Part shown: in pieces, positions 1-64,000 of the stretch
Layout of the letters: each line of letters begins with the position of its first letter
Position numbering within the stretch: the first letter of the stretch is position 1
NCBI GenBank assembly: GCA_044869265.1
Contig: JBIOXD010000050.1
Span: 42,369 to 106,368 of the forward strand
DNA: 64,000 nt
Source of the DNA: Gemmatimonadales bacterium
Lineage (GTDB): Bacteria; Gemmatimonadota; Gemmatimonadetes; Gemmatimonadales; GWC2-71-9
Direction: 5' to 3'
Made by a program: the position numbers and the translations under genes
Notes under the pieces: generated by a model
Told to the model about the DNA's origin: nothing
Databases searched by the model: none
What the model saw: only the letters and a program-made list of their open reading frames with translations

Positions 1-2
1 TG

Positions 3-554
3 GACATCGACCTCATCATCCGCGGCACCTGCTGCCTGCGCGCCGGGCTTCCAGGCGTCTCCGAGCGGATCCGTGTGATGAGCATCGTCGACCGCTTTCT
101 GGAGCACAGTCGGGTCTTCTACTTCAGCAATGCCGGCAACCCCGAGGTTTTTCTCGCGAGCGCGGACTGGATGCCGCGCAACTTCGTGCGACGCATCGAA
201 GTGATGTTCCCCATCGAGGATGCGCAGCTGAAGGCGCGCATCGTGGACCGCATCCTGCCAACAATTCTCGGCGACAACGTCAAGGCGCGGTTGCAGAACC
301 CCGACGGCTCCTATCGCCGCGTCACGCCCGGGGAAGCGCAAGCGACCATTCGATCACAGACCGTGCTCCACAGCCTGGCGCGCGGCTCCGCGCAGATCGT
401 CGGCCATGCAGCCCACCGTTTGTTCGTTCCCGTACCGCGGCGCAACGGGAAGAAGGGGAAGGGCGAATCGCGTCGGGCCACCGCGACGCAACGCGTCCGG
501 CGCGGCGCCAAGGGCTCGTCGGGGCGAAAAGTGCCGGATGACGGATCGACCTAG
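3..554 (+). CDS. ppk: Polyphosphate kinase 1, C-terminal fragment (5' end lies outside the window)
   Basis: Frame-3 translation from nt 3 reads [45 protein letters not shown]...[20 protein letters not shown]. This is the conserved C-terminal catalytic region of PPK1. ORF-track entry 75..554 is only the part after an internal Met. Confidence 0.9.
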
Positions 555-1507
555 GCGGGGACGCGCGACCGGCGGCGTGCCGGCCGGCGCCGCTCCGGAG
601 TGGGGCCTGGTCGCGTTGGCTGCAGCTGGCGGATAGCTGCGCCAACCTCCTGCTCGAGCTCGACTCCCGCTGTCGACCAATCCGCACGCAGGGCCGTCAG
701 TAAGCCGGTAACGTCGGCCTCCAGCACCTTCGTCGCGGCCGCTATGCCCACCGGCTGGTCCAGCTCGGCGGCCCTACGCAGCTCGGCACCCAGCTCGTGA
801 GCATCCGTCAACCCGCCGAGCAAATCCTGCAGCCGTTTCAGCTGGTCGATCAACCGCGCTCCACGCGCGATGTCACGCTCGACGGGCTCGAGCAGATAGC
901 GCAGGCGCTTGGCCGCGATGCGGGTCGCATGCAGATCTGCGGCGCTGGTGGCCCCGCGATCGTCGAAGCGTTTGCGCAGGTCCATCACGTACTTCACCAA
1001 CGCCGCTGCGGCGATCGTCCGAAACGGAGGCTCGTGCGGGCCGGCATTGGATTGCAGTGAGGTGAGCGCGTTTCGGATCTTGGGCTCGAGCTTAGCGAAG
1101 CGGCGCTGGAGCTTCGCATGGCAGTGCGCCTGCGCACGGCGGCGTCGTGCGCGCAGACGTGCCCGGAGCGCGCCGAGCGCCGCGCGCTGCGACGGGGTGA
1201 AACGCGCGGAGCGGTCGCGAAACCACGTGAGCTGTGCCTCCGCGTCGCGAATCGTATTCGTCGCGCGGGCCAGCTTGCGCAGGCGGCGGCGATGTTTTCT
1301 GGGCACGCCTTCGTGCAAGCCGGGATAGGCGCGCAGCGTCACCCTCAACCGGCGGACGGCTACGCGGAAGTCGTGGAGCGCCTCGGCGTCGGCGCGATCG
1401 CTCAATCGCGCGGCGGCCGCCACTGCGTCGTCGAGGTAGTGCGACGCGAGCACGATGGCGGCGTCCACGGCGGGACGATCGAGGAGATCAGGGGGGAGGG
1501 TGCGCAT
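551..1507 (-). CDS. CHAD domain-containing protein
   Basis: ORF 551..1546 (-). Helical protein with [17 protein letters not shown] and [14 protein letters not shown] motifs typical of CHAD, in the usual genomic context next to ppk. Start set to the ATG at 1507 (MRTLPPDLL), which overlaps the sixA stop as TGATG. An upstream start at 1546 is possible. Confidence 0.75.
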
Positions 1508-2004
1508 CACCCCAATGCACGCAAATGGCTCGGGCGCAGCACCCATTCGATCATCGCCTCGCCCGCGTCAATGCGCTCCCCAAGATCGAGCAGGCAGGCG
1601 CCGCCTTTGCCAAGCTCGACGAACGACTGCTCCACCCCCGCGGCGAGCCAGCTGACGATAGTGCCGAGCGACGGCTCGTGGCCCACGACGGCGACCGTCT
1701 TGCGTGCCGCCTGGCTGCGCAGCCACGCGGCCAATGCCGACGGATGTTGACCGGGTGTTAGCGCATCCACCTTCAGCGGTTCGCCTTTGTCGAACACCTT
1801 GGCCAGGATCAGCGCCGTCTGCATCGCGCGAGTCAGTGGGCTGCTGGCCAGGACGTCGAGTTTCGGTACCAGCGAACGCAGTCCCTTCGCTGCTTCCTTC
1901 ATCTTCTTCTTGCCGTCGGCGGTCAGGGGGCGGGTATCGTCGTCGCGCGGCGCCCACGCTTCGCGATCTTCCGCAATGCCGTGACGCACGATAAGCAGTT
2001 GCAT
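1507..2004 (-). CDS. sixA: SixA-type phosphohistidine phosphatase (histidine phosphatase superfamily)
   Basis: N-terminus MQLLIVRHGIAEDRE with the RHG catalytic motif, about 165 aa, and a later GHEP motif (VAVVGHEPSL). This is the typical SixA architecture. Confidence 0.8.
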   Translation of the reverse strand: MQLLIVRHGIAEDREAWAPRDDDTRPLTADGKKKMKEAAKGLRSLVPKLDVLASSPLTRAMQTALILAKVFDKGEPLKVDALTPGQHPSALAAWLRSQAARKTVAVVGHEPSLGTIVSWLAAGVEQSFVELGKGGACLLDLGERIDAGEAMIEWVLRPSHLRALG

Positions 2005-2054
2005 GCTGCGGAAAGTGGCGCACCGTGCGGCGGTTTGGCAACTTTGAGCCCACT

Positions 2055-5000
2055 ATGATTCTGCTCTCGGCCCTCCTTTTCGTCGTCCAAAATCCGCCAG
2101 CTTCCGCACCCCCAGCCGCCCAGCGCGACACCGCGCACATCGTCATTGTCGCCACGACCGATATCCACGGCAGGGTCCTGGGGTGGGACTACGTCAAGGA
2201 CATGCCAGCGCCGGGCGGGCTGTCCCGCGTCGCGACCGCGCTCGAAACGCTACGGGCGCGCTATCCCGCCAACCTGATCCTCGTCGATGCGGGCGATCTG
2301 TTGCAGGGCAACCCCTTTGCAGCCTATTTCGGCCGTTACGACAAGCGGCAGCCGCATCCGATCGTCGACGCGCTGAACGTGCTGCAATACGACGTCGTGA
2401 CGCCAGGAAACCACGACTTCGACTTCGGCGTCGACTTCCTGCGTACCGCGGCCAAACAGGCCACCTACCGCTACGTCTCGGCGAACATCGAGGACTCGAC
2501 CGGCGCGCCATTCTTTCCCCAAACGGTGATCTTGGCGCGCGGGCCGGTGAAGGTGGGAATCACTGGCTTCACCACGCCGGGCGTGATGCTGTGGGATCGG
2601 ACGCAGCTGGGGGTGGGGGGGCGGGCGCGCGTTCGGCGCATCGCGGGCGCTGCGGGACCAGCCCTCGCGCGGCTCGAAGGTGAAGGCGCCGATCTGAAGA
2701 TCGCGCTGATCCACAGCGGGTTCGGTGAGTCGTCCTATGATACGACCGGCGTTGGTCCGGAAAACGAAGCCGCGGCGCTCGCCAGCGCGACGCCGAAGCC
2801 GGATCTCGTCATCGTCGGACATACGCATCGCGAGGTTCGCGATACCGTGATCAACGGCGTGCATTTTGTCCAGCCGAAGAATTGGGCGCAGAGCCTCGCG
2901 GTCGTGCACGTCTCGTTGGGCAAGGAGCCGGGAACAGACAGATGGCGGGTGACCAAGGTGCACGCGGACCTGCAACCGCTGGCGGCCGTGGCCGAGCAGC
3001 AGCGTTTTACCCGGCGTGTCGACGCCGCACACCAGGCCGCGCGACAGTGGGCCGGGACGCCGGTGGGCACCGCGGGGCCCGGCTTCGACGCCCGCTACGC
3101 GCGCGCACAGGACACCCCACTGCTCGACTTCATCAATGAAGTGCAGCGGCGCAAAGCCGGCGCGCAGCTGTCGGCGACCGCCGCCTTCGAGGTCCAGGGG
3201 GGGGGCCTCCCCGAAGGCACCGTCCACCAGCGCGATCTCTCGGGGATCTATCCCTACGAAAACACGCTGCGCGCCGTGAAGATCTCGGGCCAGCAGCTGC
3301 GCCAATTTCTCGAGCATTCCGCCCGCTACTTCCGTACCTACGAACCGAATCAGCCAGTCATCAACGACAGCGTCCCGGGCTACAACTACGATGTGGTGAG
3401 CGGTGTGGTCTACAACATCGACCTCTCGCGGCCGGTCGGTCAGCGCATTCGCGGCTTGGCTTATGAAGGAAAGATCGTTCAGCCGACCGACACTTTTACG
3501 ATGGCGCTGAACAGCTATCGCCAGTCAGGTGGCGGTGGCTACACGATGGTGGCGCGGGCCCCGATCGTATACGACGGCGGTGAGGACATTCGGGAGCTGC
3601 TGGTCGAGGAGGTCCGGCGGGCCCGGACGCTGCAGGCCGCGAGCTATCTGCGGTCCAGCTGGGCCGTCATTCCGGACCCGGCGCGCGCCGCGGCCCGGGC
3701 CGCGTTTGCGGCGGCCATCACCGTGCGTGTTCCGGACAGCACAATCCTTCGGGTTTTGGCGCTCTCGGACCTGCACGGCCAGCTGGAATCGCGGACCTGG
3801 GATTGGTCGGAGGGGCGGCCCGTCGGGGGTATGGCGGCGCTTAAACCATGGTTTGATAGTCTGGCTCGCGCGTGCGCCTGTACGACGGTGCGTCTCGACG
3901 CGGGGGATCAGATGCAGGGCACCGCGCTCTCGAACCTGACGCACGGTCGCACAACGGTCGATGCCTTGAACACACTGGGCCTCGATGCCGCCGCCATCGG
4001 CAATCACGAGTTTGACTGGTCGGTGGATACGCTGCGCGCCCGGATGCGGGAGGCCAAGTACGCGTTTGTTTCTGCGAACATCACGAACACGGCAGCGAAC
4101 GCACGTCCCGACTGGGTGACGCCGTGGACGCTGATCACGAAGTACGGCCTGCGCATCGCGGTGATGGGATTGACGACCAGCGCGACGCCGACCAGCACGG
4201 CCGCTCGCAACATACGCGGCCTGGCGTTCGGCGATGGCGCGCAGGCGATCAAGCGTTATCTCCCGGAGGCGCGCGCGGCCGCCGACTTCGTCATCGTCGT
4301 GGCGCATGCCGGCGCAATCTGTGAAGAGACCTGTCGCGGCGAGATCATCGAAGTCGCGCGCCAGCTCGACTCCGGCGCCGTCGATCTGATTGTCGCCGGC
4401 CACACGCACTGGGGTGTCAATACCGTCGTGAACGGCATCCCGATCATCGAGGCGCAATCGAACGGTCGGGCGATCGGTGTCGCCGATTTCGTTCGAGTCG
4501 GTGGCAGGAGTCGAGAAGTGCGGATGCAGCTGATCACACCGTACGCCGACCAGGTACACCCCGATCCTGCGCTCGTGGCGACACTGGCACGCCAGCAGGA
4601 GGCCGTGCGGGTGGCAACGGAGCGCCCCGTCGCGCGATTGAAGTTTCCGTTGAAACGTGAAGGCGACGAGTACGGGTTGGGCCGGCTGATCGCCGACGCG
4701 CAGCGGAGCGCGGGGCGTGCGGATGTAGCGATCATGAACAACGGCGGCATCCGGTCGGATTTGCGCGAGGGTGTCGTCACGTGGGGCAACCTCTACCAGG
4801 TGCAGCCCTTTCAGAATCGGCTGCAGCGGCTCACCGCATCGAGTGCGGCTCTGCTCGCCGCGCTGGAGCATTGTGTCACAGGGGGTGGCCGGCTGCCCGA
4901 TTGCCACATCGCGGGCGTGGAGGTCTGGTACGACGCGCGCAAGGAGTCGGGCAAGCGCATCGTCCGGACCCGGCTGGCCAACGGCAGGAGCATCGAGAAG

Positions 5001-5204
5001 GATCGCACCTACACCCTCGTCGTCAGCGACTTCATGGCGACCGGCGGCTCGGGGTTTGCCATGCTGAACGCCGTCCCGCGAGAGGACATCGACGTCGTGG
5101 ATCTCGACGCGCTGATCCGCTACCTGAGTGTGCTGCCGTCCCCTGTCGAGGCTCCGGCCGAGCCGCGATTCCACCGCATCGATCAACCCGGAACCCGCCG
5201 CTGA
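2055..5204 (+). CDS. Secreted tandem-module metallophosphoesterase/nucleotidase (CpdB-like 2',3'-cyclic phosphodiesterase/3'-nucleotidase module plus UshA-like 5'-nucleotidase module; YfkN-like)
   Basis: ORF 2025..5204. Two complete repeats of calcineurin-like metallophosphoesterase motifs plus a 5'-nucleotidase C-terminal domain. Module 1: TTDIHGR, DAGDLLQGNP, GNHDFDFG, GHTH. Module 2: LSDLHGQ, DAGDQMQGT, GNHEFDW, AGHTHWG. Hydrophobic N-terminus MILLSALLFVV from the ATG at 2055 looks like a signal peptide. Confidence 0.85.
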   Translation: MILLSALLFVVQNPPASAPPAAQRDTAHIVIVATTDIHGRVLGWDYVKDMPAPGGLSRVATALETLRARYPANLILVDAGDLLQGNPFAAYFGRYDKRQPHPIVDALNVLQYDVVTPGNHDFDFGVDFLRTAAKQATYRYVSANIEDSTGAPFFPQTVILARGPVKVGITGFTTPGVMLWDRTQLGVGGRARVRRIAGAAGPALARLEGEGADLKIALIHSGFGESSYDTTGVGPENEAAALASATPKPDLVIVGHTHREVRDTVINGVHFVQPKNWAQSLAVVHVSLGKEPGTDRWRVTKVHADLQPLAAVAEQQRFTRRVDAAHQAARQWAGTPVGTAGPGFDARYARAQDTPLLDFINEVQRRKAGAQLSATAAFEVQGGGLPEGTVHQRDLSGIYPYENTLRAVKISGQQLRQFLEHSARYFRTYEPNQPVINDSVPGYNYDVVSGVVYNIDLSRPVGQRIRGLAYEGKIVQPTDTFTMALNSYRQSGGGGYTMVARAPIVYDGGEDIRELLVEEVRRARTLQAASYLRSSWAVIPDPARAAARAAFAAAITVRVPDSTILRVLALSDLHGQLESRTWDWSEGRPVGGMAALKPWFDSLARACACTTVRLDAGDQMQGTALSNLTHGRTTVDALNTLGLDAAAIGNHEFDWSVDTLRARMREAKYAFVSANITNTAANARPDWVTPWTLITKYGLRIAVMGLTTSATPTSTAARNIRGLAFGDGAQAIKRYLPEARAAADFVIVVAHAGAICEETCRGEIIEVARQLDSGAVDLIVAGHTHWGVNTVVNGIPIIEAQSNGRAIGVADFVRVGGRSREVRMQLITPYADQVHPDPALVATLARQQEAVRVATERPVARLKFPLKREGDEYGLGRLIADAQRSAGRADVAIMNNGGIRSDLREGVVTWGNLYQVQPFQNRLQRLTASSAALLAALEHCVTGGGRLPDCHIAGVEVWYDARKESGKRIVRTRLANGRSIEKDRTYTLVVSDFMATGGSGFAMLNAVPREDIDVVDLDALIRYLSVLPSPVEAPAEPRFHRIDQPGTRR

Positions 5205-6457
5205 TGCGGGTTTTCATCAACGACAAAGCGGTCGATGTCCCGCGTGGCGCCCGAGTGCGCGACGCGGTTGCGCAGGCGGATGACGGCCTCGCGCGCCTGC
5301 TCGACACCGCCGCGTATGTGACGGATGCCGCCGGTCGTCCGATCGATTCGGGCGATCCGATCGCCGAAGCGGGCGCGGTGTTCCGCGTCGTGGTCTCCGC
5401 CAAACGGGAAGGGAAGCCCCCCCCCCGGCTGACCAAGGAGGCATTGCGCCGCTGGCCCAAGGCCGAGCTGCACGTGCACCTCGATGGCGCGCTGCGACCG
5501 GCGACGATGCTCGAGCTGGCGCGCGAGCAGGGGGGGGGGATTCGCCTTCCAGCCGACACACCGGATGGACTGGCGAAGGCGATGCTCGTGCGCGGCGCGC
5601 AGAGCCTCGAGGAGTACCTCGAGAAGTACATGATCACGCTGTCGGTTCTCCAAACGGCGCCTGCACTCGAACGCGTGGCGTACGAGTTCGTGCTAGATAA
5701 GGCGGCGGAGAATGTGCGCTACGTCGAAGTGCGGTACTCGCCGCTGCTGCATCGTCCCGCGTTGACCTTGGCGCAGGCCATTGAAGCGCCCCTCGCCGGG
5801 ATTCGGCGGGCGTCGGCGGAAACGGGAACGAAAGTGGGCCTCATCGTTTGCGCGATGCGCACCAAGCCGCCGGCCGAATCGCTCGAGCTCGCGCGAGTGG
5901 CCGCGGAGTATCACGGCGCCGGGGTGACCGCGTTCGATCTCGCGGGAGCCGAGCGCGGCCATCCAGCCCGGGATCATCGCGCGGCGTTCGAGTATGCGGC
6001 GTCGCACGGCATGGCCTGCACCTGTCATGCTGGTGAGGGCGATGGCCCACACTCGATCCATCAGGCGCTCTACGAGTGCGGCGCTCAACGCGTCGGTCAT
6101 GGAACACGCCTTCTTGAAGACCCGGTGTTGCTCGACGAGGTCGTTCAACGCCGTATCCCGCTTGAAATGTGTCTCACGAGCAACCTGCACACGCATGTCG
6201 TGTCGGCGGTGGCGGAACATCCCTTTCGACGCTATTTCGAGCAGGGCGTCGTGGTCACGCTGAACACCGACGGCCCGCTGACCGACGGCATCACGCTGAC
6301 CGACGAGTATTATCTCGCGCACACCGCATTGGGACTCGGTCCCGCCGAGCTGACGCGCGTGGTCCTCAATGCGTGCGAGAGCGCCTTTCTCCCGGAATAC
6401 GAAAAGGTCGCGCTGGTCGCACGGGTGCAGAGTGAGCTCGAGGGGGGGACTACTTGA
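5204..6457 (+). CDS. add: Adenosine deaminase with a ~75-aa N-terminal extension
   Basis: WPKAELHVHLDGALRP, CHAGE and TLNTDGP motifs of adenosine deaminase. The ATG at 5204 overlaps the upstream TGA (cTGATG). The longer ORF-track entry 4781..6457 overlaps the nucleotidase gene and is not used. Confidence 0.9.
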   Translation: MRVFINDKAVDVPRGARVRDAVAQADDGLARLLDTAAYVTDAAGRPIDSGDPIAEAGAVFRVVVSAKREGKPPPRLTKEALRRWPKAELHVHLDGALRPATMLELAREQGGGIRLPADTPDGLAKAMLVRGAQSLEEYLEKYMITLSVLQTAPALERVAYEFVLDKAAENVRYVEVRYSPLLHRPALTLAQAIEAPLAGIRRASAETGTKVGLIVCAMRTKPPAESLELARVAAEYHGAGVTAFDLAGAERGHPARDHRAAFEYAASHGMACTCHAGEGDGPHSIHQALYECGAQRVGHGTRLLEDPVLLDEVVQRRIPLEMCLTSNLHTHVVSAVAEHPFRRYFEQGVVVTLNTDGPLTDGITLTDEYYLAHTALGLGPAELTRVVLNACESAFLPEYEKVALVARVQSELEGGTT

Positions 6458-7881
6458 TGTCCTGGCGCCGCGTTGCGTGGGCGTTTGCCATTACGTTCGT
6501 GTGTACCCTGACCGTTATTACCGTGCCGCAGCTGTTATGGAAGACCGTCACCGGTGCGGTAGCGCAGAGCCCAGCGCAGGACACGACGAAAGCGCAACCC
6601 GCTCCAACCGCGCCGCTCGCCCAGGAGCCAGCCGCTCCACAGCCAACGACCCCGCGCTCCATCGGATCGCGTTTGACCGGCTTTTTTGGACTGGTCGTGA
6701 TCTTGGGGATCGCGATCGCCTTCTCACGCAACCGCCGTGCGATCAGCTGGCGCGTCGTGGCGTGGGGCGTCGGGCTGCAGCTTCTCTTTGCGATTTTCGT
6801 GCTGCGCGTCCCCTTTGGGCAGGAGGCATTCCGGTGGCTCGGCGCCACCGTCACGACGATTCTGAACTTCTCCTACGCCGGCTCGGAGTTCGTGTTCGGG
6901 GAAATCGGCAAGCAAAGATCGAGCATCGGCGTCGTGTTCGCGTTTCAAATCATGCCGGCGATCATCTTCGTCTCCGCGCTGTTCGCGATCATGTACTACC
7001 TCGGCATCATGCAGGTCGTGGTGAAGGCGTTGGCGGTGGCGATGAACAAGATCATGGGCGCGAGTGGCGCGGAGAGCCTCAACGTCGCGGCGTCGATCTT
7101 CATGGGGCAGACGGAGGCACCGCTCACGATTCGGCCGTTCCTGCCACGCATGACGATCTCCGAGCTGATGACGGTGATGACGGCGGGCATGGCGCACGTA
7201 TCGGGATCGATCATGGCGGCCTACATCGCCTTCGGCATCGAAGCGCGCCACCTGCTCACGGCGGTGATCATGACGGCGCCGGGGACGATCATGATGGCCA
7301 AGGTCCTGGAGCCTGAAACGCAAGTCCCCGAAACGCGCGGCACGGTGACGGTCAACATCCCGCGCACCGATGTAAACGTGCTCGACGCCGCGGCGCGCGG
7401 AACCAGTGAAGGCTTGCACCTCATGCTCAACGTGATCGCGATGCTGATTTCGTTTATCGCACTCATCGCGCTCGTCAACGGATTGTTCGGTTGGATCCAT
7501 GGTTTTGTGCCGTGGTTCCCTGAGACACTCCAGACCGTGCTCGGCTGGATCTTCCGTCCAATTGCATGGGTGATGGGTGTGCCGTGGCACGACAGCGGAG
7601 CTGTCGGCGCATTGCTGGGCGAGCGCATGGTTATCAACGAGTTCATCGCCTACGCGCATCTCGGACCGATGAAAGGCACGCTCGATCCGGTCTCGTTCAC
7701 GATCGCCACATTCGCGCTGTGCGGTTTTGCGAACCTGAGCTCAGTGGGGATTCAAATCGGCGGCATCGGCGCACTCGCGCCGGAGCGCAAGCACGACCTG
7801 GCGCGTCTGGGCTTCCGGGCGATGATCGCCGGGACTCTGGCCAATTTCCTCTCGGCGACGCTGGCGGGAATTCTTTTGTAA
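6457..7881 (+). CDS. nupC: NupC/CNT family concentrative nucleoside transporter
   Basis: Polytopic membrane protein with CNT-family blocks: GLVVILGIAIAFSRNRRAISWRVV, FAFQIMPAIIFVSAL, ESLNVAASIFMGQTEAPL and FALCGFANLSSVGIQIGG. The ATG at 6457 overlaps the add stop (TGATG). Confidence 0.85.
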   Translation: MSWRRVAWAFAITFVCTLTVITVPQLLWKTVTGAVAQSPAQDTTKAQPAPTAPLAQEPAAPQPTTPRSIGSRLTGFFGLVVILGIAIAFSRNRRAISWRVVAWGVGLQLLFAIFVLRVPFGQEAFRWLGATVTTILNFSYAGSEFVFGEIGKQRSSIGVVFAFQIMPAIIFVSALFAIMYYLGIMQVVVKALAVAMNKIMGASGAESLNVAASIFMGQTEAPLTIRPFLPRMTISELMTVMTAGMAHVSGSIMAAYIAFGIEARHLLTAVIMTAPGTIMMAKVLEPETQVPETRGTVTVNIPRTDVNVLDAAARGTSEGLHLMLNVIAMLISFIALIALVNGLFGWIHGFVPWFPETLQTVLGWIFRPIAWVMGVPWHDSGAVGALLGERMVINEFIAYAHLGPMKGTLDPVSFTIATFALCGFANLSSVGIQIGGIGALAPERKHDLARLGFRAMIAGTLANFLSATLAGILL

Positions 7882-8726
7882 TGGGGCCTGGGGCCTGGGG
7901 CCTAGGGCCTGGGGATGTGAGTGACGCTTCGGCTGCGGTCCGAATGCATCTGGGGAAGCACAAACCGCGGGTCGCGATCGTCCTCGGCTCCGGCCTGGGA
8001 TTCCTCGCTGATGAAGTAGAAAAGCCGATCCGCATCACGTACAGCGCGATTCCCGGTTTTCCAGAGCCTGGAGTCGCTGGTCACAAAGGCGAGCTGGTTG
8101 CCGGGACGCTCGAGAAGGTCCCGGTGATCGTCCAGGCCGGACGCTTTCACCTTTATGAGGGCCATTCAGCCGCAACGGCGGGGCTACCCGCCCGCGTGTT
8201 TGGCGAGCTCGGCGTCGAGATCCTGATCGTGACCAACGCCGCGGGAGGCGTGCGGCGCACGTTCCAGGGCGGGACACTGATGCTCATCGCCGATCACATC
8301 AATCTCATGTGGCGCAATCCACTCGCCGGCCCGGCGCAGCCCGGCGAACAGCGCTTCCCTATCATGCACGATCCATACGACCGCGACCTGCGCGACCTCG
8401 CCCGAACCGTCGCCCGCGACCAGGGGATCGCGCTCGAAGAGGGTGTGTACGCCGCCCTGCTCGGCCCCTCCTATGAGACGCCTACCGAGGTTCGGATGCT
8501 CGAGCGACTGGGGGCGGATGCGGTCGGAATGTCCACCGTGCCGGAGGTGCTCGTGGCGCGCTCGCGGGGCATGCGCTGCCTGGGCTTCTCCATTATTACA
8601 AACCCCGGGGCAGGAATCACCAGCGAGGCCCTGTCCCACGAAGATGTCCTGGCGGTGAGCCAACAAGTGGCCCGCCGCTTGTCCGTCCTACTAAGAGGAA
8701 TCCTGGGCCGGTTGATCTTGGGTTAA
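7881..8726 (+). CDS. punA: Purine nucleoside phosphorylase (trimeric PNP / inosine-guanosine phosphorylase family)
   Basis: VAIVLGSGLG, GHKGELVAG, GRFHLYEGH, NAAGG and MSTVPEV motifs. The ATG at 7881 overlaps the nupC TAA (TAATG). The true start could instead be the GTG at 7917, downstream of the GGGGCCT repeat. Confidence 0.88.
   Translation: MGPGAWGLGPGDVSDASAAVRMHLGKHKPRVAIVLGSGLGFLADEVEKPIRITYSAIPGFPEPGVAGHKGELVAGTLEKVPVIVQAGRFHLYEGHSAATAGLPARVFGELGVEILIVTNAAGGVRRTFQGGTLMLIADHINLMWRNPLAGPAQPGEQRFPIMHDPYDRDLRDLARTVARDQGIALEEGVYAALLGPSYETPTEVRMLERLGADAVGMSTVPEVLVARSRGMRCLGFSIITNPGAGITSEALSHEDVLAVSQQVARRLSVLLRGILGRLILG
7883..7914. repeat. Heptanucleotide tandem repeat (GGGGCCT)x4 plus a terminal GGGG
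   Basis: Direct reading: ggggcct ggggcct ggggcct agggcct gggg, located exactly at the nupC|punA junction. Confidence 0.95.
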
Positions 8727-8877
8727 TCCCTCTAGTCGGTATCTCCGCCATTAGTTCCTGACCGTTCTTTTGCAACCTTTTTTCAACTTGTCCTGTCATA
8801 TCAATCGTTAACCGCCGCGCGCTCGCCGTCAGCGTTCGCGACCGGGGTCCACCGTCAAACTTCAGCTCCGGACGCAT

Positions 8878-11469
8878 ATGACGACGACGCTCGCACTGTT
8901 ACTCGTCCTGGCGGGAAATACTCCGCCTCTTGTTGCAATCGATTCACCACCGCCGCCGCTGCCCGCGCCCCAGCAGGTTCGTGCTGTTCGTTTGAATGGC
9001 GGGCAGGCTGTAGCCATAGATGGCCAGCTGCAGGAAGCGCTGTGGCGGACCGCCGAGCGGATCACCGGATTCACGCAGCGTGACCCAGTTGAAGGGGCCG
9101 CGGCCAGCGAGAGCACGGTGGTGTACATCGCGTATGATGACGCGGCGCTCTACGTTGGCGCCCGGCTGCACGACGCCCACCCCGACTCGATCATCGCACG
9201 CCTCGCCCGGCGCGATCAGAGCACGAGCTCCGACCGATTCCAGGTGTTCATCGACCCCTATCACGACAAGCGCAGCGGCTTCTACTTCGGCGTGACGGCC
9301 GCCGGCACGCTGCACGACGGCACGTTGTACAACGACGAATGGGATGACGACAGCTGGGACGGCGTGTGGGAAGCCAAAGTCACGCGCGACGAAATGGGCT
9401 GGACGGCGGAGATGCGGATCCCGTACTCCCAGCTTCGCTTTGTCCGACAGAGTGCGTACGTCTGGGGGATAAATTTCCGGCGGGACATCGCGCGGAAGAA
9501 CGAGTTCGCCTATCTCGTGTTCACGCCGAAGAACGGCAGCGGCTTCGTTTCGCGCTTCCCCGATCTCGTCGGCATTGAGCGCATCGAGCCGCCGCGGCGG
9601 CTCGAGCTGATGCCCTACGTGACGACACGCGCGGCGTTCGCGCCGCATTCACCCCGTGACCCATTCAATGACGGCTCGCAGTTCGACCCGGGGGTTGGGG
9701 CGGACGCCCGCATCGGCCTGGGTTCGAACTTGACGCTGAACGCGACCGTGAACCCGGACTTCGGCCAGGTCGAAGTCGATCCCGCGGTGGTCAATCTCAG
9801 CGACGTCGAGACGATCTTCAACGAAAAGCGGCCCTTCTTCGTCGACGGCTCGTCGATCTTCAGTTTTGGATATGGCGGCCAGAAGAATTTCTGGGGCTTC
9901 AACTGGTCGGGACCGAATTTCTTCTACAGCCGGCGCATTGGCCGTTCACTGGGTGCCTCTGCACCGGCGAACGGCTACGTCGACTTCCCGAGCGGGGCAC
10001 ACATCCTCGGCGCCGTGAAGCTCACGGGCAAAGTGGCCGGGAGCTGGAACGTCGGCGGGCTGACGGCGGTGACCGCGCGCGAACATGCGACGTTCGTCGA
10101 CAGCATGGGCACCCGATGGGACCAGGAGATCGAGCCGCTGGCGGGGTGGGGCGTCTACCGCGCGCAGAAAGAGTTTCATCAGGGACGGCAAGGCCTCGGG
10201 TTCATGTCGACGATCACCGCCCGCGCCTTCGATGATCCGGCGCTCGCGGGCTTCCGCAACAGCAGTGCGCTCATGGTCGGATCGGACGGCTGGGTTTTCC
10301 TCGATTCCAGCAAGACCTGGGTCGCGACCGCGTGGGTGGCGGGATCGCGGATCGCCGGCACGCCCAAACAGATCACCGATGTGCAGCGCAACTCGACCCA
10401 CTATTTCCAGCAGCCCGATAACCAGCATGTCACCGTCGATACGCTCGCGACCTCGCTGACCGGCGGCGCGGCTCGTTTCACGCTCGCCAAACAGCGCGGC
10501 AACATCTTCGTCAACTCCGCGTTTGGCGTCATCTCGCCGGGATTCGAGGTGAACGACCTGGGTGCCCTGTCGCGCGCGGGCTACGTCAATATGCATTTCG
10601 GCGCCGGTCGCACCTGGACCAAGCCCGGCAAGCTGTTCCGCTATGCCGAGGCCGGTGGCGCGGTGTTCCGCAACTACGACTGGGATGGCAACATCATCTG
10701 GTCGGGCCTGTTCCAGTTCGGGTACGTGCAGCTGCGCAATTACTGGGGCATGAGCTGGAACCTCGCCTACAATCCGTGGACGGTTTCCAACCGCCTCACC
10801 CGCGGCGGGCCGTTGGCGCTCATCCCGCCGGGATATCAGGCCGGTCTCGACTTCAACAGCGACAGCCGCAAACAGTTCTCGGTGAGCGGCGGAGGCGGGA
10901 CGTACTACCGCGGGAGCGCCGATTACGACTGGTATTCATACGTCAATCTGCAGTTCCTGCCGGCCCCGAACCTGTCCCTCAGCGTTGGGCCGAATTTGTC
11001 GGGTGGGCATTATCCACGACAGTACGTCGATGCCGTCCCCGACTCAACGGCCACGGCGACCTATGGGACCAGTTATGTCTTTGGCCATCTGGAGCAGACT
11101 GAGCTGTCCGCCGGGGTTCGGGTGAATTGGACCTACAGTCCGACGCTGTCGCTGCAAGTCTACGCCCAGCCGCTGATCTCCGCCGGGAAGTACGACGACT
11201 TTAGGCGCCTGGCGACGCCGCGTAGCAATGAGTACGAGCCGACGACGGCGCCGTACAATCCGGATTTCAGTTTCAAGTCCCTGCGCGGCAATGCAGTGCT
11301 CCGGTGGGAGTACATGCCGGGCTCCACGCTGTTCTTCGTGTGGACGCAGGCGCGCCAGGCGTGGGACGACACAGGGGAGTTCCAGTTCGGGCAGTCGATG
11401 GAGAAAATGTGGCAGGCGCCCGCGACGAACATCTTCATGATCAAGGCGACGTACTGGTGGAATCCGTAA
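8878..11469 (+). CDS. DUF5916 / carbohydrate-binding family 9-like outer-membrane protein
   Basis: 863 aa. N-terminal signal-like segment, then a CBM9/DOMON-like region (VRLNGGQAVAIDGQLQEALW...GFTQRDPVEG...VYIAYDDAALYVGARLHD), followed by a long beta-rich C-terminal region ending in an aromatic-rich tail (ATYWWNP). Confidence 0.7.
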   Translation: MTTTLALLLVLAGNTPPLVAIDSPPPPLPAPQQVRAVRLNGGQAVAIDGQLQEALWRTAERITGFTQRDPVEGAAASESTVVYIAYDDAALYVGARLHDAHPDSIIARLARRDQSTSSDRFQVFIDPYHDKRSGFYFGVTAAGTLHDGTLYNDEWDDDSWDGVWEAKVTRDEMGWTAEMRIPYSQLRFVRQSAYVWGINFRRDIARKNEFAYLVFTPKNGSGFVSRFPDLVGIERIEPPRRLELMPYVTTRAAFAPHSPRDPFNDGSQFDPGVGADARIGLGSNLTLNATVNPDFGQVEVDPAVVNLSDVETIFNEKRPFFVDGSSIFSFGYGGQKNFWGFNWSGPNFFYSRRIGRSLGASAPANGYVDFPSGAHILGAVKLTGKVAGSWNVGGLTAVTAREHATFVDSMGTRWDQEIEPLAGWGVYRAQKEFHQGRQGLGFMSTITARAFDDPALAGFRNSSALMVGSDGWVFLDSSKTWVATAWVAGSRIAGTPKQITDVQRNSTHYFQQPDNQHVTVDTLATSLTGGAARFTLAKQRGNIFVNSAFGVISPGFEVNDLGALSRAGYVNMHFGAGRTWTKPGKLFRYAEAGGAVFRNYDWDGNIIWSGLFQFGYVQLRNYWGMSWNLAYNPWTVSNRLTRGGPLALIPPGYQAGLDFNSDSRKQFSVSGGGGTYYRGSADYDWYSYVNLQFLPAPNLSLSVGPNLSGGHYPRQYVDAVPDSTATATYGTSYVFGHLEQTELSAGVRVNWTYSPTLSLQVYAQPLISAGKYDDFRRLATPRSNEYEPTTAPYNPDFSFKSLRGNAVLRWEYMPGSTLFFVWTQARQAWDDTGEFQFGQSMEKMWQAPATNIFMIKATYWWNP

Positions 11470-11477
11470 CGTAGTCG

Positions 11478-12038
11478 TCACTTCAGGCCAAGCTTCCTGC
11501 CGCCCGCGAGCAGCGCGATCGACTCACGAATGCGCTTTTCTCGCGTCTCGGGTCGCTTCGCCATGTGAATCCACACCACGAAATCCCGTCGGTACGTGCG
11601 GGCGAGCTGCCGAAAAAATTCCCAAGCCTTGACGTTCGTCTTGATTGCTTTCGCGACGTAGGCGGGTAGCTCCGGGATCGGCGGATGCGCCGCGTAGCGG
11701 TTTGCCGTTGGAGCCGCAGCGAGGCCCGCGGCTGCGAGCAGGCCGGCGGTTTGAAGCTCCTTCCAGCGTCTCCGGTTGATGTCCGACCATTTGCTCGTCG
11801 CCTTCCGTGGCGTGACCTTGATGGCGTAGCGATTGTTGTCCAGGCGTTTGACCAGACTGTCGACCCATCCAAAACAGAGCGCCTCGCGCACGAGTTCTTC
11901 GTACGGCATCGAAAGGACGCCGGTGGGCTGCTTGTGGCGGACGAGCCACGCGCCAGAACTCGAGGCGTGGTGCTTCAGAAGCCACTGGCGCCAGTCTTTC
12001 CGCGTCCGAAGGTCGAGCGTCATTAGGCGCTTCGACAT
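11478..12038 (-). CDS. YdeI/OmpD-associated family protein (DUF1801-related)
   Basis: ORF 11478..12119. Conserved WRQWLLKHH...PYEELVREALCFGWVDSLVKRLD...KWSDINRRRWKEL pattern of the YdeI family. Start set to MSKRLMTL (ATG at 12038). Confidence 0.7.
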   Translation of the reverse strand: MSKRLMTLDLRTRKDWRQWLLKHHASSSGAWLVRHKQPTGVLSMPYEELVREALCFGWVDSLVKRLDNNRYAIKVTPRKATSKWSDINRRRWKELQTAGLLAAAGLAAAPTANRYAAHPPIPELPAYVAKAIKTNVKAWEFFRQLARTYRRDFVVWIHMAKRPETREKRIRESIALLAGGRKLGLK

Positions 12039-12218
12039 CGTGAGCACCCTGCGAGTGCGAATGTGATGGAGCGTGGCACGTTCACATTCTACCCCCGCGA
12101 CCTTCCCCGGAGCGTTCACGACCGACGGGTTGCAGTGGACTTCGGTCTCGGAGCCAGACTATTTTGTCGCGGGCACCACGACGTTCCAGACGGCGAACGC
12201 AGGTCACCGGGGGGGCAA

Positions 12219-12920
12219 ATGCATCGAGCGCTCGGGTTCATGGTTGGCATCAGTGTGTTGGCGGCCGCGGCGTGCAGCTCCGGCAGCGGGGCTCCACCGC
12301 AAGCGCAGGCGACACGGTTCGCGATCGCCACCGTTCATTTCGAACAGAACGCCACGGACGGCGACGTGGAAGTCGTGTTCGAGGTCAAGGGCGGCAACGA
12401 CGGGCTGACCAGCTTGACCGTCACGGCACCGGACGGGCGCACCGTGATGTCGGCCACGTCGGCCGATACGTCCACCATGGGTCTGCGCCAATATCGCTTT
12501 GAGTCCCCAGAGCCGACCGACGTCCCGCGCCTCCAGAAAGCCTACCCGGAGGGCGTGTATCGGTTCGCCGGGACCACCGCGCGAGGGGTGCGATACAACA
12601 GCGAGGCGACGCTGAGCCACCGGCTCCCGGCCGGCGTTACCGGCATTACGCCGGCGGACGAGGCCGCGAATGTCCCAGTTCGTGGATTGCGGATCAACTG
12701 GACCGCCGTTCCCGACGTCGCATCCTACGTCCTCATTATCGAGCAGCCGACGCTCGGCTTCGAACTGTCGATCACCCTCCCGCGCTCCGCGACGTCATTC
12801 GCCGTGCCCGATGGGGTGTTGCGAGCCGGCCAGTCGTACACGCTCGCGATCGGGGCCGTCGCCGGAGGGGGCAACGCGTCGTACGTGGAGACCTCGTTCG
12901 CCACGGCGGCCGGCAACTGA
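12219..12920 (+). CDS. Hypothetical lipoprotein (possible FN3/Ig-like beta domains)
   Basis: ORF 12063..12920. The internal ATG at 12219 gives MHRALGFMVGISVLAAAAC|SSG, a lipoprotein signal with lipobox. No family recognised. Confidence 0.55.
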   Translation: MHRALGFMVGISVLAAAACSSGSGAPPQAQATRFAIATVHFEQNATDGDVEVVFEVKGGNDGLTSLTVTAPDGRTVMSATSADTSTMGLRQYRFESPEPTDVPRLQKAYPEGVYRFAGTTARGVRYNSEATLSHRLPAGVTGITPADEAANVPVRGLRINWTAVPDVASYVLIIEQPTLGFELSITLPRSATSFAVPDGVLRAGQSYTLAIGAVAGGGNASYVETSFATAAGN

Positions 12921-12927
12921 CCAAGCA

Positions 12928-13749
12928 TCACAGCCCCTCGCTCGGTGGCCTTGGCGGCGCCGGAACGAAATGATTGAGTGGTCCGTGGCCGCCGCTGCTC
13001 TGTCCAAGCCCGGGCGCGGCTGCGATCGCGCGATGGACGAAGCCCAGAGCGTCGCTGACAGATTGTTCGAGCGAGCGCCCCAACGCGAGACCCGCGACAA
13101 TGCCCGCCGACAGCGTGCAACCGGTGCCGTGTGTCGAGGTGGTATCGATCCGCTCGTGCGTGAAGCGACGCGCCGCGCTCTTTTGGACCAGCACGTCGAC
13201 GATGCTATCGGTGTTCGCAAGATGGCCGCCCTTGATCAGCGCGGCACGCGCGCCGAGGTCGACGAGCGCGCGACCGGCGCGTTCCATCTGATCCGGTGTC
13301 CGCACTTGGTCCTCGACCAGAATCTCCGCCTCGTTGAGATTCGGCGTGACGAGCATAGCCAGCGGCACCAGTCGCCGAGCAGTCAGCGTCTCCGCGTCGC
13401 GATCGAGTAGCCGGTCTCCCGACGTCGCTACCATCACGGGATCGAGCACGTAGTTGCGCAGGCTGTGCTCGGCGATCCGCTGCGCCACCGTTTGGACGAT
13501 GTCCGCTGAGCCGAGCATTCCTGTTTTGAATGCCGCGGGTGGCAGATCCGCCGCGAGCGCGTCGATCTGGCGGCCAACGAGGGCAGCGGGGAGAGCCTGC
13601 CAATCGAGCACTCCGACGGTATTCTGCGCGGTAACGGCGGTAACCGCGCTGGTGCCGAAAACGCCGAACTGGTGAAACGTCTTCAGATCAGCCTGAATCC
13701 CTGCGCCGCCGCCTGAATCGGACCCTGCAATGGTGAGGGCAATCCTCAT
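12928..13749 (-). CDS. thiD: Hydroxymethylpyrimidine/phosphomethylpyrimidine kinase
   Basis: MRIALTIAGSDSGGGAGIQADLKTF...TAVTAQNT N-terminus and GTGCTLS motif of ThiD. Confidence 0.92.
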   Translation of the reverse strand: MRIALTIAGSDSGGGAGIQADLKTFHQFGVFGTSAVTAVTAQNTVGVLDWQALPAALVGRQIDALAADLPPAAFKTGMLGSADIVQTVAQRIAEHSLRNYVLDPVMVATSGDRLLDRDAETLTARRLVPLAMLVTPNLNEAEILVEDQVRTPDQMERAGRALVDLGARAALIKGGHLANTDSIVDVLVQKSAARRFTHERIDTTSTHGTGCTLSAGIVAGLALGRSLEQSVSDALGFVHRAIAAAPGLGQSSGGHGPLNHFVPAPPRPPSEGL

Positions 13750-13803
13750 GAAGACACTCGCGCCTTGGCGAAAGCAAGGAGGCAGGCAATTTTAGGAGCA
13801 CCC

Positions 13804-14601
13804 ATGGCCGGGACGAGAACGCACATCGCCAATAATCTGCAGACGACCGTTCGCGATCTCCAACGGCGCAAGGCGCGCGGACGTCGCGGCCTCGCCGTCG
13901 TCGAAGGCGTGCGCCTCGTGGAGGAAGCGCTCGCGGCCGGACTCGAGTTCCGGGGCGCTCTCGTGGCTCCCGAGCTCGCGCGCACCACGCGTGGCCAGGC
14001 CCTCGCCGCCGAGCTGGCAAGCCACGCGGTGACGGTCGAAGAGGTCGGCACGCGCACGTTCTCGGAGCTCGCCGGGACCGAGACGCCGCAGGGCATCCTC
14101 GCAATCGTGCAGCCGCGAGCGTGGACCCTCACCGAGGTGACGAGCGGTCCGATTCTCGTCGTCGACGGGGTACAGGATCCGGGAAACGTCGGCACGCTGA
14201 TTCGCACGGCGCATGCGCTGGGCGCGGCCGCGAGTCTGCTGTTACGCGGCAGCGCCGATCCCATGAACGCGAAGGCGCTGCGGGCCGCGATGGGCGCGAC
14301 GTTCCGCCATCCGGTGGTCCAGCTGGACGACGGGCCGTTCATTGCCTGGGCCCGCGAGCACGACATCGTGCTCTGGGCCGCGGCCGCCGACGGTGTGCCG
14401 CTGGGCCGCGCGCTGGAATTGCGACGGACCCAGCAGGAGCTGATTGCGGTGTTGGTCGGGAACGAAGGGGCCGGCATCCGGCCGCACCTGAATGCAATCG
14501 CCGCGCAGCGCGTGGCCATTCCCCTGGCCGGCGGCGCGGAATCGCTCAATGTCGCCGTCGCCGCGGGTATCCTGCTCTACGAGGTGTTGCGTGGGCGTTG
14601 A
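13804..14601 (+). CDS. TrmH/SpoU family RNA 2'-O-methyltransferase
   Basis: DGVQDPGNVGTLIRTA, LVGNEGAGI and ESLNVAVAAGILLYE SpoU motifs. The ATG at 13804 is preceded by AGGAG (13794-13798). The ORF track starts at the TTG at 13765. Confidence 0.85.
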   Translation: MAGTRTHIANNLQTTVRDLQRRKARGRRGLAVVEGVRLVEEALAAGLEFRGALVAPELARTTRGQALAAELASHAVTVEEVGTRTFSELAGTETPQGILAIVQPRAWTLTEVTSGPILVVDGVQDPGNVGTLIRTAHALGAAASLLLRGSADPMNAKALRAAMGATFRHPVVQLDDGPFIAWAREHDIVLWAAAADGVPLGRALELRRTQQELIAVLVGNEGAGIRPHLNAIAAQRVAIPLAGGAESLNVAVAAGILLYEVLRGR

Positions 14602-15361
14602 CCCACTGATCATCGCCGGCGCGGTGGTCCTTGGCCTCTGCGTCGGCAGTTTCCTCAACGTTTGCATCCTCCGGCTCCCGCGCGATCAGTCGTTAGTGCG
14701 GCCCCGATCGACATGCCCACACTGCAAGCAGCCGATCGCTTTGCGTGACAACATTCCGCTCTTTTCCTGGCTTTGGCTGCGCGGCAAATGCCGTTGGTGT
14801 CACAAGCCGATCTCGAAACAGTATCCCCTCATCGAAGCGCTGGTCGGTGTGTTGTTCGGCGTGTCGGTGCTCGTCTACGGATTGACATTGCACGCCGTAG
14901 CTGCCGCGTTGCTCGGAACGATCCTGCTCGGCATCGCGATCACCGACGCCCGTCACTACATCATCCCCGACGAATTCACCTGGGGCGGGCTCGTGATCGG
15001 CCTGCTGATCGCGCTCGGCGGGGGCGCGCAGGGATTCCTGCAGGCACTGCTCGGCGCCGCGGTCGGATTCGTGCTGCTCTGGCTCGTCGGCGTGGTGGGC
15101 GCCTGGGTGTTCAAGGAAGAAGCGATGGGCGGCGGCGACATCAAGATGATGGCCATGGTCGGCAGCTTCGTTCATTGGCATGGGGTGTTGATCACCGTCT
15201 TCGCGGGCGCCTTGCTGGGCTCGCTGATCTTCGTGCCGCTCTCGCTGAAGAGAAAGCGTCTCGTGCCGTTCGGGGTATTCCTCGCTGTCGGTGCGGTGGT
15301 CGCCTTCGTGTTTGGAGAGGCGATCATCACCTGGTATGGGCATTTTCTCAGAGGTGAATGA
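14591..15361 (+). CDS. pilD: Prepilin peptidase (A24 family, PilD-like)
   Basis: CGSFLNV..., CPHC...CRWC zinc-ribbon and GGGDIKMMAMVG catalytic Asp motif. In-frame GTG at 14591 (VGVDPLII) chosen; it overlaps the upstream gene by 11 nt. Confidence 0.85.
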   Translation: MGVDPLIIAGAVVLGLCVGSFLNVCILRLPRDQSLVRPRSTCPHCKQPIALRDNIPLFSWLWLRGKCRWCHKPISKQYPLIEALVGVLFGVSVLVYGLTLHAVAAALLGTILLGIAITDARHYIIPDEFTWGGLVIGLLIALGGGAQGFLQALLGAAVGFVLLWLVGVVGAWVFKEEAMGGGDIKMMAMVGSFVHWHGVLITVFAGALLGSLIFVPLSLKRKRLVPFGVFLAVGAVVAFVFGEAIITWYGHFLRGE

Positions 15362-15366
15362 CATAG

Positions 15367-16530
15367 ATGGCTAACCCCTTCGAAGGCCTCTTCGATTCCG
15401 GCGACGTGCTCGAGCGCGTCGGTATCGACCTCACGGCGCAGGCGCGTCGCGGCGACCTCGAGCCGGTGCGCTGCCGGGACGCCGAGATCGCGCGCGTCAT
15501 TGATATCCTGCTGCGGCAGGGAAAAAACAACGCCGCGTTGGTGGGGCGCGCCGGCGTCGGCAAGACCGCGGTGGTCGAGGGATTGGCGCAGCGGATCGCT
15601 TCGGGCAACGTCCCGCCGGCATTGAAGGACGCTCGCGTGCTGGGGCTGGACCACGTGTCGATGCTCGCGGGAACGTCGTTCCGTGGGCAGTACGAGGACC
15701 GCATCCGGCGGCTGGTGCAGGCACTGCAGGCCGATCGCAATCTCATCCTCTTTGTCGACGAGCTCCACAACCTCATCGGGCAGGGGACTGCGATGGGGGC
15801 GGCGATGGACGCCGCCAACATGCTGAAGCCCGCTCTCGTGCGCGGAGACATTCGCGTCATCGGCGCGACCACCGGCGAGGAATACAACAAGTGGGTCAAG
15901 TCCGATCCCGCACTCGAGCGTCGCTTTCAGCCCGTCACCATCGAGGAGCTGGACGCCATTCAGACCTGGGAGGTGCTGGTCGCGCGGAGACCACGCTTCG
16001 AGCGCCATCACGCCGTGGCGATCTCGGACGACGCGCTCAAAGCGGCGATTGTGTTGACTGACCGGTTCGTTCCGGAGCGCGCTCGCCCCGACAAAGCGAT
16101 CGACGTGCTGGACGAAGCCTGCGCACACGCCCAGGCCACGGCGCAGGTATCGCCGGAGCTCGACAAGCTGATTCGCGACCGCAAGAAGCTCGAAGCGATG
16201 ATTCGGCGCGGGGCGACAGAAGAAGAGACGCGTGCTCCCGACGAGCCTTTGCCCGATCTTGCAACGGTGTTGCAGCGGTTTGGGGAAGAGATCGAAGAGC
16301 TGTTGGGCGGGCGGAAGCGGTCGAGGGCGGACGAAGGCGGTCCTGAGGTTCCGTCCTCGCCCGCCTCCGACCGCCCTCGTCCGCCTCCGACCGCCCTCGA
16401 CGAGCAGCGCGCCGACCTCGACGGCCGCCTCCGCGCCGAGCTCGAACGCCAGGGCATTGTGGTTACCGGCAAGGAAATCGCTCGGGTGGTCGCCGCAGCG
16501 GTGGGGAAGGGCATCGAGTGGGCCGGCTGA
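15367..16530 (+). CDS. Clp/Hsp100 D1-only AAA+ ATPase (no N-domain, no D2)
   Basis: Starts just before D1 (DLTAQARRGDLEPVRCRDAEIARVIDILLRQGKNNAALVG). Walker A GRAGVGKTAVVEGLA, Walker B LILFVDELHNL, VIGATT, ERRFQPV. Ends with VTGKEIARVVAAAVGKGIEW, which resembles the D1/D2 junction motif of ClpA/B/C. Confidence 0.8.
   Translation: MANPFEGLFDSGDVLERVGIDLTAQARRGDLEPVRCRDAEIARVIDILLRQGKNNAALVGRAGVGKTAVVEGLAQRIASGNVPPALKDARVLGLDHVSMLAGTSFRGQYEDRIRRLVQALQADRNLILFVDELHNLIGQGTAMGAAMDAANMLKPALVRGDIRVIGATTGEEYNKWVKSDPALERRFQPVTIEELDAIQTWEVLVARRPRFERHHAVAISDDALKAAIVLTDRFVPERARPDKAIDVLDEACAHAQATAQVSPELDKLIRDRKKLEAMIRRGATEEETRAPDEPLPDLATVLQRFGEEIEELLGGRKRSRADEGGPEVPSSPASDRPRPPPTALDEQRADLDGRLRAELERQGIVVTGKEIARVVAAAVGKGIEWAG
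16322..16400. repeat. Decamer array: 2 x CGAGGGCGGN-type units, ~20-nt spacer, then 4 inverted units including a 20-nt tandem duplication. Lies inside a CDS.
   Basis: cgagggcgga cgaaggcggt ... ccgcctccga ccgccctcgt ccgcctccga ccgccctcga. Positions 16361-16380 and 16381-16400 are 19/20 identical. Confidence 0.9.
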
Positions 16531-17762
16531 TCCGTCTTGCATCGCTCAGCGGCATGCTCGTCGCGATGGGTGCCGCGGGCGGCTGTCGCGAGCGCGCTCA
16601 AGCGGTGCAGAGCGAGGCGGAATTGAAGGACATGGTGCGCCGCATGATGCCGCGCGTCGGTCAGGCGGCGGGCCTTCCCTTCAAGCGTGAACCGACCGTG
16701 TTGCGGCGCTCGCGAGCGCAGGTGCGCGACTACGTCATTCACAAGTTCGATGAAGATCTGCCTCCCGCCGAACTCGCGGGACTCGAATCGTCGCTTCGCT
16801 TGTTCGGCCTGATTCCGGATTCTCTGCAGCTGCGCTCGACGATGATCGATCTCCTGACCGAGCAGATTGCCGGCTACTACGATCCCGATTCGAGCGCGCT
16901 CTACATCCCGGCGGATATCGAGCCGTCTCAGCTGCGCATCGTCGTGTCGCACGAGCTGGTGCACGCGCTGCAGGATCAATACGTGAAGCTCGATTCCATC
17001 ATCACGCAGCGACGCCGCAACGATCGGCGCTCGGCGGCGCAGGCAATTCTCGAAGGGCAGGCAACCGTCGCGCAGATTCCCGTCCTCATGCCTGAGCAGA
17101 ACCCCGACACATTCCCCCCGGGGTGGTTTTGGAAGCAGCGCGAGGTGATGGCACAGCAGCAGGCGCGCATGCAGGAGTTTTCGCGTGCGCCGCTGTGGCT
17201 GCGGGAAGGGCTGGTTTTTCCCTATCTGGGTGGTGCGGACTTCATCGTGTGGTACCGGCGCAAATACTTCGATGTATCGATACTGGACCCACGCCGGATG
17301 CCCACGTCGACCGAGCAGGTTCTGCATCCCGACCGCTACGCCGCCAAGGACGCGCCGACGGACGTCATCTTCACCGGCGCGAGCGTCGACACGGTGCAGT
17401 ACGAAGACAATCTCGGCGCGTTCGAAACACGACTGCTCTTCCAGCAGCATTTGAACAATGAGGCCGAGGCCGAGCAGCTCTCCGAGGGGTGGGACGGCGA
17501 TCGGTATCAAGTGCTCGGCCCCAAGGCGGACGTGCTGGTGTGGTATAGCGTCTGGGATGACGGCGCTGCGGCGTCGCGATTCGCGCGCGGCCTCGAGCGC
17601 GCTTGGGCCAAACGCCGGTCAGGCGATCGGTCGGACGGACGGTCGGAAATAAAGCAGCTGACGATCGACGGGCGGCCCGTTGTACGACTCGTCGATGCGC
17701 CGGCGAGTTGGAAGGGATGGCGCGCGCTGCCGGCCGTTCGACTTAGTGCAGCAAGCGACTGA
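16518..17762 (+). CDS. Putative zinc metalloprotease lipoprotein (HExxH, gluzincin-like)
   Basis: The GTG at 16518 gives a lipoprotein-like signal (LVAMGAAGGC). VVSHELVHALQDQ HExxH motif with a downstream ILEGQAT. Overlaps the AAA+ gene by 13 nt. Family not recognised. Confidence 0.6.
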   Translation: MGRLIRLASLSGMLVAMGAAGGCRERAQAVQSEAELKDMVRRMMPRVGQAAGLPFKREPTVLRRSRAQVRDYVIHKFDEDLPPAELAGLESSLRLFGLIPDSLQLRSTMIDLLTEQIAGYYDPDSSALYIPADIEPSQLRIVVSHELVHALQDQYVKLDSIITQRRRNDRRSAAQAILEGQATVAQIPVLMPEQNPDTFPPGWFWKQREVMAQQQARMQEFSRAPLWLREGLVFPYLGGADFIVWYRRKYFDVSILDPRRMPTSTEQVLHPDRYAAKDAPTDVIFTGASVDTVQYEDNLGAFETRLLFQQHLNNEAEAEQLSEGWDGDRYQVLGPKADVLVWYSVWDDGAAASRFARGLERAWAKRRSGDRSDGRSEIKQLTIDGRPVVRLVDAPASWKGWRALPAVRLSAASD

Positions 17763-19062
17763 TCGTGTAGATGGCGAGTCCGACGAGGCCGCCCACCAGC
17801 GTGCCGTTGATCCGTACAAATTGCAGATCTCTTCCCACCGCCAGCTCGAACCGCTTCGACGTCGCCTCCGGATCCCAACCCGCCACCGTCTGCGCAATCA
17901 AATCACCAATCTCGACCCGGTATTTCTCGACCACGCCGGCCGTGAGGTCGATCAGCAGATCGTCGATTTCGGCGAGGATGGCCGGATTCGACTGTAACGC
18001 GCGCCCGAACTCACTCAACCCATTGTCGAGCGGTGTTGAGGTGCCGGCGGGGGCGGTGCGGGCCGCCCCGTCGGCAAATTGTGTGACGGCCTCTTGAATG
18101 CCGTCCCACAACCGCTTGGACAGCTCCGCCGTGCCTTCGTCCATCAACCACTCTTCCTTCAGCGCTTCGGCGCGGGCAATCACTTCGGGCGAGTGCTGCA
18201 GGCGATCGATAAAGTCCTTGATCGCGTCGTCGAACGCGGTGCGCAGGGGATGTGATGGGTCCATGACCATATCCCCCAGCAGCCGTTCGACCGCCCCGAT
18301 GATCTTCTGATAGATCTTGTCATCCACCACCGGCGGAACCCACCAGGGCGTTTCCTCGCGGACGCGATCACGAATCACGTCGCGATTGTTCCGCACCGCG
18401 TCCGCGGCCAGCCGCACCGCAGCGTTGAGCAGCTCTTCCTGCCGGTTATCGGCGAGGGCCAGGGCGAGCGTCTTGCCCAGCGCGGGCGCGACCCGGAACG
18501 AGCGCACCCGGTTGCGCACAACCTGCCCCACCAGCTCCTGCACTTCGGCGCGGGGCAACGCTTCCAGGGTTTTCGCCAGCCCGCTGGCAAACTGCCGCGC
18601 GATCTGGCGCGCGTGGTCGCGGTCGGACAGCCAATGTGCCGCGCGCTCGGCGGGGTGGACGCGGCGCAGGTTCACGCTGATGACCTCGCGCGACAGGAAG
18701 TGCTTTTGCACGAACGTCCCGAGGATCTGCCCAATCCGCTCCTTGCGAGTGGCAACGATAGCGGTGTGGGGAATGGGAATGCCGAGCGGGTGTTTGAAGA
18801 GGGCGGTCACCGCGAACCAGTCAGCGAGGCCGCCCACGAGCGAGGCCTCCGCGGTCGCGCGCACGTAGCCGAGCCAGGGATACTGCGGCTCGAAGATCAT
18901 CGCCACGATGAAGACCACCAGCGCGACGCCCAGCAATCCGGTCGCCCGCAATTTCATCGCGTCTAAGCGGGCTTGGCGCTCCGCATCGTCGGGTCGGGAC
19001 CACTGCGGCGTCACCGCGCCTACCTGTTGCGCCTGTGGCGTCTCGCCGATCTGCTCAGGCAT
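17743..19062 (-). CDS. DUF445 family membrane protein
   Basis: ORF 17743..19506. The conserved region starts at MPEQIGE (ATG at 19062). GGLADWFAVTALFKHPLGIPIPHTAIV is the DUF445 hallmark. C-terminal INGTLVGGLVG transmembrane segment. Confidence 0.75.
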   Translation of the reverse strand: MPEQIGETPQAQQVGAVTPQWSRPDDAERQARLDAMKLRATGLLGVALVVFIVAMIFEPQYPWLGYVRATAEASLVGGLADWFAVTALFKHPLGIPIPHTAIVATRKERIGQILGTFVQKHFLSREVISVNLRRVHPAERAAHWLSDRDHARQIARQFASGLAKTLEALPRAEVQELVGQVVRNRVRSFRVAPALGKTLALALADNRQEELLNAAVRLAADAVRNNRDVIRDRVREETPWWVPPVVDDKIYQKIIGAVERLLGDMVMDPSHPLRTAFDDAIKDFIDRLQHSPEVIARAEALKEEWLMDEGTAELSKRLWDGIQEAVTQFADGAARTAPAGTSTPLDNGLSEFGRALQSNPAILAEIDDLLIDLTAGVVEKYRVEIGDLIAQTVAGWDPEATSKRFELAVGRDLQFVRINGTLVGGLVGLAIYTISRLLH

Positions 19063-19123
19063 AGACGGCAAGATAAAGCCCCCACTTGGTTTCAGGGTAT
19101 TCGCCATGTAGCTTGCTACGCTT

Positions 19124-20476
19124 ATGTTTACGGCCCTTTCCGAGGATCTGACCGGCGTACTGAACCGGCTCAGGGGCCGCGGGGTGCTCTCGGAAGGCGA
19201 CGTCACCGACGCGCTGCGTGAGATCCGTCGCCACCTGCTCGAAGCCGACGTGAGCTTCGAGGTCACGCGCGGATTCGTCGACAGAGTTCGCGAGAAGGCG
19301 ACCGGCGCGCTCCAGGTCAAGGCCGTCAGCCCCGGCCAACAGATCACCAAGCTCGTGCATGACGAGCTCGCGCGTATGCTCGGCGCGACGGATGAGTCTT
19401 TGGCGCGCGGAGTGGGGGTCCAGAACGCTGCACCTCTGCAATTCGCGACTGTAGGCCCAACGGTAGTTCTGCTCGTGGGGTTGCAGGGATCGGGAAAAAC
19501 GACCACCGCGGCGAAGCTCGCGCGGCGGCTGAAGCTGGAACAGAAAGCACCTGCGCTGGTCGCGGCTGATATCTATCGGCCCGCGGCCGCGGAGCAGCTG
19601 CGGCAGCTCGGGCAGCAGATTGGGGTGCCGGTTCTGGGCGCCCGACCGGAGAATGTAGGCGCGCAGCATGCTGCGCCCGTACCAAGCCTGGTCAAGGACG
19701 CGCTGCGTGAAGCCGAGTCGGCGCGCGCACGCACAGTGATCGTCGACACCGCCGGCCGGCTGCAGATCGACGCTGAGATGATGGATGAGCTGCGCGCGGT
19801 GAGGGACGCGGTGAAGCCGCGCGAAATCCTGCTCGTCGCCGACGGCATGACGGGGCAGGACGCGGTCAAGATCGCCAAGGGGTTTCACGACGGTGTCGGA
19901 CTGACCGGCGTGATCCTGACGAAGCTCGACGGCGATACGCGTGGCGGCGCCGCGTTGTCCATTCACGGCGTGACGGCGGTGCCGATCAAGTACATCGGCG
20001 TCGGGGAAAAGACCGACGCGCTGGAGCCGTTCGATCCCGTTCGCATGGCGGGACGGATTCTGGGGCAGGGGGACGTCGTCGCGCTGGTGGAAAAGGCTGT
20101 TGCGAACGTCGATGCGGAAGCTGCCAAGCGCCTGGAACAGAAGGTCAAGTCCAAGAAGGGCATGGACCTTCAGGATTTTCTGGTGGCGCTGAAGCAGATG
20201 CAGAACATGGGACCGCTCAAGCAGGTGCTCGGACTCCTGCCGGGGATCAACGCGAAGGCGTTGCAGGGCGTTTCGATGGACGACAAGCGTCTCAAGCATG
20301 TCGAGGCCATCGTCCTCTCGATGACCCCTGCGGAACGGGCCGATCCGAGCATGCTGAACGGCAATCGCAAGCTGCGGATCGCCAAAGGATCGGGACGGAC
20401 AGTCCAGGACGTGAATCGGCTGCTGGAACAGTTCCAGCAGATGCGCAAGCTCAGCAAGTTCATGAAAAGGATGTAG
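19124..20476 (+). CDS. ffh: Signal recognition particle protein Ffh
   Basis: MFTALSEDLTGVLNRLRG, GLQGSGKTTT, DTAGR, TKLDGD and a Met-rich M-domain tail. Confidence 0.97.
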   Translation: MFTALSEDLTGVLNRLRGRGVLSEGDVTDALREIRRHLLEADVSFEVTRGFVDRVREKATGALQVKAVSPGQQITKLVHDELARMLGATDESLARGVGVQNAAPLQFATVGPTVVLLVGLQGSGKTTTAAKLARRLKLEQKAPALVAADIYRPAAAEQLRQLGQQIGVPVLGARPENVGAQHAAPVPSLVKDALREAESARARTVIVDTAGRLQIDAEMMDELRAVRDAVKPREILLVADGMTGQDAVKIAKGFHDGVGLTGVILTKLDGDTRGGAALSIHGVTAVPIKYIGVGEKTDALEPFDPVRMAGRILGQGDVVALVEKAVANVDAEAAKRLEQKVKSKKGMDLQDFLVALKQMQNMGPLKQVLGLLPGINAKALQGVSMDDKRLKHVEAIVLSMTPAERADPSMLNGNRKLRIAKGSGRTVQDVNRLLEQFQQMRKLSKFMKRM

Positions 20477-20485
20477 GGACACGTT

Positions 20486-20749
20486 ATGGCAACTCGTATT
20501 CGTCTGCGTCGGGTGGGTCGGAAGGGGCAGGCCTTTTTCCGCATCGTGGTCGCCGACTCGAGATCGCCGCGCGATGGGCGGTTCGTGGCCACGATCGGCA
20601 ACTACAACCCCAAGGCCAAGCCGGCGGTGATCGAAGTGAACGCCGAGCAGGCGCGGGCCTGGCTCGAGAAGGGCGCGATGCCGACCGACACGGTGCGCTC
20701 GCTCCTGAAGAAGGCCGGCGTACTGGGCAAACGGGCGCCCGCCGCGTAG
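20486..20749 (+). CDS. rpsP: 30S ribosomal protein S16
   Basis: MATRIRLRRVGRKGQAFFRIVVADSRSPRDGRF. Confidence 0.97.
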   Translation: MATRIRLRRVGRKGQAFFRIVVADSRSPRDGRFVATIGNYNPKAKPAVIEVNAEQARAWLEKGAMPTDTVRSLLKKAGVLGKRAPAA

Positions 20750-21003
20750 TCGGGCGGCTGCGCAAGCCGCACGGCCAGCAGGGGGAAGTCGCGGTGATCC
20801 CCCTCGTGGAGAACCCGGGAACGGTGTTCGTGCCCAAGGCGCGGCTGTACATCGTGAACGAGGCGCGGGACGTGGTGGCGGGTCCGCTCGTGGTAACGCG
20901 CCGCCGCGCTTATCACCGCGAGTGGCTGCTGGGATTCGAAGGCGTGACGTCGCGGGCCGCGGTCGATAGCTGGCGCGATCAACTCGTGGCGGTGGACGAA
21001 TAG
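20749..21003 (+). CDS. rimM: RimM-like 16S rRNA processing protein: N-terminal domain only, start codon unresolved
   Basis: The frame reads VGRLRKPHGQQGEVAVIPLVENPG...WLLGFEGVTSRAAVDSWRDQLVAV, matching the RimM N-domain, in the expected rpsP-rimM-trmD position. The first canonical start is the GTG at 20794, after the conserved VGR..HG..GEV block. No PRC-barrel domain is encoded. Confidence 0.6.
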   Translation, partial: VGRLRKPHGQQGEVAVIPLVENPGTVFVPKARLYIVNEARDVVAGPLVVTRRRAYHREWLLGFEGVTSRAAVDSWRDQLVAVDE

Positions 21004-21684
21004 ATGTTGCGGATCAATGTGGTGACCCTGTTTCCCGAATGGTTCGCGGCACCGCTGGGCTCGAGCATTCTGGGAAGAGCGGCGAAGGCAAAGCTTGTGA
21101 CGTATCGGGTCGTGCAGCTACGTGATTACACGCACGACAGGCACCAGACGGTGGACGACACGCCGTACGGTGGCGGCGCTGGAATGGTGCTAAAACCTGA
21201 ACCGTTCTTTGAAGCCGTGGAGGATTTGCGAGCCAAACCGCCGATCGTGTTGCTCTCGGCGCGCGGCACCCCGTTCACGCACGAGCGTGCGGTCCGGTAC
21301 GCGGTCGGCGCGGAGCTGACGTTGTTGTGCGGGCATTACAAGGACGTCGATCAGCGCGTGGCGGACGGGTTGGGCGCGGACGAAATGTCGATCGGCGATT
21401 TCGTGCTGTCGGGCGGTGAGCCCGCCGCGCTGTGTGTCATCGATGCGGTGGTGCGGCTCCTCCCTGGCGCGATCGGAGATCATGAATCGGCGTCGACCGA
21501 TTCGCATTATGAAGGACTCCTGGCGCCGCCCAGCTACACGCGGCCACCCAGCTATCGCGGGCTCGACGTCCCGGACGTATTGTTGAGCGGCGACCACGAC
21601 AAGATCGCGGCATGGCGGGAGGCGCAAGCCGAACGCCTGACGCGCGAACGGCGGCCGGATCTCTGGTCGCAACATGGAGAGTAG
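21004..21684 (+). CDS. trmD: tRNA (guanine37-N1)-methyltransferase
   Basis: [44 protein letters not shown]. Confidence 0.96.
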
Positions 21685-21686
21685 TT

Positions 21687-22094
21687 ATGGAGAAGTTACG
21701 GGCAGTCGAGCGTGAAGGGCTCAAGACCGACATCCCAGCTTTTGCTCCTGGCGACACGCTGCGCGTCATGGTGCGCGTGCGCGAGGGTGAGAAAGAGCGG
21801 CTCCAGGCGTTTGAAGGCATTTGCATCGCGCGGCGGGGCGGCGGCATCAACGAGACCTTCACGGTGCGGAAGATCTCGGCCGGCGTCGGCGTCGAGCGGA
21901 TTTTCCCGCTGCATGCGCCGTCGATCGCCGAGATCGGCCTCACCCGTAAGGGTCGCGTCCGGCGCGCCAAGCTGTATTTCCTGCGCCGTCTGGCCGGCAA
22001 AGCCGCCCGCATCCGCGAGAAGCGGGGCGCTGCTGGGGGAGCGCAAGGGATCACCGTCCCCGAGACGCCGGAACAGGAGCAGTCGCAGGCGTGA
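21687..22094 (+). CDS. rplS: 50S ribosomal protein L19
   Basis: The ATG at 21687 gives MEKLRAVE...[38 protein letters not shown]. The ORF-track start at 21612 overlaps trmD. Confidence 0.95.
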
Positions 22095-22732
22095 GACGCC
22101 GCCGCCCGTCGTTGAAACGCGAGGCGGCGTTGTGGAGTGAAGGACGAATCAGCGTCGCCGGGATTGACGAAGTCGGCCGCGGTCCACTGGCCGGTCCAGT
22201 GGTCGCCGCGGCCGTCGTGTTTCCGATGGGCGTCAAGCCGATTCGCGGTCTCAACGACTCGAAGGTACTCAGCGCGGCGCAGCGCGAACGGTTCGTCCCG
22301 AAGATCCGCGAGCGGGCGTTTGCCGTCGCCGTCGGCGCCGCGAGCGTGCGTGAAATCGATCGCCTGAACATTCGCCGGGCGTCGATCCTCGCCATGGAGC
22401 GCGCGTTGGGTCGGCTCGGCTTCGCGCCGGCGTACGTCCTCATCGACGGATTGCCATGTCCCGAGCTGGGCTGCGAGCACGAGGCCATCGTGGACGGAGA
22501 CGCGCGCTGCCATTCGATCGCGGCGGCCTCGATCATCGCCAAGGTGCTGCGCGACTACCTCATGGACCGCCTGGCCGTGCGGCATCCCGGCTATTGCTGG
22601 GAAACCAACAAAGGGTACGCGACACCCGAGCATCTCGAAGCGATTCAGCGGCTCGGACCCACGCGCCATCACCGCTTCAGCTTCGAGCCGGTCTCGCAGA
22701 TCGAGCTGTTAGCGGTTTCGAGCGCGACGTAG
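22091..22732 (+). CDS. rnhB: Ribonuclease HII
   Basis: [33 protein letters not shown] motifs. GTGA overlap with rplS. Confidence 0.92.
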
Positions 22733-24436
22733 ACCCTTCAGAAAGTCCGGCAGCGGCCGCGTATTGAGGATGTCGGCCGCGGTCAGCCACGCGCGCCGCG
22801 CGTTCCCGACGGCAAACCGCATGAAGCCGAGCTCGCGCGTGTTGTGCGCGTCGGTCGAGAGCACGAACCGCACACCGTGCGATTTGGCAGCCGCCGCCAG
22901 GGTATCGGGCAAGTCGAGCCGCTCGCTGCCGTTGATCTCCAGCAGGCACTTCGCCTTTGCCGCGGCTTTCGCTACCACGTCGAAGTCGAGCGGGTAGGAA
23001 GGCCGGTTCGGAAGGATTCTCCCCGTCGGATGGCCGATCGCGTCCACCCAGCGATTCGCGATGGCCGCGAGCAGGCGATCGGTCAACTGTCGCTCCGTCT
23101 GTTTCAGGCCGTAGTGAATCGTCGCCACCACGTAGTCGGCCTCGGCGAGCACATCGTCGGGGAGATCGAGCTTGCCGCTCTCCAGGATGTCCATTTCGAC
23201 GCTTTTCAGAACCCGAAACCCGCGCATGCCCTTGTTCAATCGATCGATCACCTTCCATTGGGCGCGCAGCTCGGCTGGGCTTTGACCAGCCATCGCTGTC
23301 CGCGGCGAATGATCGGTGATCGCGATGTACGCAAGCCCGAGTGACCGCGCGGCCTCGACCATCTCGCCGAGAGTCGCTTTGCCGTCGCTCGCGTCGGTAT
23401 GCATCTGCAGATCACCGCGGATATCGTCGAGCACCACGAGTTCGGGCAGCCGGTGCTCCTTGGCGAGCGCGATTTCGCCGCGGTTCTCGCGCATCTCGGG
23501 TGGGATCCAATCGAGTCCCAGGGCCGCGTACACCTCTTGTTCGGTCCGGCCAGAAATGGATTTCGCGCCCTTGAACACGCCGTACTCGTTGAGCTTGAGA
23601 TCCTTGCTCTGGGCGATCTTGCGCAGCTCGATGTTGTGCGCCTGAGAGCCGGTGAAGTATTGCATCGCGGCGCCGAAGCAGCCGGGCTCGACAACGCGAA
23701 GATCGACCTGCAGTCCGCCCGAAAGGCGTACCGTGGACCGGGTGTCGCCCTGGGACGCGACCTGCGTGACGTCGCCGAACCTCCCGAACCGCTCGATGAC
23801 CGCTGCTGGCTTGGTGCAGCTGACGACGATATCGAGGTCCCCGATAGTTTCCTTGCGCCGCCGGAAGCTGCCCGCGACATCGATGTCGGTAATCCCGCCC
23901 CCTGCCTGCAAATGCTCCACGATCGCGCGCGCATACTGCTCCGCCACGTGCAGGACGATTCGCTTCGGGCCCTCTCCCGCGGCGGCACTGGCGACGCCCT
24001 CGCGAAGCTTGTCCAGCAGCTTCGGTCCGAATCCGCCCAGCTTGGCGATCTTGCCCTGCTCGAGCGCTGCCTTGAGATCGGCGACGCTGTTCACCTTCAA
24101 CTGGTCATGAAACAGTTTGACGCGTTTGGGGCCGAGACCGGGGATCCGGAGCAGATCGAGGAGTCCAGGTGGTATCGTCGCGACGAGCTGTTGGCGTTGC
24201 GGGAGCGTGCCGGTCACGACGAGCGCAGTAATCTCTTTCGCGATGCCCCCCCCGATCCCCGGCAGGTCCGTCAAATCGAACTCGCCGCCTTTCACCAGCT
24301 CCGCGAGCGGATCGGGGTGATCCGCGACGGTGCGCGCGGCGTTACGGTACGCACGAACCTTGAAGGGATTTCCCTCCGAGATCTCCAACAGGTCGGCGAC
24401 TTCTCCCAGCAAACGAGCGATGTCGGCGTTCTGCAT
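22709..24436 (-). CDS. polX: Family X DNA polymerase with C-terminal PHP domain (PolX)
   Basis: MQNADIARLLGEVADLLEISEGNPFKVRAYRNAAR N-terminus, HhH motifs, GSFRRRKETIGDLDIVV, and PHP-domain motifs (LQMHTDASDG, DHSP, STDAH). Confidence 0.92.
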   Translation of the reverse strand: MQNADIARLLGEVADLLEISEGNPFKVRAYRNAARTVADHPDPLAELVKGGEFDLTDLPGIGGGIAKEITALVVTGTLPQRQQLVATIPPGLLDLLRIPGLGPKRVKLFHDQLKVNSVADLKAALEQGKIAKLGGFGPKLLDKLREGVASAAAGEGPKRIVLHVAEQYARAIVEHLQAGGGITDIDVAGSFRRRKETIGDLDIVVSCTKPAAVIERFGRFGDVTQVASQGDTRSTVRLSGGLQVDLRVVEPGCFGAAMQYFTGSQAHNIELRKIAQSKDLKLNEYGVFKGAKSISGRTEQEVYAALGLDWIPPEMRENRGEIALAKEHRLPELVVLDDIRGDLQMHTDASDGKATLGEMVEAARSLGLAYIAITDHSPRTAMAGQSPAELRAQWKVIDRLNKGMRGFRVLKSVEMDILESGKLDLPDDVLAEADYVVATIHYGLKQTERQLTDRLLAAIANRWVDAIGHPTGRILPNRPSYPLDFDVVAKAAAKAKCLLEINGSERLDLPDTLAAAAKSHGVRFVLSTDAHNTRELGFMRFAVGNARRAWLTAADILNTRPLPDFLKGLRRARNR

Positions 24437-24441
24437 CTAAT

Positions 24442-24540
24442 CGAGGGCGGTCGAGGGCGGACGATGGCGGGCGAGGGTGTCAAGCAGCACATAGAAAGCT
24501 ACCGCCGTTGACCGCCTTCTACCGCCCTTGACCGCCCATT
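24442..24540. repeat. Two facing arrays of four 10-bp units (CGAGGGCGGN x4, ~20-bp centre, then ACCGCCNTTG-type x4)
   Basis: tcgagggcgg tcgagggcgg acgatggcgg gcgagggtgt ... accgccgttg accgccttct accgcccttg accgcccatt, in the polX / TonB-receptor divergent intergenic region. Confidence 0.9.
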
Positions 24541-24600
24541 TCTCCAGTGATACGCTAGCCCCTCCCGAAAACCACACCTCAACCCGTCGGAGGCCGACGC

Positions 24601-27600
24601 ATGCTGCGCAAGCTTCTGGGGCCGGTGTTCCTGGCTCTCGCGTTTCCCGTCGTTCTCGCCGCGCAATCGCAGGCTACGACCGGTGTCGTTCGCGGTACGG
24701 TCACGGATCCAGGCGGCGCGCCGGTTGCGGGCGCTACAGTGAGTCTGCGCGAAACGCAAACCGGCTTTCAACGGCAGGTCACGAGCAACGAGCGTGGCAT
24801 CTTCATCGCTTCGCTCCTTCCGCTCGGCACGTACGAGATCACGGCACGCGCTGTCGGCTTCGGCGAGTCGCGCCGTACTGGGGTTCGAGTAGGCGTCGGC
24901 GAGACCCTGAATCTGAACCTTCAGCTCGCGGCGGTGACGCTGCAGGCGGTGGTCGTCGAAGCGACGCAGCCGATCGTCGAGGTGACCAAGGTGGAGAGCT
25001 CGACCCGCCTGCCCGAGGAAGCGGTGGCGCGTCTGCCCAATAACGGGCGTAACTACCTGAACCTCACGCTCTTGACGCCCGGCGTGGCGGTCGTGCAAGG
25101 GCCGGACGGCGACGAGATCTCCATCGCCGGCCAGAAGGGAATCCATAACAACGTGTCGGTCGATGGGGCCGACTTCAACAATCCGTTCTTCGGCGAGCAG
25201 CGCGGAGGTCAACGTCCGCCATTCACATTCAACCTGGACGCTGTCGAGGAGATGGTGGTCACTGCGAACGGTGCCAACGCCGAGTTCGGGCGCTCGGGCG
25301 GCGGGTTCGTGAACGTGGTGACCAAGTCGGGGACCAACGAGCTCCATGGATCGTTGCACTATTACGGCAAGGACGGCGCGCTCTCGGGCCAGCCGCATTT
25401 CCAGGACGTGACGTTGCCGGCGCCCGACTTCACGCAGCACCAATTCGGATTCACACTCGGCGGACCGATCAAGCGCGACAAGGCTTTCTTCTTTGTCGCG
25501 TACGATCAGCAGATCTTCGACGAGGTGAAGCAGACCGATCCCAACCGCATCGATCCCGCGTTGCGTGCCTGGATGGACACAGCGTTCGGCGGCGCGCTGG
25601 CGGGCGATTACGGTCCGATTTCACGAACCAACGATGCACGCGCGCTACTGGCAAAGCTCGATTTCAACCTCTCGGATCGGCACCGTGCATCGCTGAAGTA
25701 CAACTACAGCTGGTCGGAGCAGGTGAACGGCACATTCGACGTCGACAGCTGGGCTCGCAGCGCGAATGGGTTGGAGCGGGATCACTCGAACGCAATCAAT
25801 GGCAGCCTCATGTCGATCCTGTCGCCGCGCGTCTCGAACGAGTTCCGCTTCCAGTTTTCGCGTGAAGACCGGCCGCGTCCGTACGGCGGTCCCCGGAGCA
25901 CGCTGCTGGGGGCTGACCCGACCGGCACAGGCGATCGGCCGTTCCCCGACGTCGCAATGGACTTCGCGAACGGGTATCGGTTCGGCCTGCCGTTCTTCCT
26001 GCCGATCGACTACTACGACACGCGGATCCAGGTCCTGGACAACATCTCGTTTCAGAAAGGGGACCACTTCTTCAAGGTGGGTGCCGAGTACAACCGGGTG
26101 AACTCGGTGCAGACGTTCATCGGGTTCTCGAACAGCCGCTACATCTTCAGCTCGGTGCAGGGATTCCTGAATTATGTCGGGAGCGACTCCCTCTACGTCG
26201 AATGCTCCGACGGCTCGTCGAACTTTACCGGCGCCTGCCCCGGCACCACCACGATCACCGGCCCCGTGCTGCTATATCTGCAACAGGCCGGCGTGGACCG
26301 GTCGGTGCGCGAGGCCGGCACGCAGGAAATCCCGCAGACCGAGCTCGCAATCTACATCCAGGACACGTGGAAGCCCAATTCCAAGTGGCTGTTCAACTAC
26401 GGGTTCCGTTGGGAAGCACAGATCCAGCCGGGCTTGTTGTCGCCGCGCGACTCAGTGTATTACGCCGTCTACTACGATTCGACTGTGACCAACTCAAACG
26501 GAACGTTCCGCTTCCCGTCGGACGGCACAATCCCGTCTGACAAGAAGATGTTCCAACCGCGGCTGGGCGTCACGTTTGACCCCAAAGGGGACGGCCGTCA
26601 GGTGTGGCGGGCCAACGCGGGGATCTACTACGCACGCATACCAGGGTTGAACCTGGCATCCACGCGATCGACGGACGGTTACCGCGGCGTCACGCTGTTC
26701 GGCTCGAGCGCGACGGTGGGATTTCTCCCGCCGCCATCCTTCCCGAACCTGTTCCCGTCGAACGTGCCGCTGGCGTCAGTCGCATTCCCTTCGGTGTTCG
26801 TGTTCGATCGCAACTTCTCAAACCCGCGTACCATCACCGCGACGCTGGGCTACGAGCGGCAGATCGGGGGCGATCTCGGGCTGCTGCTCAGCTACACGCA
26901 TGCGAAGACCGATCACAACACGCGCTTCATCGACCGCAACGCGGCGGTCTTCGGCGCCCCGTTCGGCACCGGGCCGCGTGCGCTGTCGACCCTGACGACG
27001 GTTGAGGCAAGCGCCAAGTCCAACTACAACGGCGTCACCGTGGGTCTGCGGCGCGTGCTCGACCCCAACTTCCAATTCCAGGCGAACTACACGCTGTCGT
27101 GGGACAAGTCGGACGACGACAACGAGCGGGATCCGTTCACCTTCCGGTACGCGCGCGCGGATAACCTGGCTCCAGAATACAACTGGAGCGATCGCGACCA
27201 GCGGCACCGGTTCAATGGCTGGGTGCTCAAGCACATCGGCGGCGGCCTGTTCCTCAACAGCCGCCTGAGCATCTACTCGGCACAGCCCACCTCGGAGAGC
27301 TGCGGCCCCAGCCCCTTCAGCCCCTTCGCGCCGCCGAGGGGCCAGCGCGCGACCTCTCCCGCCGATCGCAATTGTGCCGACGGCTCCGTCCTGACGCGCA
27401 ACACGATGCGCAAGGACAACGACTATCTCTCACTGGACCTGGGTCTGACGTGGCCATTCAGCATCGGTCGCGGCCGTATGGAAGTGATCGCGCAGATGTT
27501 CAACGTGACTGGCTCGGCCAACTTCAAGGATCCCGCGGCGACGAGCTTGCTGTTCAACTTCGACGGCACGCTGCGCAGCGGGTACGGTGATCCGCAACAG

Positions 27601-27630
27601 GCGCAGCTCGGGGTGCATTACGTGTTCTGA
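24601..27630 (+). CDS. TonB-dependent receptor, Oar-like (carboxypeptidase-regulatory N-domain, plug, large beta-barrel)
   Basis: Signal peptide. TTGVVRGTVTDPGGAPVAGATVSLRETQTG (CarboxypepD_reg), then NYLNLTLLTPGV...QKGIHNNVSVDGADFNN plug-like region. 1009 aa, C-terminal ...LGVHYVF. Confidence 0.85.
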   Translation: MLRKLLGPVFLALAFPVVLAAQSQATTGVVRGTVTDPGGAPVAGATVSLRETQTGFQRQVTSNERGIFIASLLPLGTYEITARAVGFGESRRTGVRVGVGETLNLNLQLAAVTLQAVVVEATQPIVEVTKVESSTRLPEEAVARLPNNGRNYLNLTLLTPGVAVVQGPDGDEISIAGQKGIHNNVSVDGADFNNPFFGEQRGGQRPPFTFNLDAVEEMVVTANGANAEFGRSGGGFVNVVTKSGTNELHGSLHYYGKDGALSGQPHFQDVTLPAPDFTQHQFGFTLGGPIKRDKAFFFVAYDQQIFDEVKQTDPNRIDPALRAWMDTAFGGALAGDYGPISRTNDARALLAKLDFNLSDRHRASLKYNYSWSEQVNGTFDVDSWARSANGLERDHSNAINGSLMSILSPRVSNEFRFQFSREDRPRPYGGPRSTLLGADPTGTGDRPFPDVAMDFANGYRFGLPFFLPIDYYDTRIQVLDNISFQKGDHFFKVGAEYNRVNSVQTFIGFSNSRYIFSSVQGFLNYVGSDSLYVECSDGSSNFTGACPGTTTITGPVLLYLQQAGVDRSVREAGTQEIPQTELAIYIQDTWKPNSKWLFNYGFRWEAQIQPGLLSPRDSVYYAVYYDSTVTNSNGTFRFPSDGTIPSDKKMFQPRLGVTFDPKGDGRQVWRANAGIYYARIPGLNLASTRSTDGYRGVTLFGSSATVGFLPPPSFPNLFPSNVPLASVAFPSVFVFDRNFSNPRTITATLGYERQIGGDLGLLLSYTHAKTDHNTRFIDRNAAVFGAPFGTGPRALSTLTTVEASAKSNYNGVTVGLRRVLDPNFQFQANYTLSWDKSDDDNERDPFTFRYARADNLAPEYNWSDRDQRHRFNGWVLKHIGGGLFLNSRLSIYSAQPTSESCGPSPFSPFAPPRGQRATSPADRNCADGSVLTRNTMRKDNDYLSLDLGLTWPFSIGRGRMEVIAQMFNVTGSANFKDPAATSLLFNFDGTLRSGYGDPQQAQLGVHYVF

Positions 27631-27633
27631 TAC

Positions 27634-27725
27634 GGCGACGCTACGATAAGGCGACGCTATAAAAGAGCGACGCTAGGAGAAGGCGAGTTCGTTCCTCCTA
27701 GCGTCGCTTTTTTCCTACCGTCGCC
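27634..27725. repeat. GGCGACGCTA-type units: three direct, then two inverted copies
   Basis: ggcgacgcta (27634), ggcgacgcta (27650), agcgacgcta (27666), tagcgtcgc (27699), taccgtcgcc (27716). Confidence 0.85.
27667..27713 (+). terminator. Rho-independent terminator (13-bp stem plus T6), probably bidirectional
   Basis: GCGACGCTAGGAG (27667-27679) pairs with CTCCTAGCGTCGC (27695-27707), followed by TTTTTT. On the opposite strand the hairpin is followed by CTCTTTTAT. It lies between two convergent genes. Confidence 0.8.
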
Positions 27726-28558
27726 TAGCTTACAGTTACCTGTTTCACCATCCCGTGCACAAAATGCGGTGCGCCGTCATTCGTGTCGGGCACGTAGCAG
27801 AGGAAGAGATAGTTGCCCGGGGTGAAGGTCAGCGTCACCCAGCCCACTTTGCCCTTATCGGGCCCGGCGAAGCCCCCGACGGGCACTGAGACCGGCTCGC
27901 CCTTCATTCCTCCGGACATCCAGCGCCGCCAGTCAGCAAGTGTCTTGCCCGGCGCCAGGCGTTCGATCGTGAGCTCATGGAGCTGCGGCCCCGTGTTCTC
28001 CACCCGGATCGTCCGCGTTCCCGCGGTGAGCGGGGTCGATTGTTCGAACGCGAAGTCGGAGAGGGTCACCGTGAGGTCGGCCTTGGGCTCGGCAGCGGCC
28101 GCGCGCGAGGGCGGAGCAATTACGACCAGTCGACGGAACATTCCCTTTTTCACGTGCTCCGTTCCGTCCGGGCTCGGAATGAAACACACAATTTCGTAGT
28201 TGCCCGGCTTCAGATTCGCCGTGATGATCGAGCTATCGCCGCCCAGCACGACACCGGGGCCGCCGGGAAAGGTCGGTTCGATCTTGAGGAACGCCTGCCA
28301 CCATTCCGCCTGGGACGGCCTCGGGGCCGCGGCAGCCTCCAACTCCTCGAATGTCTTCCCTGGCGCCCCGAAGATCACCGCCTGGTGCGGCTCGCGGCCG
28401 TGATTCACCATCCGAAACGTCGTGAGTCCCGCCACGATCGTGTCGGGGGCACCGAAGGCGAAGTCGGTTGCGGTTATCGTCACGACGGCTGGCGGCCTGG
28501 CTGGCTTGGGAGAACACGCGATAGAAAAGAGAGCTAATAGTGTGATTGCTCGGGACAA
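27725..28558 (-). CDS. Lipoprotein with two tandem cupredoxin-like domains (putative type-1 copper sites)
   Basis: Signal LLALFSIAC. Two internally similar halves, each ending GNYEIVCFIPSPDGTEHVKKGMF / GNYLFLCYVPDTNDGAPHFVHGMV, with an upstream His (NHGREPHQ / GPQLHEL). Confidence 0.6.
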   Translation of the reverse strand: MSRAITLLALFSIACSPKPARPPAVVTITATDFAFGAPDTIVAGLTTFRMVNHGREPHQAVIFGAPGKTFEELEAAAAPRPSQAEWWQAFLKIEPTFPGGPGVVLGGDSSIITANLKPGNYEIVCFIPSPDGTEHVKKGMFRRLVVIAPPSRAAAAEPKADLTVTLSDFAFEQSTPLTAGTRTIRVENTGPQLHELTIERLAPGKTLADWRRWMSGGMKGEPVSVPVGGFAGPDKGKVGWVTLTFTPGNYLFLCYVPDTNDGAPHFVHGMVKQVTVS

Positions 28559-28678
28559 GGCATCTCCTGGTAAGTAGAGGCGTTGATTGAACGGCGTTTA
28601 ATGAACGGCGTCGAAGGGAATACGTCAAAATCGAAGACGTCGCAAGAGACGTCGAGAAAAAGACGTGTTGACGACGTA

Positions 28679-29047
28679 TCAGCGGTCCGGAGGAGGATGG
28701 TGGTAGAGACGGGTGAGCATCTTGAGAGTGAGCACGGTACCGCTCTGCAGAGAACGAATTGTTGACCGTTGCTCCTCGGATGTGGGAGCGATGATTCGGA
28801 GCAGAGCAAGCGTTTCCTGGGCTGATCCCCGCGCGTGAAGCATGAAACGTCGAAAGTCAGGAACCGTGCCCCGTCCACAGCCCTCCGCGATGTTCAGACC
28901 GATTGACGTCGAGGCGCGGACGAGCTGATCAGCCCGTGCCAGTGCGCCCGGTCCGCGGAGGCTATGAGCCAGGACGGCGCAGCCCTTCGCGACATGCTCA
29001 GCGACCTGTACAACTCGAAGCCTGGCGGGGTTGGCGCGCAGCACCAT
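28679..29047 (-). CDS. Four-helix-bundle protein (23S rRNA intervening-sequence protein / Avd-like family)
   Basis: QLVRASTSIGLNIAEGCGRGTVPDFRRFMLHARGSAQETLALL matches the conserved core of the TIGR02436 / PF05635-type family. About 120 aa. Confidence 0.8.
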   Translation of the reverse strand: MVLRANPARLRVVQVAEHVAKGCAVLAHSLRGPGALARADQLVRASTSIGLNIAEGCGRGTVPDFRRFMLHARGSAQETLALLRIIAPTSEEQRSTIRSLQSGTVLTLKMLTRLYHHPPPDR

Positions 29048-29090
29048 CCGGCCATGATTGTGCCAGCGAGCGCCGCAGCATCACCTTTGT

Positions 29091-29198
29091 TACGCCTTTA
29101 CGGTGTTTTTCTACGCCTCCTGCGACGCCTTTTGCTTTGACGCCTTTCCTTTGACGCCGTCTTTCGACGGTTTAAGTTTGACGAGTTTGTAGTTGACA
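29091..29198. repeat. Array of about 8 (T)TTGACGCC-like units spaced 12-21 bp, immediately upstream of tRNA-Lys
   Basis: tacgcc 29091, tacgcc 29112, gacgcc 29124, ttgacgcc 29137, ttgacgcc 29151, tcgacgg 29164, ttgacga 29178, ttgacag 29193. Confidence 0.8.
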
Positions 29199-29199
29199 G

Positions 29200-29272
<73 letters not shown>

Positions 29273-29344
29273 TAAGCGCGCTTTCGCCTCGGCTTCACGC
29301 CCCCCCGGTTGTCAGGGCGTGCCATCCGAGACAAATTGCGTAAG

Positions 29345-30208
29345 ATGTCCTCCCTCGTCTGGGTAGATGGGAAGTGGTACGACCGCGGCGCTGCGGTCGT
29401 TTCTGTATTCGACCACGGGCTCCTCTACGGCGACGGCGTGTTCGAAGGCATCCGGTCATATGGCGGCCGCGTTTTCCGCCTCGATGCGCACCTCGATCGG
29501 CTGTACGGATCCGCCAAGGCAATCTGGCTCGAGATTCCCATGGCGAAGGACGCCATGGGCCGGATGGTGGAGGAAGGGGTCGCGAAGAGCGGGCTGAAGG
29601 ACACCTACATCCGGCTGGTCGTGACGCGCGGCGTCGGCGACCTCGGCCTCGACCCGCGGAAGTGTGCCAAGCCGACCATCTTCTGCATCTTCGACAAGAT
29701 CCAGCTCTGGCCGCAGGACCGGTATGAAAAGGGGCTGACGGCGGTGACGGCGGCGACGCCGATCCATCATCGCGAAGCGTTGTCGCCGCGCGTGAAATCT
29801 CTCAATTATCTCTCGCACATTCTCGCCAAAATCGAAGGCATCGCCGCCGGCGTTGATGAAGTGATCATGCTGGACGCGGCGGGCTATGTGGCCGAGGCGA
29901 GCGGGATGAATCTGTTCGCGGTCACAAACAGCACGTTGCGCACGCCGCCGCCCTATGCCGGCATCCTGCGCGGCGTAACGCGGGACACGGTGATCGAGTT
30001 GGGACGCGAGGCCGGCTACACGACCGAAGAGTTGCCGATGAATCGCTACGATCTCTATACCGCGGACGAAGTGTTTCTCACCGGCACGGCCGCCGAGGTC
30101 GTCGCCATTTCGAAGCTCGATGGCCGCGCCATCGGGTGCGGTGCGTCCGGTCCCGTCACGCGCGATCTCGCCACTCGCTTCAAGGCTTTCGTGAGCCGCG
30201 ACGACTGA
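29345..30208 (+). CDS. ilvE: Branched-chain amino acid aminotransferase (class IV)
   Basis: MSSLVWVDGKWYDRGAAVVSVFDHGLLYGDGVFEGIRSY...RLDAHLDRL, and KSLNYL (catalytic Lys region). ATG at 29345 within ORF 29309..30208. Confidence 0.9.
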   Translation: MSSLVWVDGKWYDRGAAVVSVFDHGLLYGDGVFEGIRSYGGRVFRLDAHLDRLYGSAKAIWLEIPMAKDAMGRMVEEGVAKSGLKDTYIRLVVTRGVGDLGLDPRKCAKPTIFCIFDKIQLWPQDRYEKGLTAVTAATPIHHREALSPRVKSLNYLSHILAKIEGIAAGVDEVIMLDAAGYVAEASGMNLFAVTNSTLRTPPPYAGILRGVTRDTVIELGREAGYTTEELPMNRYDLYTADEVFLTGTAAEVVAISKLDGRAIGCGASGPVTRDLATRFKAFVSRDD

Positions 30209-30317
30209 TCGCAGTTTTCCACCCACAATTGTTGAAAATAGGGCTAACCCATTGACCGGGAAGGAGCTAAGCCTCATATTGAGGGCCCTTTGCCGCCGTC
30301 CGGCGTTGAGGTGAGCC

Positions 30318-30560
30318 ATGTCATGGCGGGTGATCGCGCACGGGAATCAGGTTTGGCACGTCGACGCGGTCGCCGAGCGACGCGCGAACACGGCCGCATG
30401 GCAGCTGGTGTTGGCGTTTCGCTCGGCCTCTGAAGGCCGCCGCTTGTCGTTCTGGACCGCGTATCCGCTGGAGGCCACTTCCAAATCGTCGCTGTTCATC
30501 CAGGCCGAGCGCATTCCGGACGCGGCCTTGTCCAAAGTACTTACTGAGCGTCTCGCGTGA
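30318..30560 (+). CDS. Hypothetical protein (80 aa)
   Basis: ATG preceded by GAGGTGA (30308-30314). High GC3. GTGA overlap with the next ORF. No family recognised. Confidence 0.45.
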   Translation: MSWRVIAHGNQVWHVDAVAERRANTAAWQLVLAFRSASEGRRLSFWTAYPLEATSKSSLFIQAERIPDAALSKVLTERLA

Positions 30561-31012
30561 GCACTGCACATTTGCAGGAACCGAACTCCGGTTCCACTGA
30601 CGCGCCGCGCGCCACCGACGAGCGCCTGCGATTTCACGAGTTCGGGTTTCAGCGGCTCGCCAATGGTCGCTGTCGCGCCAAGGTGGTCCTGACGTGGTCG
30701 GACGGCCGTCGGTTCGAAGGAAATTCGGACGGCGTGTCCTCGCAAACCGGCGAGCTGCGCTGCTGCGCGACGGCAGCCGTGCACGCGTTGGAGCAAGCGG
30801 TGCAGCCGCGTCTCACGTTCGAGCTGTTGGGTGTCAAGGCGGTGCGGGCATTCGATGCGACGGTCCTGATCGTCTCGTTGACGGCCCGGGCGGAGCAAAC
30901 GATCCGCCTGATCGGATCGTGCCTCACGGAAACCGATCCGCAGCGCGGCGCGGCGCTTGCGGTCTTGAACGCCACGAACCGTTTACTGGGGAATTATCTG
31001 GCAACCCGATGA
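30557..31012 (+). CDS. Hypothetical protein (151 aa) with two internally similar beta-beta-beta-alpha-like halves
   Basis: GTG start overlaps the upstream stop, and the stop overlaps the downstream ATG (ATGA). High GC3. No family recognised. Confidence 0.5.
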   Translation: MSTAHLQEPNSGSTDAPRATDERLRFHEFGFQRLANGRCRAKVVLTWSDGRRFEGNSDGVSSQTGELRCCATAAVHALEQAVQPRLTFELLGVKAVRAFDATVLIVSLTARAEQTIRLIGSCLTETDPQRGAALAVLNATNRLLGNYLATR

Positions 31013-32565
31013 CGCGACGCATCAAAGTTGTGGGACTTGTGCTACTCAGTGCACCGGTGCTCTTCGCCGGGTGCGGGGGTGGGGGCACACGCATCCCCTC
31101 GCCTGTACCCGTCACTGCAGCCTCTGCTTCCCCCGTGAAGACCGACAGCTCCGCGGTACAGCTCGGAACGGCGCTCGCGACAGTCGCGCAGGACTCCGCC
31201 GCCGATCAGTCGGCGCTCGATAGCCTGCACGGCCGCTCTGCCGACACGCTGTCGACGCCGAGGACCAATCAGCCCCTCGCCGGTGACGATGTGCGTCAGG
31301 AGGCCGAGCAGCTGTTTGGCGCCGCCGAAACGGCGACATTCGATATCGATGTGACGACGTACGCCGGCCACCGCCGCGTCCTCGAGTACCTCGAGTTCTT
31401 TCAGCTCGACTCTCGCGATCGATTCGCCATTTGGCTCTCGCGGCTCGGTCGGTACGAGGGCATGGTGCGCGCTCGACTGCGTGCGCGTGGCTTGCCCGAG
31501 GATCTGGTCTATCTCTCCCTGATCGAAAGTGGCTACTCGAACACGGCCGTGAGCCGTGCTCGCGCCGTCGGCATGTGGCAGTTCATGGCAGGAACCGCCC
31601 GGGCGTACGGGTTGCAGATCGATCCGTGGATCGACGAGCGGCGGGACCCATTCAAGGCCACCGATGCCGCCGTGGCGCATTTGGCGGACTTGGTCGACCG
31701 CCTCGGTAGCGTCTACCTCGCCGCCGCTGCGTACAACGCCGGTGCGGGGCGAATCGAGCGCGCAATCCGTCGTCTCCCGGGGGCCGAACCGGATTCCGTG
31801 GATGACCAGACCTTCTTTGACATCGCGAATCATCGGCGCAACCTGCGACGCGAGACGCGCGATTACGTACCGAAACTGATCGCCGCCGCGCTCATCGCCA
31901 AGCAGCCCGCGCAGTATGGCTTCACCGACATCCAGCGCCTCTCACCCCTGGTATTCGACGAAGTGTCGATTTCCGATGCGACCGGTCTTGATGTTCTGGC
32001 TCGCCTCGCCGATACGACCGTGGCGGCAATGCTGGAGCTGAATCCGCAGTTCGTGCGTGGCATCACCCCCCCAGGCCGGGCGGTCGTCGTCCGCGTGCCG
32101 CGCGCGACCGGCGCGCTGGTGGCCGAGCGCTATGCCGAGCTGCCGATCAACGAGCGGGTAACGTTCGTGGATCATTACGTGAGTCGCGGCCAGACACTCT
32201 CCGAGATCGCGCAACGCTACCAGGTCACCGTCACGATGCTCCAGGCGGCAAACCCGCATGTGCGGGCGCGCTCGCTGCGCGTCGGGCAACGCATCATCGT
32301 TCCAATGAGTGGGCGCGTCGTACCGCGCGCCGCTTGGAGCAATCCGCCGGAACCCAAGATCCGTCGGATCTCAAACCGCTATCGGCCCCCCCCTCCCGCG
32401 GGCACGGTGAGTGGCGCTACCCAGCACCGGGTAGCCGCCGGCGAGACGGCGAGCGGTATCGCCCGCCGGCACGGCGTCGGTTTGATGGCGCTGCTGGAAG
32501 CGAACGACTTGACGATGCGGAGTGTGATCCGGCCCGGTGACGTGCTGCTTATTCCGGGCCGGTAA
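31009..32565 (+). CDS. MltD-like lytic transglycosylase lipoprotein with two LysM domains
   Basis: The ATG at 31009 gives MTRRIKVVGLVLLSAPVLFAGC. SLT motif YLSLIESGYSNTAVSRARAVGMWQFM. Two LysM repeats (YVSRGQTLSEIAQRY..., HRVAAGETASGIARRH...). Confidence 0.85.
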   Translation: MTRRIKVVGLVLLSAPVLFAGCGGGGTRIPSPVPVTAASASPVKTDSSAVQLGTALATVAQDSAADQSALDSLHGRSADTLSTPRTNQPLAGDDVRQEAEQLFGAAETATFDIDVTTYAGHRRVLEYLEFFQLDSRDRFAIWLSRLGRYEGMVRARLRARGLPEDLVYLSLIESGYSNTAVSRARAVGMWQFMAGTARAYGLQIDPWIDERRDPFKATDAAVAHLADLVDRLGSVYLAAAAYNAGAGRIERAIRRLPGAEPDSVDDQTFFDIANHRRNLRRETRDYVPKLIAAALIAKQPAQYGFTDIQRLSPLVFDEVSISDATGLDVLARLADTTVAAMLELNPQFVRGITPPGRAVVVRVPRATGALVAERYAELPINERVTFVDHYVSRGQTLSEIAQRYQVTVTMLQAANPHVRARSLRVGQRIIVPMSGRVVPRAAWSNPPEPKIRRISNRYRPPPPAGTVSGATQHRVAAGETASGIARRHGVGLMALLEANDLTMRSVIRPGDVLLIPGR

Positions 32566-32581
32566 CGACCGGCACCCGAGG

Positions 32582-33229
32582 TTAGTGGTGCCGGAATCCC
32601 TTCATGACTTCCGTTTCATAGCCGTTCGCAGGGTTGCGACCAGCGCCCAGCAGCTGCTCCACCTTGGCCGGGCCACGGTTATAGGCGAGTAACGCCAACT
32701 CGATATTGGCCGGATAACGGTCGAGCAGGTCGCGCAGGTAACGGAACCCAATCCGCAGGTTCGTGTCCCGATCGTACAGCTGCTTCGTCGTCAGGCCGGG
32801 CTCATAGAGCCGTGCCGTGCTCGGCAACACCTGCGTCAGGCCCACTGCGCCGACGTGGCTGGTTGCACGCTGGTTGAAGCCCGACTCGACCTTGACCAGA
32901 CGGAACGCCAGGCCGGGGTCGATCCCCTCGCTGAGCGCGACGTCATAGACGGCCGTCGCCAAGTCGGCAGGCAGCCGGTAATGGGTGGAGTACTGCATGA
33001 TGGCGTCCACTCGATCGAGCTGCAGCCGGGCGACCTCGAGCTCGCCCTGCTTCGCGTCGAGTTGCTGGCGAAGGCCCCGCAGCTCGCTGATGAGCTCGGT
33101 GCCGGATGCCGGCACGCGCTCGGAGTCCGTGGTCGTGCTACCGGCCCAACCGCCCACGGTACTGACGAGCAGAGCAGCCAGGACGACCATTCCCCCGCGC
33201 AGTATCAAACGTTGAGTTCTCGTATGCAT
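32582..33229 (-). CDS. SLT-domain lytic transglycosylase, membrane-anchored
   Basis: [32 protein letters not shown]-terminal TM segment and coiled coil. Start set to MHTRTQRL (33229). Confidence 0.8.
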
Positions 33230-33291
33230 ACCCCTCCCCTGTCCCGCGTCCATTTCGTGAATCACCATGCACTAGCAGCTTCAAGCGCCCC

Positions 33292-33753
33292 TCAACCATT
33301 CAACGGCGCCTTTTTCTTCTCGACGAGCTTCACTTCATCAATCACCATGGCCGCGTCGACCGCTTTCACCATGTCATACACAGTCAGCAATCCGACCGTC
33401 ACCGCGGTGAGCGCCTCCATCTCGACGCCAGTGCGTCCCACGCTCCGTACGTTTGCCCGCATCCGCACCCCAGGCAGCGAATCGTCCAGACTCGCCTCGA
33501 CCTCGACCAGGTCGAGTCCAAGCGGGTGGCAGAGCGGGATCAGCTCCGCCGTCCGTTTGGCCGCCAGCGTCCCAGCAACCTCGCTCACCGCCAGCACATC
33601 GCCCTTGGCGATGACCTGATCGGAGACCTGCCGAAACGCTTCCTGCGACATCCGAATCGAACCCGAAGCGACGGCCGTCCGATCCATCAGCGGCTTGTCG
33701 CCGACATCCACCATCCGAGCCCGGCCCGATTCGTCCAGGTGTGACAGTTTCAC
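33292..33753 (-). CDS. moaC: Cyclic pyranopterin monophosphate synthase
   Basis: [20 protein letters not shown]..., [30 protein letters not shown]. The GTG at 33753 overlaps the holB stop (GTGA). Confidence 0.9.
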
Positions 33754-34787
33754 AGTGCCTCGGCCAATACGGCAGCGAGGAGCTGCGGGTTCACGTTGCC
33801 CTGCGCCAGGTCTCGCGCGTCCATCACCTGCGCGATCGCCTCGACGAGTTTCTCCGTATCGTGACCCAGCCTCGCTTCGGCCCGCAGCCGTTCCGCCAGC
33901 GAATCCAGCATGTCGGTGAAGCCACCGCGCGCCTGAAATGGCACCTGACCAAGCGCGTACAGCAAGGGGGCTTCGGTGAAACGCGTCGCCAAATCCAGCT
34001 TGCCGGAACGGCCCCCATCGTATGCAAAGAGCTTGCCAATGCACCCATCTGCAGCGCTAACTCGTTGTGCCAACTCATCTTTGTCTTTGACACCGAGCGC
34101 TTGCTGCGCGAATGCTGTCACGTCACTGTCGGCGATTCGCGCCACACGAACCAGCACAACACGAGAAAGAACCGTCGGGAGCAGGGCATTGGGATCTGCG
34201 GCAGTGAGAATGATCACCGAGTCCGCAGGCGGCTCCTCAAGCGCCTTAAGCAGCGCATTGGCCGCGACTTCCGTCCCCAACTGCGGAATCAGACGCTCCG
34301 CGTCACCCACTATGAAGACCTTGCGCGTGCCGACAGCCGGCGTCAGCGCAAGCCGACTCAACAGCAGCCGTACCGCAGCGATCGGGTAGCTGGCCAGGCC
34401 AGCTACGGGCGCGTACAGCGGCTCCTCGCGCCTTGCTGCCATCTCTACTGCCAATGCGTCTGCGGCGAGATCGATCTGCTTATCGACATCGCCACTGCTC
34501 CCGGACCCACCCCGTTTGCCCAGCTCAATCGGCACAAACCAATGCACGTCCGGATGCTGCAACGTCAGCACCATACGGCAGGAGCGGCATTCGCCGCAGG
34601 GCTCCAGCGAGGGCCCCTCCCTAGGTGCTTGGCATTGGATCAGTTGGGCCAGCCACAGCGCGAGACGCTGCTTACCGACTCCACGAGGTCCGGTTAGCAA
34701 CAACGCTTGAGGCAGCTTTCCGGAGGCGTGGGCGCCCGCCAGTCTGGTCTTGACCCCTTCGTGCCCCATGAGGGGCGGTAAAGGCAT
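33750..34787 (-). CDS. holB: DNA polymerase III subunit delta'
   Basis: LPQALLLTGPRGVGKQRLALWLAQLIQCQ...CGECRSCRMV...HPDVHWF and KALEEPP motifs. Start set to MPLPPLMGHE (34787). Confidence 0.8.
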   Translation of the reverse strand: MPLPPLMGHEGVKTRLAGAHASGKLPQALLLTGPRGVGKQRLALWLAQLIQCQAPREGPSLEPCGECRSCRMVLTLQHPDVHWFVPIELGKRGGSGSSGDVDKQIDLAADALAVEMAARREEPLYAPVAGLASYPIAAVRLLLSRLALTPAVGTRKVFIVGDAERLIPQLGTEVAANALLKALEEPPADSVIILTAADPNALLPTVLSRVVLVRVARIADSDVTAFAQQALGVKDKDELAQRVSAADGCIGKLFAYDGGRSGKLDLATRFTEAPLLYALGQVPFQARGGFTDMLDSLAERLRAEARLGHDTEKLVEAIAQVMDARDLAQGNVNPQLLAAVLAEAL

Positions 34788-35065
34788 GGGGGAATGTACT
34801 TCCAAAATCGGTGCGCTGCACCACGTTATCGCCGTAAATATCGACAGGACAACGTGATAGCGATCCGGCGAGGGGCTTGCCAGGCTTAATCCCATTGTGA
34901 GCATGTGGTTACAAGATTGAGCTAGCGCGTGATCACAACTGATGCAAGGCTGTTACAGATCTGCGGGATCAGTGCTTTGGTGTCTGTTCGGGTTGGCGAC
35001 AGTGGAACCAGTGGATGGGTGTCCTGATGCCAGAATGTGCCAAATATGTTGCAGGACCGAAGCGG

Positions 35066-37927
35066 TCAGCTGTCTAAGACATCGCGAACCTTTCGGGCCA
35101 GCCCGTCCGGCGAGAACGGCTTCTGTACAAAAGCACTGCCGATCGGAAGCGAGCCGCGCTGCACGACAGCGTCCCCCGCATACCCGGACATGTAAAGCAC
35201 CCGCAATTCAGGGCTTCGTGCGGACAGCCGATCGGCGAGCTCGCGGCCCGACCGCCCCGGCATCACAACGTCCGTGAGAAGGAGGTGGATCGTCCCGCCA
35301 TGGCGCTCGACCACGCGCATGGCATCCGCGGGGTTGGCGGCGGCGAGCACCACATACCCGTGGGCCTCCAAGGCGCGCCGGATCAACGTGAGCACGGCCG
35401 CTTCGTCTTCGACAACCAGAATCGTTTCGGTGCCGCGCTCTGGCCGGTCCTTGGTGGCCGGCGGCGTCGTTGCCTGGGCGGGCTGGATACGGGGCAGATA
35501 GATCTTGAAATTCGCGCCCCGCCCGGGCGCCGAGTCGACGGCAATGTAGCCGTCGCTCTGCTTCACAATGCCATACACGGTGGCAAGCCCGAGACCGGTT
35601 CCTTTTCCGACTTCCTTCGTCGTGAAGAACGGTTCGAAGAGATGCGCTCGAACGCTGGCGTCCATCCCCACCCCGGTGTCGGTCACCGAGATCATGGCGT
35701 ATGAGCCGGTGACGGAGCCCAGGTGCCGCTGCGTGAACGCTTCGTCGAGCTCAACGTTGGCCGTCTCGATCGTCAACTTACCGCCGTCGGGCATCGCGTC
35801 ACGCGCGTTGACAGCGAGATTCACCAGCACCTGCTCGATCTGGTTGGGATCGGCCCGAACCGGGCCGAGATCGGGTGCGAGGACAGTGACGAGCGCGATG
35901 TGCTCGCCGATCAGCCGCCGCAGCATCCGCTCCATATCGGCCACGACGACGTTGAGATCGAGGGTCTCCGGCTGCAGCATCTGTCGGCGGCTGTAGGCGA
36001 GGAGCTGGCGGGTGAGCGAGGCGGCGCGCTCGGACGCCTTGCGAATCTCTTCGACATCCTGTCGTTTCTCGTCCCCCGGCGGGAGCTCGCGCAGGAGCAG
36101 CTGGGTGTTGCCGAGAATAGCGGTGAGCAGGTTGTTGAAGTCGTGCGCGATGCCGCCGGCCAGTTGCCCCACGGCTTCCATCTTTTGGGCTTGCCGGAAC
36201 TGCTCCTCGAGGTGCCGTTGCTCGCTGATGTCGCGCTGCGTTCCCCACACCCGCACGAGGTGTCCGTCCTCCAGGAAGCCCACCACGTTATTAAGGAAGA
36301 CGCGCGGCCGACCGTCCCGTGCGCGCTCCCGCGTCTCGGAACTCGACAGCCGGTAGCCGGAACGGATGAAGCTGCGAATCTGATCCCGGTTTGCAGCGTC
36401 CGCGACGTCGTGCAGATCGGCGAGTCGTGTGCCGAGCAGCTCGCTGGCTTCGTGGTAACCATACATGCGAGCCATGGCATCGTTGCACTCGGCGATTCGC
36501 GCACGTTCGTACACGAGGTTGATCTGCGCATCCTCCGGCAACGTCACCGCCACGGGGGGATCGATCTCAATACGTGACACGCCCTCGGAGCTTTGCGCGA
36601 TGAATGCGCGGTACCGCTCTTCCGATCGCTTCCGCTCCGTGACGTCCACGCCAATGCCGAGCCACTCGCCGTCGCCCAACGGAGCGTTCGCCCAGATCGT
36701 ATCCAGGACGGTGCCCTGCTTGGTACGGGTGCGGAAGTCGGTCCAGACGCCGGTGGGCGCGCCGATCGAATCGCGGACGCGCTGTCGATCGACGGGGTCG
36801 GGATAGAGGTCGGCGAAGATGTCGCGCTGCGTCGCCTCGACCACGGTGTACCCGAGGGTCCGCGACCATTCCCGATTTCCCCACTTGATCCGACCTGTCT
36901 GATCCAGCGAGACGAGCATGACGGGGATGTTGTCCACGATCTGTTGCAACAGTCCGGTTTGCTCTCTCAAGGCGTCCTCGATGCGCTTCCGCTCGACCGC
37001 CATGGCCATCTGTGACGACACGAAGGTGAGGATGTCGAGCTCGCTTTGCCCGTAGCGCACGCCCTGGGAGTAGGTCTGCATCACGACGACGCCGATGCTG
37101 CGGTCTTTGACCCTCAGCGGCACGCCGAGCCAGTCGATCGACGGCGCCCCGATCAGCTCGACTTCGCCCGCCTCCACGAGCTGCTCGTAGACTTCAGGAG
37201 TGGCGAGCAGCGGACGCCCCGTCCGCAGCACGTACTCGGTAAGCCCTTTGCGGAGCTTGCGCGGCCGGACGTCGCAGGTGAGATCGATCTCATCGACGAA
37301 ATACGGGAACTCGAGCTGATCCTTGTCGGAATCGTGCAAGGACACATAGAAATTCTTGGCCGGCATCAGCTCGCCCACGATTTCATGAATTGCGCGCAGC
37401 AGCTCGAGCAGATTCTCCGCCGTGTGCGCCGTATGCGAAATGCGGTACACCGCCTCCTGCACGCATTCGGCACGACGGCGCGCCGTCACGTCGCGGAAAC
37501 TCCACACGCGACCGACGGAACGGCCGTTCAGTCGAAGTGGGATCGAATACCGCTCGAGAACACGACCGTCTTTGAAGTTGAGAATATCGAAGCTGTCGGA
37601 CTCGGGCTCCGCGTAGCGCTCCTCGATCCCGTCGACGAAGTACTCCGGATTCCGGAGCTGATCCTGAAGGTGCTGGATCAGGCCACGGCGACTGGTCGCG
37701 TCACCGTTCGCCGCAATCAGCGCCGACGGAAGCCTCCACATCTCCTCGAAGCGCCGGTTGTGGGACACGATCTTGCCCTCGACATCGACCACGAGAATCC
37801 CATCGGCCGTCGATTCGAGGGCGGCTTGGAGGACGGAAACCGTGAGGGAGTCCACTACCCTACGGGGTTTATTTGCTCTCTTCTTGCGCTTCGTCGTCTT
37901 TTCCGCGTTAACCCGAGGTGTCGCCAT
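35066..37927 (-). CDS. Cytoplasmic hybrid sensor histidine kinase (multiple PAS, GAF, HisKA, HATPase_c, receiver)
   Basis: Several PAS-like blocks. HisKA box AGGIAHDFNNLLTAILG. N/G boxes (NLAVNARDAM, DTGVGM, GTGLGLATV). C-terminal receiver ILVVEDEAAV...LLLTDVVMPGRSG. No TM segment seen. Confidence 0.9.
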   Translation of the reverse strand: MATPRVNAEKTTKRKKRANKPRRVVDSLTVSVLQAALESTADGILVVDVEGKIVSHNRRFEEMWRLPSALIAANGDATSRRGLIQHLQDQLRNPEYFVDGIEERYAEPESDSFDILNFKDGRVLERYSIPLRLNGRSVGRVWSFRDVTARRRAECVQEAVYRISHTAHTAENLLELLRAIHEIVGELMPAKNFYVSLHDSDKDQLEFPYFVDEIDLTCDVRPRKLRKGLTEYVLRTGRPLLATPEVYEQLVEAGEVELIGAPSIDWLGVPLRVKDRSIGVVVMQTYSQGVRYGQSELDILTFVSSQMAMAVERKRIEDALREQTGLLQQIVDNIPVMLVSLDQTGRIKWGNREWSRTLGYTVVEATQRDIFADLYPDPVDRQRVRDSIGAPTGVWTDFRTRTKQGTVLDTIWANAPLGDGEWLGIGVDVTERKRSEERYRAFIAQSSEGVSRIEIDPPVAVTLPEDAQINLVYERARIAECNDAMARMYGYHEASELLGTRLADLHDVADAANRDQIRSFIRSGYRLSSSETRERARDGRPRVFLNNVVGFLEDGHLVRVWGTQRDISEQRHLEEQFRQAQKMEAVGQLAGGIAHDFNNLLTAILGNTQLLLRELPPGDEKRQDVEEIRKASERAASLTRQLLAYSRRQMLQPETLDLNVVVADMERMLRRLIGEHIALVTVLAPDLGPVRADPNQIEQVLVNLAVNARDAMPDGGKLTIETANVELDEAFTQRHLGSVTGSYAMISVTDTGVGMDASVRAHLFEPFFTTKEVGKGTGLGLATVYGIVKQSDGYIAVDSAPGRGANFKIYLPRIQPAQATTPPATKDRPERGTETILVVEDEAAVLTLIRRALEAHGYVVLAAANPADAMRVVERHGGTIHLLLTDVVMPGRSGRELADRLSARSPELRVLYMSGYAGDAVVQRGSLPIGSAFVQKPFSPDGLARKVRDVLDS

Positions 37928-38082
37928 GACCCGAATTTAGGGATTCACGAGTTCTTGGCCACGAAGCCTCCCAAGCGATTCTGGTAGCTGGGGATACACA
38001 GCTCGAGATCTCTGGTTCGGGCGAGCGGGCTGTAATCGCCCACCGGGGAAAAAGTGGGATCACCGATTTTGGGGCGGGAGAA

Positions 38083-38155
38083 CTCCCGAGGCAGGACTCG
38101 AACCTGCGACCCGCCGGTTAACAGCCGGCTGCTCTACCAACTGAGCTACTCGGGA
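38083..38155 (-). tRNA. tRNA-Asn (anticodon GUU)
   Basis: The reverse complement reads TCCCGAG TA GCTC AGTTGGTA GAGC A GCCGG CTGTTAA CCGGC GGGTC GCAGG TTCGAGT CCTGC CTCGGGA G. Confidence 0.96.
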
Positions 38156-38176
38156 ATGAGGCGCGAAATATAGAGG

Positions 38177-39025
38177 CTAAGGAGCTTTAGCATCTAGTCC
38201 CTTAGCCTCTCCCCAAACGGCGAGCATCATCGCGCACAGAATCGTCACAGCACCTGCGGCTTGGCTCAGCGTAAATGTTTCTCCCCAGTACAGCCATGAC
38301 GTCACGGCCGCGAACACGGGTTCTAGGCAGAGTAACAAGGACGCCCGTGCTGAGGACATGTGTCGCTGTGCGCGCATCTGCCAGAGGAGTGCCGCTGCGG
38401 TCGCAATGAGGCCCGTGAATACCAGCGCGGCAATCAAGGTCGGGGACCACGCCATTCGGATGTCCTCGAGGACAATCGCCGCGATCGTGACGCCCACGGT
38501 TGTTCCCGCGATCTGTAGCCAAACCAGACGACGCGCATTGTATCCTCTCGACAGCTCGGTGACCGCGACGATATGCCCGCCAAAGACGACCGCCGTGATC
38601 ATCGTCCAGAGATCACCGCGATTCAGCCCTCCGGCTTCGGGTGAAGTCAGGAAATAGATGCCGACACCTGCGATCGCCAGCGCCACCAGTACCATCCAAC
38701 CCGTGCGATGGCGCAAGGCAACCAGCGCAACCAACGGGGCGAGCACGGACGACAGCGCCACGATGAACGCGGAGCGCGCCGGCGTTGTGTATTGCAGTCC
38801 GACGGCCTGGCAGGCAAAACCGCTTGCGAGCAACACAGTCAGCAGCAAGCCACCGCGAATTTCGCCACGCGACCATGGGGTGCGGAAATCGACGAACGGC
38901 GCCAGTACGAGCGTGGCGAGCGCGAAGCGGACACTGAGGAACGCCAGCGGCGTACTGGCGCTGAGGGCCTTTTTAACGATGACGAAGCTCACGCCCCAAG
39001 TGAGCGTGGCGGCGATCAACAGCAA
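38177..39025 (-). CDS. DMT superfamily (EamA-like) transporter
   Basis: About 10 predicted TM helices in two EamA-like halves (WGVSFVIVK...). 282 aa. Confidence 0.8.
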   Translation of the reverse strand: MLLIAATLTWGVSFVIVKKALSASTPLAFLSVRFALATLVLAPFVDFRTPWSRGEIRGGLLLTVLLASGFACQAVGLQYTTPARSAFIVALSSVLAPLVALVALRHRTGWMVLVALAIAGVGIYFLTSPEAGGLNRGDLWTMITAVVFGGHIVAVTELSRGYNARRLVWLQIAGTTVGVTIAAIVLEDIRMAWSPTLIAALVFTGLIATAAALLWQMRAQRHMSSARASLLLCLEPVFAAVTSWLYWGETFTLSQAAGAVTILCAMMLAVWGEAKGLDAKAP

Positions 39026-39066
39026 GTCAGCCTGACGGACGGAAGGTCGGACGGCCGGTGACCCGG

Positions 39067-41886
39067 TCAGGATCCACCTGCCCGCGTCAAATCCCGGAGG
39101 TAGCGGCCCGTGATCGACTCGGTGGCGGCAACCTCCTCGGGTGTGCCCGTGGCGACCACGCGGCCGCCCTGGTCTCCTGCGCCGGGGCCGAGATCGATGA
39201 TCCAGTCCGCGCGCTTGATCACGTCGAGGTTGTGTTCGATCACGACGACGGTATGGCCCGCGTCGACCAGCCGATCGAGTACGCGACAGAGAACCCGGAC
39301 GTCGTCGAGATGCAGCCCCGTTGTCGGCTCATCGAGAAGGTAGAGCTTGCGCTTGCCCGCCGAGCGCCTGGTGCTCCCCGCGTGCGCCAGCTCGCGCGCG
39401 ATCTTCAGTCGTTGTGCTTCGCCGCCCGACAAAGTCGTCGCGGACTGCCCCAAACGCAGGTATCCGAGTCCCACCTGTTGCAAATACCAGAGACACCGCG
39501 CGAGACGAGGGTGCCGATGAAGTTTTTGGATTGCCTGATCCACCGTCCACTCGAGCGCCTGCGCGATGTTGACGCCTTGCATCTTGACGTCCAACACCTC
39601 GCGCTTGAAGCGGCTGCCGCCACAGACCTCGCACGGGACGAAGACGTTGGCCAGGAACACCATCTCGATGATCACGTGACCCGCGCCTTCACACGCTTCG
39701 CACCGCCCGCCTGCCACGTTGAAGGAAAACGTGCTCGGGGCGTACCCACGCGCCCGCGCCAGCGCTTCGTTCGCGAATAACGCCCGCAGCTCGTCGAACG
39801 CCTTGACGTACGTCACCGGATTCGAGCGCGGGGTGCGGCCAATGGGCGCCTGGTCGATGCACACCACGTCTTCCAGGGTCTCCCACCCCTTCACGTTGCT
39901 GATCTCACCGACCGGCTCCCCGAGGTGTCGCTTGGCCGTGTGCTCGCCTCTGAGCCGGGATTCGAGCTGGCGATACAGAACGTCGTGGACGAGCGTTGAT
40001 TTTCCCGAGCCCGATACGCCGGTCACAGCGGTGAAGGTGCCGAGGGGAATGCGCACGTCCACGCCGGCGAGGTTGTGGAGCCGCGCTCCTTTGATGTCGA
40101 GCCACCGTACCGCCGGCCGGCGTGCCGACGGCACGCCGATCGACTTCTCGCCCGAGATGTATTGACCGGTGAGCGTACCGGCCTCGCGCACCCCAGCCGC
40201 GGGTCCTTGATAGACGAGCTGGCCACCGGCGGCCCCGCTCGCGGGGCCAAGCTCTACCATCCAATCGGCAGCGCGCATGGCGGCAGGATCGTGCTCCACC
40301 ACGACCACGGTATTGCCACCGACCGACAATCTCCGCAGAAGCCCCAGCAATCGGTCGACGTCGGCGGGGTGCAAACCGATCGACGGCTCATCGAGCACGT
40401 AGAGGGTATCGACCAGATGAGAGCCGAGCGCATTGGACAGCGCGATGCGCTGCGCCTCCCCGCCGGAGAGAGTGCGCGTCTGTCGGTCCAGCGTGAGGTA
40501 GCCCAGTCCGACATCGTTCACAAACCCGACGCGTGCCCGCAGCTCGCCGAGAATGTGGTCAGCCACGGTCTGCTGGAACGCCGGCAACTTCAGCCGATCC
40601 AGCCAGACAGCGAGGTCGGCGGCCGTGAGCGCCGCCACTTCAGCAATCGTCTTCCCAGCGACTCGGACTGCCAGTGACTCAGGCTTGAGACGGGAACCGC
40701 CGCATCCAGGGCACGTCTTGGCGAGTTGGTACCGCCGCAGGAAAACGCGGATGTACTGCTTGTACCGCTTCTCTTCAAGCCGCTCCAAGAAAGGGAAAAT
40801 ACCGAGATAGCGGCCGCCCTTGTTGTGGAGCAGGAAGTGTCGCTCGCGTGGCGGGAGGTCACGCCACGGCGCGTCGAACGCGATGCCTCTGGCACGGGCC
40901 GTCTCCCGCAACAGTCTGCGCCGCCCCTCATAGCGAGGCATCGTCCATGGATCGAGTGCGCCGCGGGCAAGCGAGCGGTCCGGATGGGGGACAATGAGCG
41001 ACTCGTCGTATTCAAGGACAGCGCCAAACCCATTGCACGTGCCGCACGCGCCCCGCGGATTGTTGAAGGAAAAGAGCGTAGGCGTGAGCAATGGTGCCGC
41101 AGCGCCGCAAGCTGAGCAAGCGGGATGCTCGGAAAAGCGCCGGCGGTCGCCATTGTTCAGGGCGAGAGCAACACCTTCACCTTCGCTGAAGGCTGTCGCT
41201 ATCGCGTCGGCGAGGCGGTTCCGGTTCTCCGGAGTGGGCGCAATCCGATCTACGAGCACCAGCACATCCGTTCCGGCTCGGACGCTAGTCTCCGCCCCGT
41301 CCTCGTCCAGACGGACGACCGTCCCATCTACCTGGGCCCTGACAAAGCCGGCGGCACGGAGCTGCGCGGCGATCTCGACATCGGGGCGCTGGGCAGACTG
41401 CGGCAGGGGGAATGCGACCACCACATTCTCGGTTTCCCGTTTCCCGTTTCCCGATAGCACGTCGTCCACGGCCTCCTGCACCGTGTCGCGTTTCACCTGG
41501 CACCCGCATTGGAGGCATGTCTGTGTCCCGGCACGGGCCCACAATAGGCGCAGGAAATCGGCGATTTCCGTGGCCGTGCCGACGGTCGACCGGCTGGACG
41601 TCGTGGGGTTCTTTTGCTCGATCGCGACAGCCGGGGACAAGCCCTCCATCGAGTCGACCAATGGCTTGGGCATCCGTTCGAGGAACTGCTTGGCATAGGT
41701 CGATAACGATTCGATGTAGCGGCGCTGACCTTCCGCGTAGAGCGTATCGAAGGCAAGCGAACTCTTGCCCGACCCGGATGGGCCGGTAACGACCGAGAGC
41801 GCCCGGCGGGGGAACTCGACGGTGATGCCTTTCAGATTATGCTGGCGTACGTTGCGAAGCACGACGCGTTGCGGGGGCGCACGCAT
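39067..41886 (-). CDS. uvrA: Excinuclease ABC subunit A
   Basis: [37 protein letters not shown], zinc modules (CxxC pairs), LSGGEAQR signature twice, second Walker [11 protein letters not shown]. 939 aa. Confidence 0.92.
41432..41453. repeat. Heptanucleotide repeat (GTTTCCC)x3 on the + strand, read as GGGAAAC on the coding strand; inside uvrA
   Basis: gtttccc gtttccc gtttccc g. Encodes SGNGKRE in UvrA. Confidence 0.9.
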
Positions 41887-41960
41887 AACCGGTAAAGATA
41901 GCGCTTCGGCTACCCGGTAGCCTTCTGGCCAGACCTCCCGATCCTCTCTACTTTCGCCCC

Positions 41961-43043
41961 GTGGCCCTAGCGCTCACGCCGCGCCTCCTCCGCCGAGGTC
42001 TCGAGCTTTTCGCCCTCATCTCCCTCGGCGGCGTCGCAATACTCGTTGCCTATTACCTGGTTCGTTTCGGTGATCGGGTTGACGTATTTCTCGCGCCGTT
42101 CTTGCGCCTCCATTGGGGATGGGTGGCGGTCGGCCTGGTGCTCGCTTCAATGGACTGGTTCGGTGGCGGACTCCGGCTGTGGGTCTGTACGCGCCACGTC
42201 TACCCGGCCGTCAGGTTGGGCGATATGTTCCTGGCTGGTGGGTTCGGCGCCTATGGTGCCTATCTCACCCCGTTTCAATCAGGCTCGGCGCCGATGGCGA
42301 TGTGGGTGATGAAACGCGCCGGCGTGCCCGTTCCGGTAGCTCTCAGCTCGATTTTCGTGACATTCATTTCGACAGTTGGGTTCTTCGCCATCGCCGGACC
42401 CATCGCCGTCTGGCTTGGCGCGGGCAGGTCGTTAGCTCAGCATGGCCTCATCCTGGGCATCACACTGTACGACCTCTTCAAGACCAGTCTGACGATCTTC
42501 GGCATCTTGGGGGTGCTGATGATCATGGCCGTTGTGTTCCCCGGCGTGGTGAAGCGCTTCATTCAGCGGCTCGCGGCCCGGATCGGACGCCGCAACCCGC
42601 GTGCTGCGGAGCGCATGGAGAAGCTCTCCGTGGGCGTGGATCGGGCGCACGACTGCATGGTTGCTTTTGGATCGCCCAGAGGTCTGTTCACGCTGTTCCT
42701 GGCCGTCATCATCTCGGCACCGTCTCATGCCAACAAGCTGCTGGCCGGCTACGTCACCATGCGCGTGCTGGGGCTGCCTGCGGATTTCACCGAGATTCTC
42801 CTGCTACAGACCCTCATTTCGTTCCTCCTTTACTTCGCACCCACCCCCGGGGCTTCGGGCCTCGCGGAATTGACCTCGGCAGCCGTCATGTCGATCTACG
42901 TGCCACGCGAGTTGACGCCGAGCTACACGCTGATCTGGCGATTCATCAACAGCTACGCAACGGTGATCGTCGGATCACTGATCTTTTGGTACTGGTTGCG
43001 CCGCGGACTGATTGGACGCGAGGAAGCCGTCGGCATCACCTAA
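41961..43043 (+). CDS. Flippase-like / lysylphosphatidylglycerol-synthase TM-region family (UPF0104) membrane protein
   Basis: About 8 TM helices. Pattern of conserved Arg/Gly-rich loops (WVCTRHV..., LTPFQSGSAPM..., APTPGASGLAE) as in the LPG_synthase_TM family. GTG start. Confidence 0.65.
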   Translation: MALALTPRLLRRGLELFALISLGGVAILVAYYLVRFGDRVDVFLAPFLRLHWGWVAVGLVLASMDWFGGGLRLWVCTRHVYPAVRLGDMFLAGGFGAYGAYLTPFQSGSAPMAMWVMKRAGVPVPVALSSIFVTFISTVGFFAIAGPIAVWLGAGRSLAQHGLILGITLYDLFKTSLTIFGILGVLMIMAVVFPGVVKRFIQRLAARIGRRNPRAAERMEKLSVGVDRAHDCMVAFGSPRGLFTLFLAVIISAPSHANKLLAGYVTMRVLGLPADFTEILLLQTLISFLLYFAPTPGASGLAELTSAAVMSIYVPRELTPSYTLIWRFINSYATVIVGSLIFWYWLRRGLIGREEAVGIT

Positions 43044-43140
43044 CTTTTTGTTAGGGGTGCTGTAACTTCTAGTTGCTTGCCGAGTTATACGCTCGCACGT
43101 AACTTCTCGGACCTGGCCACCGACACGGGAGTGCCTTTGC

Positions 43141-44571
43141 ATGGCGTTGCTTGAGCTGGGAGGGCGGGGGGGGCAACGGTATTCCCTCCCGCAGGGCGAG
43201 GTGCTCCTCGGTGCAGATCCATCCTGCGCCATCTCCCTAGCTTCTCCCGGCGTCCTCCCACTTCACGCGAAAATCAAGACAGCAGGCGACGGCGAAGTCG
43301 TAATCAGCAAGGCCGTCCCTGAAGCAGAGGTTCTGATCAATGGGGTGCGCTTGGGCGCCGAGCCCACGCCACTGCTGCACGGCGACAAGGTCGAGGTCGC
43401 AGGGCAGGAGCTGACGTTCGTCGACGAGCGACGCAGCGGCAGCACTCAATACATGCACGCGATAACGCCCCAAGCTGCGTCGCAGGCCCAGGAAAGCAAA
43501 AGTGCCAAGGCGACGGCCAATACAGGCGGTCGCGTCGTATCACTGACAGACGGCCGCGAATACGCGGTCGCCGGATCCTCACTCGTGTTCGGGCGGGATG
43601 CGTCCTGCGATGTCGTCGTTCCGGGCAAGGACGTGTCTCGCCGCCACGCCGAAATCGTGCAAACACCGAAAGGGTACTTGATCGTCGATTCGAGCACGAA
43701 CGGGACTTCCGTCAATGACGCGCGGGTCGAAGGGCAGCGGCTGCTCGCCCGTGCCGATGTGATCACGATTGGTGAAGAGAAATTCCGCTTCTACGCTGAC
43801 ACGCCGGCTCCGGCGCCGGCGCCGCCCCCGCCTCCTCAGAAAGCAGAGGCTGGTGGTGGGGTGACGGGCGCGCGTCTGCGAGAGACGGTTCACGGAATGC
43901 CGGCGGCACGCCCCCCTGGCACGTCTGCGCCGCCCCCGCCCCCGCCCCAAGCCCCGGCCCCTCGGCCGTCTGGGGGCGGGGGCGCCCTCGCCGCGTTCAT
44001 CGTTCGCAGCGGTGCGCTGAAAGGGCAGCGGTTGGTGGTGAAAACGCCGGTCGTCAACATCGGCCGGGCCGAGTACAACGATCTGGTTTTGACGGATGAG
44101 TCGGTATCTACTGCGCACGCCAAACTGCAACGTCGTGAAGGCGTATGGGTATTGATAGACCTCGACTCGACTAATGGAACATTCGTCGATGGCGATCAGA
44201 TAAAGGGGGAAATCCCGCTCGCGCCAGGCGCGAATGTCCGCTTCGGGGAAATCGGGCTGGTCTTCGAGCCGACGGATGATGCGGCGGCGGTCGCCAAGGG
44301 CGGTGCGACGCGCATGATGGAGAAGATGACGATGGAGCCCGCCCCGGCGCCGAAACCGGCGCCGAAGCCTCCACCGCCCAAGCCCGCGGCTCAGCCCCCG
44401 AAGCCCGTCGGTGCGAAACCCGTGGGTGCGAAACCCGTGGCTGCGAAACCCGTGGCCGCAAGACCCAAGGGAGCAAAACCTCCGGCCGCGCAGCAGAAAG
44501 CGAAGGGCTGCGGCGCGAGTGCGGTGATTCTCCTGGTGGTCGTTGGATTGGTTTACTGGGTGTTCATCTAG
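43141..44571 (+). CDS. Tail-anchored protein with three FHA domains and Pro-rich linkers
   Basis: Three FHA-like blocks: LGADPSCAISL...INGVRL...GDKVEVAG; FGRDASCDVVVPGKDVSRRHAEI...DSSTNGTSVND; IGRAEYNDLVLTDESVSTAHAKL...DLDSTNGTFVDG. C-terminal TM segment AVILLVVVGLVYWVFI. Confidence 0.8.
   Translation: MALLELGGRGGQRYSLPQGEVLLGADPSCAISLASPGVLPLHAKIKTAGDGEVVISKAVPEAEVLINGVRLGAEPTPLLHGDKVEVAGQELTFVDERRSGSTQYMHAITPQAASQAQESKSAKATANTGGRVVSLTDGREYAVAGSSLVFGRDASCDVVVPGKDVSRRHAEIVQTPKGYLIVDSSTNGTSVNDARVEGQRLLARADVITIGEEKFRFYADTPAPAPAPPPPPQKAEAGGGVTGARLRETVHGMPAARPPGTSAPPPPPPQAPAPRPSGGGGALAAFIVRSGALKGQRLVVKTPVVNIGRAEYNDLVLTDESVSTAHAKLQRREGVWVLIDLDSTNGTFVDGDQIKGEIPLAPGANVRFGEIGLVFEPTDDAAAVAKGGATRMMEKMTMEPAPAPKPAPKPPPPKPAAQPPKPVGAKPVGAKPVAAKPVAARPKGAKPPAAQQKAKGCGASAVILLVVVGLVYWVFI
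44410..44469. repeat. 15-bp tandem repeat x4 (GGTGCGAAACCCGTG) encoding (G/A)AKPV pentapeptides
   Basis: ggtgcgaaacccgtg ggtgcgaaacccgtg gctgcgaaacccgtg gccgcaagacccaag. Confidence 0.9.
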
Positions 44572-44578
44572 GCATCAC

Positions 44579-45367
44579 GTGCACATCACATCAGCTGGCC
44601 GCACCGATGTCGGCGTCATCCGGTCGGGGAATGAGGATAGTCTCATCCTGGTGCCCGACCGGGGCATCTTTGTCGTCGCCGATGGCATGGGTGGCCATGC
44701 CGCCGGCGAAGTCGCGAGTGAGATGGCGGTCCGCTTTGTGGCGCGGGAGCTCGAATCGCTGCGCGGACTCAACGACGAGCAGGTAGCCGATCGGATGCGT
44801 GGCGCGATCCGCACGGCCAACGGCGCAATCTTTCAGCGAACTCTCACCGAGCATGACAAGCGCGGCATGGGGACGACCGTGACCGCGCTGACACTGTTTG
44901 GGACGCGCTTCCTCATCGGGCAGGTGGGCGATAGCCGCGCCTATCTCCTGCGCGACAACCGCCTGAGCCAGCTCACGAAAGATCATTCCTACGTCCAAGA
45001 GCAGGTGGACGCCGGATACCTCACGCCCGAGCAGGCGCGTACCCATCCGTACAGCAACGTGATCACGCGGTGTGTGGGCGCGAACAGCGATGTCATGCCG
45101 GACATCTACGTCGGGACAGTGAAGGCGAGCGACGTCTTCCTGCTGGCATCCGACGGTCTCACGGGAATGCTCGAGGACTACCAGCTGCAGGAGCTGCTTT
45201 CTCCCGACAGAATGCCACAGGAGGAGGTGGACGCGCTGATCGCCGAAGCCAATCGCCATGGCGGGCTCGATAACATCACGGCGATCATCGTGCGCGTCGA
45301 TTCAGTCGATGCGCCGACGCCGGAAGACGACGTCAGGACTCAGCCGAACGCGCAGCGGCCCCGCTGA
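44579..45367 (+). CDS. PP2C-family Ser/Thr protein phosphatase
   Basis: GRTDVGVIRSGNEDS, VADGMGGHAAGEVAS, GTTVTAL, ASDGLT, GGLDNITAIIV. GTG at 44579 chosen (VHITSAGRTD). Confidence 0.87.
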   Translation: MHITSAGRTDVGVIRSGNEDSLILVPDRGIFVVADGMGGHAAGEVASEMAVRFVARELESLRGLNDEQVADRMRGAIRTANGAIFQRTLTEHDKRGMGTTVTALTLFGTRFLIGQVGDSRAYLLRDNRLSQLTKDHSYVQEQVDAGYLTPEQARTHPYSNVITRCVGANSDVMPDIYVGTVKASDVFLLASDGLTGMLEDYQLQELLSPDRMPQEEVDALIAEANRHGGLDNITAIIVRVDSVDAPTPEDDVRTQPNAQRPR

Positions 45368-45369
45368 TC

Positions 45370-46593
45370 TCACCCCTTGACCTCCTCTCCTCGATGAGGA
45401 GAAGGGGAACTCTTCAGGAGGGGCCGATCCGCACCTAGCCGAGCCTCGACCTCCTCGCGCGGCCACGTCACCAGCTCCACGATCGCCCGGGCCGGAATTT
45501 CGGCCGGTGCGAGCACGAACACGCGCAGGCGCTGCGCGGAGCGATGGAGCTCATCGGCGACGCGCGGCAGACCCAGGTGTTGCGTGGCGCTTCCCGACCG
45601 TCCCACGACCGGCACCGCGACGTCCAGCATGTGCGGCTTTGCAGGAAAATCGAGAAACAGCTGATCGGCACTGAGGCCGAGCTCGCGGGCGAGGCGCATC
45701 TCCACCCGCTCCAGTAGATCGGGATCCCGCGACGGCCAGTCCGCGGTTTCGGCGGGGAGCTCGGTCGCTGGGATGTCGAGTCCGCGCTTCGCCAGGCGGC
45801 GCTCGCGCAGCGCGCGCGCTAGTCCGGTCTGATCCTTGGCCTGCAGCTCGTGGCTGAGCCCGTCGTCGGTGGCGGTCGCGACGTCATCGGGAGAGACGTG
45901 GCCCGCGGCAATCGCGCGGCGGACGAGACGCTTGAACATCGCGGTCGCACTGCGGACGGCGTGATGCCAGTAGACATTCCTGTACATCTGATACTTCGCG
46001 AACAGCAGCGACTCGAGAGCGGCGAGTCCTTTTGCATGCAGAGCGACGCCTTGCGGTGTGAGCGTCAACGACGTGAGGAGTCGGTCGACGTCGATTACGC
46101 CATAGGGGACGCCGCACATCGTCGCGTCCCGTGAGAGGTAATCGAGCTTATCGACGTCGAGCGAGCCGGCGACGATGCCGGCGAGTGGTGAGGTGCTGGT
46201 TCCCTGAATCAGCTGAAGCAGCCGTTCGACCGAGACCCCGGCGTCTTCGAGGACGGTGGCCAGCGCCCCGCTCCGCAGGTGCCGGCTCCCCAGACTTTCG
46301 TGCCGGGGTAGCCCCGCCTCCTCGAGCGCGTGTGAAAACGGATAGTGCCCGATATCGTGGAGCAATGCGGCGAGTCGAATGTCGCGGTCTTGGGTCAGGC
46401 GGCCGGCCAGGTGATACGTGCCGAGCGCATGCTCGAACCGGGTATGCGTGGCCCCGGGGTAGACGAGGAAAGCGTGCCCGAGTTGCCGCACGTAGCGCAG
46501 GCGTTGAAACGCCGGCGTGTCGATCACGGCCAGAGCCTCGGGCTCGAGGCGGATGTTATTCCAGAGCGGGTCGCGAACGACCTCGAAAGACAA
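45370..46593 (-). CDS. HD-domain phosphohydrolase, SAMHD1-like (putative dNTP triphosphohydrolase)
   Basis: VRDPLWNNIRLEPEALAVIDTPAFQRLRYVRQLGHAFLVYPGATHTRFEHALGTYHLAG and LLHDIGHYPFSHALEE closely parallel the SAMHD1/EF1143-type HD core. TTG start at 46593. Confidence 0.8.
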   Translation of the reverse strand: MSFEVVRDPLWNNIRLEPEALAVIDTPAFQRLRYVRQLGHAFLVYPGATHTRFEHALGTYHLAGRLTQDRDIRLAALLHDIGHYPFSHALEEAGLPRHESLGSRHLRSGALATVLEDAGVSVERLLQLIQGTSTSPLAGIVAGSLDVDKLDYLSRDATMCGVPYGVIDVDRLLTSLTLTPQGVALHAKGLAALESLLFAKYQMYRNVYWHHAVRSATAMFKRLVRRAIAAGHVSPDDVATATDDGLSHELQAKDQTGLARALRERRLAKRGLDIPATELPAETADWPSRDPDLLERVEMRLARELGLSADQLFLDFPAKPHMLDVAVPVVGRSGSATQHLGLPRVADELHRSAQRLRVFVLAPAEIPARAIVELVTWPREEVEARLGADRPLLKSSPSPHRGEEVKG

Positions 46594-46611
46594 GAGGCTG
46601 GGGCCTAGGGC

Positions 46612-48170
<1,559 letters not shown>

Positions 48171-48174
<4 letters not shown>

Positions 48175-50450
48175 GATCGCTCGGGTGTTGGCCGCGCGTG
48201 GCGGCGATGCTCTAAGGCGTCCACGGCGGCTATCACCGCCATGTTCACGATATCGGGAACTTCCGACAACCTTTGCAAGACATGGACCGGTTGGTCCATC
48301 CCCACAAGGATGGGGCCAATCGCCTGGGCGTCGCCAAGGCGGGCAAGCAGCTTGTAAGCGATATTTGCGGCGTCTAAGTCTGGGAATATCAAAACATTAG
48401 CTGGCCCCCGCAGCTTGGCAAATGGGTACACGCGCGTCAGGATGCGCTCTACCACGGCTGTGTCGGCTTGCATTTCGCCATCCAGCTGCAGCTCGGGCTC
48501 ACGCTCGTGCATCAGTGCGACGGCGCGCTGCACTTTTGCTGCAGCAGCGTGCTTGACCGACCCGAAGTTCGAGAAAGACAGCATCGCAACCCGCGGCTCG
48601 ATGCCGAGCCGGCTGACGAACTTGGCGGTCGCGGAGGCGATCTCGGCCAGCGTCTCGGCGTCCGGTTCGATGTTCACCGTGGTGTCGGCGAAGAAAAACG
48701 TCTGCTGGCGGACGATCATCATATAGATGCCGCTGGCGTGCTTGCGGCCGGGCTCCACGCCGATCACTTCGAGGGCAGGGCGTACCGCATCGGGATAATC
48801 GATCTCCTCTCCAGCGACCAGCGCATCGGCGCGGCCGCCCCGCAGCATCAGCAGACCGTAATACATCGGATCGAGCACGCGACGCTGGGCTTCGCGCAAC
48901 GTGATGCCACGCCGCTGCCGCCGCTCCCACAGCTCGCGTCCCAGTTGCTCACGATCGGCGGCGGTGGCGGGATTGACCAGCTCGAGTTCCTCGAGGGTGA
49001 GCGAGGCGTCATCAGCCTGGCGGCGGATCGCGTCGAGGTCGCCCAGGAGGATGGGTCGCGCGATGCCGTCATCGGCCAATATGCGCGCCGCGCGCAGGAT
49101 TCGGGGATCGTCGCCTTCCGGAAACACGATCCGTGGGGGGTCCTGCTGCGCCCGGCTGATGAGCCCGCGCATGACCTGTCGCTCGGGTCCCAGCCGCGCT
49201 TCCAGCTCGGCGCGATATTCCTCCACGTCGACAATGCGTCCCGCGATGCCGGTCGCGACCGCCGCCCACGCCACCGCCGGCGCCACCCAGAGCAGCACCC
49301 GCGGATCGAAGGGTTTGGGAATCAGGTAGTCGGGGCCGAACTTGAGCTTCTCGATCCCGTACGCCCGGGTGACGGACTCCGGGACCTCTTCTTTGGCGAG
49401 CGCGGCCAGCGCCCGCGTCGCCGCCATCTCCATCTCTTCGTTGATCTTTTTCGCCCGGACATCGAGCGCGCCGCGGAAGATGAAGGGGAAGCCCAGGACG
49501 TTGTTCACCTGGTTGGGGAAATCGGAGCGGCCCGTCGCCACAATTGCGTCAGGCCGAGCCTTCTTCGCCTCGTCGGGCATGATCTCGGGAGTCGGATTGG
49601 CCAGTGCGAAGACGACGGGACGTTTCGCCATGCCTTGCAGCATGTCGCCCGTCACGATCCCGCCGACCGACAATCCCACGAACACGTCCGCACCCTGCAA
49701 TGCCTCCGCCAGGGAGCGTGCTTTCGTCTCGCTCGCGAAGCGCTGCTTGAACTCGTCGAGGTCCTCGCGGCCCTTGTAGATCACGCCCTTGTGATCGCAC
49801 ATCACGATGTTGTCGCGCACGACGCCGAGCCGCACGTAATGCTCGGCGGTGGCGATCGCGGCTGCACCTGCGCCGGCGAACACAATCTTGATCTTGGCGA
49901 GATCCTTCTTGACCAGAATCAAAGCGTTGAGCAACGCCGCGCCGGAGATGATCGCGGTGCCGTGCTGATCGTCGTGAAAGACGGGAATGCTCAGCGTGGC
50001 GCGCAGCTTCTGTTCGATGTAGAAGCAGTCGGGGGAGCGGATGTCCTCGAGATTGATGCCGCCGACCGTTGGCTCCAGCAGCTGGCAGAACCGGATCATG
50101 TCCTCGGGTTTCTCCGATCCGACCTCGAGGTCGAATACGTCGATGTCCGCGAAGGTCTTGAAGAGAATCCCTTTGCCTTCCATGACCGGCTTGCCGGCCA
50201 GCGCGCCGATGTTTCCGAGTCCGAGGACCGCCGTCCCGTTAGTGACGACAGCCACGAGGTTGCCCTTGGCGGTGTAGACGTAGGCGTCCTCGGGGCGCTT
50301 GGCGATCTCCAGGCACGGCTCCGCCACGCCTGGCGTGTAAGCGAGGGAAAGGTCCCGCTGGTCCTTGAACGGCTTTGTTGGCGTGACCTGGATCTTCCCA
50401 GGGCGGCCCCGCGCGTGATAGTCGAGGGCCTCCTGGCGGCGGCTAGACAA
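48171..50450 (-). CDS. maeB: NADP-dependent malic enzyme (malic enzyme domain plus PTA-like C-terminal domain)
   Basis: ALDYHARGRPGKIQVTPTKP...LSLAYTPGVAEPC...VVTNGTAVLGLGNIGALAGKPVMEGK. 759 aa with a phosphotransacetylase-like C-terminal half. Confidence 0.95.
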
Positions 50451-50530
50451 GGACAGAAGTCCTTTCTTGGGAAGGGGTTATGCTAAGGCGGCGTGACTTG
50501 GGCTGTCAAGATGGAGGCTCGAATTGTAAT

Positions 50531-50881
50531 ATGCCGCCAATGCGCAAACGCCGGTTGATGGTGCGTGGCCCGCTTCTCCTGCTGGCGCTGCTGCAGCTCG
50601 GCGTGCCTTCAGCGGCAGCTTGGGCGGACGCTCGCGCGGGCGCAGAACAAGCGGGACCGGCACACGTCGAATCGCTTTCCGCGAGCGGATGCGCCCGCAT
50701 CCACCCGCCCGACTGTGCCTTCCACCGCTTCCTCACCGCACCACGCGCACTGTCGCGCACGGTTGCCTTCGGAGTACGGCTTGCCCTCCGTGTCCGGTGG
50801 ACGCCGAGTGCGCCCGCGGCTGCGCCATCATGGTTCAAGCTTAGTCTCCCGGATTCCCGCGCCCCTCCCTCGCCCGCCTGA
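50531..50881 (+). CDS. Small secreted Cys/His-motif protein (paralog of 57677..58018)
   Basis: ORF 50480..50881. MPPMRKRRLMVRGPLLLLALLQLGVPSAAAWA signal. Motif VE-x6-C-x3-H-x3-C-A-x-H-x-F-L-T and a C-terminal SRAPP tail. Lies directly upstream of a TonB-dependent receptor. Confidence 0.45.
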   Translation: MPPMRKRRLMVRGPLLLLALLQLGVPSAAAWADARAGAEQAGPAHVESLSASGCARIHPPDCAFHRFLTAPRALSRTVAFGVRLALRVRWTPSAPAAAPSWFKLSLPDSRAPPSPA

Positions 50882-50984
50882 GTGACGGCGCCGCGACCCG
50901 CGGCGACCCAATCCCAAATGATCTGACTGGCGCCACGCGCTCTCAAGCAGCGTGGGCGCCTGGGACTATCACCAGGAGAGTGCC

Positions 50985-53210
50985 ATGTACGCTCTTGTAT
51001 TGATCGCGGCATTGGTGGGCCCAAGCACTGGAGTTGTGTCCGGGCGTGTGACCACGCCTGCCGGTGCGCCCATCGCCGAGGTCCAGGTGACCGTGCCCGA
51101 GCTGCGTCGATCAACGACGACAGACAGCACAGGTCGTTACACCATCACCGATGTTCCGGCCGGTTCGTTCACCCTCACGTTCCAACGCATCGGCTACGCA
51201 CCGGCTGTGCGGCGCTTTACTACCTCGGGCGGTGATGTGACGGCTGACGTCACGATGAGGGAGTCGGTCGTCGAGTTGACGGGCATTCAGGTGACCGCCA
51301 GCGCCAACGCCACGAGCGCGCTCAACTCGCCGCAACCCACCAGCATCGTGGCTGGTGACGACCTCCGCCGGGCTCAGTCCCCAACCCTGGGCGAAACGTT
51401 GCAAGGCGTCGCCGGCGTGCACAGCTGGAGCACGGGTGTCGGTATCGGCAAGCCGGTCATTCGTGGTCTCACCTCGAATCGCGTGCTCGTGCTCGATGAC
51501 GGGCAGCGGCTGGAAACGGCTCAGTGGGGCGACGAGCACAGTCCGAACGTCGAGACGGCAACCGCTGAGCGGATCGAGGTCATTCGTGGGCCGGCGAGTG
51601 TGCTCTATGGGTCCGATGCCTTGGGCGGAGTGGTGAATGTCGTTCAGAAGGATCTGCCGGATGCAGCGGGAAGTCGCGGCTTCGTACGTGGGTCCGTGAG
51701 TGCCGCTTATGGTTCGGCGAACGCGATGAAAGATGGATCCCTCGATCTCGAAGGCGCGAGCGGTAAGTTGGGTTTCCGTGGCGCCTTCAGCGGCCGCAGC
51801 AGCACCAACGTTCGTACGCCCTATTACACGTTGTGGAACAGCGGCAACGAGGCTGTCGCGGGCAGTGGGACCGTCGGCACACGCAGTTCCTGGGGATCAG
51901 TCTCGGCGTCGTTCTCCCAACGCAACGAGAAAGTCGAGCTGACCGACGAGGAGCCAGCGGCCACGCCGCTGCAGCGCATTGAGACGAGCCACGGCCGGAC
52001 GGATCTGACCCTACCGGTCGGCAGCGCCCGACTGGAGGTCTCGGCGGGCTACGCACGCAATCGGCGCCGCGAATTCGAGGACAAAGCAGATCCCACGGTT
52101 GCGCTCGGCCTGCTGACGCAGACCTACCTCGCGGACGTGCATTACCATCACGCGCCGGTCGGTGCGTTCTCCGGGTTGATCGGCTTCTCAGGTGTCCGCA
52201 ACGTGTTCGATAAGTTTGGCGCGGAAACGCTCATCCCTCCGAGCACCGCGAACAACGCCGCCGTGTACGCATTCGAGCAGACCGAAGGTCGGCGCGTCAA
52301 CGTCTCGATCGGCGCGCGCTATGACTACCGGCAACTGTCGGTGGACGCGGACACGGTTCTGGGAGTGGCGACGCAGGACAAGAATTGGAGCTCGGTGACC
52401 GGCAACCTCGGTCTGCTGCTGCACTTGAGCGAGCCGGCGGCGCTGGTGCTGAATATCGGGCGTGGATACCGCGCCCCATCGTCGTTCGATCTCTACACAA
52501 ACGGCGTGCATGAAGGCACCACAGCGTTCGAGCGCGGTAACCCCAACCTCACGACGGAAAAATCCCTCAATACGGACCTCGCGCTGCGGGCGCAAACCGC
52601 GCGGCTGTCGTTTGAGGTGGGGACGTTCCTCAACCTGATTCAGGATTACATCTATACGGTGCCGAGCGGCACCATCGATAGCGCGTCTGGTTTCGAGATC
52701 TTCGACGTGACGCAAGGCGACGCGCGCTTGACGGGGGTCGAGACCGCACTGCAATGGCACCCAATGGACTATCTGCACCTCCAGGGGACAGCAGACTATG
52801 TCCAAGGGCAGAACACCAGCACCGATGACCCGCTTCCGAACATGCCGCCCTTCCGGGCGACCTGGCTGGTCCGTCTGGAGGGCGGCCAACGGTCTCAGAG
52901 CACCTTGCAGAATCCCTACTTCTCCATTGGTGGCGAGGTGAATGCGCGCCAAACGCGCATGGATCCGGCCGAAGAGCAGTTCTACGCGGGTGCCCTTGGA
53001 GGATCGGGGTATCAATCTCGTGCCTATACGCTCGTGAATTTCGGCGCCGGTGTGGCGTGGGTCATCGGGTCACACACACTCCTGATGGATCTCTCGCTGC
53101 GCAATGCCTTCAACGAGCGCTACGCGGATTACATGAGTCGCATCAAGACCAACGCGCTCGATCCGGGGATGGGCCGTTCATTCCTCGTGCGGGTAACCGC
53201 CGAGTTTTAA
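50985..53210 (+). CDS. TonB-dependent receptor with carboxypeptidase-regulatory N-domain (metal uptake inferred from context)
   Basis: ATG at 50985 after AGGAGAG. GVVSGRVTTPAGAPIAEVQVTV (CarboxypepD_reg), plug (GKPVIRGL...VLVLDDGQRLE...IEVIRGPASVLYGSDALGGVVNVV), barrel ending FLVRVTAEF. Confidence 0.85.
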   Translation: MYALVLIAALVGPSTGVVSGRVTTPAGAPIAEVQVTVPELRRSTTTDSTGRYTITDVPAGSFTLTFQRIGYAPAVRRFTTSGGDVTADVTMRESVVELTGIQVTASANATSALNSPQPTSIVAGDDLRRAQSPTLGETLQGVAGVHSWSTGVGIGKPVIRGLTSNRVLVLDDGQRLETAQWGDEHSPNVETATAERIEVIRGPASVLYGSDALGGVVNVVQKDLPDAAGSRGFVRGSVSAAYGSANAMKDGSLDLEGASGKLGFRGAFSGRSSTNVRTPYYTLWNSGNEAVAGSGTVGTRSSWGSVSASFSQRNEKVELTDEEPAATPLQRIETSHGRTDLTLPVGSARLEVSAGYARNRRREFEDKADPTVALGLLTQTYLADVHYHHAPVGAFSGLIGFSGVRNVFDKFGAETLIPPSTANNAAVYAFEQTEGRRVNVSIGARYDYRQLSVDADTVLGVATQDKNWSSVTGNLGLLLHLSEPAALVLNIGRGYRAPSSFDLYTNGVHEGTTAFERGNPNLTTEKSLNTDLALRAQTARLSFEVGTFLNLIQDYIYTVPSGTIDSASGFEIFDVTQGDARLTGVETALQWHPMDYLHLQGTADYVQGQNTSTDDPLPNMPPFRATWLVRLEGGQRSQSTLQNPYFSIGGEVNARQTRMDPAEEQFYAGALGGSGYQSRAYTLVNFGAGVAWVIGSHTLLMDLSLRNAFNERYADYMSRIKTNALDPGMGRSFLVRVTAEF

Positions 53211-53213
53211 CAT

Positions 53214-53837
53214 CTAGCGCGGCGGGGGTGCGATCGTCGGCGGAGTGTGATACAGGACCTGCACCGTCTGACGATCGCGCCCACTTGGCACCGTCACCTG
53301 CACCGTGGAGTACATAACGTCTTCCGGAGCGGGACTTTCCTGCAACAATCCCAGTGTGTGACCCAACTCGTGGACCGTGACGCGCTTCACACAAGCAGCG
53401 ACTTGCTCCGGGGTATAGCCTTGGGCCGTGGTGATGCGGATCTGCATACGGATCGGTTCGGCGAGCGACGTGCCCGCGCTATCGAACAGCAACGTCGTGA
53501 CGCCGTCGCAGGCGAATACCGCTGCGCCTGAATCGGGAGGGACATCCGGCGGCACGCTGTCGTACCAGGTGACGATGACGTCCGCGACATTTGAATCGGA
53601 TACCAGCTCTCCCGTGAACTCACCATACAGCAGTTGTGTCTCCCAAATGCCTATTCCCTTCGTCACGAGGTCGCGCATGTGACCGCGTGAGTCCGCGTAG
53701 TAGCGCACCGGTAGCCGGTTTCGCGGCCAGCGGAACACATCGCCGGCATTGTCGAAACCATACCACGCGGTTCGGTCCGGTATGGTTGCTTCAGTGCACG
53801 CGACCATGAGCACGGCTCCCATGAGTGCGCGTCTCAT
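53214..53837 (-). CDS. Putative zinc-metalloprotease-like lipoprotein (HELGHTLGL)
   Basis: Signal MGAVLMVAC. Metzincin-like VTVHELGHTLGLLQ motif. ATGA overlap with the upstream gene. Confidence 0.55.
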   Translation of the reverse strand: MRRALMGAVLMVACTEATIPDRTAWYGFDNAGDVFRWPRNRLPVRYYADSRGHMRDLVTKGIGIWETQLLYGEFTGELVSDSNVADVIVTWYDSVPPDVPPDSGAAVFACDGVTTLLFDSAGTSLAEPIRMQIRITTAQGYTPEQVAACVKRVTVHELGHTLGLLQESPAPEDVMYSTVQVTVPSGRDRQTVQVLYHTPPTIAPPPR

Positions 53838-54484
53838 GGCGCGCTTCGTCCCTTGCCGAGAATCCGCGCTCCAAACCCCAGCGTCACGCGATGTACCAGC
53901 TGCGCGGATGTGAAGCCGTCGGCATGCAGCGCGGGAGTCGAAAACCGATGCAAGTCATAGCGCAGCGACACCCCGAAGTCGTGGGCGGGCCCTCCCAGCT
54001 TGGTCGGGGACCAGTAGAGACCGGCCGTGCCGACGGCCCAGAGCCCGGAGCCGCCTCGAAACAATCCGGTTTCATCAGCGGGCAGATACTTGATGCCACC
54101 GATCCCCACGCGCGCCGCCAGACTGGGACTGACTTCACGACGCGCCCCGACCGTGAAGGCGATCACCGTCACAGAGTTGAATTTCGCCGCCTCACCGCTC
54201 TCGTGGCGCTGTAATGCCGCCCACGACACGTCGAGAACGGCTTCGGGTGTCCAGGGGCCGTTCGTGCGCTCGCCGATGCTCAGCGCGAGCACCGGCCCGA
54301 TAGCGGGCTTCGCATCGACGGGCTCGACGATCACGTCGTGCACGAGAGCCGTCGTATAGCGAGCGCCGACGGTTGCGTGAACGGAAGCCTGGGCGGCCGG
54401 ACGGCCCGACGGCCAGACGGCCAGGGCGGTCAGCAGAATGAGCGTGTGTGCGGCCGTCCGGCCGTCCGACCGTTCGACCGTCAA
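53834..54484 (-). CDS. Small outer-membrane beta-barrel protein (OmpW/porin-like, family not resolved)
   Basis: TTG start overlapping the znuB-like stop (TTGA). Signal LILLTALAVWPSGRPAAQA. Alternating beta-strand pattern. Confidence 0.5.
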   Translation of the reverse strand: MTVERSDGRTAAHTLILLTALAVWPSGRPAAQASVHATVGARYTTALVHDVIVEPVDAKPAIGPVLALSIGERTNGPWTPEAVLDVSWAALQRHESGEAAKFNSVTVIAFTVGARREVSPSLAARVGIGGIKYLPADETGLFRGGSGLWAVGTAGLYWSPTKLGGPAHDFGVSLRYDLHRFSTPALHADGFTSAQLVHRVTLGFGARILGKGRSAP

Positions 54485-55311
54485 GGGATCACCGCCTTCT
54501 CACCCACGCCGAGTTTTCGCAAGACTCCCGCGCCGACGAGCACCAGGGCGTACATACAGACAATCAGCGGGCCGGTTGGAAAGTTGCCGACGTAGGAGAC
54601 GTAGAGGCCGAGCAGTGATGCCAGGGCACCGGTGCCCCATGAAATCAGCACCATCTTACGAATATCTCTGGTGAACAGGAATGCGACGACTGCCGGTACG
54701 ACCAGCATCGTAAAGACCAGCAGCACGCCCGCGACCGGGACCGAAATCGTGACAGCGACGCCGAAGGATAGGTAGAACAGAAAGTCCCAGGCACGGATGC
54801 GCCAGCCTGCGCGCTCAGCCTCCTCGGGACGGAACGAGATCATCAGGAACTGCTTGCGCAAGGCAAAATGGAGCAGTCCCAGCGCCGCATAGGCTGCCCC
54901 TTTCTTGAGAATGGTGGGCCACGTGATCCAAATGATCGAGCCTTCCAGTACGTCGTGGAGTGCTTCGGCGCCGCGGGGCGCCTTGTCGGCGACGAGGATC
55001 GCCGCGGCCGAAGCCGCGACGTAGACGATGCCAATGATCGCCTCGTGTGGCACGCGGCCCTTGCCGCGCGTGCGGGTAATCGCGAACAACGCCGCGCCGA
55101 TGCAGGTGAACACGAGAGAAAAGATGAATGCCGTTTGCGAGTCGGGAGCGACATGGTAGAGCAGCGCCACGACGCTCCCCAATCCCGCCATCTGTGCCAG
55201 GGAGAGGTCCACGAAGATGACCTCGCGTGCGATCACATGCAGGCCGAGGTACGAGTGGATGGCGACCAGCACCATACACGCGACAAACGGCGCGAACATG
55301 AATTCCAACAC
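54481..55311 (-). CDS. znuB: Metal ABC transporter permease (ABC-3 family, ZnuB/TroC-like)
   Basis: MLEFMFAPFVACMVLVAIHSYLGLHVIAREVIFVDLSLAQMAGLG, typical ABC-3 N-terminus. About 8 TM segments. Confidence 0.85.
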   Translation of the reverse strand: MLEFMFAPFVACMVLVAIHSYLGLHVIAREVIFVDLSLAQMAGLGSVVALLYHVAPDSQTAFIFSLVFTCIGAALFAITRTRGKGRVPHEAIIGIVYVAASAAAILVADKAPRGAEALHDVLEGSIIWITWPTILKKGAAYAALGLLHFALRKQFLMISFRPEEAERAGWRIRAWDFLFYLSFGVAVTISVPVAGVLLVFTMLVVPAVVAFLFTRDIRKMVLISWGTGALASLLGLYVSYVGNFPTGPLIVCMYALVLVGAGVLRKLGVGEKAVIP

Positions 55312-55332
55312 CGTGGTGTCTCCTGCGTTGGT

Positions 55333-56376
55333 TTAGCGACCCGTGCTGGCCGTCTCTGTAAACGCCCGCGCGAGCGAGCCGACCAGATTGTCGATCAGTT
55401 CGAAGAACGTGTTCACGCCCGGCGCGCCTCCGGCCTGGGACGGTACGATGACCGCCTTCGCGCCGGTGCGCTCAGCGACCTGGCGAATCTGGTTGTGATC
55501 GAAATACCCGGGCGACAACAAGACTCGCACCTGCCGCTGGCGCATCAGCTCGATTACCTCGCGCACGTGCTTCGGCGTCGGCGGAATCCCCGGCTTGGGC
55601 TCGATGTAGTCGACGCATCGGATCCCGAACTCCCGCGAGAAGTAGTCCCACTCCTTGTGGTAGCAGGCCATCTCTTTGCTGCGATACACGAATCCCTGCT
55701 TGAGCCAGCCTCCCAGGCGATCAAACAGGGGGCTGCCTCTATAGCGCCGCTGATTTAGAAAGTCGAACAACTTTCCTTGGCGGTCGAGATCGGCCAGTGT
55801 CTGCCCGCCCAGAATTGTGACGAGCTCCTCGCCGTACAACGCACGATAGATACGCTCCTCAAAATCCTTTTCGCGGGCTGTAAAGTATTCGGCGTTCTCG
55901 GGCGACACACGCTTCAAACCGGTGAGAATGTTCCGAGCGATTTGGACGCCGTTGAGCGGCTCCGTCCAGATATGTGGATTGCCGTACACGTGGATGTCAC
56001 CCTGTGTTCGGGAGTAACTCGCGGGCACATCGAGGAGCGGGATCCCAGTGTATGCGGCAACGTAGCCCGGACCACCTTCCGTGACTCGCGGATTGCCGGC
56101 TTTATCGAGCAGGGCAGGGACCCACAGCTCGAGATCGAGACCGGTGGTAACGAAAACGTCGGCTTCCGCGAGTAATGGCACGAAGCTGGGCTTCGGCTGT
56201 ACGTAGTGCGGGTTCTCGTCGCCCCTGGCAATCGAGTTGACCGTGCCGCGCTCTCCGACGATCTCACGGGCGATAGCGGCATAGGTCGTCAGCGAGGTGA
56301 CGACTCTTACTGGAGCTGCGCGCGGCGGCGTTCCACCGCCGGACAGCCCAAGGAGAAACGGAATGATGTATAGCAT
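55333..56376 (-). CDS. znuA: Metal ABC transporter substrate-binding protein (TroA/ZnuA cluster)
   Basis: VVTSLTTYAAIAREIVG...ENPHYVQPKPS...ADVFVTTGLDLELW...GNPHIW. The ATG at 56376 overlaps the upstream stop (TGATG). Confidence 0.85.
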   Translation of the reverse strand: MLYIIPFLLGLSGGGTPPRAAPVRVVTSLTTYAAIAREIVGERGTVNSIARGDENPHYVQPKPSFVPLLAEADVFVTTGLDLELWVPALLDKAGNPRVTEGGPGYVAAYTGIPLLDVPASYSRTQGDIHVYGNPHIWTEPLNGVQIARNILTGLKRVSPENAEYFTAREKDFEERIYRALYGEELVTILGGQTLADLDRQGKLFDFLNQRRYRGSPLFDRLGGWLKQGFVYRSKEMACYHKEWDYFSREFGIRCVDYIEPKPGIPPTPKHVREVIELMRQRQVRVLLSPGYFDHNQIRQVAERTGAKAVIVPSQAGGAPGVNTFFELIDNLVGSLARAFTETASTGR

Positions 56377-57620
56377 CAGTAGGTCTCGTGTTTGTGTGGA
56401 CCGATGGCCCAGACTGCCTGGAGCAGCAGCCGATCGCGACCGGCGCCTGTCGGGGTGAGCCGTCGAGTGTATTCCGCGCGCAGGAACACCCACTCGCTCT
56501 GCCACCAAGTGAGGGTGGGAACAATCTGGCGGGTGATGTCATTCGGCCCTTCAGGGGCCTCGACGTAGTCGTAACGCGCGCCGAGGATCCAGCTCTGCCC
56601 TAAGCGGTACGTCGTACCGACGTAGGCACCGAGGCGGGTGTCACCGGTGCCCGCACGCTCCTTCTTGAGCCCGTAGAGCTCCGCGCGAACTGTCCAGTCG
56701 CGGTAGAGCGCGCGGTCGGGCGGCCGCCACGTGAATCGGAAATCGACTCCGCCCATGGTCGTCTTGAGTGCAGTATCGGGATTGGTTCCGTAGATCCCCG
56801 TCGCCCCAATCTGCATGTAGGTCGACCTGCTCAACTGCCAGAAATTGTTCAAATGCAACAGGTAGGAGGGGCGGTTTCCGCCCTCGAACAGAGCGTCATT
56901 GGAGCCGGCGGTCACCTGAGCGTACAGCTCGTGCGTTCCGAGGCCGCCGAACGCGCGGTACAGCGCTGCGCCTGCCCCCGCCAACCCTTCCTCGCCCAGA
57001 AAGGTCGTCAAGACCAGCGGATACTCCGTCTCCGGAACCGCATGCAGATGCCAGCGATTGAGTTCCCCCAATTGCTGGCGGAAGACGCCGAGATCGAGCC
57101 TGAGCCGGGCCGGGAGGCCGGTATAGTAGAAGTAGCCCTCTTCGATTTCGATCCCGCCTTCATGTACCCCAGCGAAGATCTTGGTGTGTGAGTAGGGGTC
57201 GAGCGCAGCCTGAAACGAAAACTCGACTTCATGCAGCTCGAAGTTGTCGCGCTGCTCTCCGTCGGTTTGAATGGCGGCGTGGAGATCGCCTGTCACGCTG
57301 ATCTCCGGATTGAGCTGCGACTGGCTTCGTTCCCGCCCCACAAACCGCTGGCCGGCGGTATCGACCGCCGCCGTCGTGTCCCGGCCGATGACGCCGGCCG
57401 CTGCCGCGCGTAGAGCGGCGATGTCTTCGTCCTGTGCCCGAGTGCTATCCGGACGTGCGCCTGCACGTGCCAGTGCCGCACGAAGCGAATCCAACCGAGC
57501 GCGGAGCGCACGCAGCTCAGCGTCGAGCGAGTCGAGCTGTCGCTGCGAGGGTTGCTGCGCGTCCAGACGCAACGTCAAGCACGCGGCTGCAAGGAGCAGC
57601 ATGCAAAGAGTGCGTGTCAT
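56376..57620 (-). CDS. Porin-like outer-membrane beta-barrel with N-terminal coiled coil
   Basis: Signal MTRTLCMLLLAAACLTLRLDA. Coiled coil QLDSLDAELRALRARLDSLRAAL. Beta-rich remainder ending ...PHKHETY. Family not recognised. Confidence 0.55.
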   Translation of the reverse strand: MTRTLCMLLLAAACLTLRLDAQQPSQRQLDSLDAELRALRARLDSLRAALARAGARPDSTRAQDEDIAALRAAAAGVIGRDTTAAVDTAGQRFVGRERSQSQLNPEISVTGDLHAAIQTDGEQRDNFELHEVEFSFQAALDPYSHTKIFAGVHEGGIEIEEGYFYYTGLPARLRLDLGVFRQQLGELNRWHLHAVPETEYPLVLTTFLGEEGLAGAGAALYRAFGGLGTHELYAQVTAGSNDALFEGGNRPSYLLHLNNFWQLSRSTYMQIGATGIYGTNPDTALKTTMGGVDFRFTWRPPDRALYRDWTVRAELYGLKKERAGTGDTRLGAYVGTTYRLGQSWILGARYDYVEAPEGPNDITRQIVPTLTWWQSEWVFLRAEYTRRLTPTGAGRDRLLLQAVWAIGPHKHETY

Positions 57621-57676
57621 AATCAGTGTCCTCTCCTGTTGAGACCGAGGAGCGTCGAAGGTCAACTACAACGACG

Positions 57677-58018
57677 TCAGGAAAGGGCGAGGGGTGGGGC
57701 TCGGGGGGCTCGGGCGGGTGTCAGCCGGACGATGGGTGGGACCGATACAACCGGTTGCGGATGCGTGAGGTGCCCGCCGGCAACGGGCGTTTCGATAATG
57801 ACGACGTGCTGGGGAACCACCCGCGTGGTCATGTAGTTGCACAGCGCGCAGCGCAGCTCGTCATGGAGGACCGGACAGCGCCCAGTGTGATTCGCTTCAA
57901 CACCGGCTTGCGCCACCACCACGTCGCGCGCGTGCGCGAGCGTGACGGCACCGCCGCCAAGCACCTGAAGAGCCAGGAGGATCGCCAGCAGCACGCGCGT
58001 CAGCATGGTCTCCTTCAT
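57677..58018 (-). CDS. Small secreted Cys/His-motif protein (paralog of 50531..50881)
   Basis: Signal MLTRVLLAILLALQVLGGGAVTLAHA. Motif VE-x6-C-x3-H-x4-C-A-x-C-x-Y-M-T and a C-terminal ARAPRAPP tail. The ATG overlaps the nfo stop (ATGA). Confidence 0.45.
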   Translation of the reverse strand: MKETMLTRVLLAILLALQVLGGGAVTLAHARDVVVAQAGVEANHTGRCPVLHDELRCALCNYMTTRVVPQHVVIIETPVAGGHLTHPQPVVSVPPIVRLTPARAPRAPPLALS

Positions 58019-58881
58019 ACGCCAACCACTGCGCGGCTGTTGCCACGGGCGTAGGCGCGCAGCCGCCGCAACATGCGGCGGTCGTGCCGCAGCGGGTCAT
58101 CCCGCTTGGGCGTCTCGATAATCTTAACAACATCCTGCAGCGCGGCGTCCCGCATGATGCGCCGAAAGGGTTCCGGCCCGATCCTGCCGTCGCCAATCCA
58201 TTCATGGCGATCGACGCGCGATCCGGCAGCCGCGCGCGAGTCGTTGAGATGCAAGCACTTAAGTAGATCGAACCCGATCACACGATCGAATTCTTCCCAG
58301 ATCGCCTCCACACGCGTGAGATCGTACCCCACAGCGTGCAAGTGCGCCGTGTCGAGGCAAAACCCGACCCGCGTCCGAATCTCGTCAGGCAACGCGTTGC
58401 GGAGATCGCGGAGCTGCTCGAACGTCGCACCGAGCGCGGTCCCCGATCCGGCCGTGCCTTCAATCCACACCTGCAGATCGCCGGGCATGGAGGCCAAACA
58501 CACGGCGTATGCGCCGGCGTTGCGCTCCAATCCGGCATCCCGATCGTCCATGTAGTTGCCGGGATGCGATACCACGGCGCGCAACCCGAGCGCGCGCGAT
58601 CGCTCCAGCTCGTTCTTGAAGCTCCGCATGCTGCGCGCGCGCAGCACGGGATCGGGTGACGCCAGATTGATCAAGTAGCTATCGTGTGCGATAACCGCTT
58701 CGAGGCGATGACGGGTCACCTCGGTGCGGAAGCGCTCGACCATGGTCGTCTCGAGCGCCGGCTCGCGCCACTGATTGGGCGTCTTGGTAAACAGCTGGAT
58801 GGCGGTCGCGCGCAGCGCCCGGCCGCGCTGGGGTGCGGTCGCCACACCGCCTTGACTCGACACGTGCGCACCGAGGATCAC
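58015..58881 (-). CDS. nfo: Deoxyribonuclease IV (endonuclease IV)
   Basis: ILGAHVSSQGG, AIQLFTKTPNQW, HDSYLINLAS, VSHPGN, CLDTAHL, LHLNDS motifs. The GTG at 58881 overlaps the pcm stop (GTGA). The remainder of the 472-aa ORF is a frame artefact. Confidence 0.9.
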   Translation of the reverse strand: MILGAHVSSQGGVATAPQRGRALRATAIQLFTKTPNQWREPALETTMVERFRTEVTRHRLEAVIAHDSYLINLASPDPVLRARSMRSFKNELERSRALGLRAVVSHPGNYMDDRDAGLERNAGAYAVCLASMPGDLQVWIEGTAGSGTALGATFEQLRDLRNALPDEIRTRVGFCLDTAHLHAVGYDLTRVEAIWEEFDRVIGFDLLKCLHLNDSRAAAGSRVDRHEWIGDGRIGPEPFRRIMRDAALQDVVKIIETPKRDDPLRHDRRMLRRLRAYARGNSRAVVGV

Positions 58882-59561
58882 AACTCTTCCGTAAACGCCA
58901 GACGGGAGATCAGGGGAACGAACCGCACACCGCCCGCGCGGCGGTGTTTGATGGGGCCGCCGTTCATCGGCCGCTCCAGAACCACCAACTCTTGTGATGC
59001 TAGGTTGCCCACCGGGATCACCAGACGCCCTCCAGGGGCTAGTTGACCCAGGAGGGGCTCGGGAATGCGCGGCGCGGCGGCCGCGACGATGATGCCGTCG
59101 AAGGGCGCTGCGTCGGGCCATCCCGGCGCGCCGTCGCCGAGCTGCGTTTCGATATTGTCGAGACCGAGCCTGCGAAACCGCTCTTCCGCTTCGACGAGCA
59201 AATCGGGAAGCCGTTCGATCGTGAAGATCCTGCCGGCAGATACGAGCCGTGCCAGCACGGCCGTCTGATATCCCGAGCCTGTGCCGATTTCGAGAATGCG
59301 ATCCGCGCGTCGCGGTTGCAGCTCCTGGATCATGAGCGCGACGACGAAGGGCTGTGAAATTGTTTGCCCGCTGCCAATGGGCAGCGGCGCGTCGTTGTAG
59401 GCGTCGGCGGCGAGATGCGGCGGCAGAAACCACTCACGCGGCACCCAGCGCATCGCCGCAAGCAGCCGTTCATTGCGAATGCCGCGGCTGGCGAGCTGGC
59501 GCACGACCATGCGCGTGCGTGCGGCGAGTGTGTCCGCGGCTGGATGTGCTTGCCCGGGCAT
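58878..59561 (-). CDS. pcm: Protein-L-isoaspartate O-methyltransferase
   Basis: AMRWVPREWF, GQTISQPFVVALM, ILEIGTGSGYQTAVLA, DGIIVAAAAP. Start set to MPGQAHP (59561). Confidence 0.9.
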   Translation of the reverse strand: MPGQAHPAADTLAARTRMVVRQLASRGIRNERLLAAMRWVPREWFLPPHLAADAYNDAPLPIGSGQTISQPFVVALMIQELQPRRADRILEIGTGSGYQTAVLARLVSAGRIFTIERLPDLLVEAEERFRRLGLDNIETQLGDGAPGWPDAAPFDGIIVAAAAPRIPEPLLGQLAPGGRLVIPVGNLASQELVVLERPMNGGPIKHRRAGGVRFVPLISRLAFTEEL

Positions 59562-59580
59562 GGGATGAACTATAGCCGCG

Positions 59581-59728
59581 TGCGCCGTGCGCCGTGAGCC
59601 GTACGCCGTTGCCATTCCGGCGCACTGCGCACGGCTCACACCGCACGTTTTAGGGCGGCGCACTGCGGACGGCGCACGGCGCGCGTTTTAGTCCGGCGCA
59701 CTGCGCACGGCTCACGGCGCACGTTTAG
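59581..59728. repeat. ~37-bp tandem repeat x3 (built from GCGCAC-type heptads, each ending CGTTTTAG) preceded by one inverted partial copy
   Basis: Units at 59617-59653, 59654-59691 and 59692-59728 (ccggcgcactgcgcacggctcacaccgcacgttttag and variants). An inverted copy gcgtgcgccgtgcgccgtgagccgtacgcc lies at about 59579-59608. Confidence 0.9.
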
Positions 59729-60834
59729 TCAAGCGTCTTCTGGAATCGCCGCACCGAAAGCGCAATCAGAAGCAGCGCGAAGGCCAGCAGGATTGCCATT
59801 TCCCGCCACAGCTCGGGCACGCCGACTCCTTTCAGCAGGATGCCGCGCAGCACCTTGAGGAAATGCGTCAGCGGCAGGAACGCCCCGATCCATTGGAACA
59901 GCGCGGGCATCGCCTGCCGGGGAAACATGAAGCCCGAGAGCAGAATGTTGGGGAGTACGAAAAAGAAGCTTGCCTGCATCGCCTGCTGCTGGGTACGCAC
60001 GAGCGTCGAAATGAACAGGCCCATCGCCAGGCTGGCCACGATGAACAGGAGCGCGATCCCGTAGAACAACAACACGTTGCCGGTGAGCGGCACGTCGAAC
60101 ACAAACCGGCCGAGCAGCAGCACGGTGGTCATTTGGACGAGGCCGACGCCCACGTAGGGCGCGATCTTGCCGAGCATGAGCTCGGTTTTCGTGATCGGTG
60201 TGACGATGAGCTGCTCGAGCGTGCCCCGCTCGCGCTCGCGCACGATCGCCATCGCGGTCACCAGCACCATGGTCATCGTGAGGATGACGCCCACGAGGCC
60301 CGGCACGATGTAATTGGGGCTACGTAAACCGGGGTTGTAGCGCGGTCGCACCCGCGCTTCCAGCGGAAGCGCGGTGCGATGCGCCGCGGCAGACAGAATC
60401 GCGAGGTTGCGCATCTGCGCGACGCCCGCCGCGGCCGCAAGTGCGGCCTGGGACGACAGGGGATCGGACGCATCGACGATGACCTGGACCAGCGCGGTCG
60501 TGCCGCGGGCCAGGTCGCGCGGGAAGTCATACGGGATCGCGATTCCCGCCTGGGCGTCGCCCTTGGCGATCCATTCGTCCAGCGCCTCGCGGCTATCGAC
60601 GTGCGCCACGATGCGAAAGTTGCCCGTGTTCTCGAAGTCAGCGATCAGGTCCCGGCTCGTCGGCGTGCGCGATTCATCGAAGACGACGGTGGGGATGTGG
60701 CGCACGTCCGTCTGGATTGCGAACCCGAACAGCAGCAGCTGGATGACGGGGACGCCAACCATAATTCCCAACGTGAGGCGGTCCCGGCGCATCTGAATGA
60801 ATTCCTTGCGGAACATCGGGATGAAGAGCTTCAC
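59725..60834 (-). CDS. ABC-2 type exporter permease
   Basis: FRKEFIQMRRDRLTLGIMVGVPVIQLLLFGFAI, a large extracytoplasmic loop, then 5 C-terminal TM segments. The GTG at 60834 overlaps the ATPase stop (GTGA). Confidence 0.85.
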   Translation of the reverse strand: MKLFIPMFRKEFIQMRRDRLTLGIMVGVPVIQLLLFGFAIQTDVRHIPTVVFDESRTPTSRDLIADFENTGNFRIVAHVDSREALDEWIAKGDAQAGIAIPYDFPRDLARGTTALVQVIVDASDPLSSQAALAAAAGVAQMRNLAILSAAAHRTALPLEARVRPRYNPGLRSPNYIVPGLVGVILTMTMVLVTAMAIVRERERGTLEQLIVTPITKTELMLGKIAPYVGVGLVQMTTVLLLGRFVFDVPLTGNVLLFYGIALLFIVASLAMGLFISTLVRTQQQAMQASFFFVLPNILLSGFMFPRQAMPALFQWIGAFLPLTHFLKVLRGILLKGVGVPELWREMAILLAFALLLIALSVRRFQKTLD

Positions 60835-61577
60835 AGGCCCTGCTCCTGCTCGTCCCGCTGCTGCAGGATGATGAACGCGTCTTCGAGGTCTGCGCCGCCC
60901 ACCTGCCTGGCGACCTCGTCTGGTGTCCCCAGGGCGATGAGATGGCCGTGGCTGAGGAGCGCGAGTCGGCCGCACCGTCCCGCCTCATCCATGTAGTGCG
61001 TCGTGACGATGACGGTCGTGCCACGCTCCCCCAACTGTTTGATCGTCTGCCAGAACCCCCGTCGCGCAGCCGGGTCCACGCCAGCGGTGGGCTCATCGAG
61101 AAACAACACGCGAGGTTGGTGCATCAGGGCGCACGCAAGACCGAGCCGCTGTTTCCAGCCGCCCGACAACGTTCCGGCGAGCTGGTTGAGCCGCCGGTCC
61201 AGCCCCAAGAACGCGACGACTTCGGCAATGCGGCCGCGGCGACTGGGTCCCTCCAGCCCGTAGATCCCGCCGTAGAAATCCATGTTCTCGGCGACCGTCA
61301 GATCCTCGTACAAGCCGAACCGCTGCGACATGTAGCCGATCAGCTCTTTGATCTTGTCGGGTGATTCGCGCACGTCGACGCCCGCGACGATGGCCGTTCC
61401 TTCGGTTGGAGCGATCAACCCACACAGCATCCGGATCGTGGTGGTCTTGCCCGAACCATTCGGACCGAGCAACCCAAAGACTTCACCCGTGGCAATGGTG
61501 AGGTTGAGATCGCGCACCGCGACGATCGGGCCGAAGTGCCGGGTGAGGTGGCGCGTTTCGACAGCGACGGCGCTCAC
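60831..61577 (-). CDS. ABC transporter ATP-binding protein (ABC-2 exporter partner)
   Basis: GLLGPNGSGKTTT, LSGGWKQRL, LLFLDEPTAGVD. Confidence 0.92.
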   Translation of the reverse strand: MSAVAVETRHLTRHFGPIVAVRDLNLTIATGEVFGLLGPNGSGKTTTIRMLCGLIAPTEGTAIVAGVDVRESPDKIKELIGYMSQRFGLYEDLTVAENMDFYGGIYGLEGPSRRGRIAEVVAFLGLDRRLNQLAGTLSGGWKQRLGLACALMHQPRVLFLDEPTAGVDPAARRGFWQTIKQLGERGTTVIVTTHYMDEAGRCGRLALLSHGHLIALGTPDEVARQVGGADLEDAFIILQQRDEQEQGL

Positions 61578-62467
61578 GGCAACAACGGTATCTCGACCCG
61601 CACCGGCAGACCGGCCTTCAGGCGTCCTTCATTGTCATCAATCGCGACCTTGATTCCAAAGACGAGATCCGCCCGCTCGCGCTCGGTTAGGGCCGCCCGA
61701 GGCGTGAATTCGGCGCGGGGCGCGATCTCCGTCACGTGTCCGCTGAACGCCTGCGAATAGCCATCGACCTGGATCTTCACAGCCAAACCGACCTTGAGCC
61801 GCGCCACGAACCGTTCCCCGACGTAGGCGCGGATCCAGGGCGCGCGCACCAGGCCGATCGAAACGACCGGTACGCCGACGGCGATCATCTCCCCCCGCTC
61901 GGCGAAACGCGTCAGGACGATCCCGTCCGCCGGCGCGATCAAGACCAATTGATCGCGGATCGCCTCGGTAACCTGGACGGCCGCACGGGCCGCCTGCGAT
62001 TCGCGGACCGCGGCCCGGACCGATTGAAGCCGCGCGGCGGCCGCCGACGCGGAAGTCTGCGCGCGGTCCAGATCCTGAGGGGAATTAATGCCCTGCGCCC
62101 GCAGCACGCGGGCGCGCGCGAGATCGTTGGCGGCGCGTTCACTGTCGGCTACAGCGGCACGGATCTCTGCGGTGCGGGCCGACGCCGCTTCCGCGAGGGC
62201 GCGGCGTTGTTCGATCATCGCCTCGAGCCCCGGCTGTTCGAGCACCGCCACGGTATCACCGGCGCGCACCGAGTCGCCCTCATCCTTGAGCAGGCGCTCC
62301 AAACGCCCCGACGCCAGCGGGCTGAGGCGGACTTCGCGGATTTCGACCGTGCCGGCAACGGTGAGGGTGTTGCCCGAGCTACCGCATGCCGCCAGGAGCG
62401 CCGCGGTCGCGAGCGCTACCGTGGCGTCGAGGGCCGAGTGGCGCGGGGACGCGGTGCGCGTAGCCAA
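61574..62467 (-). CDS. HlyD-family membrane fusion (periplasmic adaptor) lipoprotein
   Basis: Lipobox LLAAC. Barrel-sandwich and coiled-coil pattern (VAGTVEIREVRLSP..., LIAPADGIV). TTG start at 62467. Confidence 0.8.
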   Translation of the reverse strand: MATRTASPRHSALDATVALATAALLAACGSSGNTLTVAGTVEIREVRLSPLASGRLERLLKDEGDSVRAGDTVAVLEQPGLEAMIEQRRALAEAASARTAEIRAAVADSERAANDLARARVLRAQGINSPQDLDRAQTSASAAAARLQSVRAAVRESQAARAAVQVTEAIRDQLVLIAPADGIVLTRFAERGEMIAVGVPVVSIGLVRAPWIRAYVGERFVARLKVGLAVKIQVDGYSQAFSGHVTEIAPRAEFTPRAALTERERADLVFGIKVAIDDNEGRLKAGLPVRVEIPLLP

Positions 62468-63669
62468 TTGCCCGGATCCAGCGCGATGCCGCCCTGGCCC
62501 CGGATCTCGAAGTGCAGGTGCGGACCCTCGTCGCTCGATTCACCACCCACGTGGCCGATTACCTGTCCACGGATCACACGTTCTCCCTGCCTGACCGTCG
62601 CATCGTTGAGATAGGCGTACACCGTGTAATAGCCGCCGCCGTGGTCGATGAGCACCGACGTGAGATACAGTCCGAGGCTTCCCGCGAGACTGACCGTCCC
62701 GGGCGCGACGGCGCGAACCGCGGTTCCCACCGGCGCCTTGATGCCGATCCCATGGCGCGGAATGCGCGTGTTGTTGGGCCCCGTCGTCGTCCCAAACGGG
62801 TAGATGATCTGCCCCTCGACCGGCCAATCGAGGGCGCCGAGATCCGCCGTGGTAATCGATCCCGTCGCTGCGGTAGTGCCGCGCGACTCGGCTTCGCGCC
62901 GCGCCCGTTCCAGCGCTTCGATCCGGTCGTTGAGCGTGCGCTCGTCCCGCTCGAGTCGTGTGAGCCGCTGCTGCGCCTGACGGGCGCTGCGTCGTGTTTC
63001 GCGAAGGCTGCTCTCGCGCGCCTGCTCGAGCGAGACGTAGCGCCCGAGCTCGTCGGTCCGCTCGCGCCGGCGGCGGGCCAGCGTTTCGCGCGAGTCGACC
63101 AACAGCTGTCGCTGGCGTGCCACGCGGTCGCGCAGCTTTTCAACATCGTTGGCAAGCAGGCGGTCCTGGCGACTCACCAGACTGAGATACTTATACCGCG
63201 AGAGGAGGTCCCCGAAGCTCTCGGCCGCGAAGTAGACCTGCCAGCTGTAGAGCGGCCCGCGCTTGTAAATCTCGACGAAGCGCCGTTCCAGTACGGCGCG
63301 CTTTTCGAGCAGTGCATCTTGCGCGATCAGCAGATCGACCGTGATCTGATCGATCTGCCCGCCAAGCCCCGTGATCTGGCGGTCCAACTCGTTGACGATG
63401 CGATTCGTGCTTTGCCTCTGACGCTCGATATTCGAGATCTCGTCAGTGAGCGAGTGTGCCTGAGTGCGCAACCGGGCCAGCTCCTGCTCTACTTGCGACC
63501 GCTCGCGCCGGATGTCCTCGAGTCGGCGCTGGTTGTCCTGCATTTGCTGGTGGTAGGTCGGGCGCTGGGCGTGCAACGGGACACGGGAAACGGGAAACGT
63601 GAAAAGCACGAGACAAGTGACAAGCAGCCCCGTGTCCCGTTTCCCGTTTCCCGCTTCCCGTGACTTCAT
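62416..63669 (-). CDS. envC: EnvC-like coiled-coil M23 peptidase-domain protein
   Basis: Long coiled coil, then an M23/LytM domain (HGIGIKAPVGTAVRAVAPGTV...IDHGGGYYTVYAYL...GPHLHFEI). ATGA overlap with ftsX. Confidence 0.85.
   Translation of the reverse strand: MKSREAGNGKRDTGLLVTCLVLFTFPVSRVPLHAQRPTYHQQMQDNQRRLEDIRRERSQVEQELARLRTQAHSLTDEISNIERQRQSTNRIVNELDRQITGLGGQIDQITVDLLIAQDALLEKRAVLERRFVEIYKRGPLYSWQVYFAAESFGDLLSRYKYLSLVSRQDRLLANDVEKLRDRVARQRQLLVDSRETLARRRRERTDELGRYVSLEQARESSLRETRRSARQAQQRLTRLERDERTLNDRIEALERARREAESRGTTAATGSITTADLGALDWPVEGQIIYPFGTTTGPNNTRIPRHGIGIKAPVGTAVRAVAPGTVSLAGSLGLYLTSVLIDHGGGYYTVYAYLNDATVRQGERVIRGQVIGHVGGESSDEGPHLHFEIRGQGGIALDPGNWLRAPRPRATRPSTPR
63578..63660. repeat. 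Inverted heptad arrays: GGGACAC GGGAAAC GGGAAAC, 32-nt spacer, GTGTCCC GTTTCCC GTTTCCC GCTTCCC
   Basis: Direct reading of 63578-63599 and 63632-63660. The arms can pair over 21 nt with 2 mismatches. They lie in codons 4-31 of envC. Confidence 0.9.
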
Positions 63670-64000
63670 ACGCGCTTGAGATGTCGTCCCACGCTCGTCG
63701 CGCTTCCAAGGAGTCCGATGAGGGCTCCGAATCCGACGATGGCGGCTGCCTGTTCCTTGGTAAAGAAAGCCGACTGCAGGAGGTAGCGGTTGATGAGCAC
63801 GTAGGCGACAAACGACAGGCCGACCGCCACCGCGCCGCCGAGCAATCCCTTGATTGCGCCCTGGAGCAGGAACGGCCGCCGGATGAACCCGTCGGTGGCG
63901 CCGACCAGTCGCATGATCGCGATCTCTCGGCTGCGCTGCAGGACCGCCATGCGGATCGTGGTGCCGATGATGATGATCGCGACCACCGCGAAGGCCGCGC
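63666..64000 (-). CDS. ftsX: Cell division ABC-transporter-like permease FtsX, C-terminal part (5' end outside the window)
   Basis: EIAIMRLVGATDGFIRRPFLLQGAIKGLLGG and the two final TM segments. The frame stays open to the window edge. Confidence 0.88.
   Translation of the reverse strand, partial: AAFAVVAIIIIGTTIRMAVLQRSREIAIMRLVGATDGFIRRPFLLQGAIKGLLGGAVAVGLSFVAYVLINRYLLQSAFFTKEQAAAIVGFGALIGLLGSATSVGRHLKRV

Follow-up and report, generated by a model that had tools for sequence, protein, structure and literature searches.

The region described here is a conserved chromosomal metal-uptake locus of Gemmatimonadales, organised in two translation units. We consider it probable that this is a zinc-type locus whose units are each gated by a leader peptide of the DUF2946 type (CruR/CutF-like), and that the ATPase of the importer is encoded elsewhere in the genome. 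Gene content, leader homology, motif geometry, the link to DUF2946, co-evolution of the leader tails with downstream Shine-Dalgarno (SD) sequences, synteny and the local absence of an ATPase were all computed here. The window, which is the whole 64-kb stretch of DNA analysed, was compared at this locus with 80 related species-level Gemmatimonadales genomes (1.12 Mb of related-loci DNA). The features are as follows.

50531..50881, + strand: small1, a putative 116-aa leader ORF (uORF) of the TonB receptor (ORF list, family alignment)
50882..50984, + strand: intergenic leader between small1 and the TonB-dependent receptor (TBDR) gene (sequence, fold)
50985..53210, + strand: TonB-dependent receptor with N-terminal CarboxypepD_reg, haem/ZnuD-like clade (Pfam, NCBIfam)
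53214..53837, - strand: matrixin-like lipoprotein (PF00413, orthologue names, AF2 model)
53834..54484, - strand: 216-aa protein with a signal peptide, presumed small outer-membrane barrel (sequence pattern)
54481..55311, - strand: ABC-3 (ZnuB/PsaC-type) permease (PF00950, 117.8 bits)
55333..56376, - strand: ZnuA-family (cluster A-I) substrate-binding protein, SBP (PF01297, 144.7 bits)
56376..57620, - strand: 414-aa outer-membrane protein, OMP (weak profile matches, AF2 model)
57621..57686, - strand: candidate switch region between small2 and the OMP gene (sequence, MFE structure)
57677..58018, - strand: small2, a putative leader ORF of the OMP-SBP-permease-barrel-lipoprotein unit (ORF list, alignment)

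All eight ORFs were confirmed at the coordinates given in the original prediction, and the likely true starts are ATG 50985 (SD AGGAGA) for the receptor, ATG 57620 for the OMP and ATG 56376 for the SBP. Overlaps had been claimed for four of the five minus-strand junctions, but only three of the five overlap: OMP/SBP by 1 nt, permease/barrel by 4 nt (the TTG start of the 216-aa protein overlaps the permease stop, TTGA) and barrel/lipoprotein by 4 nt. Gaps of 56 nt and 21 nt separate small2 from the OMP and the SBP from the permease, respectively, and the small2 ORF itself overlaps nfo, its upstream neighbour, in a further ATGA. The region was also described as an island, which is not supported: its G+C content is flat (0.61-0.66), the order ftsEX-M23 ... 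pcm-nfo, locus, malic enzyme-PEPCK is the same across the relatives examined, and the locus belongs to the core chromosome. The SBP and permease genes follow the OMP gene in all 65 loci with room for them, small2 lies upstream of the OMP in 66/70 loci by tblastn (small2 ORFs were also recovered in three of the remaining four), and the 216-aa barrel and the lipoprotein are kept together in 15 of the 29 loci reaching at least 9 kb downstream. Since the neighbourhood is conserved across relatives, the objection of chance juxtaposition fails. The bracketing by two small proteins is, in turn, incidental: each small ORF precedes its own controlled unit, and small1 is internal and co-directional in 12 of the 23 loci that carry it.

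Weakly similar by pairwise BLASTP (E 0.011), small1 and small2 are clearly homologous in profile-profile comparison (hhalign, 98% probability, E 7.6e-14), and their proposed paralogy is thus upheld. Small1 has a signal peptide (...AAAWA/DA), a C62-x-x-H65 motif, RAPP at residues 110-113 (nt 50858-50869), the tail SPA and a stop codon; the family alignment is invariant at H45, E47, C54, H58, D61, C62, R110, A111, P112 and P113, and in 25/25 homologues the motif-to-RAPP spacing is 44 with a 3-aa tail. Read from ATG 58018, a codon overlapping the stop of nfo, the small2 ORF encodes 113 aa; a start at ATG 58006 (109 aa, own SD AAGGAG) is more likely, and this form is annotated in public assemblies (P0121). 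Its signal peptide (...TLAHA/RD) is followed by C57-x-x-C60 (nt 57850-57839), RAPP at residues 106-109 (nt 57703-57692), the tail LALS and a stop, the invariant positions being C48, H52, R56, C57, C60, R106, P108 and P109. Here, the spacing is 42-45 in 70/70 homologues and 45 in the window copy. Both leader ORFs show the evolution expected of coding sequence: small1 has more synonymous than non-synonymous changes, and small2 combines a synonymous excess with a coding-type G+C profile.

Family-wide, the Cys/His cluster reads H-x-E-x-x-H-x3-4-C-x3-H-x3-4-C-x-x-C/H, and RAPP, RGPP or RSPP stands 3-5 residues from the end in 95/96 members (RAPP in 61 and RGPP in 8 among 70 members). No arrest core is stronger than RAPP and RGPP, CruR arrests while its two Pro codons occupy the P and A sites (PMC12992588; PMC10951233), and RAPP is an avoided, arrest-prone motif (PMC12992588). 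Between CxxC and RAPP lie just over 40 residues whose number (42-45) is conserved but whose sequence is not, which argues for a tunnel/translocon spacer rather than a folded domain. PF11162 is matched by 8/22 close homologues and 27/98 remote representatives (best E 1.4e-7), 97/98 of the latter keeping the expected geometry; small1 and small2 of the window fall below the threshold of Pfam DUF2946. DUF2946 leaders act as metal sensors while still nascent and bring about ribosome stalling; the published surveys consulted do not mention Gemmatimonadota. Taken together, small1 and small2 look like ribosome-stalling leader peptides of the DUF2946/CruR/CutF type.

In MFE folds the uORF tail is paired with the downstream SD. 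Within the switch region, the last small2 codons together with the UG of its stop make up the anti-SD CCUUUCCUG (57686-57678), whose pairing partner is the OMP SD, CAGGAGAGG (57638-57630). The intergenic region between small2 and the OMP gene is 56 nt here, the spacer range being 50-75 nt. The mean duplex energy over 71 loci is -16.4 kcal/mol, as against -9.1 for shuffled SD regions; 91% of stem cells are paired in register versus 38-58% when slid, and the inner hairpin holds 4 compensatory pairs. In 15 relatives the small1 tail CUCUCCUGA forms a duplex with the SD region CAGGAGAG, at a mean of -16.7 kcal/mol (shuffled, about -9), while other gene junctions give weaker duplexes of -8 to -13 kcal/mol. 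Cognate small2 tail/SD pairs beat permuted ones in 5000/5000 permutations, the counts against cognate pairing in the two leader families being 0/5000 and 29/5000, and alternative tail/SD classes match each other, e.g., CUCCCGUUCCUAG with GGAACGGGAG. Within the closely related class there are no double-sided changes in the anti-SD/SD stem, because both strands are constrained (as coding sequence and as SD), and RNAalifold on the gapped alignment returned no consensus structure; the co-evolution therefore rests on the permutation test and the between-class comparison. Leader tail and downstream SD are thus complementary and co-evolving in both families. The small1 copy of the window is atypical: His49 is replaced by Leu, the anti-SD tail is lost and the duplex reaches only -9.1 kcal/mol. 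With that tail and one conserved His missing, the small1 switch may be weakened in this genome.

Arrest, the direction of the response, the identity of the metal and the trans-acting ATPase are what we infer from here on. Each leader would be translated and exported co-translationally via its signal peptide. As the Cys/His cluster lies 42-45 residues ahead of the RAPP arrest motif, it would just have emerged on the periplasmic side once the ribosome reaches RAPP. The 3-4 tail codons and the stop would form the anti-SD strand of a stem sequestering the ribosome-binding site of the next gene, so that a ribosome stalled at RAPP would cover the anti-SD, free the SD and switch the downstream genes on. 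On the model of CruR, likewise the regulator of an uptake receptor, metal bound to the nascent chain would release the arrest; the leader would then terminate, the stem re-form and expression drop, possibly reinforced by transcription termination. In this way small1 would gate the ZnuD/haem-type TonB receptor, and small2 the porin-like OMP, the His3 ZnuA-type SBP, the ABC-3 permease, the small barrel and the matrixin-like lipoprotein.

HMM searches with the eight proteins assigned families to the receptor, the SBP, the permease and the HELGH protein, but the 414-aa and 216-aa proteins had no Pfam or NCBIfam match (for the former, none in Pfam at E <= 0.1). The ZnuA-family (PF01297) and ABC-3 (PF00950) assignments bear out a metal-acquisition locus of the TroA/Znu type and answer the objection that SBP and permease might belong to a non-metal family. 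The receptor matches Plug, TonB_dep_Rec_b-barrel and CarboxypepD_reg in Pfam; its best NCBIfam match is a partial one to ZnuD (181 bits, far under the cutoff of 950), followed by haemoglobin/haem receptors, and its translation contains FRAP/NPNL-like boxes and an HYHH cluster. The lipoprotein has the lipobox MVAC, HELGH and the Met-turn DVMY, scores 27 bits against PF00413 (cutoff 24), and is invariant at H156, E157, G159, H160, G163 and M175; at the position of the third zinc ligand most orthologues have His, but the window copy has Q-E. NCBI names the orthologues "matrixin family metalloprotease". Its AF2 model (pLDDT 69.7, pTM 0.71) is closest among PDB folds to the catalytic domains of MMP-8/-1/-13 and karilysin (TM 0.4-0.5). 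The 414-aa protein runs from a signal peptide through an N-terminal coiled coil and a porin-like beta-barrel to a C-terminal GPHKHETY. We read it as a putative outer-membrane barrel on the basis of a low-confidence AF2 model (pLDDT 54; helices, then ~16 strands) and weak matches to DUF3138 (9/18 members) and Porin_O_P; the named ones among its 1854 homologues are nearly all from Gemmatimonadales.

Zinc is favoured as the probable substrate because of the invariant His3 site of the SBP and the ZnuD/haem-type receptor. The SBP carries a ~60-aa insertion and no His-rich loop; H57, H135 and H240 align with H76, H141 and E207 of YfeA, Pro occupies the position of Asp282, and there is no Glu/Asp pair. 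Invariant in 72 orthologues are H57, H129, H135, C238, H240, C254 and H270; Cys238 adjoins His240. Import of copper, as in every characterised DUF2946 system, seems doubtful, even though CruR and CutF sense copper (and not zinc) via CxxC or CxxxC, and the neighbours of DUF2946 genes are mostly copper genes, TonB receptors among them. Against it, the His3 site is ZnuA-like and lacks a Met/Cys-rich copper motif, the receptor scores only 69 bits to the OprC-type copper receptor model as against 181 to ZnuD, and the locus contains no copper chaperone, PCuAC, CopC or multicopper oxidase. Non-copper DUF2946 subfamilies are, moreover, accepted in published surveys, whose lists include RGPP uORFs that precede "zinc-regulated TonB-dependent" receptors. 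We recognised no Zur box at the locus.

The same leaders could act through a CruR-type output, in which stalling shields the transcript from Rho, release leads to intergenic Rho-dependent termination, and SD sequestration is secondary or absent. CruR controls its uptake receptor by this route, and the small1-TBDR spacer (~100-110 nt) would suit it: two conserved G+C-rich hairpins, possible pause sites, lie at about 50887-50908 and 50929-50960 ahead of the receptor SD AGGAGA (50974-50979), along with a C-rich unpaired stretch. The fold of this intergenic leader has z = -2.29, with 1/200 shuffles equally stable. We nevertheless judge this output unlikely, since a purely transcriptional mechanism leaves the tail/SD complementarity and co-evolution unexplained and there is little room between small2 and the OMP gene. 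Both modes could coexist.

It was originally proposed that two small Cys/His secreted proteins bracket a metal-acquisition island; on this reading they would be mature, functional metal binders, secreted or periplasmic (metallochaperone- or metallophore-like), of a mobile island. Signal peptides, conserved Cys/His residues and purifying selection on both proteins agree with this, but the reading appears very improbable: the interval to RAPP is conserved in length only, an avoided, arrest-prone motif is invariant 3-4 codons ahead of the stop, the tail codons pair with the downstream SD, composition and synteny give no sign of an island, and the characterised CruR and CutF act in cis only and are degraded after export. 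Motif geometry and sequestration of the downstream ribosome-binding site favour cis-acting regulatory leaders.

The local lack of an ABC ATPase was borne out. A six-frame Walker-A/signature scan of the whole window found only UvrA and a neighbouring ABC-2 exporter ATPase and no ZnuC-type ATPase; none occurs within ~10 kb of the locus in the 80 genomes, and the 1.12 Mb of related loci contain only FtsE and an ABC-2 exporter ATPase. The permease aligns over its full length with the solved PsaC and E. coli ZnuB, its closest solved relatives being PsaBC and ZnuBC, and the cytoplasmic coupling region SFxPEEAERxGWxIRxWDFLFYLSFG is kept in 69 orthologues. As this region is retained, a trans-encoded ATPase is the likeliest answer, more likely than mechanistic novelty, and the permease would be a normal type-II ABC membrane domain powered from elsewhere in the genome. 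We know of no type-II ABC membrane domain that functions by itself, and ABC ATPases are often unlinked or shared. Transport without any ATPase, e.g., by an SBP-fed facilitator or channel, would fit the conserved absence and the rank of the permease as the best-conserved of the encoded proteins (identity of up to 92%, compared with 63% for the OMP), but is highly implausible given the strongly conserved ATPase-docking region and closest solved homologues that are obligate ATPase partners.

Among known systems, the closest is CruR (Bp2923), the DUF2946 uORF controlling the TonB-dependent transporter BfrG in Bordetella pertussis (PMC9426467). Both are small exported ORFs with CxxC, about 45 residues and RAPP three residues from the end, both lie directly upstream of a TonB-dependent receptor gene on the same strand and control an uptake function, and the spacers (~100 nt for small1, 162 nt in B. 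pertussis) are of the same order. In contrast to CruR, the window proteins score under the DUF2946 threshold and possess additional conserved His/Glu ligands, and CxxH is found in half of the small1 family. The phylum is Gemmatimonadota, zinc rather than copper is the likely metal, a leader may sit inside a long gene array, and the uORF tail pairs with the downstream SD, whereas CruR works via Rho-dependent termination. Unlike published leaders, small2 stands directly after nfo and not at an operon head. In CutF-CutO of Rhodobacter capsulatus the cutO SD is masked by a stem-loop, which stalling has been proposed to open (bioRxiv 10.1101/2022.11.11.516240; 10.1101/2025.02.05.636593). Like the leaders here, CutF is Sec-exported, places its Cys motif 45 residues ahead of a Pro-rich stalling motif at the C-terminus, acts in cis, and is followed by a short intergenic region with an SD-shielding stem. 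However, CutF has CxxxC and a different Pro-rich tail in place of CxxC/RAPP, here the leader itself supplies the anti-SD strand with its final codons and its stop, and CutF induces a detoxifying multicopper oxidase at high copper, so that the opposite response is expected for an importer. ZnuABC, AztABCD and TroABCD (cluster A-I) and ZnuD-type receptors share the ZnuA-fold SBP with three His ligands, the ABC-3 permease and the ZnuD-best TonB receptor; they differ in their linked ATPase, in the His-rich loop replaced here by the insertion, in the predicted co-transcription here of a coiled-coil porin, a small barrel and one or two zincin-like lipoproteins, and in the apparent control by leader peptides. 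Finally, SecM, ApdA and ApdP are likewise small exported proteins that regulate the next gene and carry an RAPP/RGPP core close to the C-terminus (PMC10951233, PMC12992588), but they monitor the secretion machinery, whereas the Cys/His cluster conserved here at a fixed distance implies a metal input.

The ORF map of the window bore out the eight genes that had been claimed for this locus. These are two small Cys/His ORFs (small1 and small2), genes for a TonB-dependent receptor (TBDR), an outer-membrane protein (OMP), a ZnuA-family substrate-binding protein (SBP), an ABC-3 permease and a 216-aa protein (barrel), and one for a matrixin-like (M10) lipoprotein:

50531-50881, plus strand: small1, 116 aa (ORF map)
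ORF open from 50952, likely start ATG 50985 (Shine-Dalgarno sequence, SD, AGGAGA), end 53210, plus strand: TBDR
53214-53837, minus strand: HELGH lipoprotein (PF00413, marginal, 27 bits against a cutoff of 24)
53834-54484, minus strand: barrel, 216-aa protein (ORF map)
54481-55311, minus strand: ABC-3 permease (PF00950, 117.8 bits)
55333-56376, minus strand: SBP, ZnuA family (PF01297)
56376-57620, minus strand: OMP, 414 aa (ORF map)
57677-58018, minus strand: small2, 113 (or 109) aa (ORF map)

The minus-strand set, which runs small2-OMP-SBP-permease-barrel-lipoprotein, is convergent to the TBDR gene, and a scan for terminators found none where the TBDR and lipoprotein genes converge. Four of the five junctions in this set had been described as overlapping; overlaps do occur, but at three of the five (OMP/SBP, 1 nt; permease/barrel and barrel/lipoprotein, 4 nt each), with gaps of 56 nt between small2 and OMP and of 21 nt between SBP and permease. 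The small2 ATG at 58018 overlaps the stop codon of its upstream neighbour, the endonuclease IV gene (nfo), and an alternative ATG at 58006, with the SD AAGGAG, is the start used in public assemblies (P0121). The TBDR contains Plug, barrel and CarboxypepD_reg domains. The family search returned no match for small1, small2, the 414-aa OMP or the 216-aa protein.

Relatives were collected by an OMP-based scan with one genome per species, which gave 241 stretches; the best 80 loci were fetched with 10-kb flanks and compared with all window proteins by tblastn. The neighbourhood is conserved among these loci. SBP and permease lie downstream of OMP in 65/65 loci with room for them, and small2 lies upstream of OMP in 66 of 70, with family ORFs recovered in three of the other four. 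The pcm-nfo pair is found upstream in 57-62 of 64 loci, and barrel and lipoprotein are present in about half of the loci that reach far enough. TBDR and small1 vary in position and orientation, small1 being always directly upstream of TBDR. The flanks are constant in the relatives examined (ftsEX and an M23 peptidase gene on one side, malic enzyme and PEPCK on the other) and G+C content is flat across the region. The original prediction spoke of an island, which does not agree with flat G+C and shared flanking genes; the locus is a core chromosomal region.

Sequence identities within the locus are discordant. The closest genome for the flanks and for barrel and lipoprotein, L032 (malic enzyme 96%, nfo 91%, barrel 82% and M10 lipoprotein 79% identity to the window), yet has only 63% identity in OMP, 69% in SBP and 65% in permease. 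Loci L001 and L006 show 81-84% in OMP, 83-84% in SBP and 91-92% in permease, but 48% in barrel, and in three further loci (L003, L010, L013) OMP is at 63-68%, SBP at 84-87% and permease at 92%. This suggests that OMP is one exchangeable allelic cassette and the SBP-permease pair another, and that allelic exchange has made the locus (53214-58018) a mosaic. In the window and in about half of the relatives, the M23 peptidase gene and pcm are separated by an HlyD/ABC ATPase/ABC-2 permease exporter (59725-62467 in the window), which others lack, e.g., L001, L003 and L006.

Homologues of small1 and small2 were extracted from the related loci and aligned per family. The two proteins are paralogous, as predicted (hhalign 98%, E 7.6e-14). 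They had also been taken for secreted proteins that bracket the locus, and here the architecture speaks otherwise, as it is that of arrest-peptide leaders, each preceding a downstream unit: small1 the TBDR gene, small2 the OMP-to-lipoprotein set. Both share one build, i.e., a signal peptide, a Cys/His cluster (H-x-E-x-x-H-x3-4-C-x3-H-x3-4-C-x-x-C/H), a sequence-variable linker, an invariant R-A-P-P, 3-4 residues and the stop. Judged by inspection, the export signals consist of a charged N-terminus, a hydrophobic stretch and AWA-D (small1) or AHA-R (small2). CxxC closes the cluster in all 70 members of the small2 family, while the small1 family is divided between CxxC (13/25) and CxxH (12/25), the window small1 having CAFH. 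The distance from CxxC/H to RAPP is 44 residues in 25/25 small1 and 42-45 in 70/70 small2 sequences (44 and 45 in the window). RAPP is present in 25/25 small1 sequences, with a tail of 3; the small2 family has RAPP in 61, RGPP in 8 and RSPP in 1 of 70, with a tail of 3-5, so that the arrest core over both families is RAPP in 86, RGPP in 8 and RSPP in 1. One locus has RPPP. Both ORFs evolve as coding sequences, with substitutions mostly at third codon positions and more synonymous than non-synonymous single-nucleotide codon changes.

This build is the one by which the DUF2946 family of metal-sensing arrest peptides is defined. In CruR of Bordetella pertussis the CxxC lies 45 residues before RAPP, which is three residues from the C-terminus, and an arrest that depends on RAPP and is relieved by copper governs the TonB-dependent transporter encoded downstream (PMC9426467). 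Among arrest cores, RAPP and RGPP rank as the two strongest, and CruR stalls with the two Pro codons in the P/A sites (PMC12992588, PMC10951233). In CutF of Rhodobacter capsulatus the Cys motif is 45 residues from the stalling motif, a spacing which puts it in the SecY periplasmic vestibule while the arrest motif sits at the peptidyl-transferase centre (bioRxiv 10.1101/2022.11.11.516240, 10.1101/2025.02.05.636593). Against the DUF2946 model (PF11162), the window small1 and small2 gave no match at E <= 0.1, i.e., they fall below the Pfam threshold, and 8 of 22 close homologues matched weakly (best E 0.017). A family profile search of 1.84 billion proteins led to 249 cluster representatives; the 42-45 spacing is kept in 97 of 98 aligned remote representatives, of which 27 match PF11162 at E <= 0.01 (best 1.4e-7). 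Judged by these profiles, small1 and small2 are a divergent branch tied to DUF2946 via intermediates. The published DUF2946 surveys consulted do not mention Gemmatimonadota or ZnuA or ABC-3 neighbours, and the supplement of one survey contains RGPP/RAPP uORFs before 'zinc-regulated TonB-dependent' receptors, porins and 'carboxypeptidase-like regulatory domain' proteins. We consider it probable that small1 and small2 are a pair of metal-sensing arrest-peptide switches of the CruR/CutF kind, a mechanism which is computational throughout.

In most loci, a same-strand metal-homeostasis gene follows the leader after a spacer of 50-110 nt. In the window, the last codons of small2 with the stop (CCUUUCCUG, 57686-57678) pair with the SD of the OMP gene, CAGGAGAGG (57638-57630). 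According to folding, relatives share this long-range stem, and its loop encloses a conserved inner hairpin. Pairing was assessed as the duplex that the final 15 nt of the uORF can form with the 28 nt preceding the start codon. Over 71 distinct small2-OMP junctions, the mean duplex energy was -16.4 kcal/mol, in comparison to -9.1 with shuffled SD regions, and 16 small1-TBDR junctions gave a mean of -16.7 kcal/mol. Control gene junctions gave -7.9, -11.7 and -12.7, and a fourth, M23-pcm, gave -17.0 from a single locus. For small2-OMP, cognate tail/SD pairs were stronger than permuted ones in all 5000 permutations, and for small1-TBDR in 4971 of 5000; this advantage is due to alternative matched solutions, namely CCUCUCCUGA/ACAGGAGAGG, CUCCCGUUCCUAG/GGAACGGGAG and CCUGUCCUGA/GGACAGGAG. 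RNAalifold returned no structure on the gapped leader alignment, and in its place an explicit structure was scored for pairing, alongside the duplex energies with their permutation controls. Scored on 29 aligned, closely related leaders, this structure was 91.7% paired, in comparison to 38-58% with a slid partner. In this alignment compensatory changes are seen at four pairs of the inner hairpin; the outer stem varies on one side only, which is expected because one strand is coding and the other is the SD.

If the first Pro codon occupies the P site, ribosome geometry would put the tail and stop at roughly +6 to +20. Most of this stretch would be within the mRNA channel of the stalled ribosome, so that arrest at RAPP would unmask the SD. 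An anti-SD formed by the 3' end of the leader would also explain the fixed tail length. Metal would then release the arrest and turn the uptake genes off, a direction which we infer from CruR and physiology. A CruR-like Rho component may act in addition, especially at small1-TBDR, where the spacer is longer and carries two G+C-rich hairpins. The window small1 is off-family in several respects: it has ESLS for ESHS (the conserved His is gone), its tail is SPA followed by the stop (CCCGCCUGA) where the family has TLS and the stop (CUCUCCUGA), and its pairing with the TBDR SD is -9.1 kcal/mol, in comparison to about -17 in relatives. Judging by these differences, TBDR may be less tightly gated in the window strain.

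The metal itself was approached through the transport proteins. The SBP aligns to YfeA and other cluster A-I proteins, with His57, His135 and His240 at the positions of YfeA His76, His141 and Glu207 and with Pro at the Asp282 position. His57, His135, His240, His129, Cys238, Cys254 and His270 are invariant in 72 SBP orthologues. In the SBP alignment the classical His-rich (His/acidic) loop of ZnuA is absent, and a lone extra invariant His129 precedes His135; the protein also carries a roughly 60-residue insertion. As read from this alignment, the ligands are of the His3 zinc-type pattern and not the His2-Glu-Asp of Mn/Fe-type proteins. The best NCBIfam model for TBDR is ZnuD (NF038289), a partial match at 181 bits, below the cutoff of 950, and the receptor is nearest to ZnuD and haem receptors. 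Zinc is favoured by the SBP pattern and by the ZnuD/haem-like receptor; the Cys/His-rich cluster of the leaders is compatible with Zn(II) or Cu(I). Copper is possible as the metal, since every characterised DUF2946 leader senses copper. A literature search found no relevant report of zinc-responsive RAPP peptides. We propose only tentatively, and with somewhat less than even confidence, that the leaders are zinc- rather than copper-sensing transmembrane arrest peptides, in which the half-exported cluster reads periplasmic Zn(II) and sets translation of the importer. A nascent Cys/His cluster of this kind would act at the ribosome itself and there tune the Znu-type importer together with its outer-membrane partners.

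No Zur-like palindrome was recognised by eye in the conserved region upstream of small1, a sigma-70/promoter scan gave nothing above chance on the relevant strands, and the scan and the inspection of this upstream region together yielded no Zur/Fur-like operator. In the region 50451-50545, a TGTAAT/TATAAT-like hexamer stands directly before the first small1 ATG and is kept across loci, and a second in-frame ATG (MPPMRKR) lies 9 nt downstream; the two are compatible with a leaderless transcript from the second ATG. The small1 promoter is shared divergently with the malic-enzyme gene. Since small2 follows nfo and pcm (58015-59663) and there is room for a promoter only inside nfo, transcripts of the housekeeping repair genes may read through into the uptake unit; a few relatives lack nfo, and in them small2 follows pcm or the ABC-2 permease. 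In 12 of 23 small1-bearing loci (e.g., L018, L020, L066 and L078) all genes are co-directional, in the order pcm-nfo-small2-OMP-SBP-permease-small1-TBDR-(HEFQH protein)-barrel-lipoprotein. There the small1 start overlaps the permease stop (GTGA), which makes small1 an internal gate and not an operon head; where it is internal, it would act as an in-operon gate downstream of housekeeping genes.

The observation that no ABC ATPase (ZnuC) stands beside SBP and permease holds in the window and in the 80 related loci. A six-frame scan of the window for Walker A and the ABC signature found only UvrA and the HlyD/ABC-2 exporter ATPase, and 1.12 Mb over the 80 loci contained no ABC ATPase besides FtsE and the ABC-2 exporter ATPase. 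The latter (60831-61577) and FtsE were rejected as permease partners, as they are members of other complete systems and variably present. The permease aligns at full length to solved PsaC and to E. coli ZnuB, and its NCBIfam equivalog scores are all under the cutoffs. It is the best-conserved protein of the locus, and its cytoplasmic coupling region, SFxPEEAERxGWxIRxWDFLFYLSFG, is kept in 69 orthologues. The simplest reading of these alignments is that the permease is an ordinary ABC-3 membrane domain whose ATPase is encoded apart from it; the literature offered nothing relevant on znuC in Gemmatimonadetes. That the permease works without any ATPase, as its missing neighbour might suggest, is very improbable.

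The remaining proteins are less clearly placed. In the OMP, a signal peptide and a coiled coil precede a barrel of some 16 strands (low-confidence AF2 model, 18 close homologues, pLDDT 54); a profile search of the PDB returned coiled-coil noise only, and its weak assignment as a porin comes from weak DUF3138/Porin_O_P matches. It has 1854 detectable homologues, the named ones nearly all from Gemmatimonadales. Two His motifs, NRWHxH (residues 189-193) and the C-terminal GPHKHETY (407-414), are invariant in 18 aligned homologues and are possible metal-binding sites. The lipoprotein family comprises 505 homologues, whose organism-bearing source names are all Gemmatimonadales/Gemmatimonadetes and several of which are named matrixin family metalloprotease. 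HExGHxxG and the Met of the Met-turn are invariant, the third-ligand position is shifted by one residue (Glu in the window), and the model (pLDDT 70) matches MMP catalytic domains at a TM of only 0.4-0.5. One may speculate that it degrades exported leaders or matures other components. In several relatives that were inspected (L013, 14402-16069, minus strand; L018, 15969-17654, plus strand) the gene that directly follows the receptor gene encodes a different lipoprotein of 555-561 aa, with HEFQH...EEGWLDEG and a weak Peptidase_MA_2 match; the window lacks it, and there the TBDR stop is 3 nt from the convergent lipoprotein stop.

To our knowledge, the description of metal-sensing arrest peptides (CruR, CutF) dates from no earlier than 2022-2025 and is confined to copper and to Proteobacteria, and we know of almost no genetics in the phylum Gemmatimonadota. 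Here, DUF2946-type leaders of a new phylum apparently control a Znu-type importer without a linked ATPase, together with dedicated outer-membrane proteins. The arrest-peptide mechanism would thereby reach Gemmatimonadota as well as a Znu-type ABC importer that has its own porin, and, if zinc is indeed the signal, the leaders would be the first non-copper, importer-controlling members of the RAPP/DUF2946 class. For annotation, it means that 'hypothetical' 110-aa Cys/His ORFs adjoining metal transporters would be regulatory leaders and not cargo, and the locus provides a concrete, testable case of a conserved ABC-3/ZnuA pair beside which its ATPase is never encoded. About 100 leader/SD pairs with co-varying tails form a natural comparative set, from which it appears that the anti-SD strand can be provided by the tail of fixed length, 3-4 codons, that follows RAPP. 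[quoted passage not shown]

Follow-up and report, generated by a model that had tools for sequence, protein, structure and literature searches.

Two small open reading frames on opposite strands of a Gemmatimonadales contig, each lying just before a gene for an outer-membrane protein, raise the question of what a short secretory protein with a Cys/His motif and an RAPP tail does at such a place. The stretch analysed here (the window) covers 64,000 nucleotides. A first-pass annotation had taken the two products for paralogous, stable metal-binding proteins, perhaps docking on the neighbouring receptor or porin. Our analysis favours another answer, to which we give a probability of about 0.7: both are regulatory upstream ORFs (uORF-A and uORF-B) of the CruR/CutF (DUF2946) class, encoding an exported nascent peptide in which a metal sensor is coupled to ribosome arrest at RAPP. 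For these two ORFs the arrest, the binding of a metal and the sign of the response are all inferred. Their coding parts are as follows.

57677..58018, minus strand: uORF-A, putative CruR/CutF-like leader peptide, 113 aa (109 aa if the start is M5, nt 58006)
57929..58018, minus strand: uORF-A export signal, residues 1-30, judged by eye from the sequence and the family A alignment
57839..57898, minus strand: uORF-A candidate metal-sensing block E41-x2-H44-x3-C48-x3-H52-x4-C57-A-L-C60 (CxxC)
57704..57838, minus strand: uORF-A spacer, residues 61-105, 45 aa in the window copy; sequence variable, length fixed
57692..57703, minus strand: uORF-A RAPP codons R106-P109, predicted ribosome-arrest site
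50531..50881, plus strand: uORF-B, putative paralogous leader peptide, 116 aa
50531..50626, plus strand: uORF-B export signal, residues 1-32, judged by eye from the family B alignment
50663..50725, plus strand: uORF-B candidate metal-sensing block H45-x-E47-x6-C54-x3-H58-x3-C62-A-F-H65 (CxxH)
50726..50857, plus strand: uORF-B spacer, 44 residues; sequence variable, length 44 in 82/82 loci
50858..50869, plus strand: uORF-B RAPP codons R110-P113; RAPP in 82/82 loci

Both ORFs translate as first described, with the quoted blocks and tails in place, and both are conserved coding genes. Their homologues form 462 clusters for uORF-A and 120 for uORF-B, the labelled matches being nearly all from Gemmatimonadales. 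Entropy at third codon positions is about twice that at positions 1/2 (1.10 versus 0.67/0.49 in family A, 1.06 versus 0.51/0.52 in family B). Pairwise BLASTP alone does not relate the two proteins significantly (E 0.41), whereas their family profiles align over 103 columns (hhalign 93.5%, E 2.2e-7) and both match one wider family (A, 97.6%, E 3e-12; B, 99.95%, E 4.5e-38); on this profile evidence they are distant paralogues, as had been proposed. Searching with an A+B profile yielded 730 representatives of the wider family, which is of CxxC type with C60 nearly invariant. Spurious ORFs are common suspects in DNA such as this, with 64.5% GC and many overlapping reading frames, and in the near-identical contig L127 the gene caller begins uORF-A at M5 (109 aa) and leaves uORF-B uncalled; the clusters and wider representatives, the codon-position pattern, the invariant motifs and the synonymous variation of the RAPP codons nevertheless rule this explanation out, leaving it next to no probability.

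The joint A+B alignment is invariant (A numbering) at R8, Q18, A24, A28, E41, C48, H52, C57, A58 and R106-A-P-P109, and the Cys/His motif picked out by the first-pass annotation is therefore a conserved core and no chance match. Within the block of family A, 30 sequences show no change at E41, H44, C48, H52 or C57 and hardly any at C60; in family B, H45, E47, C54, H58 and C62 are likewise invariant, with H65 nearly so. CxxC is present in 46 of the 47 family A loci, and CxxH in 80 of the 82 family B loci, the two exceptions (L040 and L042) having CxxC. The proposed signal peptides are also supported: judged by eye, each protein starts with a basic n-region, continues into a hydrophobic core and reaches an A-x-A site, and AlphaFold confidently predicts a helix at residues 2-33 of uORF-A. 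Invariant positions in this region are Q18 and G21-G22 in family A and Q22 and P26 in family B. Cleavage probably follows A-H-A in uORF-A, before R31 (between AHA and RD), and A-W-A in uORF-B, before D33 (between AWA and DAR). The helix is the sole confident element of the uORF-A model (pLDDT 58.6), and disorder is predicted for the mature part.

The suggested kinship with DUF2946 stands as remote homology, with the window proteins themselves below the Pfam threshold. Neither matches PF11162 (gathering cut-off 23.7 bits) at E <= 1, and their close relatives match it weakly (10/30 in family A, all at E >= 0.1, and 1/30 in family B), none reaching threshold. Among wider relatives, 40 of 66 match the model and one, P0387, passes with 26.2 bits over model positions 8-117 of 117. 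Homology to the CruR family was bridged through these database relatives. Scans of both window proteins against Pfam and NCBIfam otherwise gave noise, such as a C2H2 zinc-finger at E 0.09, and the NCBIfam CzcI model weakly matched five wider relatives (best E 0.006).

It is the RAPP tail that explains both ORFs. They share a layout of export signal, Cys/His block, spacer of 43-45 residues, RAPP or RGPP, 3-4 residues and stop, and RAPP or RGPP is found in all 129 ORFs (47 family A and 82 family B loci). The tail noted by the first-pass annotation is indeed present in both, though not at the same distance from the end: four residues in uORF-A (R106-P109, then LALS and stop) and three in uORF-B (SPA and stop). 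Family A has RAPP in 45/47 loci and RGPP in 2/47, followed by four residues in 40/47; in family B, RAPP is followed by three residues in 82/82. Spacing from CxxC to RAPP in family A is 43 (29 loci), 44 (16), 42 (1) or 45 (1, the window copy). Outside arrest peptides, bacterial proteomes show a strong avoidance of RAPP, and RGPP is the other motif that gives robust arrest (PMC12992588). The RAPP codons show unrestricted variation at their third positions, so it is the amino acids that are under selection there. By contrast, the last two codons and stop (CUC UCC UGA) are fixed at the nucleotide level in both families, the window uORF-B deviating, and selection on these CTC TCC codons therefore acts on the RNA. 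The RNA features concerned are these.

57678..57686, minus strand: anti-Shine-Dalgarno (anti-SD) CCUUUCCUG, made up of the last uORF-A codons and the first two stop-codon bases
57653..57676, minus strand: predicted intergenic hairpin between anti-SD and Shine-Dalgarno (SD) at the uORF-A locus, from the window fold
57630..57638, minus strand: SD region CAGGAGAGG of the porin-like gene (ATG 57620-57618)
50870..50881, plus strand: uORF-B tail SPA and stop, atypical against the family B sequence ACG CUC UCC UGA, which is the anti-SD
50887..50908, plus strand: conserved intergenic hairpin 1 (GGCGCCGCG...CGCGGCG.CC), from the family B RNAalifold consensus and the window fold
50929..50960, plus strand: intergenic hairpin 2 with GCGCUCUC, an alternative SD partner
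50974..50980, plus strand: SD AGGAGAG of the TonB-dependent receptor gene (ATG 50985)

In both families, CUC UCC UGA is complementary to the SD of the next gene (family A anti-SD consensus, CCUCUCCUG) and, by analogy with characterised arrest peptides, lies exactly where a RAPP-stalled ribosome would cover the message. The duplex averages -16.8 kcal/mol over 45 non-redundant A loci and -18.7 kcal/mol over 55 non-redundant B loci, against -8.6 and -8.8 for other windows of the same uORF, and at least 8 contiguous base pairs form in 29/45 A and 43/55 B loci. For the window uORF-A, the MFE and centroid folds agree on a 9-bp helix between the anti-SD and 57630-57638. RNAalifold recovered the anti-SD:SD helix in family B and the central hairpin alone in family A, because MAFFT mis-registered the SD in several rows; when the named helix was counted in family A, 90% of cells were paired, versus 40-62% in slid controls. 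Next to the core stands a C:G pair in family A (10/14) and a G:C pair in family B (26/30), and the consensus intergenic hairpin of family A (GCGCUCCGC...GCGGAGCGC, different in the window copy) carries compensatory changes at 4/7 pairs. Masking a 24-nt footprint raises predicted SD accessibility about twofold (0.26 to 0.45 and 0.18 to 0.34), a modest rise. A predicted mRNA stem-loop shielding the next gene's SD is a property of both families.

The window copies express this property unequally. For uORF-A, masking the footprint lifts the predicted unpaired probability of the SD just from 0.005 to 0.18, because an intergenic CUCCU can substitute. For uORF-B the stem-loop is weak: the family anti-SD tail is absent, pairing is limited to CCUG.GUGA (50877-50885) with UCAC.CAGG (50969-50976), the 4 contiguous base pairs (-9.1 kcal/mol) are at control level, and masking gives almost no gain in accessibility. 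Rfam searches of 50000-58500 at E <= 1 returned no riboswitch or leader.

Which genes such a device would control follows from the order of the island.

56376..57620, minus strand: porin-like outer-membrane protein, 414 aa, proposed first gene controlled by uORF-A
55333..56376, minus strand: ZnuA-family substrate-binding protein, 347 aa (PF01297, E 4.6e-42)
54481..55311, minus strand: ABC-3 (ZnuB-like) permease (PF00950, E 7.7e-34)
53834..54484, minus strand: 216-aa protein, tentatively labelled a small outer-membrane protein (OMP216), conserved in the operon at part of the loci
53214..53837, minus strand: M10-like metzincin, last operon gene (PF00413, 27 bits against a cut-off of 24)
50985..53210, plus strand: TonB-dependent receptor, 741 aa, ZnuD-like, proposed to be controlled by uORF-B (Pfam CarboxypepD_reg, plug and barrel)

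The porin-like gene directly follows uORF-A in 40 of 46 genome loci, which is every locus with downstream sequence, and the run of uORF-A, porin-like, ZnuA and ABC-3 genes is complete in 32/46; the remaining loci end sooner or show a shorter run of the same genes, and no different gene stands 3' of uORF-A anywhere. The ATG of the ZnuA-family gene overlaps the stop codon of the porin-like gene. The porin-like protein has no Pfam or PDB sequence match; its AlphaFold model combines a coiled coil with a barrel of about 17-18 strands, for which Foldseek points to general porins. The 216-aa protein has no Pfam or NCBIfam match. Upstream, where the DNA is conserved among loci, uORF-A sits 8 nt after an AP-endonuclease gene (Nfo) on the same strand, confirmed by gene calls, and is not clearly the first gene of its transcription unit. 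The co-occurrence with a receptor that had been raised for the small proteins is borne out at uORF-B, which is followed by a TonB receptor in 52/54 loci and preceded by a divergent maeB in 78/79. Conserved blocks 5' of uORF-B comprise TAATAT immediately ahead of the ORF and, on the strand of maeB, a promoter-like TTGACA/TAGCAT pair, and a search there for a conserved Fur/Zur-type palindrome gave no evident palindromic operator.

We propose a mechanism that joins the published CruR logic to the published SD-shielding output of CutF. A ribosome translating the uORF would arrest with the third residue of RAPP, Pro, in the P site and the fourth, Pro, in the A site; by analogy with CruR toeprinting (PMC12992588), these are predicted to be Pro108 and Pro109 in uORF-A. 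Its footprint would span the next 12-15 nt, which hold the anti-SD. This would leave the SD of the following gene (porin-like at A, receptor at B) unpaired and that gene open to translation, and the stalled ribosome may in addition deny Rho access to the message. With the ribosome arrested, 43-45 residues would separate the Cys/His block from the peptidyl-transferase centre, placing the block just beyond the tunnel exit. Metal bound there might make the nascent chain fold or be pulled, releasing the arrest and letting translation terminate, after which the anti-SD:SD helix would re-form and the uptake genes would be off. Sequence cannot tell by which route the output runs or which sign the response has, because CruR works through Rho with a dispensable signal peptide and, in CutF, metal promotes stalling.

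The metal sensed is most likely zinc rather than copper, a choice suggested by the genes under control, through sub-threshold family matches and ligand rules that we take as given. In the PDB the receptor matches ZnuD best (4rdr, E 6.9e-29), with OprC at 1.8e-11, and its best NCBIfam match is again ZnuD, at 181 bits, which is far under that model's cut-off, against 69 bits for TonB-copper. Sequence matches of the ZnuA-like protein in the PDB are mixed (YfeA, MntC, AdcA, ZnuA) and therefore leave the metal unsettled, the ligand positions alone being informative: compared with YfeA, it has His at the third position and no Asp at the fourth. Such a His-His-His site without Asp we take to be a clue to zinc. 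A fuller proposal, which we hold at somewhat below even odds, is that uORF-A and uORF-B are the first zinc-responsive nascent-peptide sensors. A Gemmatimonadota branch of the CruR/CutF superfamily would have converted the Cu(I) CxxC into a Glu/His/Cys site resembling Cys2His2, and would use translation arrest and SD sequestration to govern a whole island for zinc acquisition, made up of the ZnuD-like receptor, the porin-like protein and the ZnuA/ZnuB-like importer. The CxxC and CxxH paralogues might then answer to different zinc thresholds or serve different compartments. That copper is sensed, the neighbouring transporters importing copper or a copper chelate, is the main alternative and the less likely one. 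Every characterised family member senses copper, CxxC is the classic Cu(I) motif and is needed for the copper response of CruR, and DUF2946 operons are overwhelmingly copper-linked; yet copper fits poorly with the ZnuD-like receptor, the ZnuA/ABC-3 importer and its His3 site, the change of the second Cys to His in family B, and the extra invariant Glu/His ligands that complete a Cys2His2-like set, and the island holds no PCuAC, CopC, YcnI, PepSY_TM or multicopper oxidase gene.

Three further readings accept conserved, translated ORFs and differ over what they do. The most serious, though still doubtful as a replacement, keeps the arrest leader peptides and routes them through Rho-dependent termination: the stalled ribosome would mask a rut site, and SD sequestration would be secondary or irrelevant. 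This route is demonstrated for the closest characterised relative, which heads a TonB-receptor operon (PMC9426467), and it would suit the last 30-60 nt of both uORFs, which are C-rich and G-poor (C 57-60%, G 15-17%), the untranslated intergenic regions of 56-103 nt that follow them, and the fact that no intrinsic terminator-like site was found near either uORF. The C-rich stretch is short, however, and owes its composition largely to the RAPP codons and the anti-SD, while a rut site needs neither a fixed CUC UCC UGA nor covariation with the SD flank; the two routes are in any case not mutually exclusive.

By comparison, stable secreted metal-binding proteins (metallochaperones or partners of the receptor or porin, with RAPP as a docking or processing motif), as the first-pass annotation would have them, are improbable. 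Their appeal lies in the probable signal peptide with its A-x-A site, the conserved Cys/His ligands and the co-occurrence with outer-membrane and periplasmic uptake components. Yet half of the mature chain is a fixed-length spacer without sequence conservation, the N-terminal helix alone is confidently predicted, RGPP can replace the otherwise avoided RAPP, the C-terminal codons are constrained as RNA, and CruR and CutF are undetectable as mature proteins; published work on the family describes a regulatory upstream ORF, with RAPP as its arrest motif (PMC9426467, PMC9973294, PMC12992588). The predicted disorder, the variable spacer of fixed length, the RGPP substitutions and the anti-SD in the terminal codons all fit the regulatory uORF. 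Marginally less probable again are secretion monitors like SecM, ApdA and ApdP, in which Sec activity instead of metal would release the arrest and couple outer-membrane protein synthesis to export capacity. An unusually conserved probable signal peptide joined to RAPP, and the dependence of CutF on its Sec signal, speak for such monitors; no sec or yidC gene lies downstream of either uORF, however, and the invariant Cys/His block and the homology to metal-responsive DUF2946 would go unexplained.

If regulatory uORFs of the CruR/CutF class are the right answer, two unannotated or 'hypothetical' ORFs become a testable regulatory device, and arrest peptides of this type extend to a poorly studied soil phylum, to sequences missed by Pfam DUF2946 and to operons that point to zinc, one with a porin-like protein and a ZnuA/ABC-3 importer and one with a ZnuD-like receptor. 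Roy et al. noted that no riboswitch is known for copper or zinc (PMC9426467); were zinc the ligand, it would join copper, so far alone, among metals sensed co-translationally, and that gap would be filled. The two families offer clean natural material for studying how a ligand on the nascent chain releases RAPP arrest, with a length-conserved spacer and natural RAPP/RGPP and CxxC/CxxH variants, and since the last two codons and stop form the anti-SD, the output is directly readable. A simple annotation rule also emerges: pipelines should mark as a leader peptide any small secretory ORF that ends in R[AG]PP plus 3-4 residues and stands just before a transporter gene.

Known systems share parts of this design. 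The small metal-responsive ORFs of the CzcI/CopL type, upstream of efflux or oxidase genes (PMC9973294), belong to the same broad CutF-like superfamily, but CzcI lacks the proline motif and these ORFs control export or detoxification, not uptake. The RAPP/RGPP arrest peptides ApdA, ApdP and ApcA, and SecM with RAGP (Sakiyama 2021, PMC7897499; Morici 2024, PMC10951233; Fujiwara 2024, PMC10987492), are likewise small secretory or membrane proteins that carry the motif close to their C-terminus, stall while the A site holds Pro-tRNA and control the downstream gene through mRNA structure; unlike uORF-A and uORF-B, they monitor Sec/YidC, precede genes of the secretion machinery and have no Cys/His block. 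CutF of the Rhodobacter capsulatus cutFOG operon (CutF-like/DUF2946; Ozturk et al. 2023, PMC9973294; 2025 bioRxiv 10.1101/2025.02.05.636593) is closer: its nascent peptide is exported, carries a Cys motif and has a proline motif for stalling at the C-terminus, its mature protein is undetectable, and its stem-loop, between the uORF and the next gene, shields that gene's SD. It differs in having CxxxC and an EF-P-sensitive PPP in place of CxxC/CxxH and RAPP/RGPP, in controlling a detoxifying multicopper oxidase instead of porin-like, ZnuA, ABC-3 and TonB-dependent receptor genes, and in stalling that copper promotes, where an uptake operon would be expected to show the opposite sign.

CruR (Bordetella pertussis Bp2923; DUF2946/PF11162) is a copper-responsive upstream regulator with Rho-dependent termination as its published output, a dispensable signal peptide and an invariant, functionally required CxxC; in its family, RAPP lies 3 residues from the C-terminus after 45 intervening residues, +/- 1-2, and more than 95% of members carry an export signal (Roy et al. 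2022, PMC9426467). Its arrest has been shown in vitro (Fujiwara et al. 2025, PMC12992588). The window sequences differ in falling under the Pfam threshold, in belonging to Gemmatimonadota, a phylum without an entry in the table of CruR homologues, in their extra invariant Glu/His/Cys ligands and the CxxH of family B, and in controlling genes that resemble zinc uptake and not copper genes; their intergenic regions are shorter (56-103 nt versus 162 nt in CruR), and their anti-SD lies in the last uORF codons, while the route demonstrated for CruR is Rho. They share with CruR a small ORF 5' of a TonB-dependent transporter gene (uORF-B), an export signal, RAPP near the C-terminus, CxxC (family A), a length-conserved spacer of about 45 residues before RAPP, a mature part predicted to be disordered, and remote sequence homology through intermediates. 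We place uORF-A and uORF-B as a divergent addition to the known CruR/CutF kind, possibly its zinc-sensing variant.

Two small ORFs that the first-pass annotation had described as carrying Cys/His blocks and RAPP-containing tails are present as described. That annotation took them for metal-binding proteins; regulatory arrest peptides are the better fit, and the pair is best read as upstream ORFs (uORFs) of this kind rather than as working metal-binding proteins.

57677..58018 (-): ORF-A (uORF-A), 113 aa; LALS-stop after RAPP
50531..50881 (+): ORF-B (uORF-B), 116 aa; SPA-stop after RAPP

The gene caller in the near-identical contig L127 starts uORF-A at M5 (109 aa) and does not call uORF-B (L127:9837-10370). 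The protein collection has no exact match to uORF-B; the best match there is 61% identical. We found 462 (ORF-A) and 120 (ORF-B) homologous clusters, with organism-labelled matches to both nearly all from Gemmatimonadales metagenome-assembled genomes and no Pfam domain in any homologue. Family alignments show an invariant N-terminus, Cys/His block and RAPP, and the stretch between these parts is free to vary in sequence with hardly any indels. In both families, third codon positions have about double the entropy of positions 1 and 2, which argues that the ORFs are translated and are not GC-rich noise; together with the homologous clusters and invariant motifs, this rules out spurious ORFs. Another ORF in the window, ending in RAPARAPP-stop (34316..34624 (+)), is R/A/P-rich, has long ORFs running across it on both strands and looks like an off-frame artefact.

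Direct BLASTP of ORF-A against ORF-B is not significant (E 0.41), so their resemblance by itself could be chance, though an alignment of the family profiles spans 103 columns (probability 93.5%, E 2.2e-7). Judged from these profiles, ORF-A and ORF-B are distant paralogues, as originally claimed, with R8, Q18, A24, A28, E41, C48, H52, C57, A58 and R-A-P-P (A numbering) invariant in the joint alignment.

Family A (homologues of ORF-A) was sampled from 46 genome loci and family B (homologues of ORF-B) from 80 metagenome loci; we scored architecture on 129 ORFs, finding RAPP or RGPP in 129/129.

Architecture of the uORF families (feature; family A; family B)
Arrest motif; RAPP 45, RGPP 2 (L011, L029); RAPP 82/82
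Residues from CxxC/H to RAPP; 43 (29), 44 (16), 42 (1), 45 (1, window copy); 44 in 82/82
Residues after RAPP; 4 in 40/47; 3 in 82/82
Cys motif type; CxxC 46/47; CxxH 80/82, CxxC 2

RAPP and RGPP are both well established as motifs that arrest ribosomes, with ApdA and ApdP as examples (PMC7897499, PMC10951233), and their relative strength and avoidance across bacterial proteomes have been reported (PMC12992588). The two family A substitutions to RGPP (L011:6310-6321 and L029:1221-1232) introduce the other motif with robust arrest, which EF-P does not relieve (PMC12992588). Third positions of the R, A and P codons of the motif vary freely, and selection therefore acts on the amino acids. AlphaFold predicts the N-terminal helix of uORF-A as its sole confident part, with the remainder disordered.

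Both families end in ...CUC UCC UGA, with CUC UCC nearly fixed although Leu and Ser have six codons each; CUCUCCUG at the uORF end (anti-SD) is the exact complement of CAGGAGAG, the Shine-Dalgarno (SD) region of the next gene. Mean tail:SD duplex energy is -16.8 kcal/mol in family A (45 non-redundant loci) and -18.7 kcal/mol in family B (55), against -8.6 and -8.8 kcal/mol for control duplexes from other segments of the same uORF, and at least 8 contiguous pairs form in 29/45 and 43/55 loci, respectively. RNAalifold recovered the anti-SD:SD helix and two intervening hairpins in family B. The named helices of the family A alignment are 90% paired versus 40–62% when slid, and its central hairpin has compensatory changes in 4/7 pairs. 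Next to the invariant core, the paralogous families differ reciprocally in their flanking base pair, which is C:G in 10/14 for A and G:C in 26/30 for B. A ribosome stalled with Pro(3) in its P site would have the anti-SD at roughly nt +11 to +20 (A) or +8 to +17 (B), a geometry that fits a place inside or at the entry of its mRNA channel; masking a 24-nt footprint roughly doubled predicted SD accessibility across families.

Window uORF-A ends in CUU UCC UGA and forms a 9-bp pairing (one G.U) with CAGGAGAGG (57630-57638) in MFE and centroid folds; in its masked fold, the intergenic CUCCU can partly stand in for the anti-SD. Family A also has an intergenic hairpin, GCGCUCCGC...GCGGAGCGC (window 57653..57676 (-); alignment columns 63-84), whose arms hold an SD-like GGAG and an anti-SD-like CUCC and which shows compensatory changes. 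It may contribute to a switch between alternative pairings; the window has a different hairpin here. Window uORF-B (end, 50870..50881 (+)) has UCG CCC GCC UGA where its family has ACG CUC UCC UGA (TLS-stop), and is without the family anti-SD. The receptor-gene SD is left with two weaker alternative partners: CCUG.GUGA around the stop codon, in an interrupted CCUG.GUGA : UCAC.CAGG helix, and GCGCUCUC in hairpin 2 (hairpin 2 and SD together, 50929..50980). Regulation of this copy may be weaker or of a different kind.

The genes downstream of uORF-A are, in order:

56376..57620 (-): 414-aa porin-like outer-membrane protein
second: ZnuA-family binding protein
third: ABC-3 permease
in part of the loci: 216-aa protein without family match, and an M10-like metzincin

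Of the 46 genome loci, 40 have the porin-like gene after uORF-A and 32 have the first three genes together; the other loci end before these genes or have a shorter run, and none has a different gene next. A TonB-dependent receptor, of two types, follows uORF-B in 52/54 loci. The two units converge in the window and in many genomes, forming one island. In L040:5898-9921 and L042:5883-9867, a B-type uORF with CxxC (CALCHF) lies downstream of an A-type operon (uORF, porin-like gene, ZnuA and ABC-3) and shares its strand, an arrangement that may be closer to the ancestral one. Downstream of that uORF, L042 has a receptor-like ORF of 780 aa that matches receptors weakly, and the automatic start call in L040 gave no receptor match.

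Zinc is most likely the sensed signal, because the receptor is ZnuD-like, the binding protein has a presumably zinc-type ligand pattern and the island has no copper-specific gene. The best solved relative of the receptor is the zinc receptor ZnuD (E 6.9e-29, versus 1.8e-11 for the copper receptor OprC), and among NCBIfam models ZnuD again scores best, at a level far under its cut-off. The binding protein has His at the third metal-ligand position, where YfeA has Glu, and a Pro in place of the Asp that is the fourth ligand in Mn/Fe-type proteins; under the ligand rule for such binding proteins, this His3 pattern would be the zinc type. Zinc sensing with a Cys2His2-like ligand set is plausible. 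The operon (53214..57620 (-)) encodes no ABC ATPase (ZnuC), and the sole one nearby (60831..61577) adjoins an ABC-2 type permease gene. The porin-like protein has no Pfam or PDB sequence match and 1854 homologues, all named 'hypothetical'. Its AlphaFold model (pLDDT 67.6) has a signal peptide, a coiled coil and a beta-barrel of ~17–18 strands, with Foldseek matches to general porins (MOMP, OmpF, OprO; TM ~0.45). The invariant His-rich motifs of its family, NRWHLH and C-terminal GPHKHETY, might bind metal.

Architecture, homology, RNA complementarity and gene context are shown for the two uORF families, and we infer a cycle in which the ribosome would arrest at RAPP and cover the anti-SD, leaving the downstream SD free and the uptake gene translated. 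The Cys/His block, 43–45 residues behind the peptidyl-transferase centre, would then be just out of the exit tunnel, where metal binding could fold or pull the nascent chain and release the arrest; after termination, the anti-SD:SD helix would re-form and uptake would be off. Rho possibly takes part in uORF output: the last 30–60 nt of the uORFs are C-rich and G-poor, and no intrinsic terminator is present near them. A stalled ribosome may also keep Rho out. Upstream, uORF-A begins 8 nt after an AP-endonuclease gene, so its transcript may start with another cistron. The short gap between uORF-B and the divergent malic-enzyme gene (50451..50530) is very conserved, also in the homologous regions of 80 fetched loci (L047-L126). 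Its minus strand carries a promoter-like TTGACA/TAGCAT pair, and the gap showed no Fur/Zur-like palindrome in the window or in those loci. A TAATAT a few bases before the uORF-B ATG codons would fit a leaderless or near-leaderless transcript.

The suggested link to DUF2946 (PF11162) held as remote homology and failed as a direct match, since neither window protein, nor any close relative, reaches the Pfam threshold. A combined A+B profile search gave 730 representatives (50% clustering) with the wider-relative consensus ADARL..H.ESH....C...H..DCALC, ~44 residues, then RAPP. PF11162 matched 40/66 wider relatives; one, P0387, scored 26.2 bits (cut-off 23.7) over almost the whole model. Because these relatives match PF11162 and hhalign places families A and B with the wider set at 97.6% and 99.95% probability, the window proteins are, by sequence comparison, divergent DUF2946/CutF-like superfamily members below the Pfam threshold.

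Two characterized copper-responsive systems share the layout of the window uORFs. Gemmatimonadetes are absent from the published CruR homologue table, and the main text of the CutF survey mentions neither this phylum nor zinc (PMC9973294). CruR keeps 45 residues between its CxxC and RAPP motifs, within 1–2 residues, across >2000 homologues, and RAPP stalling holds its operon on until copper relieves the stall (PMC9426467); in vitro, arrest sets in with one Pro codon in the P site and the other in the A site (PMC12992588). Its mature part is reported to be disordered, as predicted for uORF-A beyond the N-terminal helix. The proposed sign of the response, metal turning uptake off, is borrowed from CruR and would suit an uptake system. 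[quoted passage not shown] Sensing is claimed to be cytoplasmic for CruR and periplasmic, during export, for CutF, and either place may apply to the window uORFs. The DUF2946-type leader peptide is already known, and the window pair is a divergent addition to it.
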